A stretch of 62,016 nt of DNA, filler included, from Choristocarpus tenellus KU-1152 (GCA_964200185.2; 11 parts of 11 records of this genome joined end to end with filler, not necessarily neighbours in it); one strand, 5' to 3'. Counted from the whole stretch's first letter, positions 1 through 62,016 are shown. Program-made: numbers and translations. The notes: a model not told the origin generated them from the sequence alone.

Positions 1-43
1 TTTTTTTTGTGGGTTTGTTTGTGGGGGGGGGGGTTGTGTGGGT

Positions 44-104
<61 letters not shown>

Positions 105-407
105 GTAGTGAGAAGTTGCATGACGCATCCTTGGGTTCGTTGATGGCTCGGGAGAAGATGTAAGAGTAGTATTAATAGGGAGTTGTTTTGAGGGTTGCTT
201 AGTGTTGTGGGTAGAAGGGGCATGTCATAGGGAATACAGAAGCCTGCGCTGAATTTTTACCTAGCTTTCTGGATATTGTTTTGAGAATGGGTGTAGGGAA
301 GGGGAGTGTAGGCAAGGTGCAGGAGAGAACAGGGGCCGGGGCCGGGGCTGGGGTCGGGGGGGGGGGGGGGGGGCCCCAAAGTAATAATTTTTACTNNNNN
401 NNNNNGG

Positions 408-467
<60 letters not shown>

Positions 468-3400
468 GCACACACAGTAATACTATTTACTTTGTACATC
501 AGGAAAAAAATGTACCTACTGAATGCAGTGAAATTGTGCTCTTCTTTGAATGCCCTTGTCTTATTTGTTTTATTTGTTGTGTGATGTTAGTGCATGTCCG
601 TGGAAAATAGTTTGGTTGGAAAGAGGCGTGTGTGTGTGTCAATGGTTAATAATATGGAAAAGGATATGAAATAAATACATAGGATAGGGTTCACGTGCTG
701 GCTGAAAACGATTTTTTTAGGAACACTTTGAGTTGGAGATAAGAGGACTGGAAAGGGGTGGTGCGAGTCAATTGCAACCTGGCATGGTTGTACCTTGCTT
801 CACACATCAGAATTCAATTTTGAAGAAGGGATGACTTTAGCGGTTTTTGTTTTTGAAGATTTTCAGGGCATTGCACAAGAGTAGTCATTTCTGAATCGTA
901 ACAAGTCGTACCATATGGAAAATATGTAATTTCGCTCTTTGTATGTGGTGTAATGTAACTGAGCTGTTTTTTTTACATGTTGTTACTTCTCAAGTATCTT
1001 CTCCATACAAACATACTACGGTGGAGTATGTGATATGTCTATCCATCATATCCATCAGGTACGAGCTTTTCTCCTATCCCCGTCCTCACCACACTGTTTC
1101 CTTTCAGGTACATGCGTACTGTGTTATTTAGAACCTAGCCTTAGACTTGATGTTGCACTTGGAGTAGAAGCCATGATGTTGTTGTGAGCATGTGGAGGTA
1201 CAAGTTTATGGAAGTTCCATAGAGTGCTCTGTATTATGTCCTTTCTAGTGTGAGATAGACTTTGGAGGTCTGCTTGGGGAAAGTGAAACATTTCTATGTG
1301 GAAACACAGGTACGCACTAAACATTAGTGTGAAGAGGTACATGAGGTGGATGGGTCAACCTTGAGTGGGTAAACTGAGAATGCGTTACAAAGAGGGTGGA
1401 TTTACTAACTGTAAGTCACTCCATGCATATTTCTTGCCCTTTCTGGGACAGGGAACCTCCGGAGGTTGGTCAAGAGACATGCCCATGCACAGAGGTTTCA
1501 ATTGAGAACTGGCACTGTCACCACCTACGATGAATATATTGCCAGAAATAAATTCAAATCACTGAAAATGAGATGCCTACTACCTAACCCCCACCCGTCC
1601 TGTGGGTGCAAAGGATCCATTGCTACCAGTTGTTTGTGCCCTTTTAGAGCCATTTTTTGAACCTCCCTTGCTACTGCTATTGCTGCCCCCAAGGCGTCGA
1701 CTGTATGCTGAGCTCAAATGCGAATCCACCTTGGACTGGATGGAAGTAGGTGCTTTGAATGCGGGGAAGCTCCCCACCACCTCATAGCTCCACCTGTTGT
1801 GTTAAGAAATGGAAGTTGCTTGTCAGATATCGTGTACAAGTGTCTCGTGTAAGTACTGGATATCGGATGACCCATGAAGGACACTTTGTACTGTCATATG
1901 CTGTGTGTGTGGGGGTGGGCTATGTGGCCTACGAGTTAAGCAGATCCTGAGTCAACGCTTACACATTCCAATACAGGGGTGTATCCTGATAGATCAACCT
2001 GCCATAAATGTTACGTTTTGGAAGGTAAAATATTTCAAGGCGCTTGGTGTGAACTAGGTTTCTGCACCTATGTGGCTGGGGGTTATAACTAGAGCTAACT
2101 CTGTCAAGCAAGGGTCTAAATGGATCGACATTTGTACTCAGATTAGGGTTATAGGGTATCATGGCCACACAATTGCGAAATCATATCTACTATTGCAAGA
2201 AGTTTATAATTGATTGTGGATGGACGGGTTGTTGATTAGAGACCTTCAGCTTGCCTGTACAAGAGAAGACTACCTAGCCACTACCTAAAGCAATGGGTTG
2301 GGTATGCAATGGGAGTCATATACAAGCAGTCTAATGTTGACTTGTGAAATGTTTGCCATTGCTAATTTGGGGGAAACTACTAGGGTGATACACCCCAACA
2401 GAAAAATATGGTCTTCAGTCACGTTTGTTGAGAATCGATCATTTCAAGCCTAGGCGTCTAGAGGCACTTTCTTCCTATTGAATATTTCCATCAAATAAAC
2501 AAAATGCAGCCTCTTAACACTCCATCACCTGATGTCATCGGTCTCTACAATGAGGACCCCCCTCTGCCCCTGAGCATAGTGTGTAGGTGCGTATGTTACG
2601 GTGATGGGTGTCCCTTCTGTCCCATAGGGGGTGAGCACGCCATCGCAGGGGTCTACATGAAGGCTGAGGGCGCTGTCAGCAGTGAAGTGTGCCTGTTTTT
2701 TGTTTGAAAAAAGTAAAATTAAAATAGAGCGATTTCAAGCCCACAATGGTATAAATAGTATTAATATCGTTGTCATTGCATTTTGTCTTTGCTTTCAGAA
2801 ATCAAGGGGGTTGTAGCATCAGGTACTGGAAAATTGGTCGACTGTGCTACTTCCCATCTCCATCTGCCGATGGTGGAACTACATGGTGGTAAGAAAGGAA
2901 TTGTTGATGGTGTGGGGAGATTTGGTACGCATAATTGGTCCAACCTTGGTATCTGTGGCAATATGTGGTGTGTTAGGCATCCCCTAGAATTGTGAATTTG
3001 GACTGGCACAATTGTTTTCCTGATTTTTTAATATAGGGTTAGGGTTAGGGTTAGGGCAATAACGACTACATATGCTTCTTTTTATTAGATAGACGTTCCG
3101 TCCCGAATTTCGACAACCATCTTTGTGCCCACCATCCAACCATGTTGTATTGCCGGTATCTTTCTGCAATGTTTATCTGTGACGTGTTTAGCAAATACTA
3201 CAGTAACATTTCTATCTTCACACGATGGTTACCACACCACACTTTGCTAGGCGTAACCCTTATGTTGTCAGTACCTATATGAAATAATCCTTACAAATAG
3301 ATTAGTATAGATACAAGTGTCAAAACAGCTACTATTCATAAGGAGAACAAGACCAACAACAAGTATGTATCGGTTATAGCCGTGATGATGAGCCCTTGGA

Positions 3401-5763
3401 TGTGAACACGTGTTTTTATGTCCAATAAACAGAGATCTTTCATCGAAAAGGCACTGATTTCTGGCTAGGGGTTGACCATGGGAGCTACTGCTCTGTTGTT
3501 AACGGTGCTCGCAGCAGTGCCCTGTTTAACATGGGAAACCTTCCAAAAAAGTGAAAGACTGCAGCTACTGACACTGGCAAGCAGGAGGGGCTAATGTTGG
3601 CCCAGAAATGTGAAATTCTGAGGTTTCTGACTGTGGCTTAGTCCTTCATACATGCAACCCCAATGCCCAAAGCTCCTGGAGAACTTGATTAACGACATAG
3701 GTATACTAAAAATAAGAGTAACAACTCATACCGTATGGAAGGAAAATTTCATGTTGCATCAAATAGAATAAGCATATTTATCGATGCTCAGAAAAAATAT
3801 TGAAGTGTCTTTGAAGTATTTAAGTGACAAAACCTTTTCTGGTAACAATCCACTAAACTGGTATTTCATTAGGCCTTACATCATGACTGCGTGCCTCTCA
3901 ATGCATCAATCGGCCTGTGAGTTAATCAGGAGCGCCAAATTTGGTTGACACACAGATGACTTAAAAGTGGATCATTATTGCAGTATAGTTTCTAATTTTT
4001 CCAATTGTAATGTTATGCCACCAACAAGACTAGCTGATCACTTCTGACAATTTTTTCCTGCTACAATTCTCTATGATTGGAATCTTGCATGGCCTTGTAT
4101 GAAGGCCCTCCTCTGACTTTTTTCATACAGCTTCTTCACCTTCTTGTATTCATCGCTAAGCTTTTGACCTGTGCTACCGCCTCATAATTTATAGAGTAAT
4201 ATTCTTCCCATGGGCTAAAGTTTTGACAAATCAACTTCAACTAGAAACAACTCACTTGGTACTTCCACATTCTTCCAGTTAAAACTGCATGTAGTACCTT
4301 TGGCTTCAAAACTCAAGTTACTGTTCCATGAGGCAACTCAAACCACCGAGGAACAACTACAGGATGCGAAATAGCATGCTACAAAATTGTTCAACCTCCT
4401 CCAAGGGGAAAATATTCCACAGAATGGAAATTGCGTCATATGTTTGCTGAATGAGACATACCTTGAGTACTTCATTTCTTCTTTTCAAATTGAGTTGATA
4501 ACATGAGATAATGAAGCAAGCATCTGTGCCATATACCTTTGCCTGCAGGGTTGGGCTTCTAGTATATGTGTACAACGAGTTAATGGACTAATCGTTTAAT
4601 CCGTCATTTCATCTTGGGAATGGCACCATCAATCTTGTAAGAAAAGAGATCCAGAATTTTTGGCCAAGGCTTCTATTGTGGATATAAGGGTGGGTAGCAT
4701 CAACGGAAGCAGCGCCAAACCATAGGGATAGCTATAGTTCTGCAGAGTGAAAGATATTGCTCGCCATGTTTGGTATTAGGTATTTAGAGCTTGCTCAATT
4801 GAGATAAGTAACCTTACACATGTTGGACGTTGGGTACTTTATTGGAGATTATAGCTTTCTAGCGTATTGTAACTGGATACCCTTCCATATGGAAGGAATA
4901 TTTCAAGTTGACTGATGTGATTCTGGCTCGCTCAGTACAATGATATACTGGCAGTGCCACACCGAACAATTGTGGGCGTATTGAGGTTGAGGGGCAAAGT
5001 GTGAAGACAGAGATCTTACTTGGGATGATCATGGTATGAGGATCGGGCACAATATGTGATTGATCAATTGGTCAACATCTTAGGCGATCCATGCCTTTCT
5101 TGACAAGCCCGAAATATGCCATAAAATGATGCACTTTGAATACCTTGAATCTTTCATGATTTCTACATTATGTTCAGTCTGAAATGTATTGAAATGTATT
5201 GGAATGTATTGAAATATATTGAAATGTAATGCGAAAAAAAAAAAATGACGAAAATAGGATGATCATCTACAGATTTTTTTTCTATTTGAAAACAGTTTAA
5301 CAAAAAGTAATTAACACATAAAATGCAACCAGACAAAAAATTCTGATGGTGTATGATACTGGTGGCTTGTGGACAAGAAGTTCCTGTATGTGCAATCAAC
5401 GGTCATTTGTTCCAACCAATAATACAATAAGGTAATACAGGCATGAAACTTCAAGGGTGGAATAGAACTTTGAGCAATCAGTGGCAATATATTTTTGAAC
5501 GTTTGCTGGAGTAGGGACCTGCTGAAAGTGCACTATAGGAATTAAAGAAAGTACTGACAATACTGTGGAGAAGGGTAATGAATTCTATTCACATGCAGCT
5601 GAGGATTGTGGAAGAGAATAGGCTTAAGATCAATCACCTGACCGGTCACACCATTGAACAATAATAGATTGAAAGTATCATTTTTTACACAAATGATATT
5701 AGTATTACAAACTGTTGTAAGTTTCCAAGGGACAGGGGATAGGGGATAGGGGGTAGGGGGTAG

Positions 5764-5863
5764 NNNNNNNNNNNNNNNNNNNNNNNNNNNNNNNNNNNNN
5801 NNNNNNNTTAATTAATTAANNNNNNNNNNNNNNNNNNNNNNNNNNNNNNNNNNNNNNNNNNNN
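5764..5863. other. Synthetic scaffold linker (N44-TTAATTAATTAA-N44); also at 14264-14363, 17710-17809, 21431-21530, 26205-26304, 33200-33299, 42061-42160, 46812-46911, 50972-51071, 55419-55518
   Basis: An identical 100-nt spacer with a six-frame-stop 12-mer occurs ten times. Short 10-N gaps also lie at 396-405 and 7532-7541. Confidence 0.98.
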
Positions 5864-6063
5864 AAATAGTAGTGGGGTGGGGGGGGAAGGGAGGGGGGGG
5901 GGGGGGGGGGGGGGCTACACAAGGGTATCCATTTGGGCCTTGACCAGAAAAAGTGCACTTAAATCATCCATCCGACACATGCTATCAAATCACACAAAAA
6001 TTGCGAAATGGAAAAATGAACCCCAACTGGACAGCTGCCACCCCTCCCCAGATACTTTGAGCC
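5864..6063. mobile_element. MITE family B copy, truncated by scaffold end
   Basis: Internal sequence matches 11505-11730, 12915-13097 and 28545-28721; ends CCCCAGATACTTTGAGCC. Confidence 0.85.
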
Positions 6064-6895
6064 CATGGTCTAAAGTACAGTCCTACTAATACGCATCCCC
6101 CTTTTTATGGTTCTTGCTTGTCCTGTTCTGCCACTTTTGGCGCACACACACGCCAAACACCAAGCTTTCAATCAAAGCTGCGAGCCGAATCTGGGCGGGC
6201 GTTGGCTGCAATGATCATGGTTCTGGGGATATGACTCTTGTGCTGCACAGTAGGGGATCCTGGAAGGTAGTTATCATCCTCATCCGGCAATACCCTAACC
6301 CTTTCCCCATCAGCCATCACGTAGAACCAGGTTTCACCCGCATGGATCGTGTTCGCCATGGAGGTGTACACACCACATTTCCAGTCCTATTGATCACAAA
6401 CAAAGTCCATTCTCCATACCTTTTGCCAAGATTTAAGCTTGGGTTTGATCCAGCGGCGATTCGGCATGGCCCCCATATCATCCAACCACCTGTTTATGGT
6501 GCTTACGCTATAATTCAGTCCCTTGGCGACCATCTTCCTTGTCACCCGACGCACTGTGGATGACTAATTATCAGAGTTGATACTATGTATTGCGGCCATC
6601 TTGGTCGGTGTGAGCTCCGAAGGCCGCCCACTACGTGCCGCCATCCCTAGGTCAAGCGCGTGGCCACGGGTGAGCTGATTGGCAATGTCCTCCCAGAGCC
6701 CTTCCTCCCAGAGCCCTTGCATGTAATGCTTGGACACTACAAACTCCGCTGCGAGGGCCGGCCCAATGTATCGCAGCAGTTTATGCGCACTAGGGACCAT
6801 CGCAAGGGATTGCCGCACTGCAAGCGCAACCCTGGTATTCAGGGACACTTGGACACCCTTCCTGCGTGGGGGGGTTGACGGGGGGGTTGCCATGA
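6064..6895 (-). pseudogene. Tc1/mariner-superfamily transposase pseudogene (plant/oomycete mariner-like)
   Basis: Minus-strand pieces read RSGRPSELTP (HTH linker), IHAGETWFY (cf. VHxDEKWFY), VQHKSHIPRTMIIAANARP (cf. KSKRxxxKVMFLxAVARP) and GVWRV...RTSKNHKKG. It has stops and frameshifts and is cut by MITE-B at 6063. Confidence 0.8.
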
Positions 6896-7486
6896 TGACG
6901 TTCTGACCCTCAACGTGCCCAGTTCTGACCTCAAAATCACCCCAAAAGACCCTACTTTGACGGCTCGAAGCTCCTCGAGTTTGTAGCTGATGATCCTCAA
7001 CCCCCACCTTTTCTAAAAGCTGAGATTGTCAACCCGATTTCATCTGTGGGGTTATCGTCCGATTCGGCGCCGTTCTCGCTCGGCGAGCCCAGATGTTTCG
7101 TGGCACAAACCTTTGGCACAGAGGTAGTACTAAATTGTAATCTTTGCATTTCAAACATTTTTGCACCACCCTCCCGAGCACCATAACATCATGGGGTCAC
7201 GCCTGGTTGGCAAAAATATTGCCTGGTCCCAAAGTTTGAAAAGGAAATTCATCCTCAAGTTGAAACTTCTTGGATAAAGTAGTAGGAGAAGATGTTTCTG
7301 GCGGCCATGACCTTGTATTTGCACTTAACGAGAGTAAAATTCTAATGTTTTTTTAGTTGCACAGACATTATTACTTCCAAATCAATAAGGTTTTTCGAAC
7401 CGGAAGAAATGGGGCATTTTTCAATTTTGTGAAAAAACAGTATCACTACTTCAAAACAGAATATGTTATCGATACAATGTATATGT

Positions 7487-7845
7487 ATAATGGGGCCTGG
7501 TTCTGTGTGATGGGGGGTGATGAGAACCACCNNNNNNNNNNGGAAGTGAAAGATGAGACTGAGGCATGCTGGGTGTATGTTGATAACCTCAGAATGCCAT
7601 ATGGATCAATCTTCAATGTGATTGGTTGTGACCAGCCAGAACAGAAAACACAATCTCGGGCTTTGTTGGTTTGAATCCACCGTTCATGTCGGAGTTACTG
7701 CATGCCAGTCGTGTGTCTGACCCACAACACATCACTTGCCCTGGCCTCAATTGCAAAAGGTGATGCGCACAAATGTATGTGACCGCGCGTATTATCCTCA
7801 TCAATGTCTGGAGATCCCAAAAAAGGTGACCTGTGCCTGACACAC
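7487..7845 (+). mobile_element. Fragment of the tRNA-headed SINE (5' body)
   Basis: Reverse-complement match to 46141-46485; ORFs 7613-7843(-) and 46164-46370(+) translate almost identically. Confidence 0.8.
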
Positions 7846-9751
7846 TATCATCTCCATAATTATCACCAGAAAATCAAATCCAAAAATGTCCCCTTTGTGC
7901 TGTCTGCAATAAAGTTGAAATATGGATCAACAGATTCCAAAATATATTCAAAAATTTGAAAAAGTCATTAGACAGTATCACAGTGAAAGCCAACCCGATA
8001 CATCTTGACCTGTGCAGCCCCTAGTTGAAAAAAACAGACTAGTCTACAACAAATGCATCTTTCTCGTTTTCGAAAATCTGGGCAATATCGTCTGATGGGC
8101 AATTAGAAGATACACCACAATCCAACTCTAAAAATAGCCTATGAGATGACGTCTGCCTTCCAAAGAAAACAAGCAGATTTTTCTCCAAAACACAACATCA
8201 ATGTAACACCATCTCCTTGACTTAACTAAAGCTTTACATTGGTTGGGCAAATAATAAAAAGGGGCAATATAATAGTAATAATAAACCAGAAAGACCAAAC
8301 AAAAAAGAGTCCCACTAAAAAAGCAACAAAATGATATTTTGTACAACTTGAATTACCTGGACATGATCTTGGAGCTCTGGACAGGTGAGTTTCACGATGA
8401 TTTTAAACAACAGTAACACAATAGATGTTGACATGAGCACAATAATAACATTTTTGACGTAACTTGTGAAAATCAACATCAGAATGAATGTTTTATTGAA
8501 GAATGACTAGAAAGAGTGAAGTAGTAGCTTCCTGAATGGCCACAACTGTAGCTGTACAGCATGATGGATTCCCATTGCACAGACACTGCCATTTTCTATG
8601 CAAAACCATATCTTGCCTATTGTTTTTTCAGTTGTATCTGGGTTAAGTGCTGTCAAACGGAATTCCTTTCCACCTGTACGTAGAGCAGTGCCTTTAACAA
8701 GCCTACACAATGTGAAGCACCAAGATCATCCCTCCTATGCCTCATCCTTGGCAGCTAGGTTGGGTTGCCAAGCTGATGTATCAGTACCATCAGTCGCCTG
8801 CTCCATTCTTCCACCTTCATGGCTTTGAGCTTCTCAAGGGCACATATATCCATCTCAATCCTGAGAGGGCTGGAAAATTGTCCTGTGTTATGCAGCCCTG
8901 TGAATGACTTACATTTCAAGGAACATCTCATGCCATACGGTGCAGGATAGGGTGAGAACAGTGTGAACAAAAGGTGAAGAAGTTTGGAGAAGGTACTCAA
9001 ATAAAGTCCTAATACCTACGAAATTTGCATCCTCTGGAACGCAGAGGGCACCGTTGACAAGTTGCATTATGATTGACACAGAAAGGACGGCATAATATAC
9101 ACCTTTCATCCAAACTATACTAACAGGTCGGCCGGCAGGTTGACATTCTCAACGGCTCGGTGGGCAGAAAAGGGTTTTTTACTGGGCCTTAACCGCTAGG
9201 AACTTCTTTCAGTAAATGTGGAAATTCGTATAAAAATACTGCATCCACCTATGTATGATGTCGTCCACCCCACCAATCCACACACCCACATCAACACTAG
9301 ACATCAAGGAGACGAACCAATCATAGATCTCCCACCTGTAGGTCTCAGGACTATGAGGCGACAATGGTGCAGCAGTGCTTATAATTTTCTATTGATACAT
9401 CAATGGTGTGAAAAGAGGTACATAAAATTCCGATATATATATAAATATTTCCGACATCTCGATAAGTGGTCAAGGATGTCAGATAAGGCAAAAGCTTGCT
9501 AGTGGGCAGTCCAAGGGTCAAAGTTTGGTCAACTGAGATATTTGATTCCATATTGCAAACGCCATAGACTGTACACCAACCTGTACTAACCTATCTCTTA
9601 CTATGCCACAAAAATACTGGACCAAGAATGACGTGGAAATGTCAAGGCAAGTCTAGGAAAAAATTGAGGGTGGAGGTGGAGTGATGAGTGATGGGATCGT
9701 TGAACCCAAAACATGATAAGCAAGGCCCAAATGAATGGAGGCAGTTCGATC

Positions 9752-10125
9752 TGTTGTAGTGCAAGAGTTCGTTACAGTAGTATACCTAGAAGTTAATATT
9801 AGAACCATTTATCTACTCTGCCTCTGACTAAGGGTTATAATATATACTAATTCCCAGACTAAAGTGAAGACAACAGCAACAACAAAAATAATAATAATTT
9901 GGAGCACTAATAACAAAACAATAAACCTCTTGGGGATGGAGAACCCATATCATATGGACTAAACATTTCTCATTCTGTTTTTCATTATTTAAAACCCTCT
10001 CCCCCTCTAAATCTTCTCTCCCATCTTCATCCTACCGCTGCAAGGAGTCGAGAGGTGGCCGGGTTGAGATTTGAACTCACGATCTCTAAATGATCGAATA
10101 TTGACATAACACAATCCCCCTGCTG
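9752..10125 (-). mobile_element. Possible LTR (TG...CA) preceded by a polypurine tract and containing a tRNA-like 3' half
   Basis: The minus strand reads AGCAGGGGGAT then TGT at 10113 and ends CACTACAACA at 9752. It contains GATCGTGAGTTCAAATCTCAACCCGGCCA (10056-10084). Confidence 0.35.
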
Positions 10126-10694
10126 AAGAAGATCGACATATCAGAGAATGACATAGTTCTGGTAAGAAAAGATTTCGTCATAGTAGCAAGCCAATCTGCT
10201 TTGGGGGGGGGCAACCAATGTCCCCTTGTCATCCACAAAAGACCATATTTTTTAAAGAGAACTCTGGTAAGTCATCGTGGATGATAGCCTTTTGGCTCGT
10301 TTGAGTGTCTGACTGAATCTTCACCTTGACAGAACATGAGCGGCTAAGCTACTATGTAAAGATTGAGAACATAAGTGTCAGGGGGTAGGGGATAGGTTAC
10401 ATGGATATTCAACCTGATACACAGGATATTCTTGTATTACTATTGACAAGCATACTATTCCTACATACCTTGCCAAAGAATTTACAAAAGCTTTGTGAAA
10501 ATTGAAAGAGATTCCTCCTTCTTGAGCTTCTTCTCCAGTACCGTGGGCAAGGAAGTATGGGGTGACAGACTAGGTGTGGAAGGAACGAACTACGTACGGT
10601 ATAATATAATTTAGCCTGTACTATTAGCAGTCGTATTCTATACACCGTCATAATGAGCCATGTGCACCTCACTGATTTTTCTTGTTGTTGATTA

Positions 10695-11460
10695 GCTTTA
10701 TAATATATATCATTTTGGCCTTTGACACTTTGCAGATGTGTCAGGGGAAAAAACAATGAAAGGCCAACTGAATATCAGAACAACCCCCGAAATAGTAACA
10801 GTTGTCATAAACGTGAAAGACATTTTTCTATCGTCAATTAACTGTTTTACTACCAGCTATGCTACACCACTCACCTCCTATGCTTCCAACCTAGCTTAGT
10901 CCTATACCCCCAGGCGAGGAGCTAGGGAAGCATCCAAAGAAGCTGACAGGCCCCTCCTTACCCATGAGTGAGAATATCTTAGAGGGTACGAGTTTTGCCC
11001 TGTTTGTCCATTTGGAGCTTGACTTCCCGTGGGTTCTTTTATGACACTTTCCTACTCCAAAATGTTTAGGAGTAGGTAAAATGTATACGTCATGAAAAGG
11101 TGTGTCCGGAACAAGGACATTGACACTCCTTAACAAAAACGTTATGAAAATGTGTGTCCGGAACATGGATACAGACACTTTCTAACCAACACGACAGCCA
11201 AAATTACATCAAAACCGAAACATTGGATTTTGACCACCAAATGGACGCGGCCCTACCTTCTAAGATACTTTGGCTCCTATCTCCCGGGCGTCTCCAGTAT
11301 AAAACGCATGACATGTCTTGATAGAGTTACTGGTGTTGTGACGGACACTATCTGTCGTAAACGGGATTTGACAGCCCTTTTCCTGCTGTAGCCTCCTCTC
11401 GCCACTCTCCCCCCTACCGCGTGCATAGTCAACTCACCCAGAAAATGTTCTGCTCGCTGA
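10695..11460 (+). mobile_element. SINE 3' body copy interrupted by MITE-A
   Basis: Homologous to 11740-12160 and to the reverse complement of 45735-46140. Confidence 0.75.
10966..11276 (-). mobile_element. MITE family A (Sola-like ends), full length, with an internal ~50-bp duplication
   Basis: TIRs are GAGTGAGAATATCTTAGAGGGTA and TACCTTCTAAGATACTTTGGCTC. Flanks are CCAT/CTAT, whereas the empty paralogous site near 11990 has a single CCAT. Confidence 0.9.
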
Positions 11461-11504
11461 CCATGGCGCCCAAACCTTTCTACCGCAAATTTGTTGAGGT
11501 TATA

Positions 11505-11730
11505 GGCTCAAAGTATCTGGGAGGTGGGGGGGTCTACATAAGGGTGTCTATTCGGGCCCTGACCAGGAGAAGTGCACTTACATTATCCATCCGACACATG
11601 CAACCAAATAACTGAGCCGCTTCCTGTCTGCATGGAGTCACCATCGCTCTCAGCATCTGTATTAAAAATTGCGACAAGGAAAATTGAACCCCGAATGGAC
11701 AGCCACCACCCCCCCCAGGTACTTTGACCC
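11505..11730. mobile_element. MITE family B, full length with a ~50-bp internal insertion
   Basis: TIRs GGCTCAAAGTATCTGG ... CCAGGTACTTTGACCC. Confidence 0.85.
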
Positions 11731-11739
11731 ATATCTACA

Positions 11740-12160
11740 TATTTGTATTATACCCTCTGATATTTTGCAGATGTGCCAGGGGAAAAACCAATGAAAACTA
11801 TTCACATGTCAGAACAATCCCTAAAAAGGAGCACTTGTCGTAAAATGTGAAAGCCATTGATCTATTTACTATTTTACTACCGGCTATGCTGTACCACTGC
11901 TTCCCTGAGCCTCCAACCTAGCTTAGTCCTGCACACCACAGGGTGAGGACCTAGGGAAGCATCCCAAGAATCTAACAAGTCCCTTCTTGCCCATCTCCCT
12001 GGTGTCTCCATGTTAAAATACATGACACGTTGAGATAGGGCTACTTCCGTTGTGACTGAGACTATCTGGGGTAGACGGGATTTGACCACCTCTTTTCTGT
12101 TGTAGCCTCCTGTCCCTCTCCCCCCTACTATGTGCGTAGCTAGTTCATCCAGAAAACTTT
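11740..12160 (+). mobile_element. SINE 3' body copy
   Basis: Homologous to 10695-11460 and to the reverse complement of 45735-46140; compare ORFs 11877-12089(-) and 45743-46006(+). Confidence 0.75.
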
Positions 12161-12914
12161 TATATCTACATATTATAACACAATGCCGCCCAGTATGAAT
12201 TCGACCTACATTTGATCTTTCCCTAGACCATTATCTACCAACTTTTAATGCTATGGTCACTATGAAAACCACAAACACGATGTTTGTTTATCCAGATTTT
12301 TTTTTGCGAGTTTTGTGAGGGTAATAAAAACTCTGATGGCCTGTGACCCTAACTACGCTTATGGAGAAGGAAATGAGATAAAAGACGAGGCTCCACTGGT
12401 CGAGCAGAATTGTATGTGATAAATTCATCTTGATATTTCAACTGTTGTATTGCACCTGCTATCACTGACGCTCTATTAACACTAGTTTTGACCCTTCTAA
12501 TATGAACGCAAGCAATCGACTTGGCGTCTATTCTGATTTCTCTGCATTCCATACAGGAGGTCTTCTTCAGAGTCTCGTTTGTGCAACTTCTGATTTCCCC
12601 CCAAAACGCAGCAATATGTGGTCATGAACTATGTATAAGATAGTGATACCGTATACATACGACGGGCGAATATTTTGATATCTGTGAGAACCATCTTCCA
12701 AAGAAGGTATACCTTGAAGGTAACCTATTTTTAAGAATCGGATATTCATATGACATTTGTTTTTGCACGTTGAAGTAAACTCTGCTTGAAGTAAATACTG
12801 GGTGATTCGAGGGGACCTTGCAAACCCCCCTCATTCACCTTACCACTTGTTCACTCTTCTCCTGAGTGATCTTCAGAAGGATTGCTCTCCCTCTTGTCTT
12901 GTCTCTCTCCTTTT

Positions 12915-13097
12915 AGCTCAAAGTATCTGGGGGGGGGGGGCGGCTGTCCATTTTGGGGTCATTTTTTTCATGTCGCGATTTTTGGGTGATTTGGTTGAAT
13001 ATGTCGGATGGATAATGTAAGTGCACTTTTCATGGTTTTGACCCAAATGGACACCCTGGTGTAGACACCCCACCCCCCCCTCCAGATACTTTGGGTC
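12915..13097. mobile_element. MITE family B, full length
   Basis: TIRs AGCTCAAAGTATCTGG ... CCAGATACTTTGGGTC; flanks TTTT/TTTC. Confidence 0.9.
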
Positions 13098-14193
13098 TTT
13101 CCTTGCCTCCTGTGGGTCTTTCGGTCCTCTTCAGTACGAAGAATCTGTCGGTTTGTTTCCATCTGTTTCACACTTCGACTATTATTATTTTGTTTGCAGT
13201 TTTTTGGAATAGAGGAATGTGTACGAATAAGTATGTCCCTTTCGCAGCGAATACCAGAACTATCTCACACATCCGTGACGTCCACTCGTCTCCGTCAGGG
13301 TACTCATGGCACTATTTTGGGGTGGTGCATGGAGAGAGTGTAATCCAGAGTCCTTAGTTATATCCTGGATGAGATGAACATCTAGGTGGAATTCGAAGTG
13401 AACCTGTCCAGTGAATGAATACCACAACTGTGCATAACAGTTGTGGACATGAAAAAGAGTTTTAATATGCAAGAAGAGTCAAATCCATCGAGACCTAGGC
13501 AAGTTTGGACCCCTTTGCAATCTAAGCCAGATCTCTTACCCTTTGCGATACGCTTCATCCCATTGCTTTATGTGCACTATAGTGTGTTAAATAGTTCTTG
13601 TCCCCCCTTTCGACACACGAAGCGACACCACAAGTAAGCAAAGTCTCTTCCTGCAATTATAGAAAGTGGCGTCTTATTGGCCTTGTTGGGGTCCTTAAAA
13701 TGTGATCCTGCCTACCTCTCAATTGGTTTGACTCAAACGTGCATTTGGCCACAAAGTGCCAGGCAACACATCATATACAAACACATCACCCTTGTCTTAG
13801 TTGTGCGTGTACAAGGTAGGCCCATGGGAAACCATCCACGATGTAATTAATTCCAGACTACGGCCTTGCCCCTCCCACGGACCTATAAACTACAATTTCA
13901 AGCTGTAAGCCTCACAAATTTGATTCCACATGAGTGCACACTTGTGAACATGGTCAAAACGTAAGAGAGAAATGTAGTGTTCAATTGTAATAATGATCAC
14001 TGAGGGACACCATCTTGATATAAATTCGGTGAAGTGAGCCCAAATGGGCAGGGTCATGTCACTCCACTTGTAGGTCAGGTCACATGTGAGTCAAAGCAAA
14101 GAAGAGGTGCCCAGTGTTGCCTTTGAAGAGAGCTGACAAATATTTGCAAATTTTGGCTTTGTTTCCAAATGCGTATTGAAAGTTTTCTGAATT

Positions 14194-14263
14194 GGGTCAA
14201 AGTATCTGGGGGGGGGGGGTGGTTTCGGAGGGGGCGTCCGTTTTGGACCCGATAAGTTGCTCA
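14194..14263. mobile_element. MITE-B-type terminus at scaffold end; similar stubs at 26305-26326, 33300-33355, 41975-42060, ~42230-42269
   Basis: GGGTCAAAGTATCTGG followed by poly-G. Confidence 0.7.
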
Positions 14264-17200
14264 NNNNNNNNNNNNNNNNNNNNNNNNNNNNNNNNNNNNN
14301 NNNNNNNTTAATTAATTAANNNNNNNNNNNNNNNNNNNNNNNNNNNNNNNNNNNNNNNNNNNNACCACAGGCACCTGCTTTTGCTTTCATATACATACGT
14401 GGGGGTAGCTTGTATGCCCCCCCCCCCCCTGTCCACCGCCTTCGCTGCGTAAGACCCAGTCCCCCTCCACTCCTAGTCCTACTTCCACACCCTAAAATTT
14501 TAACCACCTTGGGAGGGCGGTTGATCTTTTGTAACTGCCTTTGATCACAGCAACGTGCAATGGCATGCGGGAGTTACGACTTGATTTGTTTTGTTTTTTT
14601 ACAATCTAGAATCGTGATTGTTGTTTCTTCCCCGAGTATACCACTGTACCCTCCATTGGGGGTGAGAAAAGGAATGGAGGGTCTTCCAGATCACACTCAC
14701 TTGGTCGCCTTCTCTGATATATAGTGCAGAACCAGGAGTTTTAAAGGGTCACACTGAACATAACAATGTAGTAGTACATCATGCACATATTTGATTTTGT
14801 TTTATCTCCCTTCCCACTGGATGGATGGATGCCTTTGGGATTTTTTTTTAATTCTCAACCTATCTATTTACACCATGCCTAATTTGTTGTATAGCAATAA
14901 AATAATAGTACAAAATAAACTTTTTTTTTATTCTTAAGCGGTTGGCGTGATGCGAATCCTGGACGTCTCGTACAAAAATGCCTCTGCAGGTGGTGGAGGA
15001 CCATGCCCCGTCTGCCCGCTGGAGGGTGGAAACCCTCATCTCCATGTTGCACCTGGCAGGGGCACACTGTGATAGAAGTGTACCGGCTGCAACTGTGGCA
15101 TACACGAGCCAAGCACCTCATCTGCATGCCTACGCAGTGCACAAAACCTTTAGACTTCTGCAGGCAAGCCAATTTATGTGTGTCTGGGGGTGGGGGGTGG
15201 GTGGAAGGATGGTAGTTGCAGGTGTTTTTATGGTTATCATGAGGTCAAGGATAGATAGGATGATGGAGTAGAGTGGTGGTTACACTTAGCATTCGATAGG
15301 GTTAGGGTTTCACTTAGCTATGCAGTGAATTCAACTTGTATATCTGGGTATGGTGAAAAATTTGGGGACTTTATGTAAAGGTTTGGTGATGGCAGCGAGT
15401 GGGAATAAGTTGCCTACTGTATCATGTCGTTTCTGATGGTACCTACCACGGCTGACAAGGCCTTTGTATGAACCTTTTTTTTTTAATGTTGTGTATGTAC
15501 ATACTTTTTGTGTTGGTGGTAAGTGTTTGGGTCAGGGATTGTTCGGAGATGATGGATTGGTTGAGATTGTTGTATTTTGGCACTTTTTGAGTTCTAAAGT
15601 TGAACCGTGTTTTGAAAGGTAGATGAAGCAGGGGTTGATAGCATGGCACGGATTGGTGTTTGATGGTAATTGACCAGGCGGTATTCGTAGTTGTTGATGC
15701 TGCAATTATTGTGCCTTTTTGTGTTCGTGGCCTGTGGGATGGACCCTCCACCCTAGAAAAAAATAAATAGAACATGAGCAGAAATACTTCAGTATGGCAC
15801 AATTCGCTAGACGCCTCTCCCCTCTCTACCTCAATCTTCCTGACTATAGATGTTAGGTGATTGGAAACAAAGAGCGTGCCCATATGTGTAGTTGAATATT
15901 CCAAGAGTATATATGTGAAGAGGGAAAGACAATGCCCCCCTGATATGGAGTATAGAAATAGACATCGCCTTTCCAAGAGGTTGATTCTTTTTTTTATTGA
16001 AGTGCTTGGTTGGATTATGCATGCAATGCAGAAACCAATTTTTTAACAGGAAAACCTTTTAGTGTTTTTATGTATTTTGATACTCTAGGTACTATATATA
16101 TTTATTATGAAGTATTGTTTGTATAATGTATATTATTTACAAGGAAGATGAGGTCAATCAGTGCCATTTTTGTGTGAATAAACCCCCTTCACCCCCCACT
16201 CCCAAAACTGTCTGTTACCACCTTCCCAAGCACAGAGAGACTTGACCCAATCTGGCCTCACCTTAGCTGGCGTTTGGTTTGTAGGGGAGTATGGAGACCT
16301 CCTTATCAAGCCATGTCCCCCCCCCGGACCAGACACAGAGTTAGAGGCAGAGGAGAATGCAGATGGAAATAACGCTGATTGGGGGGTCATCGATGGGGAA
16401 GGAGATGGGCACAAGGGAGAGGATGTTGGGGGGGAGAGAACTTCGTGGTTGGATGAAACCCCAGTGATGAAGAAGGATGGGACCAGTAATGGAGGGGGGG
16501 GGGGGAGGGGGAAGGGTACGCGGCGTTGACTGCGAAAGAGATTGTTAGTCTGCTGGAGAAGATTTTGAAGGTCAGAGGGGATTTGAGGGGGGGGGGGAGT
16601 AAGTGTGTTGTGTTTGGGTGATGGAGGAGTGGGGGAGGAGAGAAGTAAGAGAGGAGGGACTGCAGGAGATGATGATCCGTAAGCTGTATATTCAGAAGCG
16701 ACTTAAGTATTGGAGTGTGTTAGTATTGGTGTTATTATTATTTGATCCTGTAGTTGGTAGTCTGAAGTGTGAATACGTGCTGTCTGCGTTGTTAGTGATG
16801 CAGTTGGAGTATTAGTTTGTAGTAGTGTTCACATTTTAGCACAATTGGCTCATGTTGTGGATGTCCTGCTTGAGACAAGGCTTTATGGTATCACAAAGAG
16901 CACAAGCTGTTTGGTGTGGCAGGTTTGAGCTGGTCGTACTCTTGTGCGCTATTGTTCAGGCGTTTACAGCGATCGCTGTGGAGGAGGTGAAAGGAGGGGT
17001 TTTGATAGGAACGCCTGAGTAGGGTGGGACACGTAGGCTCCATGCATATCTATAATGTAGTAGAGTACTGTAATTGTGGCAATGAGGCTAGAATGTAGTA
17101 ATACTGATAGAAAAAAAGAGGATTGAGAAAAATACACTTTTGAGGATAGTGAATGGGTCGATAATATTTTGTTTATAGAAGCAGTTGCTCTAGCAATAGA

Positions 17201-17644
17201 CAAAAAATATATTAATTTGAAAAATATATATTCATTGAAAACAACTGAAACGTCATGATGTGAAGAAGAGTTAAAGAGTTAAGTATTTATTATATGTGTG
17301 TTTTGTGAATGGATCATCGAGATGCTCTGATGTTACTAAGTATAGTTTTCGTCCACTATGCAATTAATTTGTGCTATTTTGTATAATTGTAGTAGTAAAT
17401 TGTTCTTGTTCATCACTGTTCATTTTCTGTTTATGAAAATGGGGCAATAGTGATAAGTGTGTGTGTGTGTATGTATGTGTATGTATATATATATATATGT
17501 TTTTTAATGAAAGAGTATAACGTTTGTCTTTGTCATGATGCGTGCTTACATTGGTGTCAAGGACATTCATAGTTCTTAACCTATTAAGTCGAGGTGTCAG
17601 GTCAGGGTTGTTGTGAGTATGTTTGTGCTCAGCCTTGTCTCTCT

Positions 17645-17681
<37 letters not shown>

Positions 17682-18816
17682 TTCTTTTTTTTATTTTTTT
17701 TTATTTTTTNNNNNNNNNNNNNNNNNNNNNNNNNNNNNNNNNNNNNNNNNNNNTTAATTAATTAANNNNNNNNNNNNNNNNNNNNNNNNNNNNNNNNNNN
17801 NNNNNNNNNCTGGACACTGAGGGAAAGTTCCAAACATAATAATTTTATTGGTCGAGTTTCGAAGTAGTATTATCTTATTCATAATATGTTTATTGGTCGA
17901 AGTTCCAAATAGTATTATTATTATTATTCGACATGCCATATCTCTGTTAGGAACTCATTCTATATTCTGATTATATTTTCAATAGTAGATAAGTATGAAG
18001 AAAAGTGTATAAATATATTCGGAATTCGGAAATATTTTGGTGCTGCAGAATTCTCACACATATATCAATCATATGAGATTTGCTCGAATTGACTGAGGTA
18101 TATATTTTATATGTTGTCATGGTCTTTTACATTTTGCATAATATGGGTGAGGAAAAGAGCCAAGCTTGTACAGTCACTGTAAAAATTCTGTTGTCGTAGA
18201 TGTGTGAATATCTCTCTAATTTACATATCCATGAGATGAATCACTTACATAGAGGGATATAATAATATATTTTATACATCCTACACTATTTATATTATAT
18301 TATGCCCTTTGGCATTTTGCAAATGTGCCTGGGTAAACTATTAGACTAATAAAACTATTTATGAGTAGTGCATTTATAAATGACGTATTCTATGATTGAC
18401 CTTTTAAAGTGCGTGGATGTCTGTCTTCCTTTTGGACGTATGGAACCCAACAATTTGTTTTATACTTCATTGTGGGTCTCAGGACTTCCTCGAGGGTACT
18501 ACACTATGCATGACGCTTTTCGACCTTGTCCTCTTGCATAGTAGGGGGAACGGTTCAAGTGATTTTTTTTTATGAAATCGTGAATGTGGATGACAAAGAA
18601 TGTTTATGCTAAATATACATGAACTTATACTACAATTTTATTGAGTACTGATGATATGTATATATTTCATGTGATACACTGTATGTTCCAGATTTATTTT
18701 CTGTTTGAGAATCCTGGATTGGTTGTTGCAAGGACCAAAACTAACTCATTTGCTGTGTCACACCCCACCACCCGTCAACACGTTGAAGGCTATCCTGCTG
18801 TTTCTGTGTGTTGACC

Positions 18817-19074
18817 GAGTCAAAGCATTTGAGAGGGTAGGGCCGCGTCCGTTTGGAGTCCAAAGTACAACGCTACGATTTTGATGTAATTTTGACTATC
18901 GTGTTTGTTAGCAAGTGCCAATATCCTTGCTCCGGACTTACCTTTCATAGGCGTACATATTTTACCTACTCCGAAATGTTTCGAAAACTGAAAAAGGGCA
19001 TAAGAAACTGTGGGAAGCCATGCCCCGAACGGACAAACAGGGCAAAGCTCCTACCCTCTTAAATGCTTTCGGTC
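18817..19074 (+). mobile_element. MITE family A, divergent subfamily
   Basis: Same body as 40627-40883. Both TIRs carry the variant AAAGCATTT(G/A)AGAGGGTAG. Confidence 0.85.
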
Positions 19075-19288
19075 CGAAATAGACATACTAACCACAAACA
19101 GATATATTATTGCAAATAGAACAATAGACAAGTAAAACAGGAAAAGGCCAAACCCCTAAACTGACCCTTATGAAGGTGGGTGAGAATCGAGGGAAGATTT
19201 GTCACGTCTCCTCCATTTCAGAGGGTTCGGTCACCAGAATCAAAAAGTCCCGCCCACCAGCTGGACTGGTCCCACAACTATTTAGCAT

Positions 19289-19970
19289 ATCCCAGTCCAT
19301 GTCCACTAGTTATTGAACCGGTCCCCATGTCCACACCAGTCACATAATTATTTCAAATGTCCTCTTCCATGTCCACTAGGTATTGAACCGGTTCGTGTCT
19401 GCCGGTCAATTCAGTCCGAACATTCTCTGGCATTTCTGGATCATTTACGCAGGGTATCATACCAGTCCATACCCACTGGCGTCCAGTCTAACTCTTTCCC
19501 TTGCATGTCCAGATCATGTTCACTACATGTTATACAGTGTGAATGGGTATTCAAGTTCCACACACAGACCACAAATAACCTGACACACCCAACAATGTAT
19601 TTGTATTGAATTTATAACTTCAATAATTCAAAATAAAACGGAATAGAATAATATGTAAGTATCACCACATATTATATAATACTTATAGAGGTCATTTGAA
19701 TTTACAATATACAATATTCAAGGAGGTATGGTAATGACGTGGTCGCCTCAAGTGTAAAAAAAATCTCACGGGGTAGGTCATAGATAAAATGTTCTAACAT
19801 GTCCAAGTCCATGGCCATCGCTTACTCAAGATGACCAGGACCACTGACAGACCATGTACAACCAAGTTCGAACATGGCCGAGTCCATGCCCATCACTTAC
19901 TCAACATCACGAGGCCAGCCACCTGGTATGTATGACCAAGTTCGAAAATGACCGAGTCCATAACAGGGTT
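19289..19970. repeat. Two clusters of degenerate ~75-80-bp direct repeats
   Basis: CCATGTCCACTAGKTATTGAACCGGT occurs at ~19297 and ~19367. AACAT..C.AGTCCATG.CCATC.CTTACTCAA occurs at ~19796 and ~19871, with a partial third copy at ~19945. Confidence 0.6.
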
Positions 19971-21213
19971 TACCACTTCAATATGGCTGGACCACAGACC
20001 GGCCCACACCCATACGACTGGCAGTGGACATGCTAACTGCCCTCCCAATGAATAGCCATGATATTTTTCAAGTATAATATTACGGCTGTTTACATGTTAA
20101 AATTTCACCTATATACTATTGTACCATATATATGATGATGATAAATCACATATATAAGGTGTCATATTGTCAAGAGGGGGGAAATCGGTGAGGGTGAAAT
20201 TAGGACTTCCTATCCTCCTGGCTCCATCTTGAATGTGTTGCCTTGTCGTAGTCTCCTGTTGAAAAGAGCTGTTACCATTCTGTGAGCCACACTTCCCAAT
20301 AGCACAGTCTATTGTGACACAACCACAGTAGAGTCTAGATTATCCTGCTGGGCATAGTGCTGTTGATTGAGGAAGGGCAGTACAGCATCCTTAATTCTGT
20401 GCAATTGAGGGGCTAATTGCATGCACACAGGACCAGACTACTCACAAGAAGCATATTACTTCTCACCTTGGTCCTCCTATATATATTCACGACACCATGG
20501 TTTCTGCTTATCCTATTGTACATATGTTGGCGATCTCAAGGGCATCACTTAGGGAAGCTCAGAGTTCCATAAGGAGCACATATAACTAGAAACCGTCCTC
20601 CTTCTGATGAACTAGATTGACCGCATCGAGTGGTAAAGCGCAAGAGGATGTTCGGATAATAGTCATCTACTTTGGTGGGTGCAGTTGAGTACAGCGTTGC
20701 CAAAATGTCTTTGAATAGTGTTGTAAGTAGTACGGATTGAATCACAACGATCCGATTAATTGGGACTAGTCCAAACAGAAAAATCTGGGGGTATTTCGAA
20801 TGGCTGTTATATTCAAACTTGTGCCTTCTGAGGAATCAGCTCACGGAGTCCCATGATGGTTGGGGGTTTGTGTGCCTCCACTACAATTAAGACCATACAA
20901 AAAAAGGAGGTGTCCGAATATACATTAGGATTTTCGACATATACCACTATCTGAGGGGAATGGTTGTAGGCAGACACGTGGAAAAGGTAGTTGAAGTTCC
21001 AACGCTAAACCAGAGGTCATTTAGACAAGAACCTGCTGACAAGCTGTAGTACGTCCCAGGAATCTATGCATATACCCGGTGCCCCTCTGCATCTCCAATT
21101 ACGTGTAGACAACACATGCACTGATATATATCCATCAGTGCCTATGCGCACAAGGAGGGCACAACCTACCACTCAATCTACCTAAGCCTATAATCAAGGC
21201 ATTGGAAAGGTGC

Positions 21214-21430
21214 GACCCAAAGTATCTAGGGGGGGGGGGTCTACACCAGGGTGTCCATCTGGATCAAAATCAGGAAAAGTTCACTTACATTATTTATATG
21301 ATGTATGCAACCAAATCACACAAAAATGGCGACATGAAAAAGTTGACCCCAAATGGAGAGCCGCCACCCCCCCCAGATGACCCAAGGTATCTGAAGGGGG
21401 GGGGTCTGCACCATGGTGTCCATTTGTACC
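21214..21430. mobile_element. MITE family B, one near-complete copy plus a tandem partial copy
   Basis: GACCCAAAGTATCT at 21214; a second start GACCCAAGGTATCT at ~21379. Confidence 0.85.
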
Positions 21431-21754
21431 NNNNNNNNNNNNNNNNNNNNNNNNNNNNNNNNNNNNNNNNNNNNTTAATTAATTAANNNNNNNNNNNNNN
21501 NNNNNNNNNNNNNNNNNNNNNNNNNNNNNNCCCCCTGTGCTTTTGTACTGCATGTACTGGATGATTATTACGATCAACTGATCAAAACGCCTCTGTGTTT
21601 ACTATGCGACTTGTGTCTTGCGAAGACAACTAGAAATAAAATAAAAGGTCAAGGCTTACATTTCTTTTTTAATTTTTTCTTCACCCAATATGAAAGACAC
21701 CCTTAACTCCTTCGGTTGACAATTTGAGTCGCAGGACTCCCTCCAACATCTCAC

Positions 21755-21846
21755 CACTGACGTGACCCGGAGCATGGGGACAACTCGGGTGTTCCATGCT
21801 GTTGAGACGCACGATGGTACAGCCGTCAGGCGTCATGTGCCAATAC
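21755..21846 (-). CDS. Isolated exon of a START (lipid-binding) domain protein, possibly a pseudo-exon
   Basis: ccag|G acceptor, then (R)YWHMTPDGCTIVRLNSMEHPSCPHAPGHVS, matching the START pattern RYWxxxxDGxxxxxxxSxxHPxxPxxxGxVR; candidate donor gtgaga. Confidence 0.5.
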
Positions 21847-22555
21847 CTGGATCAAACAAATTTCGACAGTAGATCCGTTGCACTATGACTACTACTGTAT
21901 TACACAAGGTTGTGTTGATTGACTTTGGTGTATGTACTGCGTGCATCGTGTGTTGACACCTTGCTGCTCGGTGGTGGTGTGTGTTGGAAAAGGGTCTTGA
22001 GGGACAAACATGATTGTGATCTGTGTGCTTGATGTCTTTGTCCAAGTTTGTAAGCAGTCTTGAGGTGTGCCTTGAATTATGCACCTCTTCATGAAGTCCG
22101 AGGAGACGAAGTCCAAGGAGACGTCCCCCCTGCTAGACAGATCCCTTGTACCCCCCCTCTACCTCACCCTCCAGTTATCTACTGTTTATTCGTGCGTTAT
22201 GACTGGCTCTGTAGAGGGTCGATGTCTTATCTGTGGACATTTTGTTGATGATCCAATTTCTCTTGTGTCCTGGATAGACCCGCTCTGGCACATTTTTCAA
22301 TCTCCTTTTCCCTGTGTGAGTCCTTCCTACTGCCTTACTCTATTGATTGTCTTCTTTGCCCTACTTACCCCATTTTCCCCCTTGTTGGTGTTGATATTTC
22401 CCCTCCTTTACCTCACCTCACCTCCCATGCAATCCTGTCCTCCGTGCTGTCTCTTATGTCAGGGTGGCAGCTGACAATCCTGGGGACAATGTGGCTTGAG
22501 GTTTGCTTTCTCCTCCTATACTCCTATGACATGTACATTGTCTACCTCAGCAGGT

Positions 22556-22660
22556 AATACTACTACTACTACCACTACTCCTGCTACTGCTACTGCTATT
22601 ACTACTACTACCACTACTACCCTGCTACTACTGCTACTACCATTACTGTTACTACTATTA
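22556..22660. repeat. (ACT/GCT)n trinucleotide microsatellite
   Basis: Directly visible. Confidence 0.9.
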
Positions 22661-23940
22661 AAATAATAGGACTATACTACAACAGTGTGTGACCTTGCAG
22701 TGGTGATTGAATATTTACGTAGCAGGCTACCGTTAATGTTTTTGTTTTATAAAGTTAATGCTTTCAATATTTTTTTTAGTGTTTAGTTTCCCCCTCTTGA
22801 TCTCTACCTAATTCAAAGCACGCAATGTGTAACATCATTCCAGTCCTATGGAGTATACCTCTCTGTAGTTAAGCTACTTGGACAAGCTTGAAGTATGTAC
22901 ATACCAAAAATGACCTACTGGTGCAGATTATTTCAAGGATGGCTCCTCCCTATGGCATCCCAGCAGCCCATTATGTACTTCACTGCTCAAGAAAGCCCTT
23001 ACACATGTTAAAACCCTTATACCCTAACCTTATGGTCTTCTCTTCTCCCTTTGACACCTTTCTCTCATTAACCCTTTTCTACCAACATACTGATTTTATA
23101 CTGTAATGCACTCTTACTTTGCCCTGACCTTAATGAGTAACCCTTCATCTATTGTCACTGTACACCTTGAGACCATTTAGGCCTGAACTGAAAGGTTACC
23201 TCGAACCCTAATCTTTGCAATCCTTCAAACCGCAGTCTATTTTTTGAGCATATCCCCCTAACTCTAAACCACATACTTGCCTGTAGCCATAATCCTGACC
23301 AAAAAAAAGTAATGCCTGTAGGCTGCCCAATCAAATATGATGCAATAGAGTAGTACTCAGGATGTGGCATATGTAATGTTGACCTGAGGGTGTAAGTAAC
23401 CTCTCTATGAAAGTAACCTCTAAATGAAAGGGTGTGTGCGATTTGAACGTTTGGAGTTTAAAAGGGTTAGGGATTTTTTTGAAAAATGGGCTAGGGTTAG
23501 GGATGAATCCTCCCCGCAAGAGTAGAAAGGTGCGCACAAGACAGTCAAAACACACCACACAACTGATGTTGGCTGTGTGGCCCAAGAACACTTGCTACAG
23601 AAAGAGCAGCTCATAAAGCTCAGCAGGACCCGCCTGTTGATTGCTCAGGCTCTCTCTCTGGTGTATCGCCAACGCTAACGTACACGTTAGGAGCTCTTTG
23701 TAACTGTAAGTGCAACCTTTTTATGTGACGTGGTTAGAGGCTAGTACACGCTATATATATATATATATAGTCAATTATGTGTTGGGCTTAGTTTTTATTT
23801 ACTGTATGTGGTACACCTTATACCGTCTCACTTACCTGCTGACATCCCCATATTTTGTCGGAGATATTTAACACCCGATTTAAAAGAAAGCAGCTGGTTA
23901 CCTGCCGCATTTTGGATTGCTCTCTCTATCCCTCGTAGGA

Positions 23941-24056
23941 ACTAAAGGTACATCGTTTCTGCATGTACTAACTAAAGGTACATGTTTTCTGTGTTTACAC
24001 ACTAACGTTACACCTCTTCTATGCCTACTAAAGGTGCACCTTTTCTGTGTCTCACG
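23941..24056. repeat. ~30-bp minisatellite, about 4 copies
   Basis: ACTAAAGGTACA...TTTCTG unit at 23941, 23971, 24001 and ~24027. Confidence 0.8.
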
Positions 24057-24083
24057 TGTTATGAATTTGTTCATCCCCTTGCC

Positions 24084-24109
<26 letters not shown>

Positions 24110-24114
<5 letters not shown>

Positions 24115-24296
24115 CATACCCATAAATCTGTTCGAGGGGATAGGGTTGATGAAGAGGATAGAGCAGGCATCATCCGGCACTACTTCGGGAAAGCTCCGCC
24201 CTGGCACATTGCGAGGCTCTGCATGGTTCTCTTTTTGGCCACGGGGCTGTTGAGTAACCTTGTCTGTCACTACGCCTTCCAGATGACCTTTCACAG
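24110..24296 (+). CDS. Isolated exon of an unidentified membrane protein
   Basis: Strong (CT)n-CAG acceptor and AG|gtgata donor. The open frame RHTHKSV...IARLCMVLFLATGLLSNLVCHYAFQMTFH has a hydrophobic segment. Confidence 0.5.
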
Positions 24297-27200
24297 GTGA
24301 TACTCACTACGGGCTGTACTCCACTGCTAAATATTAGAAAAATATATATTTATAAAAACCTGTTTTCCACTCACCGTGTTATTGTGCTTCACTTCAAAGC
24401 ATACATAATACTTGATTAAATTGGTTGACCCTTTTTTTTAGTAGTCCTGAGTTACCCTGTGATAGTAGGGTGTCATGTGAGTTTTTTCCATTTCAGCTTG
24501 TTTTCACAGGGGATGAATTTGATGGAAAGGAGTTTGTGCCTGTGAACTAGGGACACAAAAGCAAGGCATGCCTCTATCCTGCTCTGTGTGGGTTCACGGC
24601 AACCTCCTATCTCTGTTGAAGTCCTTTGGAACAGAGTAACCAGGGGAGGTACTAGTTAGTATATTAACTATTAGGTACTGTGGTAGGTTAAGCGATGTTT
24701 ATGGTTTAAGTGCTGGGTATTGGTGTTGGGTTACGGTGGGTTTGCTGGTGTATTTGAAGGTTTTGTATAGTATGTTTTTGTGCCTACCTGTTGGTATTAT
24801 TTATATATACTATTTTTTTTGTCTTTTTTGTGATGACTTTTTTTGTTATTACTATAGGTGAGTCTAGCGTGTTACGTTTGGTTTGTTCTTAAATAGGTCC
24901 TTTTTAGTGTCTGGCTCGTCCAACTCTTCTGCTTTGAATTTATATTTTGAAGAGTATGGCCTGAAAAAAATGTATGCACCACAAGGCAGCATTGCCAGGT
25001 AAAGTGATGATCTTGTTGTTGTGGCCTGCCCTTCGTGCCACTGTGGCCTTCCCATGTGTGATAGACACAAGACTGGTGGTTTGGTCTGTATGTTGTTTGT
25101 CAATGCACGGTGTCATGCTTGGGGTCTCGGCTATCTCACCTTCCCTCTCAACACCTATATACTCCGTGAAGTGTATGTGTCAGTAACACAACAGATGAGT
25201 AGCCTTTGTTTCAACACGCTTCAGGCCTTCCCTATACTCTTCAAATACAACTCATCTTACGTAAAAATTGTTCCGAGGAATCCAACGCAAAAATCCGTTT
25301 TTTTCTTTTTAAATCGGAGGTCATCCCGAAGAGGTACATGCATAAAGGAACAGCAGCAGGCTTATGGGACAGAGGGAGTAATATATATCTTGTAATGTTT
25401 GGTTCTTTTCTTTAGTGGATCTTCTTTTTTTTTGTTAAATAAAATTAATGAATAAAAAAATATTACGTTGTGAAAGAGGGTACATGTTTCGAGAGTGGTG
25501 TTTTTTTGTTAAATTTACATACGAAGTATGTACTCATTGTTTCCAACTTTGGAGGATTGTTACCTAATACACCGGTTTTTGAATTTTCTTAATTGAAATT
25601 TGAATTTTCTTCAAGTGGAGGTGTCCGCGATGTTCGTTGATGGAGAGATAATTCTTTACCCCTGCGGTAGAGAGAGACCTGTAGTTTTCGACCACCTATA
25701 ATAGGAGTTGTATTTTATGCATGCGAGTATATGTTTAAGTATACTTTTTTTTGGAGAGGTGTGTGATGTGCTCCCTTCTGTTTTTATTTTATTTTATTTT
25801 TTGTGGTGCTTTGTCGATATGGGAAGGGTGACGGCATCCAAGGTTGTCAGAGATAGCTTTTTGAATCGAAGGTACTTAAATTCGATTACGGTTTGGTCTC
25901 CAGTTGAGATGATGGTGATGATAATAGTCCTAATAGTCGTAATAATAGTAATAATAGTAACCACAGTAGTAATAATTGTATTCATGGTGGGAATATAGTA
26001 TTAGCAATAATAATAAGAATTAGTAAGAATGATGATGATGCTGTTAGGGTTAGGGTTGGATGTATCTCGCTCTTGCTCTCGCACTCTATTAGTCATCTTT
26101 TCCCACCAGGTAAACAGCAGTACAAGCTTGGTACCTATTCTGATTCCTGTCTTTGACTGTGTTGATGATGCTGTGTTGGTGTCTGGTGGGGGGTTGGGGT
26201 GGGGNNNNNNNNNNNNNNNNNNNNNNNNNNNNNNNNNNNNNNNNNNNNTTAATTAATTAANNNNNNNNNNNNNNNNNNNNNNNNNNNNNNNNNNNNNNNN
26301 NNNNCCCCCCCCAGACTCGTTGAGCCAATGAAAATATGGTACCATTTTGTGCAGTTATTATCTGCCCTGCGAATTGTTCAACCTGATGCTGGATAGAATA
26401 ATTACTAGAGTTTTCCATCCAAATACCCCAAAAGTATGCAAGTTTTTATTGTAGGTATCTGAAAGTAAGATTTGCAGCCAGCACATTTTCATTTGGAATG
26501 TTCTAGGCTTCACATGCACAGTCCTCGTGCATGTATGTATTTCACATCACATGCATTGATATTATTATTATTGTTACTATTATTATATTGATGTCACATA
26601 TGTTCTTGTCTTTCCAACTGGTGCAACCCCCTATGCAGTATGTAGACTGTAGTGTAGCAGGATTTTTTGTGATAATAATAGTTACAGTACAAATGCTATA
26701 TATATTTTTTGTCTAGTGTGGGTTATTCAGGTTCTAACATGCTCCAAAAGGGTAGTGACAGTCTGCTGCAACAATGACAACAGTGGTTTGGTGTTGTCTA
26801 AACTGCATGTTAATGGTTAACAAGGAATATCAATATTATGCTATGTGTGCAATGTAATATGTTGAACAAGAACATCTGTCTATTGTTGACATTATCATTG
26901 ATACTATTTTATCATCACTGTTATTGACACCATTGTTGTTATTATCACTGTTGTTGATACTATTATTGTTTTATCATTATTATTAATATTATTGGCGCCT
27001 TAGGGTTATAGGGTTGAAAGAGAGAATACAATACATGTAAAGTACTTTGGTGCCTAAAACAATGTCTCTGATATATTAACATTATGTTTACTTTCACCCA
27101 AGAGTTGATAGATGTTCCTCTTACCATTCTTGAAGTACTCACAACAGCACCACCTAACCCAATCGAATATTTATTGACCTCTCTTGCACAATTGCACCTC

Positions 27201-27385
27201 CAGACCTCCTCTATGGGTGTGAGGATGGACTTGAGTATGCGCTATTGGAAGGAAAGGCACTAGCGCCGACATTCTCCTTCAAGGTTGTTACCAACCCTGC
27301 TCAAACCTTGCCTTCTGCAGCTCCATGGAGGTACTGTACCTTGTACTCTTGTACTCAGTCTCAGTAGTAGTCTCCTGTTGTAATA

Positions 27386-29121
27386 TTAGGGTTAGGGTTA
27401 GTTTGTGTTGCATGTGGTCTGGATTAGGGTTCGGGTTATGCTGTTTGTATAGGCTAGGGGTCTTCAGCAGTGGTTTCAACTGTATTATTAATAGTAGGTC
27501 ATGATAAAATGGTTTTGTTATTAAATAATAACAATCTGTAGTTAGGATTAGGGTTAGGGTTGGATGTGAAAAAGGAATGTTTGGAACAATGGAACAGCAA
27601 ATATGACTTACCCAGCCAATGGATTGATTGCATGGGCCCTTCAATGTCTGCTATCTTGATTGCTCAATCTTCGGATTAGGGTTTCTTTCATTGTTGGTGT
27701 CTTTCTAATGTAGACAATGCATCCATTTTTGTCTGGGAGGAGAGCTAGAGAGCGTTGCCTCGGTGGTGGTGAATCTAACTCTAACCCTTGCTTGTGCTGT
27801 GTATTGCAGATACTACATACCCACTAGTTAACCCAAGTTGCCGTTTGGCTTTGATGACCTTTGATGAGAAAGTTCTGGAGCCCTCGCACTTGCCGAATCC
27901 CAAAACATGATTACTCAAGACCTTAGTGATGTGCAGTGTTTCAGAATGCATGTCACTCACCTTACGCCATTGATACTGATTAGTTGCAGCATGAAGTTCA
28001 GTGGAGAAATGGTGTCACTTTGCTTCCTGAATGTAGCCAGTTCATTGGTGTAACGTGTGCCGTAAATGCTTGGTGTATAACCCTATTGGCCAGAAAGTAC
28101 AAGGACAAACGCACCCCTTCTTGGACTGATCGTGTACTTTGGAAGGGTTTCCACACCACTAGGCGACCAGAGTTCTCATCTGTACCAGAGGTGTTGACAT
28201 CGGACCATGAGCCGGTGTACTGCTTGCTAACTCTACCAGGTGTCTGTTGCAATATGTTCTTTTAGTCATTTGTATATAAGGTAGTACTTCAAAGAAGTTG
28301 ACTGTTTGTATTTGGAAGCAATTGGATGGAGCATACAACAGTGGTTCGAAGACATCGGGTCCAGCAGTTGTGCCTTTGTTGTTCTTGCCTGTCCAGGTCA
28401 GGGTTAGGGTTATACTTTTATACTTTTATACTTTGTCAGATTCAAAAACAATTATGTCATCATCCTGGAAGAGACCATCCTTGGTACCAACCCTAACCCC
28501 TATGCTTTGTTGCTTTGGTACTATTAATATTAATAGTATAACCTGACTCACAGTATCTGGGGGGGGTGGCGGCTGTCCATGTGTGGGGCCCATTTTTCCA
28601 TGTCGCAATTTTTGGGTGATTTGGTTGCATGTGTAAGATGGATTATATACGTGTACTTTTCCTAGTCAGGTCCTGAATGGACAACCTGGTGTAGATCCCC
28701 CCCCTCCAGATACTTTGAGCTGCCTCCTGTCCGTATAGTGTCACCAGTTGCTCAACTTGCCCCATGGAACCAACCTACGTCACTCATTTCTTAGGGTTAG
28801 GATTAGGGTTAGGGTTAGGATCTGGTAAACTCTTTATCTGTTCTGTCCTTCCATACACCAAGGGTATCGAAGTTGTCAACCCATCTCTCAATCCTAACCC
28901 TAACCCTAACCCATAGTCATACACTGTAGGCACTAGGTTGCAATTATGTTTTTTTTGCTTACGCTTATTAGTACTCAAAAGTTTCATGTGTAGAGGGTTA
29001 GGGTTAGGGTTAGGGTTGACAGTACATTGGAATCGTAACCACAGTTACCCCAAAGTTGACATGATCAGGAATCTTACCACTCATTCTCAACTGTACTGTG
29101 CTAACAGGGTTAGGGCTAAGG
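27386..29121. repeat. Cluster of short interstitial telomere-like (TTAGGG/CCCTAA)n tracts
   Basis: Tracts at ~27386, 27421, 27541, 28398, 28490, 28790, 28891, 28994 and 29107; others at ~3034, 23491 and 26044. Confidence 0.85.
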
Positions 29122-31143
29122 TTCGTCTGAAATGTCCTCCCTTACCACCCCATCCCCCCACCCCAGTGTGTTGTGCCTACCCCCATGTTCTTTTTACTTG
29201 TGTAAACTATGGCGAATGCATGCAAGGACAACCAACTGAATGTAAAAAGACCCCACACTATTGTGCCTGTGCAGGGGATCACACTGGGTAATTCTGTCAA
29301 GGGGAGTACAATCAGGGCACAGGGGAGGAAGTTGTATTGCTTCAAATTTGGCTATTTTGCAGTATCATTTATTTACCACAGTCTGAGTTGGTCTGCTGTG
29401 TGCACTGAAGGGGGATGGGACTGTTTCATTCGTCAGGGCACTTACGTTTGTTTGTACCCCTCGTTTTTTGGTTACTTCCTTAGTTGAGTTTTTTCTTTGT
29501 TTTGATGTTGTTATTGTCAGCCTTTTATGTCTAGCAGTAGGCAGATACATAGGTTTTATGGCCTATGTTACTTTATTCTTGTGATATGTAGTGGAGTGGC
29601 CAGTCCAATGTCGCTCCCAATACTCCTCCTATATTCTCAAGGAGTGTGTACACAGAAGTAGTAAGGGTGAGAATCAACAACTTTGGTACAACCTAACCCT
29701 AAGAAGTCCGTACACTTTGTAAATATGGAGTGCCAAAGGATAGTGAGTAAGTAGAGTGGTTCCCTCATGTTGTAGAGTACAGGCACGTTCATGTGAGTTT
29801 ATATGTCATCTTTATTTGCAGATAACCTCTGCTATTTATTTTTTATCGGTGTTTTTGTTTGCAGGCAGTTAGCAGTTCAAGACAGTTAGTTGTTGTAATG
29901 AATTGATTATTGATCTCGGCTCTAAAGGGGCTATACAGCTTTACGAGGAAGGACCAACGATTTTCTACAAGGTACATATTTTATTTTGGTTCTAAACTGT
30001 GTACCCGTAGTTCTTGACACCAAGAAAGGTGTCTGTTTTGTCTTAAATCGGGGAATCTTCATTAGGGAATGATTAGTGAGGTGTTAGTGTGTTGCACAGA
30101 CATGGTAATGACTAATGGCTGCGAAAAAAGGGGCATACCCCCTCTTTAGTCCAAGGGGAGACAAAATGGGCCAGTCAAGAGGACAAGGACTCGTTCTTTG
30201 CAAAGTACCAGGCAATACATGTGAGATATCAAAACTCCATACCATCTACTACTTTTGACAGGTACACATTTTCGCCCTTGCTCACCTGATGCATAATAGT
30301 GCCCACTTTGCGGTTTAAGTCAATGGGGCACCCCCTACTGACCTTCTGCACGTGTGTTTACAGTTGTAGAACCCCTTGCCTTACCTGACTGACAAGTTTT
30401 TGCTTCAATATCCATGAGTGGACAGGTTAGTGTGATTTGCTCAATTTTGTGATTGGTTTGAGCATTTTTCATTTGAGAACTGCATCATCAGCTGGGAGCC
30501 GCTGTTAGTTGTCATGTCTTTGTTCTGAATAACCTCACACCTCTGAACCAAATGCTAGGAACCTACCAATTAATGGACGGCATTTCCATGATTGAAAACT
30601 TGCCCCTGATCCTAACATCATGCTGGACGTGTAAACTAACACAGATAGGAAGATATTTCGTAGTAGTTCAAACCCACATGACAAGAGTCTAGGAGCTTGA
30701 GTGTGACTTCTGAAGCACAAACAAGAACATCTTCGATGGGTAGAGGTTTTGTTGCCAACACGTGGAAGATGATATAGAGCAAGCTTCATCCCTCAAACGC
30801 CGCTCCAACCTAAAGAATCCACAACATAGTTCGAACGATCTGCTTGGCAGGTAATATGTATCACAATATTCCAGTAGGTTATTGGGAGGTAGAACCCGTG
30901 GTGGATCTACCGACCAATTGTTTTGTTGTTTGGTTGTGTGATGTATGATGTCATCTACGATACGTGTTTTTATTAGTAATAATTAATGTGGACGATCACA
31001 AACTTACAGTAGAATCGGCGTCGAACTCTGTAACTCTACTACATAAATTCACGTTCAATCACATTGTTGTCTTGTACCAGCGTACCTTCATTGCGTATCC
31101 GAAGGGGATTGTTCAACACGCTATAGCGCAGCGACAACCCCAG
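28094..31143 (+). CDS. Inositol polyphosphate 5-phosphatase, partial (exon 28094-28239; probable exons 29885-29971, 31081-31143)
   Basis: KRTPSWTDRVLWK and LTSDHEPV are the 5-phosphatase signature motifs (PSWxDRIL, SDHxPV). The downstream exons are inferred only from phase-compatible AG/GT boundaries. Confidence 0.8.
28545..28721. mobile_element. MITE family B, full length, intronic
   Basis: TIRs GACTCACAGTATCTGG ... CCAGATACTTTGAGCT; flanks ACCT/GCCT. Confidence 0.9.
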
Positions 31144-31256
31144 GTCAGTGTGTTGTGTGCCAAGACGGGTACAGAATTCTGGATTATCAGAGTAACCAGA
31201 GACAAGAACGTTTGCTGGGAAGTTGGGGGGAAGGATTTCTTTCAGTTCATCGAAAA

Positions 31257-31757
31257 GAGTGAAAGTATCTTAGAGGGTACGAGTTTTTCCATGTTTGTCC
31301 ATTTGGGACTTGGCTTCCAATGTCTTTTTTTATGACATTTACCCACTCCAAACTATTTCAGAGTAGGTAAAATGTATAGATTATGAAAAGGTGTGTCCGG
31401 AACATGGATATTGACACTTCCTAATAAACACAATAGCCAAAATTACATCAAAATTGCAACATTGGATTATGGCCCCCAAATGGACGCGGCTCTACCCTCT
31501 AAGATACTTTGGCTCTGTACGAGTTTTTCCCTGTTTGTCCATTTGGGGCTTGGCTTTCCACGGGTTTTAAGTGTCATTTTACCTACTCCAAAATGTTTAG
31601 AGTAGTAGGAAAAATGTATACACTATGAAAAGGTGTGTCCGGAACAAGGATTTTGACATCTCCTAACAAATATGATAGCCAAAATTACATCAAAATCGCA
31701 ACATTGGATTTTGACCCTCAAATGGACGCAGCTCTACCCTCTAAGATGCTTTGACTC
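31257..31757 (-). mobile_element. MITE family A, tandem pair (31257-31515 complete; 31516-31757 lacks one TIR)
   Basis: Two head-to-tail copies of the ~257-bp body. Confidence 0.9.
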
Positions 31758-32299
31758 TCAAGTAACTACTCCAAATTGACTACATGAACATTTATGGGAT
31801 ACCCAAATGATTCGTGATTTTTTCTTATTATCATGGTCTTACTATGACCAAACTGTGGGGTTCCAACCCTGTTGAGGACCACCTTTCAAGAAACTTTTTT
31901 TCTCGTGTGCGGACAGAGCTTAAACTGGGAGGGGGGTGATGTGACAAACAGGTCCCTTTGGAAGCTGATCTCAGTCCAGATACACATCCGCGCGCACACG
32001 CAAGTGCATTGCGCGCGCATTTCTTTGACATTGGTAACTTTCCCATCAACATCAAACACAGAGAACTCTTGAGAATTCTCAGACCTCTTAACGTTGACGA
32101 TCACCAAGATATGACGTCATCTGGTGGATCTGAGATTCTCTTCAAACTTCTCCTAAGATTTGAAGGCTGAGAGAGCTCTGGGTTTGCTGGAAGCACGCCC
32201 CACCATGACACAACTGGTGATTCTGAACACCCCCCACGACTTATTGGACCCTGCCTCACGACAACTACATGGAATTGAAAGCATCTGGGATGATAATAA

Positions 32300-33050
32300 A
32301 ATATGTTTAAGGGTTATATATTGAAAGTTAATCATAGATTGAACTTCACATCTTGGAGACGTTTTTCATATCTTGATGGAGGTTTCTTAAAAGGTTGTAA
32401 GTTTTCGTTTTGGAGATTCCTTCTAGAAGCATCAGGTGCTAAACCAACATTATCATCTATAATAATATCACTCTTCTCTTTTCAACCATGTGATCACACT
32501 CAACAAAGGGGAATCGTTTGAGAAACGTATCGTTCTTGTCCTCTTCCATTCTCAAAGAAATACAGTCTATATCTACACAAATGAATTATGTTAGGGTTTA
32601 GGGTTGTCTTATTTTTCCACCTTACACAGTAACCAATTTCACTCAACAATCAACTATATACAGTACCAAGATATATTGTACCGAACATGACATAAACATA
32701 AATGAAGCTGTCAAACTGTGTTACATGGTTGTACCACCGCACACATCGTATGCGTAACACTAGTTATTGTTATGTAGATTTAGACTGCTATTTGTCTGAA
32801 TATGAAAGAAGGGAAAAGAGATGGGGGTTTACAGGATTCCTCCTTGCTGAACGTAATCGCATGGTTAAAAAGAGAAGACTGATAAGACTATGATGGCAAG
32901 GCTTGGTTTAGTACCTGATGCTTCTAGAAGGAATCACCAAACGTAACACTTACATCGTTTCTAGAGAACTTCAAGAAAACTTCTTAGAATGTGGACATCA
33001 AAACCTAGAATTGATTCTCTATAAATATCCAATAAGATTTAAACCATAAA
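32300..33050. repeat. Diverged long inverted repeat (arms ~32300-32590 and ~32760-33050)
   Basis: The core GATTCCTTCTAGAAGCATCAGGT(G/A)CTAAACCAA at ~32415-32447 is reverse-complemented at ~32903-32935, with similarity extending both ways. Confidence 0.8.
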
Positions 33051-35451
33051 CGGAATGCTTTCAGGTATATAATATTATAACTCATATCGTATTCCACACA
33101 TGTGCGACATGTAAGCACTTATGATTACCTGTTACAGGCGAGTAGCGCGAGTATTTCTTCCCGCGCTTTGACTGGCGCGAGCAGTATACGCGCGTGGGGN
33201 NNNNNNNNNNNNNNNNNNNNNNNNNNNNNNNNNNNNNNNNNNNTTAATTAATTAANNNNNNNNNNNNNNNNNNNNNNNNNNNNNNNNNNNNNNNNNNNNA
33301 ATCAAAAAAAGGGTGAAAAACGGCCACCGACACCCCCCCCCAGATACTTTGACCCAAAAGCATCTACCAGCAAAAGATAAAATACACATTTGCTCCGCAG
33401 TACCCCTAGTCCAACACCCTCTGACCTTTGGACAGTACAATTTGATGAGGCCATCACTAACATCCTCGCTTGATTTTTTTAAATGGGTGGGATGAGAAGC
33501 TCTATGGCATTGTTTAGGCATCTTGTAGATTTGTGTTTATTGTCCATGTGTATGACTATCCTTATTTAGTTTGAGTGGCATAAATGACATATGTAGGTGG
33601 AAATTCTCACTTTTGCATCCGAACACCGGAAAAAAATGAGAAAAAGGATTTTGTAAGGTTTTGCCTAGTATGTTTCTCTATGCGGTACAGTAGTTTCAAA
33701 TATTCCAAATTGTTGCTAATCTAATGGAAGATAGAACATTTTCTCAGTTTCTATGAACATTCTTTTCAGCTCAAACCCCTACAACACCAAATGTCTTTTA
33801 TGCACATTTCTATTTCGACGAGCGCAGGCAGTATAGAAATACAGAATATAAGAGAACCAAGGAGTTAACTGACAGTTGTTACAAGTATCTACCTCCACGT
33901 GTAGAAATTGGAATATCTTGAGATCATATTCTAGGTCAGCTGGGCCCTCAACATGGCAGCATGTACATATATTCAGAGGATAATCTTCTTTTTATATGAC
34001 AATAATCCTTCTGCTGCAAGATACAGATAATAGATAAGAAGTGCCATTTAATAGACTCACAACAAGTATTGAATGTTTACATCAACTAAAGGATCAAAAT
34101 AGTGTCCAATATGGGATTCATATACATGACCCAGCATTCTCTCAGTCACATGAGTTAAAACATTCCGAAAAACGCTCACTAGAGACTTTAATGTCGTGGA
34201 GTTGATGTCTTCTAGGTTGCTAAGACTTGCTGGCCTCAATGGGTATGGTAGTTGGCCATAAACACATGCAGAGTCTTATAAATGCTTGATGTCCAAACTT
34301 TAAGTTGTTTTGTGCATGGGCACACTATTCTTTTACAAACATATTGAGTTGACTATGGAAGTTAAGAGTACAATAACAGAAGGGCATCAAATGTTGAACT
34401 ACATGCTATTACTCTGTACCTGCGACGGCCATGTCATGTACGCAAGACTGTGCAAGAGTGGATTTAAAAGGTGAACATTATCCCAAATGTTCAGATGTCA
34501 CCAATCTTTTATGCTAACCTCAGAGATGTAGTTGGACTTTGCTTGCAAATCCGCACAGACAAACTGAAATATGAAACAACTTCATGTCAAGCATTTGAAA
34601 GTCAAGGGCACTGATATATAGAAATCAGGGCCCTCAAAAGTCTTGAAAAGAGCAACTGTTTTGATTTTGGGTAATGAGGTATCCTTGTTTATGCTGTTTT
34701 TAAAGTTATAGTTGCAGTATCACATTTGCAATCAATTTTGGAGTATATGATATTTAAATTATGTTAACTTGATTTAATCCAGAAGTAAAAGCTACAATAG
34801 AATCTATTGGTAAATACTACTAATTCATGGTGAACAACAGAGCTTCCCCACTAACACAACGTGTATCGTTGGTATACCTACATCATCAGTCCCATTAGAA
34901 CCTAGCACCCAAACATCTAGCACCAATGAAATGCTTGGCGCCATTCACAAATTAGAAACCGAGTTTTTTTCGGGATTCGTAACAAGAGGAGCAAAAGGCG
35001 GGAGGACGTATAAAGCATCAATACTTCACCATAGATCTGTCATTCTACCATGTGTTGCACTTTGTTTTTACATTTCCATCCCCACTTAAGAAGACTACTT
35101 TTTTCATTCAACAATATAAATATCCCACTAGCCTATCATCAGCAGGATGGGTGGAACTCTTTCAACTATGGTACCAATTACCGCAAGATGAAAGGAGCTG
35201 TCTGGTAGATATGATCCGGTCAAGACAAAGAGTCGACCACCGTCAAATGCCACTCAATGCTTCCTTTGAAACGTCAGCATCTTGTGAAATATTGACTACC
35301 TTAGCACAACGAATCTACTTTCTCCTCACTGCTTGAAAGATGAATGTTCGGAGAAACTGTATCGAGTATTCTATAACGTGGAAACACCTCATAGTAAAGG
35401 ACCCAACCTTTTTATTTTCTGGTTTAGAAGGTATTCGGCTCATGCGCTTAC

Positions 35452-35646
35452 CCTCAAGGTTGTTGTTGTTGAGGTCAAGTCCTACCACGCGTCCATCCGA
35501 GTCGACCATCACCCCATATCGTGCATCCAGATCGGGATCATCCTCCTCCCACCCCTCCTTGCGATGCCACGAATTTCCACTCGTGGAACGGAAGATGGTA
35601 TCGAGGACTTCTTTGTCGACCTCATTTCCCTCCGACTGGAAAGGTA
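35452..35646 (-). CDS. Leucine-rich repeat protein N-cap exon (gene partial or pseudogene)
   Basis: Phase 1-1 exon of 195 nt: DKEVLDTIFRSTSGNSWHRKEGWEEDDPDLDARYGVMVDSDGRVVGLDLNNNNLEG, the N-cap typical of stramenopile LRR proteins. Candidate upstream exon at 35775-35823. No intact downstream LRR exon was seen. Confidence 0.75.
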
Positions 35647-38600
35647 CTGCTTCACAGGATTGAAAGAAGGAAGGAGTTAATCAGGACAAGCGATCCAATA
35701 CTCGTGATGTGGAGATTTCTGTTTTGCTACAGAAGTATTATTCCCATACCGGTGATTAATTCTCCTCCCTCACCTATTACGCCCATTGCCGCCTTGGAGT
35801 CCAAATGTACGTCGAGGTTCACCTTCAAAATTCCCAACAGTTGATGATGAACGAGTACAACAACGGTGGAACACTGTGTTGTTTGTGTGGAATATGAGTC
35901 ACCTTCCCTAAAAGGTATACCTCCAATGGGCTCTTCCTTTTTGAAGATATACATCAGAATCTGTTCGTATCACATAATATCCAGTTTGAGTGAAGATGAC
36001 ATCCCACCCTCATTATTATTGTCAATATTACTCCCGCTCACCCAATTTCCCTTTTTCTCATTTTCGTGATGATCTTCTGAGTGTTGGTGACTTTCTCCCT
36101 GATCAATTCTGGTTATGTTCTGTTGTGTTGTGAATCTGATTCCTCCTCTCAAGTAGGAAGAACTTGTAGTTGTGTACACCTGTGTCACACAACAATGCTG
36201 ATGTATTATAGCTGGATTTCAAATAATAAATTGGATATATTTTTCCCTTTTTTTCTAAAACAGTAACAAATTGTTGACAGGTCATCATTACAATATACAA
36301 CGTACCCAAAGAGTTTGGTCAACGAAATATCATAATTCTTCACAATAGATAAGAAATCATATACAATGTAATGTAATGATGTTTGAAGTAACGCTGTTAG
36401 TCATAGAAGAATCAAAGAGAAGTAGTATGATGATTTGGAGGAAAGAGAACCCAAAATCATTTTCGTTGAAGCGTCCAAATTGTTTGAGATATTTGGAAGG
36501 AAGTGTCATAAAAGGTTAGATTTTTGGAACTCATTCATACCGACCAGTTCAATAAACCTACCACACCGCTAAGATCTAGATTTGACCAACCAGCCAAAAG
36601 AATGTCAAAACTAAGAGACATCCCGACTCTGACCGATCGATTTCTCTTCTGTGACCTTCCTTAGTCATTCTGAAACATCGGTTGTGTTTTCATGTTCTCA
36701 TTCTCTTTTTACTTTCCTCAACTCACTTTGACATGTTTGACGATGATAATGTTGAAGCAATACCTTTGAAACTCGGTCTCAACCTCTGAGATGGAAGAGT
36801 TAACTCCAGTGATTGTGATTGCCCCACAGTGGAGAGAGGTTTGGTGCCTTGACACTTACACAGCGGTACTCACGACGAGTGTTCAAGGGAGCTAACTCAC
36901 GCCACATTATGTCTGACATTACCTCTCCCACACCTACCGCCACATCTAATGCCAACAGGAAGGAGAAGTCGGCTACAAGGAAAGGGAAGAAAGAAGAAGA
37001 CAACGATAAGAACGACAACTGATCAAGGTAATGAGGGAGGTACCATTAATACCCAACCTCGACTGATTCCCGCGTCTACATCTTTTGACAGGGGCATCCC
37101 TGGTGGCTCGCTAGAGCAGGAAGAGATGGTGGAGAAGAGGCTGAGGGAAGGCCCTGCCCTTAATTCGGACCAGAACTGGTTCAGTGTGTTGACAGAGACC
37201 ACGAGGAAAAAGATGAAGACAGTGCGGTGATGACGTTTGATATCCAGACGTACATGGATTGCCAACTCGCCTATGCCAAGAAGATTGTCGATGAGGCGAT
37301 GGAGGGGACTCTGCATGACCAAGATTTGGTGGCAGCGGCCATGCAAACCTTAAATATGAATGAAGATGCATATGTTGTCCTACCCTACCTCAATCACATT
37401 CCCTGGGGCTAGGTACTTGATCCCTTGATCATGCTACAACTTTATCACAAAGAATTACCCCACGAGTTCTGGAGCACAGGATTTGTCCTTCTCTCCTGTT
37501 GCCAAATTTCAAAACTGGGTTAGACCTTTCTCTCGTGCGTATCTACGTCAACCACAAAGACCGTTCGATTGGTCCACTTTTATTGGTTATCAAAGCACGT
37601 GCTACCCTGTCAGGAATCTCTATTATTCCTCCCATGAACCCCTGCAGGATAACATAGAACCACAGGAGAGAGTGAGAAATTAGAGTATATAGAGATGCCC
37701 TGCAAATTCTGTTTCCCCAGAATAAGCGAGGATAAGATGTAAATGTGATGTGATATCTAAGGTCTTGTTGCTCGGTTAATAAACACTGAAGAAGCTGTCA
37801 GGCCTGAGGCACAACGTTCAAAGCTCTTAAGGTTTGCAAACCAAAAATTGACACATGCATGATACATAACAACTGTTGCATCTGCTCTTCCTTGCTCCTC
37901 ACAACATTTTTGGGGTGTGGGTGAAGTTTGTCTTACACCTCGTGTGTTTTTCCACTTTTTCATACTGCTGGCACACATCAGTCATACTACATTATTCTAA
38001 CTCCCCTAGCGTACTGAAGTACGAATTCCTGGGTATGTAGATAATGAACCTTTAATGAACATTACTGTTGATACTACCACTAACATTCCAGTCGTATCTC
38101 TCAGATACATTGAAGCACACCCAACTCTTTGGAAGGCACCCATTCGGGAGATTCCAGGAGGCGCTCTGAATTTAAAAGGAGCAGGTGGTGGCCCTTTATC
38201 TGTCCATGGTTTCATTCAATTTACACTACTACTTAGTGACATATCAATGCCGGTCAAAGCAGTTGTCATACCTAATTTGGGAGTAGATAATTTTTTATTG
38301 AATAATAGCATCATGTCAGCATTTCGAGCAGTGCTAGATTGGTATAGAGAGGAAATGTCGTCAAAAGACAGTGATAAATTAATTCCAGCAACTTACAAAA
38401 TTATACCCTTTCCCATCTGTTCCCCCCCCGAGACATATTTGTCGGATTGAAAATCCATCACGTTATATTTCAATTTCAGTGATCACATCTGAGACCACTA
38501 CACCAGTGCATACACTAAAAAAGATCCACCTTCCCCCTGTGTTAGCTGTCCTTGACGATCTGTTGTCCCACACAACCAGTTATATTATTGTTTAATAGCT

Positions 38601-38819
38601 CGTATCACAGTTGAGAAGAGAGTGAGATGCCATCACTAGGTGGGGCTTACCAGTCCTTCCAGTAAATGACTCCGAATACCAAATGAATAAACAGTTCTCT
38701 AGTACAGTTCACAAACACTCCAGCGAATCTAACATTCCGCCGATTACTTCTGGTCAAATTCCCCGCCTTAAATATCCCGAAAGTCCCGCATTATCGTCTG
38801 TGCGTACATTAAATATTAC

Positions 38820-39600
38820 TTCAAATCATATTCTCACACATTGACAAGCATAATCTTGACACACTCCTCTCCTCTGACTACGTAGTGAGAATGAAGTCAT
38901 TCCAACAATAAATCCCAACTTGAAATTAACTCAATCTGCACACTTCGAATCTTATCCCACACATGGACAAGCAAAATATTGACACACTCCTCTGCTCTGT
39001 CCATGCATCATCAACCCAATGAACTCAATCTGCACACTACCCCTTACTCACAGTACATGATAGCTCTAGTGTGGAATTCAAACACGTTACCACTCAAAGC
39101 CTTCGTGAGCAAATCTCCATGTTGTTCACCACAGTTGACATACACAATCTGTGCCTTCCCTTCCTTCACCAAGTTTCAACATAATGATATCTGATATCCA
39201 CATGTTTTGTCCTACCCTCCGGGGAGCTGTCTTCTCAGCCAACTTGATTGCCCCATTACTCTTCAAGTAATCGTACACAATATTTGTGTATAGTTGGCTC
39301 AAAAAAAAAATGGACTTGCTGCAAAAAAAAAACCTAACCTCCTTGGTCCAATCACACAATGGCACATACTCAGCCTCAGCGGTAGATAAATCCACAGTTT
39401 TCTACATTCTTGACCCATCAGCTCACACATGCACCACCAAACATTACCATACCACCAGACACAGAAAATCTTGAAATAACACAAATGGTGTAGTCTGCAT
39501 TAGCATAGTCAATGAGAATGGTCCCTAGGTCTATTCCTGTAAAAACTGAAATCACCATAAGTCAACCCCTCTTACTTGTCATCAACAAAAAAACAATTGC
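38820..39600 (-). mobile_element. Ty1/Copia RNase H and 3' fragment nested in the Gypsy element
   Basis: YANADY...SVSGGMVMFGGACVS, LSTAEAEYV, SNGAIKLA and HVDIRYH (frameshifted). A ~125-bp tandem duplication follows at 38830-39035. Confidence 0.85.
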
Positions 39601-40626
39601 TCTTTCAGCCCCCTTCCAATCCGTCACTGTGGGATTTACACACTTCATCGCTACGCTCCTTACCGCAGATGATAAATCGGGTGGATCTTTCAACGCTTGT
39701 GTCTGAAACGTTTTCTTCAATCGACTGTAGCCCTGGATTGTTGGTATATTTAGGCGATGTTGTTTGGCCTCTCCATCTTGGGCACACTATAATCAGTTAA
39801 TCACTGCAGTGCTGTCAATGTTACGTCATGTAGGGATTACATTAAAGCCGCCCAATGCTCAATTTGGTCTGAAGCAAATCCATTACTGGGACATGATGTT
39901 AGTCCACAAGGAATCGCTGTATGTCAAACTCGTATTGAAGTTATTTTAGGTAAGCATCCCCCTCAAACAGTGAAAGGCTTACAATCTTTCTTAGGTTCTA
40001 TGAACTTTGTTAGGAAATATAATCCTCATCTAGCAACAGCAACAGAACCGTTAGTTCAATTGATTCGTCATAAACAAAGGGGAAGTTAAAAAAAAAATGA
40101 TACCACCTTCAAGCGATCAAGAAAAGACCACAAGGATGTATCATCTAGATGGAATCGACCACAGCTATCTGCTTTTGACGAATGCAAACTACTTTTAACT
40201 ATGGCTCCCACGCTACACTTTCCTGATTTTTCTAAGGAATTTTTTATTCATGCAGATGCCAGTAATATAGGGACAGGGGCGTTCTTGGCTCATAAAAATG
40301 ATGGCAATTTTGATAAAAATGCATGCCATAGTGCATTGCTTTCCCCCTCCCAACGGAAATATTCTGCCAAACAAAAAGAGGGCCTTGCAGTTATTCTGTC
40401 AATTCAACATTGGAAACCATATACCTGGGGTAAACGTTTCAGAGCTATTTGTGATCATTCAGCCCTACCGTGGCTGCATACGATGCAAGATAAGTCCAAT
40501 TTGTTAACTCGATGGGTCTTAGCTTTGCAAAGTTTTGATTTTACAGTCCATCATAAGCCTGGCAGATTACATTACATCCCAGATATGTTGTCACGTCCTC
40601 AACTGGAAGAATTTTGTGAACATGAA

Positions 40627-40883
40627 GAGCCAAAGTATCTTAGAGGGTATAGTCGCGTCCATTTCGGGACCACAAACCAATGTTACGATTTTGACGTAAT
40701 TTTGACTATCGTGTTTGTGAGGAAGTGTCAATGTCCTTGTTCCCCACACACCTTTTCATAACGAATACATTTTTCCTTCTCTGAACCACTTTGCAGTAGG
40801 AAAATGTCTAAAAAAAACATGGGAAGCCAAGCCCCAAACGGACAAACACGGCAAAACTCGTACCCTCTAAGATACTTTCATTC
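40627..40883 (+). mobile_element. MITE family A inserted in Gypsy pol
   Basis: TIRs GAGCCAAAGTATCTTAGAGGGTA and TACCCTCTAAGATACTTTCATTC; flanks TGAA/TGGA. Confidence 0.92.
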
Positions 40884-42875
40884 TGGATCTGAATCAGCAC
40901 CCCTAATCCCTATACGAAATATGGCTACAAAATCTACTAATGCAAGTTCTAATGCAATTATGGTATACCCTGCCTATGAATTGCCTGTGGATCCTCTAGG
41001 TGAAATCACTAGAGTGGCAATTGACTTTAAGTTCTTTGCAAGCTCCATCAATGTTTTTCCAGTAATTGATATGGAAGTTCTTCCCAAAGCCCAACATCAT
41101 CGGTTTGGAGCATATTTTCAATACTTGGCAGACCCAAGTAATGCAACATCACCCAATAAGGAAATAGCCTACACCATGACATATTTATTCACTCAAGAAC
41201 GAGAGAACAAACTTTTACTCTATTAGTCTACCCAACCTGATCATCTTCGAAAAAAATGGAGAATTTCGCGATCAGTTAGTAGCCTCAACAGAGGTTCAGG
41301 GTTTATTTTTACATGCCCTACATGACCATAAAGTTGCATGCCATCTTGCTTTCAAACACACATTTGACCAGGTTCGAGATAGGTGTTTGTGGCCAACCTT
41401 ACATAAAGATGTGAGGAAGTGGTGTGAAACTTGCCAGTCCTCTCAAAGGTGGAAGACTACTCACTACCTGCAGGACATATGCCTGTCACACCCCCATTTC
41501 AAAGACTTGCTATTGACCTGGTTAAATAAAAGACCATATCAGACGGTGCAAAATGTGCGTTATCCACAGTAGACTAACTTACAAGGTTCGCAATCTTGGT
41601 TGGCATTGCAAATAGGCAAGAAAAAACCATGGCTAAAGGTCTTGTCGATCTTATTTTTTCCGTCTTTGATCCTCCTAAAACACTCCACTCTGACTTCGGC
41701 AAAGAATTTGAGAAAAAAACCCTGGCTGAGTTGCATATAGTGTATGGATATCATAAAACCAAGACAACAGCATATCGACCACAAGGCAATAGCATATGTG
41801 AACATATTCATTCCATGATGCATGGTATGCTGGTCATGTATGCAAATATGGATCAATCTGACTGGGCCTCACTACTGGCCTCTGTACAGCTAGCACACAA
41901 TACAGACTATAATACCACTGTTCAAGAAACCCCATTTTTTCTCATGTTTTGGAGGTGCCCAATTTTACCCATAGGACCCAAAGTATCTGGGAGGGGGGGG
42001 GGGGGGGCTACACCAAGGGGCCCATTTAGATCGGAAGGGGGTGGGGGGGGGAAAGGGGGGNNNNNNNNNNNNNNNNNNNNNNNNNNNNNNNNNNNNNNNN
42101 NNNNTTAATTAATTAANNNNNNNNNNNNNNNNNNNNNNNNNNNNNNNNNNNNNNNNNNNNTGTTTTATGTTGAATTTAAAAGGATTGAAATAAAAAGAGT
42201 TTCTTTACAAAAAAGGGCCCCCCCCCCCCAAACCCCCCCCCCCCCCCCCCCCCCAGATACTTTATGTCCTCACCTCATCACGACATCTTGGGAAAAAAGG
42301 AATAAGAGTGTGATGTCATTCAACATTTACATGATGGTGTATGCATGCATTGCATCATTTTTTCTTGTTTCTAAATCAGTTGGTCTGCAGTTCAACATAC
42401 CGCCTAAGTCACTACGAAGGAAGCACTGAACTAAATACATCCAAATGGAAGTAGGACTCACCAATAAAATAACGAACATTAACCCAAAAGTACACCAAAT
42501 AAAAAATGAACATGCATGTGTACAGAGAGCAAACATACCTACATACCTACTATTTCTGCACTGAATGTTAGGATCAGGTTGTAGGAACTTCAATTTATGA
42601 ACAGGTGAATCAACCCAGACATCTTACATCACAAAACACTGATGGGATTACTCTACTGCTCAGAGTGGGTGCAGCGTTGTGTACCCTAAACTAAAGCATA
42701 AGCATGACTAAATACCTACAGTAGTCAGGGCTACATAACCGACATAACTGGGCATGTTCCAGTAACTATAGTCAGATACTGTGGGATAGCCCAAACCAAA
42801 ATAATGCAAGGACACAATACTCCACCCACTGAATCATTGTGACCAGGTCACTGTTATTCCTAGCCTTCAGACCTA

Positions 42876-45065
42876 TCAATCCGTCCATCCAAAGAGCATT
42901 TGATGGTCTCCTTGAGCAGTCCCTGACTGCTCTACCTGGTGGACAGAAGCACTAGTAGAAGTTGTGGGAGCAGAAGTTGGAACTTCATCTGTGTGCGATT
43001 TGCCGCTAGGTTCCAGCCAACTGAAGTCCAGATCATCGTCCTCATTGAGCACACCCAAATATATATTGGATTCATTCCGAGTCACCCCTGAGTCATGGTT
43101 TTGGGTTCCTCCTGTGGGCATCTCAATTGAGGAGGTGAGGTTGAGCCTCTGTGCATTGGGCACAGTCCTGCCACTGCCTCCTGCAACAAATGTCTGAAGG
43201 ACACTGGACTCTCCTCTCGCTGCTGCCTGATCTACCCTGGCGTCAAGCATGCATCGCTGGATGTTCATCTGTGCTTGCATCTGTAGCTGGAGCATTCGTG
43301 TCTCAAAGTCAAGGCTAATTTCCCCCCCTTCAGTCATTGTACCTGATGCCATCGTTGCTCGAGACTTAGCACCTGCAGTTTCTGTGACCATCAAGTCTGT
43401 GCCAGCATTGATCCCACTCCTTCTGCCACCTACTCTGCCCCCAACACTACCGCCACCCTGCCCCCCACTTCCTCCCTCAGTCCTAGCGCCTGCCCAGCCA
43501 CCGTTCCCACCCATCCACCCAACATCTTCCAGGCGAGGCTGAATCCCTACGAGAGGAAATGCACTGGACATGTAGCTCCTTCCTCGCAACCCTGTCCCCC
43601 CGTGCTCTCCAGGGAGGATCTTTTGACTAGCTACCTGAGCAGCCACCGCAGCCCCCAAGACACCTGCATCTTGTATCTCCCCTGTGTTGGCCCTCTCAGT
43701 TAGGAACTCTTGCCCCTCAGAGAACAGAGGAGGTACTGTCTGTATTGCCACCTTATCTCTTGCCACTCCTGCAACTAGCTCTGCCCCACCCACTTGTGCT
43801 GTTGAAGCAACTGACCCATCCCCCAATCTCACTGCAGTTGCCCCCTCCTCCCTACCTTTCACCATTCCTCCAGTTGTTCCAATTTCTACTGCTGCCCCCA
43901 TGCTTATCCCTCGTCGGACTTCCATCCCCTTACTATCTTCTCTCGGTTGTGATCCAGTCTTCATTGTGCTAGAATCAGCATCCACTGTAGTGTCATTCTT
44001 CCCCCCAACAGACTTAACACACTTTTCCTTGTCCGTAGTACCCTTCAGCTGTTTCTGGATCTCCATCAAATCTTGCAAATGCTTGTGAAACTCCAACTGC
44101 ATTTTTATCCCCTTGGACAATAGGTCCATGTGTGTCTGCAGGAGCACATTTCTATCATTGCTGGTAGGATCTCCCAATCTATCGGCACTATCGGTAGCCC
44201 CCGCAGCTGCAGTAGTCCTCATCTCATCCTTTCCCCCTTCACCCTGGTCACATCCACATCCACTACTGGAGCCCTGCGACCCAAAATCATCGTTACGATT
44301 ACATCCAACACTCCCCTCACTCTCACCCCTATCTCCAGCTTTCAGATCAAAACTTGTTCCTTCCTGGGTGCTACCAGGGGTTCCCGCACCCACTGCCGAC
44401 GATTCTCGCTCCCTGCTGTTGCCTGCATGGCAGATGCAGGGCGTCCCACAACCCTTTGCAGACGATAAATTGGTCTCTTCTTTCAAAATGACTGGATCAA
44501 TTCCTATGGAACCCTGCACCGCAGCCACAGAGGCCGCTCTTATGGCGGCAGCGGCAGAACCCCCCCCGGCCCTGGTAGCATCCAAATGGGTAAGGTACCC
44601 ATAGCTCTTGAGGAATTCTTCTCGCGATCTCTGCCTGTGTAATCTGTATTTTTGCAAATGGCTTTTGATGTGCTCCGAGGAAAGACCACCCATAACTGGC
44701 ATCATTTCGAGCAGAAGCTTTGGAGATGCACATTTGAGACCGATGTCAAAGACAGCCGCTACAAAGTCTTGATGAAGAGGTTCAGACCAGACGAACCTCT
44801 TTTTGGACCGGGAGTCCTTGCTCGATCCAGACCCAGACCTAGACCCACCCATCATAGTAGCGTGAGACCCTTCAGATGACCCTTCCACAGATGCATCGCT
44901 GTGAACAACACCATCCTTTGCTACCTTGCTGCTGCCCTCGTCCCCACCTGAGCCCTCCGACCGTTGCGATTGCTTGCGTTTCTTGCTCAAGGTTGTCCGT
45001 AAGGATTCCACTTTCATGGCGCATTCGACATCACACGTCGCCTCCTTGGGTAATCGCATGCTCAT
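42876..45065 (-). CDS. GARP/G2-like MYB (SHAQKYF class) transcription factor with coiled coil, PHR1/PSR1-like
   Basis: Uninterrupted ORF of more than 2 kb. KKRFVWSEPLHQDFVAAV...SPKLLLEMM...LSSEHIKSHLQKYRL is the GARP motif, and IKMQLEFHKHLQDLMEIQKQL resembles the MYB-CC LHEQLE coiled coil. The first ATG is at 45065; the track start at 45152 is GTG. Confidence 0.9.
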   Translation of the reverse strand: MSMRLPKEATCDVECAMKVESLRTTLSKKRKQSQRSEGSGGDEGSSKVAKDGVVHSDASVEGSSEGSHATMMGGSRSGSGSSKDSRSKKRFVWSEPLHQDFVAAVFDIGLKCASPKLLLEMMPVMGGLSSEHIKSHLQKYRLHRQRSREEFLKSYGYLTHLDATRAGGGSAAAAIRAASVAAVQGSIGIDPVILKEETNLSSAKGCGTPCICHAGNSRERESSAVGAGTPGSTQEGTSFDLKAGDRGESEGSVGCNRNDDFGSQGSSSGCGCDQGEGGKDEMRTTAAAGATDSADRLGDPTSNDRNVLLQTHMDLLSKGIKMQLEFHKHLQDLMEIQKQLKGTTDKEKCVKSVGGKNDTTVDADSSTMKTGSQPREDSKGMEVRRGISMGAAVEIGTTGGMVKGREEGATAVRLGDGSVASTAQVGGAELVAGVARDKVAIQTVPPLFSEGQEFLTERANTGEIQDAGVLGAAVAAQVASQKILPGEHGGTGLRGRSYMSSAFPLVGIQPRLEDVGWMGGNGGWAGARTEGGSGGQGGGSVGGRVGGRRSGINAGTDLMVTETAGAKSRATMASGTMTEGGEISLDFETRMLQLQMQAQMNIQRCMLDARVDQAAARGESSVLQTFVAGGSGRTVPNAQRLNLTSSIEMPTGGTQNHDSGVTRNESNIYLGVLNEDDDLDFSWLEPSGKSHTDEVPTSAPTTSTSASVHQVEQSGTAQGDHQMLFGWTD

Positions 45066-45734
45066 CTGAGTGCAGTCGTGAAGGTGGCCTGGACCGTCTG
45101 GTCCGAGAACACAAAGCGATTGAGGGTGGCAGAAAGTCAACCTCAATGACACAGAGAGTCCAAAATCAGCTATGCCAGAGAGGCTTGGGACTAAGCTCTT
45201 TGTTGCACCTTTACATCTTGTTGAAAAGAGGTGGAAATAGGAACAAGGTTTCGCCCGACATGCGAAGGGGAGGAGAAAACTCTTAGAAGGGGTTGACTGG
45301 GGTTGAAGTGATCGTGGCAGAAGAGCGTCTCCCCACTATTATCGAAGGTAGGCAACCATACATTCCCAAACACACCTTTCCATTACCTCCTTCAATTTCT
45401 ATGAGTGTAAGTTCTGATAGAACCGGCGAGAGGGGCGCGGGATAATAGACTACTTTGTTATGGTGATAGCCTCAAACACGCATGACCATGTTAAACCAAC
45501 TACAACAATATTGTAATAAGGACGGCACATTTTTACTACTTGAAGTATAGTACTCATGGGTATGTACTGTAGCATACACCTATATGCCTGTTAGTGTTTA
45601 CAGTGGTGATGAACAGACTTTTGATAATATTATTAACACATTTTTTAGTGAAGTGGAAAGGGGTGTCATATAACTTTTTTCGAGGGGATTTTCGTCCTTA
45701 CACGTCACACTACTAACCCTTGACTGCATAGTAC

Positions 45735-46565
45735 AAACTATTGTGGTAGGGGGGAGAGGAGCTGAAGGATACAGCAGGAAAGGAAAAGTTAAATCCCAAC
45801 TACGCCAAAATGTCTCGGTAACTGCGCAAGTGGCGCTGTCTAGACGTGTCATCGTGCGTTTTAAGTTGGAATCACCAGGGAGATGGGCATGGAGGGGCTT
45901 ATTGGATTCTTGGGATGGATGCCTCCCTAGCTCCTCCCCCCGGGGTACAGGTACAGGTAGATTGGAGGCACAGGAAGGCAGTAGGTACAACATGGTGGGG
46001 AAGTAATAAATAGATTAGTGTCTAACATATATTACATTATATTTCTTTAGGGCTTATACTGACAATGTGTATAGTTTTCACTGGTTTCCTCCCTGACAAA
46101 TCTGGAAAATGTCAGAGGTCATAATAATAAAATATAGAAAGTGTCAGGGACAGGTCACCTTATTTGGGATCTCCGACATTGATGAGGATAATACGCGCGG
46201 TCATATACATTTTCACGCGTCACTTTTTTCAATTGAGAACAGGGCAAGTGATGTGTTGTGGGTCAGACGCACGACTGGCATGCGGTAACCCCAACATGAA
46301 TGGTGGATTCAAACCAGCAAAGCCCGAGATTGTGTTTTCTGTTCTAGCTGGTCGCAACCAATCACATTGAAGATTGATCCACATGGCACTCTGCATGCCT
46401 CAGTCTCATCTTCCACCTCCTTTCTGAACCTCATCTCTGATGGTTCTCATCACCCCCCATCAAACAGAACCAGGTCCCATTACATTGGTACTCACGCCGG
46501 GGTCCGAACCCGGGACCTCGACTTTATCAGACCCTTCACACAGAACCAATTCACATTACAAGAGC
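45735..46565 (-). mobile_element. Long tRNA-derived SINE, most complete copy in the window
   Basis: A tRNA-like head at 46565-46486 is followed by a body that recurs at 7487-7845, 10695-11460 and 11740-12160. Confidence 0.7.
46486..46565 (-). pseudogene. Degenerate tRNA-like sequence (SINE head; Ile-like, GAT in loop)
   Basis: GCTCTTGTAATGTGAATTGGTT...CTGATAA...GAGGTCCCGGGTTCGGACCCCGGCGTGAGTACCA shows a T-arm/B-box, a partly paired acceptor stem and terminal CCA. Confidence 0.65.
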
Positions 46566-46923
46566 ATGTTTATTTGGGTCTGTTATTATACCGTTATTGC
46601 ATATGCATATACCGATATACCGATTGAGGTTGTGTTCTGGGAGCTTAGGTTCAACTGTGTGGAGGATATTCTGAGTGATATATTTCCGTGTCTTCCTGCA
46701 ATGTCTCCCCTCTCCCCCCCTCCCCCCCCCCCCCCTCCCCCCCCCTTTTTTTTTTTTTTTTTAGTTTCTTTTTTACGAAAACTTCTTCTATCTCTTCGGT
46801 CATTTTTTTTTNNNNNNNNNNNNNNNNNNNNNNNNNNNNNNNNNNNNNNNNNNNNTTAATTAATTAANNNNNNNNNNNNNNNNNNNNNNNNNNNNNNNNN
46901 NNNNNNNNNNNGGCAAAACCTAC

Positions 46924-47957
46924 CTCTTTGTTCGCGGTGTAGATCACAATTGTGGACTTGTGAGGCATGAACTGCCCGTATGTATCAGCCCAGTAGTCTA
47001 TCCAGGACATCACCAGGTCTCACTTCGGAGCCATGTCCTTGACTTTGTTCGTGCCGTTCCTGTTCCAGTAGCGCACGTATGTATATAAATGGATGAAAGA
47101 TATGTTGGAGGTGGATACAAGGGACGGGGGATGGAATCCTAGAGGGATCCTATGCCAGCAGCGGATCTCTAATTCTGTAGATATTTACGCGTGGTAACTG
47201 CTGCAACAGCGCGGGGACGGCCGAGTGAGATGATATTGTTGAAGCATAAATAAACATATCGCACGTGTATATACACACATAGGTAACACCTAACTCCACG
47301 CTGGAGGAATCTCTAACTTTGTACATCAGACATCTAGGCGTGGTAACTGCAAAGTGAATGTGGCGAGTACGGTCGGATTACATTGTTCTGAGATAGGACT
47401 ACTGTTCAATCATCAAGCAGGGGGAAATATATACCGGGTACAAATAACACTGTGTACATACATCAAACCCACCTCTCCATGCCGGTGGATGCTCTTGTGT
47501 TAGGTGTGCCTTTGCAAGCGTCGATGACATGATTAGATATTCCGAACGATGTCTTGAAAAACTGCGTACAGGCGGGAATGCCGACCGCGAGCATAGATCC
47601 TCCTCCAGGTCCCAACTTAATCACAGGTACACGGTCGCCAACGAAGTGCTTGCAATCGTGGCGGTTCTCACATACCCGGATGTTGTCCGTCTCTCTGGCC
47701 AACGTGCGTGCAAGGAAGGACTCACTATCTGCTGCAAACTTGTTCACACAGGCTAAGCGCTTGCAGCAGTCACCCTGTTTGTTGACCAGGATGGGTTGAG
47801 CCCATCCTCAGCGAAGTTTGGCGCCGGTCGCTGAAGAGTCATTGGTAGAAATCTCCAGCGCATCCAGCGCATCATTGTTGGCGGGCTGGTGAGGGGGCAA
47901 CACAGGGGGCGACACAGGCGACAAAAGCCACCCCCTTGCTGTAGAAGCAACTGTCAT
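46924..47957 (-). pseudogene. Sola2-like DNA transposase, 5' part (exons 47957-47473, 47059-46924), with two TGA stops
   Basis: The spliced translation has CCKRLACVNKF, ACTQFFKTSFGIS and SWIDYWADTYGQFMPH...K, the N-terminal motif series I recognise from Sola2 transposases. Junctions are phase-compatible GT-AG. The catalytic domain lies beyond the scaffold end. Confidence 0.65.
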
Positions 47958-48051
47958 GGTGTTTTCGGGCAACAGGCGGTCTTGGGCAGTGAGAAGGTGT
48001 AGGAGTGATTAGATTCGAAGGTGGGCGTGTGAACGATGTTTGAGCTCAATG

Positions 48052-49010
48052 CGATCCGTGGGATCACCCTGAGATCCATCATCCTGAAAATCCGTGCATT
48101 ACGGTTTTCGGAAGTTGTAAATCCGATTATATCTGTACATACATTTTTTTTAAATACAACGCACGCACTTAATTGATCTTGTACGTTTCCAATGTTCCGA
48201 AACCAACCTTTTTTTAGCTCCGGCCGATCCGTGGGACCACCCCGAGATCCATGATCCGGAAAATCCGTGCATTACGGTTTTCGGAAGTTAAAATTCCGAT
48301 TATATCCATACTTACAATTTTTGAAAATACAAAGCATATACTTCATTGATCTTGTACGTTTCCAATGTTCAGAAACCAAAAGGTAAAAAAAAAACTGGCA
48401 CCCTCCAATTGTTTTAGGTACAAAATCTTAAATTGTTGGACATTTGCATTCTTAAAAATACTAGAGACGACAAAAAGCGGTTCTTGAGTTTTGGTGATCC
48501 CTTGAACACCGAAAACACGTGCATTAGGAATTTTAGAAATAGTAAATCCAGTAATAACCGTTCTTACAATTTTTGAAAATACAAAGCACGCACTTTATGG
48601 GTCTCACACGTTTCAAATTTTCAGAAACTAAAAGGTCACTTTCAACTGGTACCTTATAATTTATTTAAATACTAAAGCCGCTTTTTGGCGACTTTAGTAT
48701 TCTTAAAAATAATAGAGACGACAAAAAGCGGATCTAGAGTCTTAAAGATCCGATCGGATCGCCTAAACCCTTGAAGACCCAAAACACGTGCGTTAGGGTT
48801 TTTACTAAATATTAATAATATTCTAATCTTTACATCAACAAATACAAATAAAACCACATCCTTCATTGATCCAATACGTTTGAAACGTATGAAACGAAAA
48901 GGTCACATAAAACTGTTCTCTTTTCAATATGAAATCGTATGCTGTCCAATAATCGTATTTTTTATAACACAATTATCAACGGAAAGACAAATCTGAGTTT
49001 TTAGGACCGA
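48052..49010. repeat. Degenerate tandem array of about 4 units (periods ~173, ~252, ~269 bp) between divergent genes
   Basis: CGATCCGTGGGA at 48052 and 48225; CGTGC(A/G)TTA four times; AGAGACGACAAAAAGCGG at ~48462 and ~48714. Confidence 0.9.
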
Positions 49011-49133
49011 CCGACCAGATGAAATAAAGCAGCACCTCCCAGCCCTTAGTCCTTATTTCAATTCCTTCCCCTCCGTACATACCATGCGTACCTGTTATTT
49101 ATCGATCCCCGTCACACCCTCCCTATCTTCGCC

Positions 49134-50779
49134 ATGTCCAGCATTCGCTGAACAACAACCCACCTGCCCGCCGATGGCGCTGCCCACGGATCAAGAACGT
49201 GGTACAGCATGTCCTCGCTCCTACAACAGTACTACCTCGGCACGTGCCAGATGAAACTCGGCAACATCACATGCACGGAGATGGTGCGTCCACTGAGCGA
49301 GCGTGGCCTTGCGCGCGTCAGCAAGTCTATCCACGAGAAAGGCTGGCTGGAGCAGTTTACTCCGTTTGTCGTAATCCAGCGAGACTGCTTAGGCAACGGG
49401 GACCAGCTCATCGCTGAAACTGCGCTTGCCATTCAAGGACGAACACTGGACGGAAACAATAGAATAACGGTGCTGAAGAGAGAATTTGACCCCGAACACG
49501 CTTTCATGATGCGGGTCTACATGGAGTTCAATCAATCAGAAGAGAGGCTAATTGCCAACGGTGGGTGATGGAGTGTTGTCGTTGTTCCATGATCGCCTGA
49601 TGACTCTTCTGATCTACCAAGTTGTTGCCGAGTATCCTTTGTTTGGTTCATCATCAGTCAGCCCATTGATGATCTTTTCGTTTTTGATCTTTTATCCCTC
49701 GTGGTCTTTCTGCCAACAGCAACATGTTGCTCACTACTGCCTGCCGTTTGTGTCCCGCGACAGCTTCCCAACTACCCCTTGTCCCATTCGCCCACTGCAC
49801 CGCCACGCTTATAGCATTGAGCCAAAGTATCTTAGAGGGTACAGCCGTGTCCATATGGGGGTCAAAGTCCAATGTTGCAATTTTGATGTAATTTTGGCTA
49901 TTGTGTGTGTTAGGAAGTGTTAATGTCGATGTTCTGGACACACCTTTTAATAACATACACATTTAACCCACTCCGAAACATTTGGCAAAGGAAAATACAA
50001 TAAAACGTCCACGTGAAGTCAAGCCCCAAATGGACAAACAGGGCAAAACTCGTACCCTCTAAGATACTTTCACTCATTAAACGAGGTGACCGAGAGTGTG
50101 GTTGAGCGCATGCTGTACGATAAGGTATATTTTCCGCACGAGCTCGAAGAAGCTATCAAGCGGCAGACAAAGAAAAAAGAAGTGTCACTAGCAGAGAACC
50201 GCAAAATGTACAAAAAGGTGAGGGAGTTGACAACGTTGGTGGGATGGTGGCGCTCTACTCCTCCTCTAGTTGGGTTATAGCTGTTGTGAAATCTCTCTGT
50301 GTCCTCCTATTCAACCTAAGTCAAGATAGTTATCCCGCGTTTAGGAACCCTGTCAACCAACTTTTTGATTTTCGAGTGACCATGTAGTATGTATATGTGG
50401 TTAACCACAGACAAACAATACAAAGTGTCCTTGTTTGTTTTATCGGCGGTGTTGCCTGGAATCCCCCCCTCCCCCCACTCATACATACCCTGTTGACATG
50501 GTAATACCGATGCCTCATCCTGGATGGCTGGGTGCATAATATTTTTCATTTTCTGCCCATCGCGAAGGTGGGCGTTCCTCCCCTGGCGAAAACAACTCTA
50601 CGAAACTGGAAGTTAGGCGTAAAGTCCCGACCAGAGTCCTTCGAGGTACTGAAGGAAGTGTGTGAGAACTCATCACCACAGGTCGACCGCAACGCAGTCA
50701 CACTGAACTATCTGAGTCGCAAGGAGTTTGCTGGCTTCACTTCTCTCAAGCAGGGGCTATGCATCCATTTGCTTGCTAG
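49134..50779 (+). pseudogene. ParB/Sulfiredoxin-domain plus HTH protein (exons 49134-49560, 49815-50217 minus MITE, 50568-50779), disrupted and 3'-truncated
   Basis: VRPLSERGLARVSKSIHEKGWLEQFTPFVV...LDGNNRITVL matches ParB box I/II (R..l..SI...G...P..V; DGxxR). It continues IANALNEVTESVVER and the HTH-like VSLAENRKMYKKVGVPPLAKTTLRNWK. TGA at codon 6; MITE in exon 2. Confidence 0.7.
49819..50075 (+). mobile_element. MITE family A inserted in exon 2 of the ParB-like gene
   Basis: Full TIRs; flanks (C)ATT/ATT; removing the element restores the reading frame. Confidence 0.92.
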
Positions 50780-50904
50780 GCAAGTCAAACTGCCACTGTG
50801 TTTTATCGTGTAGACAGCAGTAAACGCAATGTGTGCAGGTCGCAGCACATTGCACAGGAACGTGCAATAAGTGTCTCCTACGATGAAGAATGTAGTCGGC
50901 CATT

Positions 50905-50971
50905 GAGCCAAAGTATCTTAGAGGGTAGAGCCGCGTCCATTTGGGGATCAAAATACAATGTTGTGATTTTG
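50905..50971 (+). mobile_element. MITE family A stub at scaffold end; also 51072-51297(-) and 55349-55418(+)
   Basis: GAGCCAAAGTATCTTAGAGGGTAGAGCCG terminus. Confidence 0.88.
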
Positions 50972-52699
50972 NNNNNNNNNNNNNNNNNNNNNNNNNNNNN
51001 NNNNNNNNNNNNNNNTTAATTAATTAANNNNNNNNNNNNNNNNNNNNNNNNNNNNNNNNNNNNNNNNNNNNCCCTGTTTGTCCATTTGGGACTTGGCTTC
51101 CCTCGGGGTTTTTATGACATTTTCCTACTTCAAAATGTTTCGGAGTAGGTAAAATTTATACGTTCTGAAAAGGTATGTCCAGAGCAAGGTTAATGACACT
51201 TCCTAACAAACATGATAGCCAAAATTTCTTCGAAATCACAACATAGGATTTTGACCCCCAAATGGACGCGGCTCTACCCTCTAAGATACTTTGGCTCTTT
51301 ACTTCGCTGTGTGAAAACAGCAGGCACTTTAGAAATGGGGGGGTTGTTGTAGTTTATGTTATTGTTTATTTGTGGGTCCCCCCCACCCCTTTGCTCTCAT
51401 GGCCAGCGATTGCCACCTCATAGTAAGCACTCTATGAGTATGAGGTATTTGATGACCTGTATGCTTCAGGCTAGTGATTATTACTGAATTTTATGCAAGT
51501 GTTTGCGGTTTTACCTCTTCTCTTCTGTGATTCTTTCAGTGCTGTCCTTGAAACACATGTATCTGTCTTAATTGGGGGAAAGCCAAATTTCAAAAGGTTG
51601 AATATAATACTTTTGATATTTTGCAGCATTAAAAAAATGGACCACATTTTTTTAAAATTTGTTTTATACTACTCCTAAAAATGCGCAAAAGATGAATGCA
51701 CTACTGTTGCTGCAAAATATATTGGGTTGTTAAATGTGAAAGGTTGGAAAATTATCAAAATGCCTTACCAATGGTCACTCCAGATATCCACTTTGAAGTA
51801 GAGTGAGGGCCCCTTGGATTCCCCTATTTCAAGGTACAAACACTGAATATTTCTGATTTGGCATCTGAATACCCATGAATGCAAACAGGGCCTCCTTGCG
51901 GGGACTCTTTGTCCTCTCAAAGTTGTAGATTTTTTGTATGCTGTACCCCTGGCGACCTCTTGCTGATCAAGGTCCTTTGATACTGATTTTTTCCTGGAAC
52001 CAAGGCAAGGGCGAGATGTTTGTTTGCCTGCTCAGTAGTTCCAAGCGAACATTAGTTCCAAAGAGAACCTGAGTGTTATCGATACTTGTACTTTTTTCTT
52101 TCTAGTTTGGTCAGAAATTGTTAGAAATTGTACATCTTTGTTTCTCATGTGCGTTTAACTATTCCATTTTGGGAATATATGGGAAATATTACTGTATCAA
52201 CTTCAGTTGTAAATATATATGTGTGTGTAAGCAAGTTTTATAGTTAGATGCTAAGTTGTTGTTCCTCTAATGTTTGCTCATACATATCAGTAGTGAGATT
52301 GCACAGCAGGACGGTCTCTGTAATGGCATGTTGGATGTGAATTACTGATATTTCTAGTGCTGTAGAGGTAGCAACCTGTATTTCATTTCTCAATGGAGCA
52401 TTACTGCACGTATTCCAATTAACCATCTTTGCTCTGCGTGGCAGGACATGACATTTTTTTGGGGGGAAATTACTTGAAGAGGATGATTGTATCATCTTTG
52501 AAGAGTGGAGTGTTTTGTTCTCAAGTTGGATGTCAAGTCCTCTCCCTTTTTTTTTTTGCAGTGCCAGGAATGCCGATGCCAAAAAATATACTATTACCTT
52601 GACAGCCAGTGCAGTTGTCCCATACCAATCTCTGGTCCTTCACTTTTCCCTTTCATGTTTCACTAGGCGTAATTGATAGTTGACTGTCTCCTTCCCCAC

Positions 52700-54310
52700 C
52701 AATGTGACTCTCATGAAATACAGGAACAATAGTGATCATCCATTTCTTTGCTAGTCACTTCCCTGACCTGCAGGCTGGGGGAGGCTGGTTCGTGTCACTC
52801 CCTGGTGTCCCCAAGGTTCCCACGATTGCTCTAGCAATCAGTACACTTATTAACTTGTATGGAAACTACTGTGGGATCATGCCTTTGGTTTAGAGCATGC
52901 CGGGGACTGACCGAGTCAAATGATGTACTCTACGTGCCCCATGAATATACTGGGCCTTGTTTGGCTGCAAGTGTGAAATATTGTACTTGGGGTATATTTA
53001 GAAGCAGTTGAATGCCATAAGCTGATGTGCTGAAAGGGACCTAGCACTTTTTTTTACACGACTCAAGGGCATGGAGAGGAGAGTCTGTTCCACTGGAAAT
53101 AGGTATAGTGTAAGCCCCTGTAAAGGTAGTGTTTCCTACGTCTACATCAGATCTGGTTAGAGAGTAGCATATGAAAGTGGATAGTTCTACTGAGACAAAG
53201 AAAATCCTTGCCATGGTTAAGGATTAATTTGAGTTTCTTGCTTTGGAGCAGGCATTCAACTTGTTGTTTTGCCATGCCATAGAAGATTACGTACATGGTT
53301 GTGGGCGCGATTGGCTGCCCGCTCTTGAATATTTAAATAGTCGTTTGTATTAAGGAACTTAGCTAACACCATTCTGTTGTCTCACTGTACATGACTAGAA
53401 CATCTGAGGTGTTGATTGGTACATTGATTTATCTGTGTGTGCTTCTCTAGCCTACCCTATTTGGAATTTCAGAAGGAGAGGAGTTGAACACCATCTAGAT
53501 TTTGAATATGAGAGCAATCTGATCTATGAAGGAGTTTTCAAAATGAACTGAAGTTGTTCTTTGGACTGGGAAATGAACAGGCAACAGTGGTTTGTCAAAT
53601 TATCAATGTAGAAATTCTATCTCTTCTTGTGTTGATGAGAATCCCCATATATCGATGCATCTGCGATGCTGTTGTGTTGTTGTGCTGCTGTACTTCAAAC
53701 TGTTGTATGAGATATTTGCTGTTCTTGTACTACAAATACCAATAGCATCTCTTTTGCAAAACAAGAAATGCATTGCTTGTGATTCTCAGCCTGTCTCTCT
53801 TCTGAACCTTAGCACATATACTCCAGTATAATACAGCTGGGTCTATTCACTTGCGGCAACAGGACTTCTCTTCCGTGCATGCACACTGCTGAAGCTTTAT
53901 AAGCCAACCAGTGGAGAGGTAGGCATGTTTGGACCCTTTCGACATCCTAAGTCCATCCTTCTTACCTTGTGCAATGCACTATCTCATTGCTTTATGTCCC
54001 AAGTGTACGCAAAATTGATACTCCTCCTTTTCGCACCCAAAAGTAAAACCACAATTCAGCAAGAGCTCTTTCTGCAATTGTACAAAATGCTATCTTTTTG
54101 CCCTTTCTTGTGATCCTTAATATGCAATCCTGTCCACCTCTCAGTTTGACTCTTCAATCCTCCTGATTATGCCTGCATGATGTGTACCAGGTAGCTCCAA
54201 AGACACAGGGTCGACAATTATTTTGACTATCTGTGATGGTACTCCTGCCCACTTGAGAAATGTAGAAACTAAATCATCACTGGTTCTTCCCTCATCCAGT
54301 ATAAACTGCT
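52700..54310 (-). pseudogene. Highly decayed hAT-like transposase
   Basis: Scattered minus-strand motifs in hAT order: DDLVSTFLKWAGVP, LLSYSKSRWCST (cf. TRWxS) and EQSWEPWGH...RTSL (cf. dimerisation ERxWS...RxxL). Many stops. Confidence 0.35.
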
Positions 54311-56112
54311 CATGTTTTGCTTAGTCAGTCCATCCTAACCGTGACATTCAAGAATCAAATCATCACTGGTTCTTTCCTTGCCCACTGTTGTGTAAACTGG
54401 TACTACATATTCTACTGCACCACATCCTCACTGGCATCACTTCGTCTCTTATAGCTATGCCACAAAAGATTTTAGGAAAGCAACATCTCGCGTTTCCTTA
54501 CAAAACTTGTGACCCACCCCATTATTTCTATTTTTTGTATTCAACTTCATGAAAGAACTATCTCTTTTAAAATCAACTCTACTAGAAATAAGAAAATTCG
54601 ATGAGTTCGATTCAATCATTAGCAGGTGAGGTAGGGCATGCTGATCGCGTCGAACACCGATTCTGGTGTAAACAAGGTGCGCGCCGAGCTTTGAGAAGAA
54701 TGTCAGAAGGCAGAAGATCTCCAGTTGGTAAGGAGTCCGTCCTAAAGGTCAAAATTTTGACAAATATTTTGTATTCTTCTATTGCCAGAAGCATTATCTC
54801 CTGTTGTAGTATCTGAGACAAACTATTGCTCATATTTTGCTCAAGAAAGACTGAAGAACATGTGACTGAGGGGTTAACTGCGAAAGGTGAAGATGGATTT
54901 ATCACTGATTCTATAAACCTCTTGTAGAGAATAACGTTTCACGATCACAATATCACTAAAGTGGGACCAATATCTTCGCGGTCTGTGGCAATCTTGAATT
55001 TCTTCACTGTATAGCTGCAACAGATATACGATAATCCTCTACCTCTATTATCTATTATTATATTGGAGGGGATGGGGTTGGGGAGGTGATGGAGGAAGGC
55101 GACGGCGGTGCACGAGACAGGCAGTGGCAAGGAGCAAAATATAAGTGGAGGATTTAACCCAACTCCAGGAAGAGATGCACTGGTTTCGATCTAGTACAAT
55201 GAAGGATAGACAGAGAACGGAATGGGCCCACATGGGAACGAGGTGGAGGTGATCAAGGATGGGAATGGCAGCCCACGAGATAGGCACGGGCAAGGGGGGA
55301 ACATAAGCAGAGCACACCACTCCTCTTCGGGAAAAGGTAGACACGTTTGAGCCAAAGTATCTTAGAGGGTAGAGCCGTGTCCATTTGGAGGTCAAAATCC
55401 AATGTTGCGATTTTGATGNNNNNNNNNNNNNNNNNNNNNNNNNNNNNNNNNNNNNNNNNNNNTTAATTAATTAANNNNNNNNNNNNNNNNNNNNNNNNNN
55501 NNNNNNNNNNNNNNNNNNAAGAAAAGTCCTGCAAAGTAAGAAAAAAAATGTCACAAATTTTGTGCATTATTTTTTTTTGCTCATTGTATTGTAAAAAAAA
55601 AAAAAAAGCATAAATTATTATTACTATCATTATTATTATATTTATTAAGTGGTGTGAGAATAATTAAAACTAAAAACTGTTACTACACTAAGAGTTGAAG
55701 CGCACAGACTGGATTTTTTAAATTATGAATAATAATAATAATATAAATAATAATAATACCAACAGCAACAGGATCAGTCAGTGCCAATAAAAACTGCAAA
55801 AAAAAAGAAAAAGCATCTACCAAGACACCGCCCCAAGTATACTCATACATACACAAGCACCACATCACAACCACAACCCTAAACACCAACCATGATAAGA
55901 AAAAAACATCAAGCGACAGCTACCTACTACTGTGGCGCCTTTCATAGCGCCACGGTGCCCCAGAGCTAAGGTGCTGAGCCAGTGACCACAGTAAACACTA
56001 CTCAGTTAGGGGTTCATTTGTCACGCCTTGCAAGGTGAGCTGGGGGGGGGGCTCTTCTTGTGCCTGAGATAGGTGATCAAAGTCGGGAAGGCAAAACCGC
56101 AAATTCGAATAG

Positions 56113-56148
<36 letters not shown>

Positions 56149-56435
56149 AATATAAAAATAAATATATTTAATCCGTCCGTCTTCGCAGGCAACCAGAAAA
56201 AATAAAATAAAAGAGTTTGAATTGAAACTGCTACAACAACAACAGTCAACACAACCTGCAACTACCTTAGCAAACATTTCCGTTTTTTTCTTTTTTTAGA
56301 ATTTCCAGTTGCACCCCGCATCCGTGCGTTTTGAACGCACGCGGTGTAAAATAAAAAATTAAAATGTATTATTTACGATACACACGCATCCGCGGTTGTT
56401 TACTTCCTACAGGTTCAAGTGCATCACCACCATCG

Positions 56436-56735
56436 ATGGACGTACCCTTTTACTGATGTACCCTTTTAAGGATGTATCTTTTTACGGATGTATCATTTTT
56501 ATGGATGTACCCTTTTATGATGTGCTCTTTTACGGATGTATCGTTTTACGGATGTACCATTTTACGGATATATCGTTTTATGGATGTACCATTTTACGGA
56601 TGTACCTTTCTACAGATGTACCCTTTTATGGATGTACTTTTCTACAGATGTACCCTTTTATGGATGTACCCTCTTACGGATGTATACTTTCATGGATGTA
56701 CCAATTTACAGATGTACCCTTTTACGGATGTACCT
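56436..56735. repeat. 16-bp minisatellite (GATGTACCCTTTTACG consensus), about 18-19 copies
   Basis: Directly visible; it explains the three overlapping repetitive ORFs in the track. Confidence 0.95.
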
Positions 56736-57917
56736 TCAAGTCAACAACAAACATGTACACATACGCTCTCTCTTCCCGTATCGCAGAAGGTTAAAAGAGG
56801 GGAGTTTTCAATCATCCAAGCATGCCCTATGCACTCAACAACAACAACAACAACAACATCAATAAAAAAATAAATGTTACAGATATAACGTATCGCACAG
56901 CGCTGAGGTAACGACCAATGAACGATTGCCATTGCTGTTGTGTATGTGTCCCCTTGAATATTTTACTATACAGTATTACTACTACATAAAACACGCACGT
57001 TTATTTCATTTTTTTTTCTCTTTTTCAAATGGGGGGGGCAGGCAACACACACACACAAAAAAAATTACACAAAATGATCACTTCAAAACGCAATAATAAA
57101 AGTAGTAGTATTCACAATATATATATATATATATATATTTATTTTTTTTAATAGCGGATTTCACGGAAGGACCTCAGAAAAATCCGATCAATTTCCCCAA
57201 AATCTCCAAAAAGTGAGGTAAAGGTGTTGACATGACATTATGCCAGTATGATGCCACAAAATGGTAGTATAGTATAGACCCACAGGAGTAGTACGGCAGT
57301 ATATAGTACCCTCACTTTACTGTGAAGGTCCTTGCAAGTCAAAGGATGCTCGAGTCTGTCCCCAATATTGAGTGAAACAGAAAAGACACCACTCACCAAT
57401 CAAGTAGAAACAGACATGTCTGAACAAACAAAAAAATCACAACGAAGGGAGGTTTCTAGTTTGACAAGTGCAGATCAGATGGTCTTTCTCGACAGAGGAT
57501 GTTCTGTTCTTATTGTGCCATCTCACTGTGCTCAAGGAGATAACTTGAAAGAAACACTTGGAGTGCATTTCCCACTTGAAGAAGAACGAGTCCCGTGGTG
57601 TGGTGTAAGCACGAAATTTCGGAATACTGACCGTTGGAGGAGAAAAGGAGTTGTTGCTCAGGTCAGAGAGGGCTGTCCATTAAGGCTGAAGATTCCCCCC
57701 CCCCACAAAATCTCACTGAAGCTTTCTCAGTTTTTTTCCCATTGTGAAACAGGAAGTACAGGGAAGAAAGATCACCAACACATCACACCAGCTAAAGATT
57801 ATACATTTTGATCTTGCCGAGGGTTAGATACAGAAAACTGTACTATCGAAAATAGCAAATTAATTCCCCTTCAACTATACACCCAGCACCTCAACTTCTC
57901 AAACCTCAATATATCAC

Positions 57918-58898
57918 CTGTGCTTGCCAGGCTAGAGCGAGGCTGTTCAGCCCCGCGCCCACTTCAGGGTGTGCTCCTCCTAGAGCTTTCTCGTTGATCT
58001 GCAGCGCCCTGGAGCAAAGAGATTCTGCCTCCTCATATGCCCCCCTTTCCTGCGCGAGTCTCGAGAGCACGCCCAAGTGCTTCGCCAGGGCCGGGTGGTC
58101 TGCTCCAAGGTCCTTCTCCAGCGACTCCATCATCTCTCGGATGAGATTCTCCTGGGCCTCTCGCTGACGCGTGAAATGTGTGCCCCCACGGCCAGCCCCC
58201 TCTTTCGCCCTGCCCATGTTCTTTCCCTTGGAGCTTTCGTCATCTCCATCACTGATTCCTTCCTTGCCCTGGGTATTGAGATCCTCAACCCAGTAAGATC
58301 CGGTAACCTCGCTCCTATCTCGCTTTCTTCTACTTCCTCTCGAGCTGGCATAAGGTGTTGATGAAAGTCTCTGTGACCGTGATGTCGAAGAGGAGTCTGG
58401 GAGGAGGGCAGGGGTGTCGACGGAGGATGCATGGGAGTTCAATGGGCTCTGGGCGGATTCGTCCTCCACTTCCAGCAATTCGGGGTCTTTCTGCTTCTCT
58501 GCTTCTCGACCTGATCCTCGGACAAGTCGCCATGCTACGCCTGCACCTCTGCGCAAATTACCCCAAAGCCCCCCTCCTCTTGAGTCTCGAGAAGATTGCT
58601 TAGGTTGACTATCTACTTTATCTGAACCGCTAGATCCAATCTTTCCACTTCCCCGGCCTTCTTCATTTTCACTTGCTCCAGAGCCCCCACGTACCCAGAC
58701 GACGACTGCGAGTGGGCCCGGGCGTCCATAGCCTCGAACTGGACGAAACGTCCACGATGTTGACTCTTTGTAGTTCAACTCCGCCTCAGACTCTATCAGG
58801 AGTCGAGAAAGAGTCCCATGATGGCCAGGAAGGGGAGTTACAGCTTCAAGGACTGGCAGTGCAGCTGAGGTGATGACTAGCAGCAGCACAGAACGCAT
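57918..58898 (-). CDS. TPR-repeat (kinesin-light-chain-like) protein with N-terminal signal peptide, first exon
   Basis: Hydrophobic leader MRSVLLLVITSAALPVLEA; TPR units LGADHPALAKHLGVLS...YEEAESLCSRALQINEKALGGAHPEVGAGLNSLA; donor CAG|gtgata. Confidence 0.88.
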
Positions 58899-59337
58899 CT
58901 TGACTTTCTAGGTGGAAACTGTGAGTGATGATAGAAAGGTGTTCTTGGAGCTGCCACGCGTCTCACCCCTCAAAATACCCAAAGTGTTTTATTCATCAGC
59001 ATTCGGACTACTCGACACGGCAATGTCAGTATTTCCAGCTACAGGAAAGCATTGCTATCCCTTTAAGTGCAAAAAAAGTCCAGGTTGGTGGTGTCTGGGT
59101 GTTGTTGTCCTCTTTCTTGGTTGTGTGTGTGAAGCTGAGGGAGAGAGGAGTTGCACATCCATACGGTACGTAAACTTATATACCGTTGTTGGAGTTAGTT
59201 CATTCTTCTTGTGATTAGTATTTACCGCTCTAGAGTCAGCACAATCCACACAACCAAATATAGGCTTATTTTAGATACTATCACTTCAAACTGAGGAGAC
59301 CTTTGTGTGTTGGGGTGTGTCCAAGTTACACTGCAAT
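58899..59337. promoter_or_regulatory. Probable bidirectional promoter
   Basis: 439 bp separate two divergent ATGs; function is inferred from geometry only. Confidence 0.5.
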
Positions 59338-61477
59338 ATGGCCAAGGACTTGAGCTTAGTCCCACAACTCTGGGCATTCGACTTCGACGGTGTGATCTGC
59401 GACAGTGCCACGGAGGTTGCAATGTCTGGGTGGAAGGTAAGCCACAGCGGAGTGCGAGAGGTGATGGACAGCATCATGGTCCTGCATACGTCGTGCTTCA
59501 AGGCACTGTATTGGGTTTAACAATGAGGCCGTGGCTGGTTATTCTTTGGAAAGGGTGGTCACTTCAAAACTGAGAAGGGTGCCGTGCTTGCTAACCTGTC
59601 ACTCAGGGGGTGATACCTAATCCATTGTTGCCTTTTGCAACTTGTATACCCCCTAGGTTTGATGAACGTACTTGTCGCCAAATGTATGTAGTCATTCGAC
59701 CAGAAGTTGCAAATGGGATTGAACCAGAGCTATTTTCCAGTCGGGTATAGCAAGTGGTCATGCTCGAGGTTGTAAGGATTCCCAATCTGTGATATTTATC
59801 CATCCCTCACCTTGTCAAAGGCATAAGTGGAAATAGAACATTCAATACGTTACATCTCCCCCGTCCCCGTGACTTGACCACATCTCTCCGCAGGCATGCC
59901 GGTCCCTTTGGCCGACCCTAGGTGAACAGTGGCCACAAATGTGAGCAATCTCATCCTGCAGTAGCATTGTGTCATCGTCTTTACACCTAGTTCTGTAGAC
60001 GACGGTACAACCACAATAATCTCTTTGTCCTCATACCCGATAACCTGTCGTGCCATCACCTCACTTGAATAAGGCCAGACTATTCTAGTTCCTAGAATGC
60101 TAGTTAGTGTGATGGACACAGAACATGGAGGGCTAAATTTTGATACTCATACAGTACCAAGTAGCTCTAGTATACGAAGCCTGAGGGATGCATGAAAATC
60201 TACACTACTCTAAAGTCTTTGCAAATGCTCTGTGGCAACCTAGATTCTCCTTCAGCGTTGTTAAAGTTGCCACTATGTTATCTTACAACATCTTCAATCT
60301 TGTCCCCTTTGCAACACGTCAATCTACTTCGCTGAGGATAGAAGTTGGAGAGATCATGAATTTCAAGAACTTATCGCAAGTACGAATCAATCTCATTGGT
60401 GCGAGAATCTGCAGGCGTACATGTTCAACCTCACCTCCTCCCGCCGCACACCAGGCTGCCACAGGATGTTCTTGCCTCCTTCGTCAAGGTCCGTCCCTGC
60501 CTTGAAACCGGATGGGAGTCAATCCTTCTATTGAGACTCGTTATGGAAGAAAGGGGTAAAATGGACCACACGGAGGTACTGAGGACGTTTCAGGTGAAAT
60601 CATGATGTGTATTTCAGCTCCTCATGGCCTTTTCCGCTTCCTCCCCCCAGCCCCTCCCTTCCAGAAGTGGCTGTTTCTGCCTTTTGGAAATGCGGTATAG
60701 ACAGCAATGACAAGAGCTTTTTGTCTTGTTTAAGACAATGGGACTCTTTTGTTCCTTATTTGCACTTATTTGCTTCACAAACCCGAATATTGAGATGCCT
60801 ACACAATGGACTGGCTGCCTGTACTGTACGACAATATTTTGAGTGCCATCCAAGAAAGGTAGCAGGCAGCGTGTACATTTCGCTGCACTTGTCCATCCCG
60901 ACATGTGTGTGTGTGTGTTTGTGTATGAATTAGTCTTGTTAATTATCATCACTTTTTTTTTTAGACAATGAGATTTTGAGGTAGCTGATTGGATTGGACA
61001 TATAACATAGGGACTCACTTGTTCTTACAAAAAGGTATACCTTGGAGTAGACATTATCAGATATATATATATATATATATAATTCACACCAAAACCAACT
61101 TCTTCATATATTTTGTTTCCCCATACAGTCAATTACAAAACTTTATAGACCGGGTGTGAGTTTGGAAAGGGCGAAAAAAATTTAAGCATGAAAAAAACCT
61201 TGGTCCCATTTTTTTTTCAGCGTTTGGTGGAAAAAAATACATATTGCCTCCGCAATCAATAGAACTAACTCCCCAGCAGCAATCCGTATGACACTATTGC
61301 AGTCCTCCCTCAAGCTAGAGCTGCTTTCGAGGACGGAGAACAGCAAGGCGGATGTGTCTGATGCGTTCAAGCGCGCAAGGCAGACATGGCTTGAAGAGGA
61401 TAGGGAAGGGTGGCTGGGCGTCCATGCCTTCTACCCGGGGGCAGTGGACTTTGTGAGGGAGTTGCTAGAGAAGCACG
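59338..61477 (+). CDS. HAD-superfamily hydrolase, partial (exons 59338-59436, 59894-59940, 60455-60593, 61303-61477; continues 3')
   Basis: Motif I WAFDFDGVICDS, then ACRSLWP, VRPCLETGWES and WL...FYPG. All four exons join in phase with GT-AG junctions. Confidence 0.92.
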
Positions 61478-61496
61478 GTAAGCATTAAGTGTGTAC

Positions 61497-61537
<41 letters not shown>

Positions 61538-61688
61538 TTTTTTTTTCAATAAGAAAGTAACTGACGATTTGTCTCTACACAATCTCTTACTTGATGTGAA
61601 ATCGAGTTCCCGGTGCCGGCCCGCCTTCAGAGCACTATTGCGCTGCAAGCAGAGAGTCTCGCCCCCATTTGCTCCTGTGTGTGGGCGT

Positions 61689-61748
61689 ATGCTCCAGAAT
61701 ATGCTCCAGAGTATGCTCCAGAGTATGCTCCAGAATATGCTCCAGAAC
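61689..61748. repeat. 12-bp tandem repeat (ATGCTCCAGART) x5, intronic
   Basis: Directly visible. Confidence 0.9.
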
Positions 61749-62016
61749 GTCCCCGGTCCTTGTCGACATGCTCTGCCCGTCCCTCGCCTCCGTTCCCACC
61801 CTGTTGACCGCTCTTCCCGCGGCAGTAGTAGTGCGGGCAGGTACCTCACCTGTCCCATGGTTACCCTGTGTAAGTCCCACGGTACTTTGTCCCGCGCATA
61901 ACGAAAGTACCGTGCCTGTCGTATAATATCGCTGTACCTGTCCTTCTGTAGTCCCTCATCTGCCCCACAGTTGTTCAGATCAAGCCCCCCCCCCCCCCCC
62001 TGTGTACCTTTGTTCC

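Follow-up and report, generated by a model that had tools for sequence, protein, structure and literature searches.

The closest described system is Sola1-1_Ec32, a 21.5-kb Ectocarpus transposon in which a gene on the strand opposite to the transposase encodes a 1104-aa protein that is ParB-like and carries an N4C/N6A methyltransferase; the family was classed as Sola1 by best hit (PMC12477816). A second is PAG3, an accessory gene of Plavaka elements in the red alga Bostrychia moritziana; this gene is ParB-like, lies beside tandem inverted-repeat arrays and has been proposed to bind and modify its own element (10.1101/2025.02.11.637652). In addition, the methylases of phage ParB-terminase loci and the ParB-HTH-methylase fusions of chlorophytes and chytrids combine a ParB-type module with an N6A/N4C methyltransferase (PMC4738411).

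The window (the whole stretch of DNA analysed, 62,016 nucleotides) contains a 4,060-bp piece (46912..50971) that is very probably a degenerate copy of a giant Sola1-type cut-and-paste DNA transposon of brown algae, in the lineage of Sola1-1_Ec32, with two outward-transcribed genes and an accessory protein proposed to bind its own element. The piece covers the central ~4 kb of the element; the ends of the element and both catalytic domains fall outside it, and for this copy they would have to be supplied from its relatives. As in Sola1-1_Ec32, a homologous transposase is accompanied by a ParB-like gene on the opposite strand, and the relatives of the window copy also resemble Sola1-1_Ec32 in their giant size (18.35 kb in the relative L009), long TIRs, similar ends and a methyltransferase-like C-terminal domain. 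In contrast, the window copy belongs to another host lineage (closest to Choristocarpus), is dead and has an array in its spacer, and the methyltransferase-like domain of its relatives is without DPPY and FxGxG, whereas a 4mC/6mA-producing domain was predicted for Sola1-1_Ec32 (PMC12477816). PAG3, likened here by description, is similarly a transposon-borne ParB-like accessory gene adjoining arrays, but it accompanies an EnSpm/Plavaka transposase, its ParB domain is fused to a 2OG oxygenase, and the methylase is encoded by a separate gene, PAG2. The phage, chlorophyte and chytrid ParB-methylases show the coupling proposed for the relatives of the window copy, but they are described with other methylase clades and have no tie to Sola elements; a phage-type ParB-methylase is a plausible prokaryotic source of the accessory gene. 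The two-gene Sola design with ParB is not new, as it was published in 2025 for Sola1-1_Ec32 of Ectocarpus (PMC12477816), and the suggestion in the first-pass annotation that the element was undescribed is thus set aside. What is added here is that the gene pair is deep-rooted and constant in its geometry, together with the full-length relative L009 and a hint of a catalytically dead fused methylase. The conservation in relatives of a C-terminal methyltransferase-like domain that nevertheless has neither DPPY nor FxGxG may be new.

The two genes begin at ATG 47957 (minus strand) and ATG 49134 (plus strand), as had been annotated, and their splice sites were predicted exon by exon from the consensus and by reference to homologues whose exons are collinear. 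Exon 1 of the transposase gene (47473..47957, minus) encodes a Cys-rich N-terminal region, and its profile matches all of the linked loci described below. Intron 1 (47060..47472, minus) is a predicted GT-AG intron, based on donor and acceptor sequences and on frame continuity with Sola1-1_Ec32, and exon 2 (46924..47059, minus), which has matches in L008 and L005, has a donor next to it at 46923. The DUF7869 catalytic core of this transposase probably lies beyond the edge of the piece, and such a core is seen in L009. A homologue search with the transposase exon was blank, as was a Pfam search with all pieces of the window, and a metagenome scan found no relative. Counted by eye, 27 of 71 columns (~38%) of the exon-1 core are identical between the window product and Sola1-1_Ec32_tpase, and a Cys pair before this core and motifs in exon 2 are also common to the two. 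The same by-eye comparison found no evident likeness to the Sola2-1_Ec32 transposase. The window transposase therefore matches Sola1 and not Sola2, to which it had been likened.

Exon 1 of the ParB-like gene (49134..49560, plus) encodes a ParB/Srx-fold domain and has 79 relatives at E<=0.001, the best named of which belong to two brown algae, Choristocarpus tenellus (77% and 73%) and Sphacelaria rigidula. In the alignment of these relatives, DG is invariant and HR is near-invariant. The AF2 model of the exon-1 product has a pLDDT of 89, and 50 of the 50 Foldseek matches listed belong to the ParB/Srx superfamily (ParB, PadC, Noc, KorB, sulfiredoxin, SerK, SbnI and related ParB-like proteins), at TM 0.5-0.6, Z 7-9 and 9-19% identity. 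On the basis of this model, the predicted ParB/Srx fold is considered established, in agreement with the fold that had been expected. When the ParB profile was searched against PDB sequences, the matches were due to chance only. The fold is the one shared by bacterial ParB, Noc, PadC and KorB CTP clamps and by sulfiredoxin, but the motif of the window family is DGNHR, in contrast to GERRxRA in the bacterial CTP clamps, and ATP-using sulfiredoxin and SerK match the window fold as well as the CTP clamps do, such that CTP clamping is only putative.

Exon 2 of the ParB-like gene (49815..50217, plus) is split by a MITE in the window and is uninterrupted in L003, L002 and L004. It is followed by exon 3 (50568..50779, plus; 60% identity to L002, 46% to L004, dN/dS 0.34 versus L002), which ends at a GC-AG donor, and by a probable, tentatively placed exon 4 (50839..50904, plus), assigned by acceptor consensus and frame and cut by a second MITE; a homologue search with this probable exon gave no significant match. 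The GC donor of the intron after exon 3 is apparently used in three divergent copies (window 50780, L002 ~3150 and L004 ~5180). A possible helix-turn-helix spans exons 2-3 as a pattern seen by eye, and a Pfam search with spliced relatives was blank. Of the earlier description of a gene encoding ParB plus a helix-turn-helix, the ParB fold holds, but the extent does not: the gene probably continues well past the edge of the piece, where it would encode a methyltransferase-like C-terminal domain.

Both genes of the window copy have nonsense and missense changes. The transposase has in-frame TGA codons in exon 1 (47810-47808, minus) and exon 2 (47022-47020, minus), and the ParB-like gene has one in exon 1 (49149-49151, plus), which confirms that both are disabled. 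The stops had also been described as similar; however, the Choristocarpus copy L003 has CGA at the site of the first transposase stop, whereas the Choristocarpus copy has TCA at that of the ParB stop, and they are therefore judged to be different mutations. In addition, the conserved DGNHR motif of ParB exon 1 has become DGNNR (His>Asn; 49449-49463, plus), a change that escaped the first-pass annotation, as did two MITE insertions in the same gene. The first MITE (49819..50075) lies inside ParB exon 2 and is 257 bp long, with GAG...CTC ends, a TIR of ~25 bp or more, an ATT 3-bp target duplication and a folding z of -3.5; the corresponding site is empty in L003. This repeat was rejected as a Sola end on account of its 3-bp TSD and the empty site. 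The left end of a second copy (50905..50971), cut by the edge of the piece, is 89% identical to the first and again follows ATT. The two insertions, separated by ~1.1 kb, each interrupt a coding exon and each follow CATT. The MITE is unrelated to its host Sola element, and no member of its family was found in the fetched relative loci. By its TSD, it is tentatively Harbinger2/Pangu-like: the 3-bp duplication fits the ANT/AWT type, and AWT TSD families exist in Ectocarpus, but the GAG..CTC ends differ from those of Ectocarpus Harbinger2. With both genes mutated and one of them twice interrupted, the window copy is, as read from its sequence, a dead fragment.

The DNA around 11 ParB homologues was examined for the transposase exon, and seven of these loci (L002, L003, L005, L007, L008, L009 and L019) have a head-to-head transposase. 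In these and the window (n=8), 0.87-1.5 kb separate the domain matches, both genes point outward from a shared spacer, and the head-to-head pair is kept down to ~27% transposase identity. No transposase was found upstream of ParB in L001 (10 kb), L023 (2.9 kb) or L004 (1.2 kb), and L006 is too short to judge. Such loci would be expected if the ParB-like gene were an independent element or a mobile cassette with frequent insertions beside Sola transposases, and not a stable part of the transposon, and red-algal ParB accessory genes do move among Plavaka, Mutator and Zisupton elements (10.1101/2025.02.11.637652). However, orientation and spacing are fixed in all eight loci down to 27% identity, the trees of the two genes are congruent, and in L009 one TIR pair encloses both genes, so that a cassette is very unlikely. 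In L001, a near-perfect tandem duplication of 971 bp lies before the ParB exon-1 homologue (L001:8507-9777).

Across the eight loci, the pairwise identities of one gene correlate with those of the other (Mantel rho 0.76, 14 of 5040 permutations), and their eight-taxon trees agree in unrooted topology; near-duplicates (L020-L022, L024-L026) and unlinked loci were left out of both analyses. Kinship alone yields such a correlation, which is taken here as a sign of joint inheritance. Together with dN/dS values of 0.13-0.42, these sequence comparisons are taken to show that both genes evolved together under purifying selection. Two further arguments that had been offered for the unity of the pair, CpG content and type of stop, were rejected, and unity itself holds on other evidence. 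The claim that both genes are CpG-rich relative to the window is void, as the other DNA in the window is unrelated and the CpG o/e values are only 0.8 and 1.0; the absence of DNMT1/3/5 from brown algae also counts against it.

L009, joined with L010, contains a complete 18,350-bp element (L009 -93..18256) in which both genes lie between long TIRs. The TIR arms are 99% identical over 423 bp and extend to ~900 bp at 88%, and the ends are AACAG/CTGTT, versus AACCG/CGGTT in Sola1-1_Ec32. The transposase of L009 has a DUF7869 core (E=5e-21) with the same catalytic-region motifs as Sola1-1_Ec32. Linkage in seven other loci, congruent trees and the TIR-bounded L009 thus uphold the earlier view that the two genes are one unit, a two-gene DNA transposon of the Sola type with a ParB-like accessory. 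The expectation of linkage inside shared TIRs with 4-bp TSDs was borne out for linkage (seven loci) and for TIRs (L009), but not for the TSD: the flanks of this single copy are AACC (left) and AATA (right), and the TSD is not seen because the left flank is itself repeat-like and similar to one end of a related repeat. Within the long TIRs of L009 there are also two tandem units of 129 bp. Each of the two genes ends in an exon that encodes an acidic tail (L009:1265-2233, minus, and 16681-17394, plus), and the tail of the transposase includes a Trp-rich domain that looks conserved but is not matched in Pfam. In another relative, a long inverted-repeat (MITE-like) element was seen by eye downstream of the accessory gene (L007:9660-10000).

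The purifying selection on both genes and the lack of a TIR in the piece would also be consistent with a domesticated host gene pair that is now outside any transposon. Against this, neither gene of the window copy is intact, an acceptor in the ParB gene of the Choristocarpus copy L003 is damaged, there are several divergent copies in Sphacelaria (L004, L005 and L007), and the TIRs of L009 are 99% identical. Domestication is therefore exceedingly improbable.

The spacer between the two genes of the window is bidirectional and contains, as had been noted, a ~0.9-kb tandem array, which is AT-rich and consists of four diverged units (about 48040..48930) that are 60-87% alike and spaced by 173, 252 and 268 bp (repeat sizes given as 173-270 bp). 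It is shared with L003 at ~83% but absent from six of the seven other linked spacers (L002, L005, L007, L008, L009 and L019). The array is thus a local expansion, as it is common only to the window and L003, and it was rejected as a conserved family feature. One sequence within it, the palindrome GATCCG-N-CGGATC (48053..48065, with a single mismatch), has variants at 48226 and 48747 and recurs in the spacers of L003 and L002, the latter having a perfect copy at 59-66% protein identity to the window. There are 2-3 copies per spacer versus ~0.02 expected, for a pattern that was chosen after seeing the sequences, and the palindrome is absent from the spacers of L005, L007, L008 and L009. It is the best candidate for a binding site.

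These observations bear on the original proposal of an undescribed Sola2 element whose ParB plus helix-turn-helix protein loads on the intergenic array as ParB does on parS. The array is real, lies inside the spacer and is largely shared with Choristocarpus, and its palindrome recurs in L002. However, the transposase resembles Sola1-1_Ec32 and not Sola2-1_Ec32, the array is missing from six linked spacers, and both architecture and hypothesis have already been published, including the idea of binding to a self-borne array, which was put forward for red-algal PAG3 (10.1101/2025.02.11.637652). The proposal is refuted as to subgroup and novelty, and as a whole there is little reason to believe it.

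Under the preferred reading, a Sola1-type transposon with a ParB-like accessory gene, the full accessory protein can be followed in the relatives. L004 is 44-49% identical to the window over exons 1-3 and shares with L007 and L009 a downstream exon at 36-42% identity, for which four further homologues were found. The profile of this exon aligns to the motif-IV region of eight beta-class methyltransferases (hhalign E=1.3e-4), and that of a later exon aligns to the motif-I region of beta-class N4C/N6A methyltransferases (hhalign E=0.003). Both scores are above those of all 100 column shuffles, and the exons are in the right order. The methyltransferase-like exons (L004:7871-8089; L007:7216-7452 and 8370-8555; L009:14367-14597 and 15728-15910) are without the expected motifs, DPPY being absent in 7/7 sequences and FxGxG in 2/2. 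Searches of these exons against Pfam and PHROGs and a phage tblastn were blank, and a PDB profile search gave M.TaqI only (E=0.65). A model of a 77-residue fragment (pLDDT 62, beta-alpha-beta) matched nothing in Foldseek, and the middle exons gave no alignment to methylases. The profile alignments provide modest support for a methyltransferase assignment in the relatives, and the absence of the two motifs suggests, as moderate evidence, that the domain is a pseudo-enzyme.

Overall, the element would be moved by a DDE-type (DUF7869) transposase and would encode an accessory protein with a ParB/Srx nucleotide-binding domain, a probable helix-turn-helix, an acidic linker and a beta-class methyltransferase-like domain, a fusion that resembles phage ParB-methylase loci. 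This protein would bind sites in its own element, either the spacer palindrome or repeats in the TIRs, and once bound could act on the expression or chromatin of the element. Self-directed DNA binding or regulation of this kind is reasonably likely, and its methylation-independent version is conceivable but somewhat doubtful. Across brown-algal Sola1 elements, it is a tentative possibility that a ParB clamp has been fused to a catalytically dead methyltransferase, long kept by selection, that acts without methylating.

What the Ectocarpus paper remarked on for a single family is thereby widened to a pair of genes that is old, has co-evolved and is found in several brown-algal genomes, and L009 provides a young, full-length relative that is usable for experiments. 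If the tentative reading of a dead methyltransferase is true, then the published prediction of 4mC/6mA writing would need to be revised, and the protein could, for example, read sequence and coat the element that encodes it, thereby controlling expression or escaping H3K79me2-type silencing in a host lineage without DNA methylation. With a pseudo-enzyme of this type, the elements would carry a DNA-binding protein that is prokaryotic in origin, targets its own element and writes no mark, which would bear on how transposons evade silencing in hosts that lack 5mC and PRC2.
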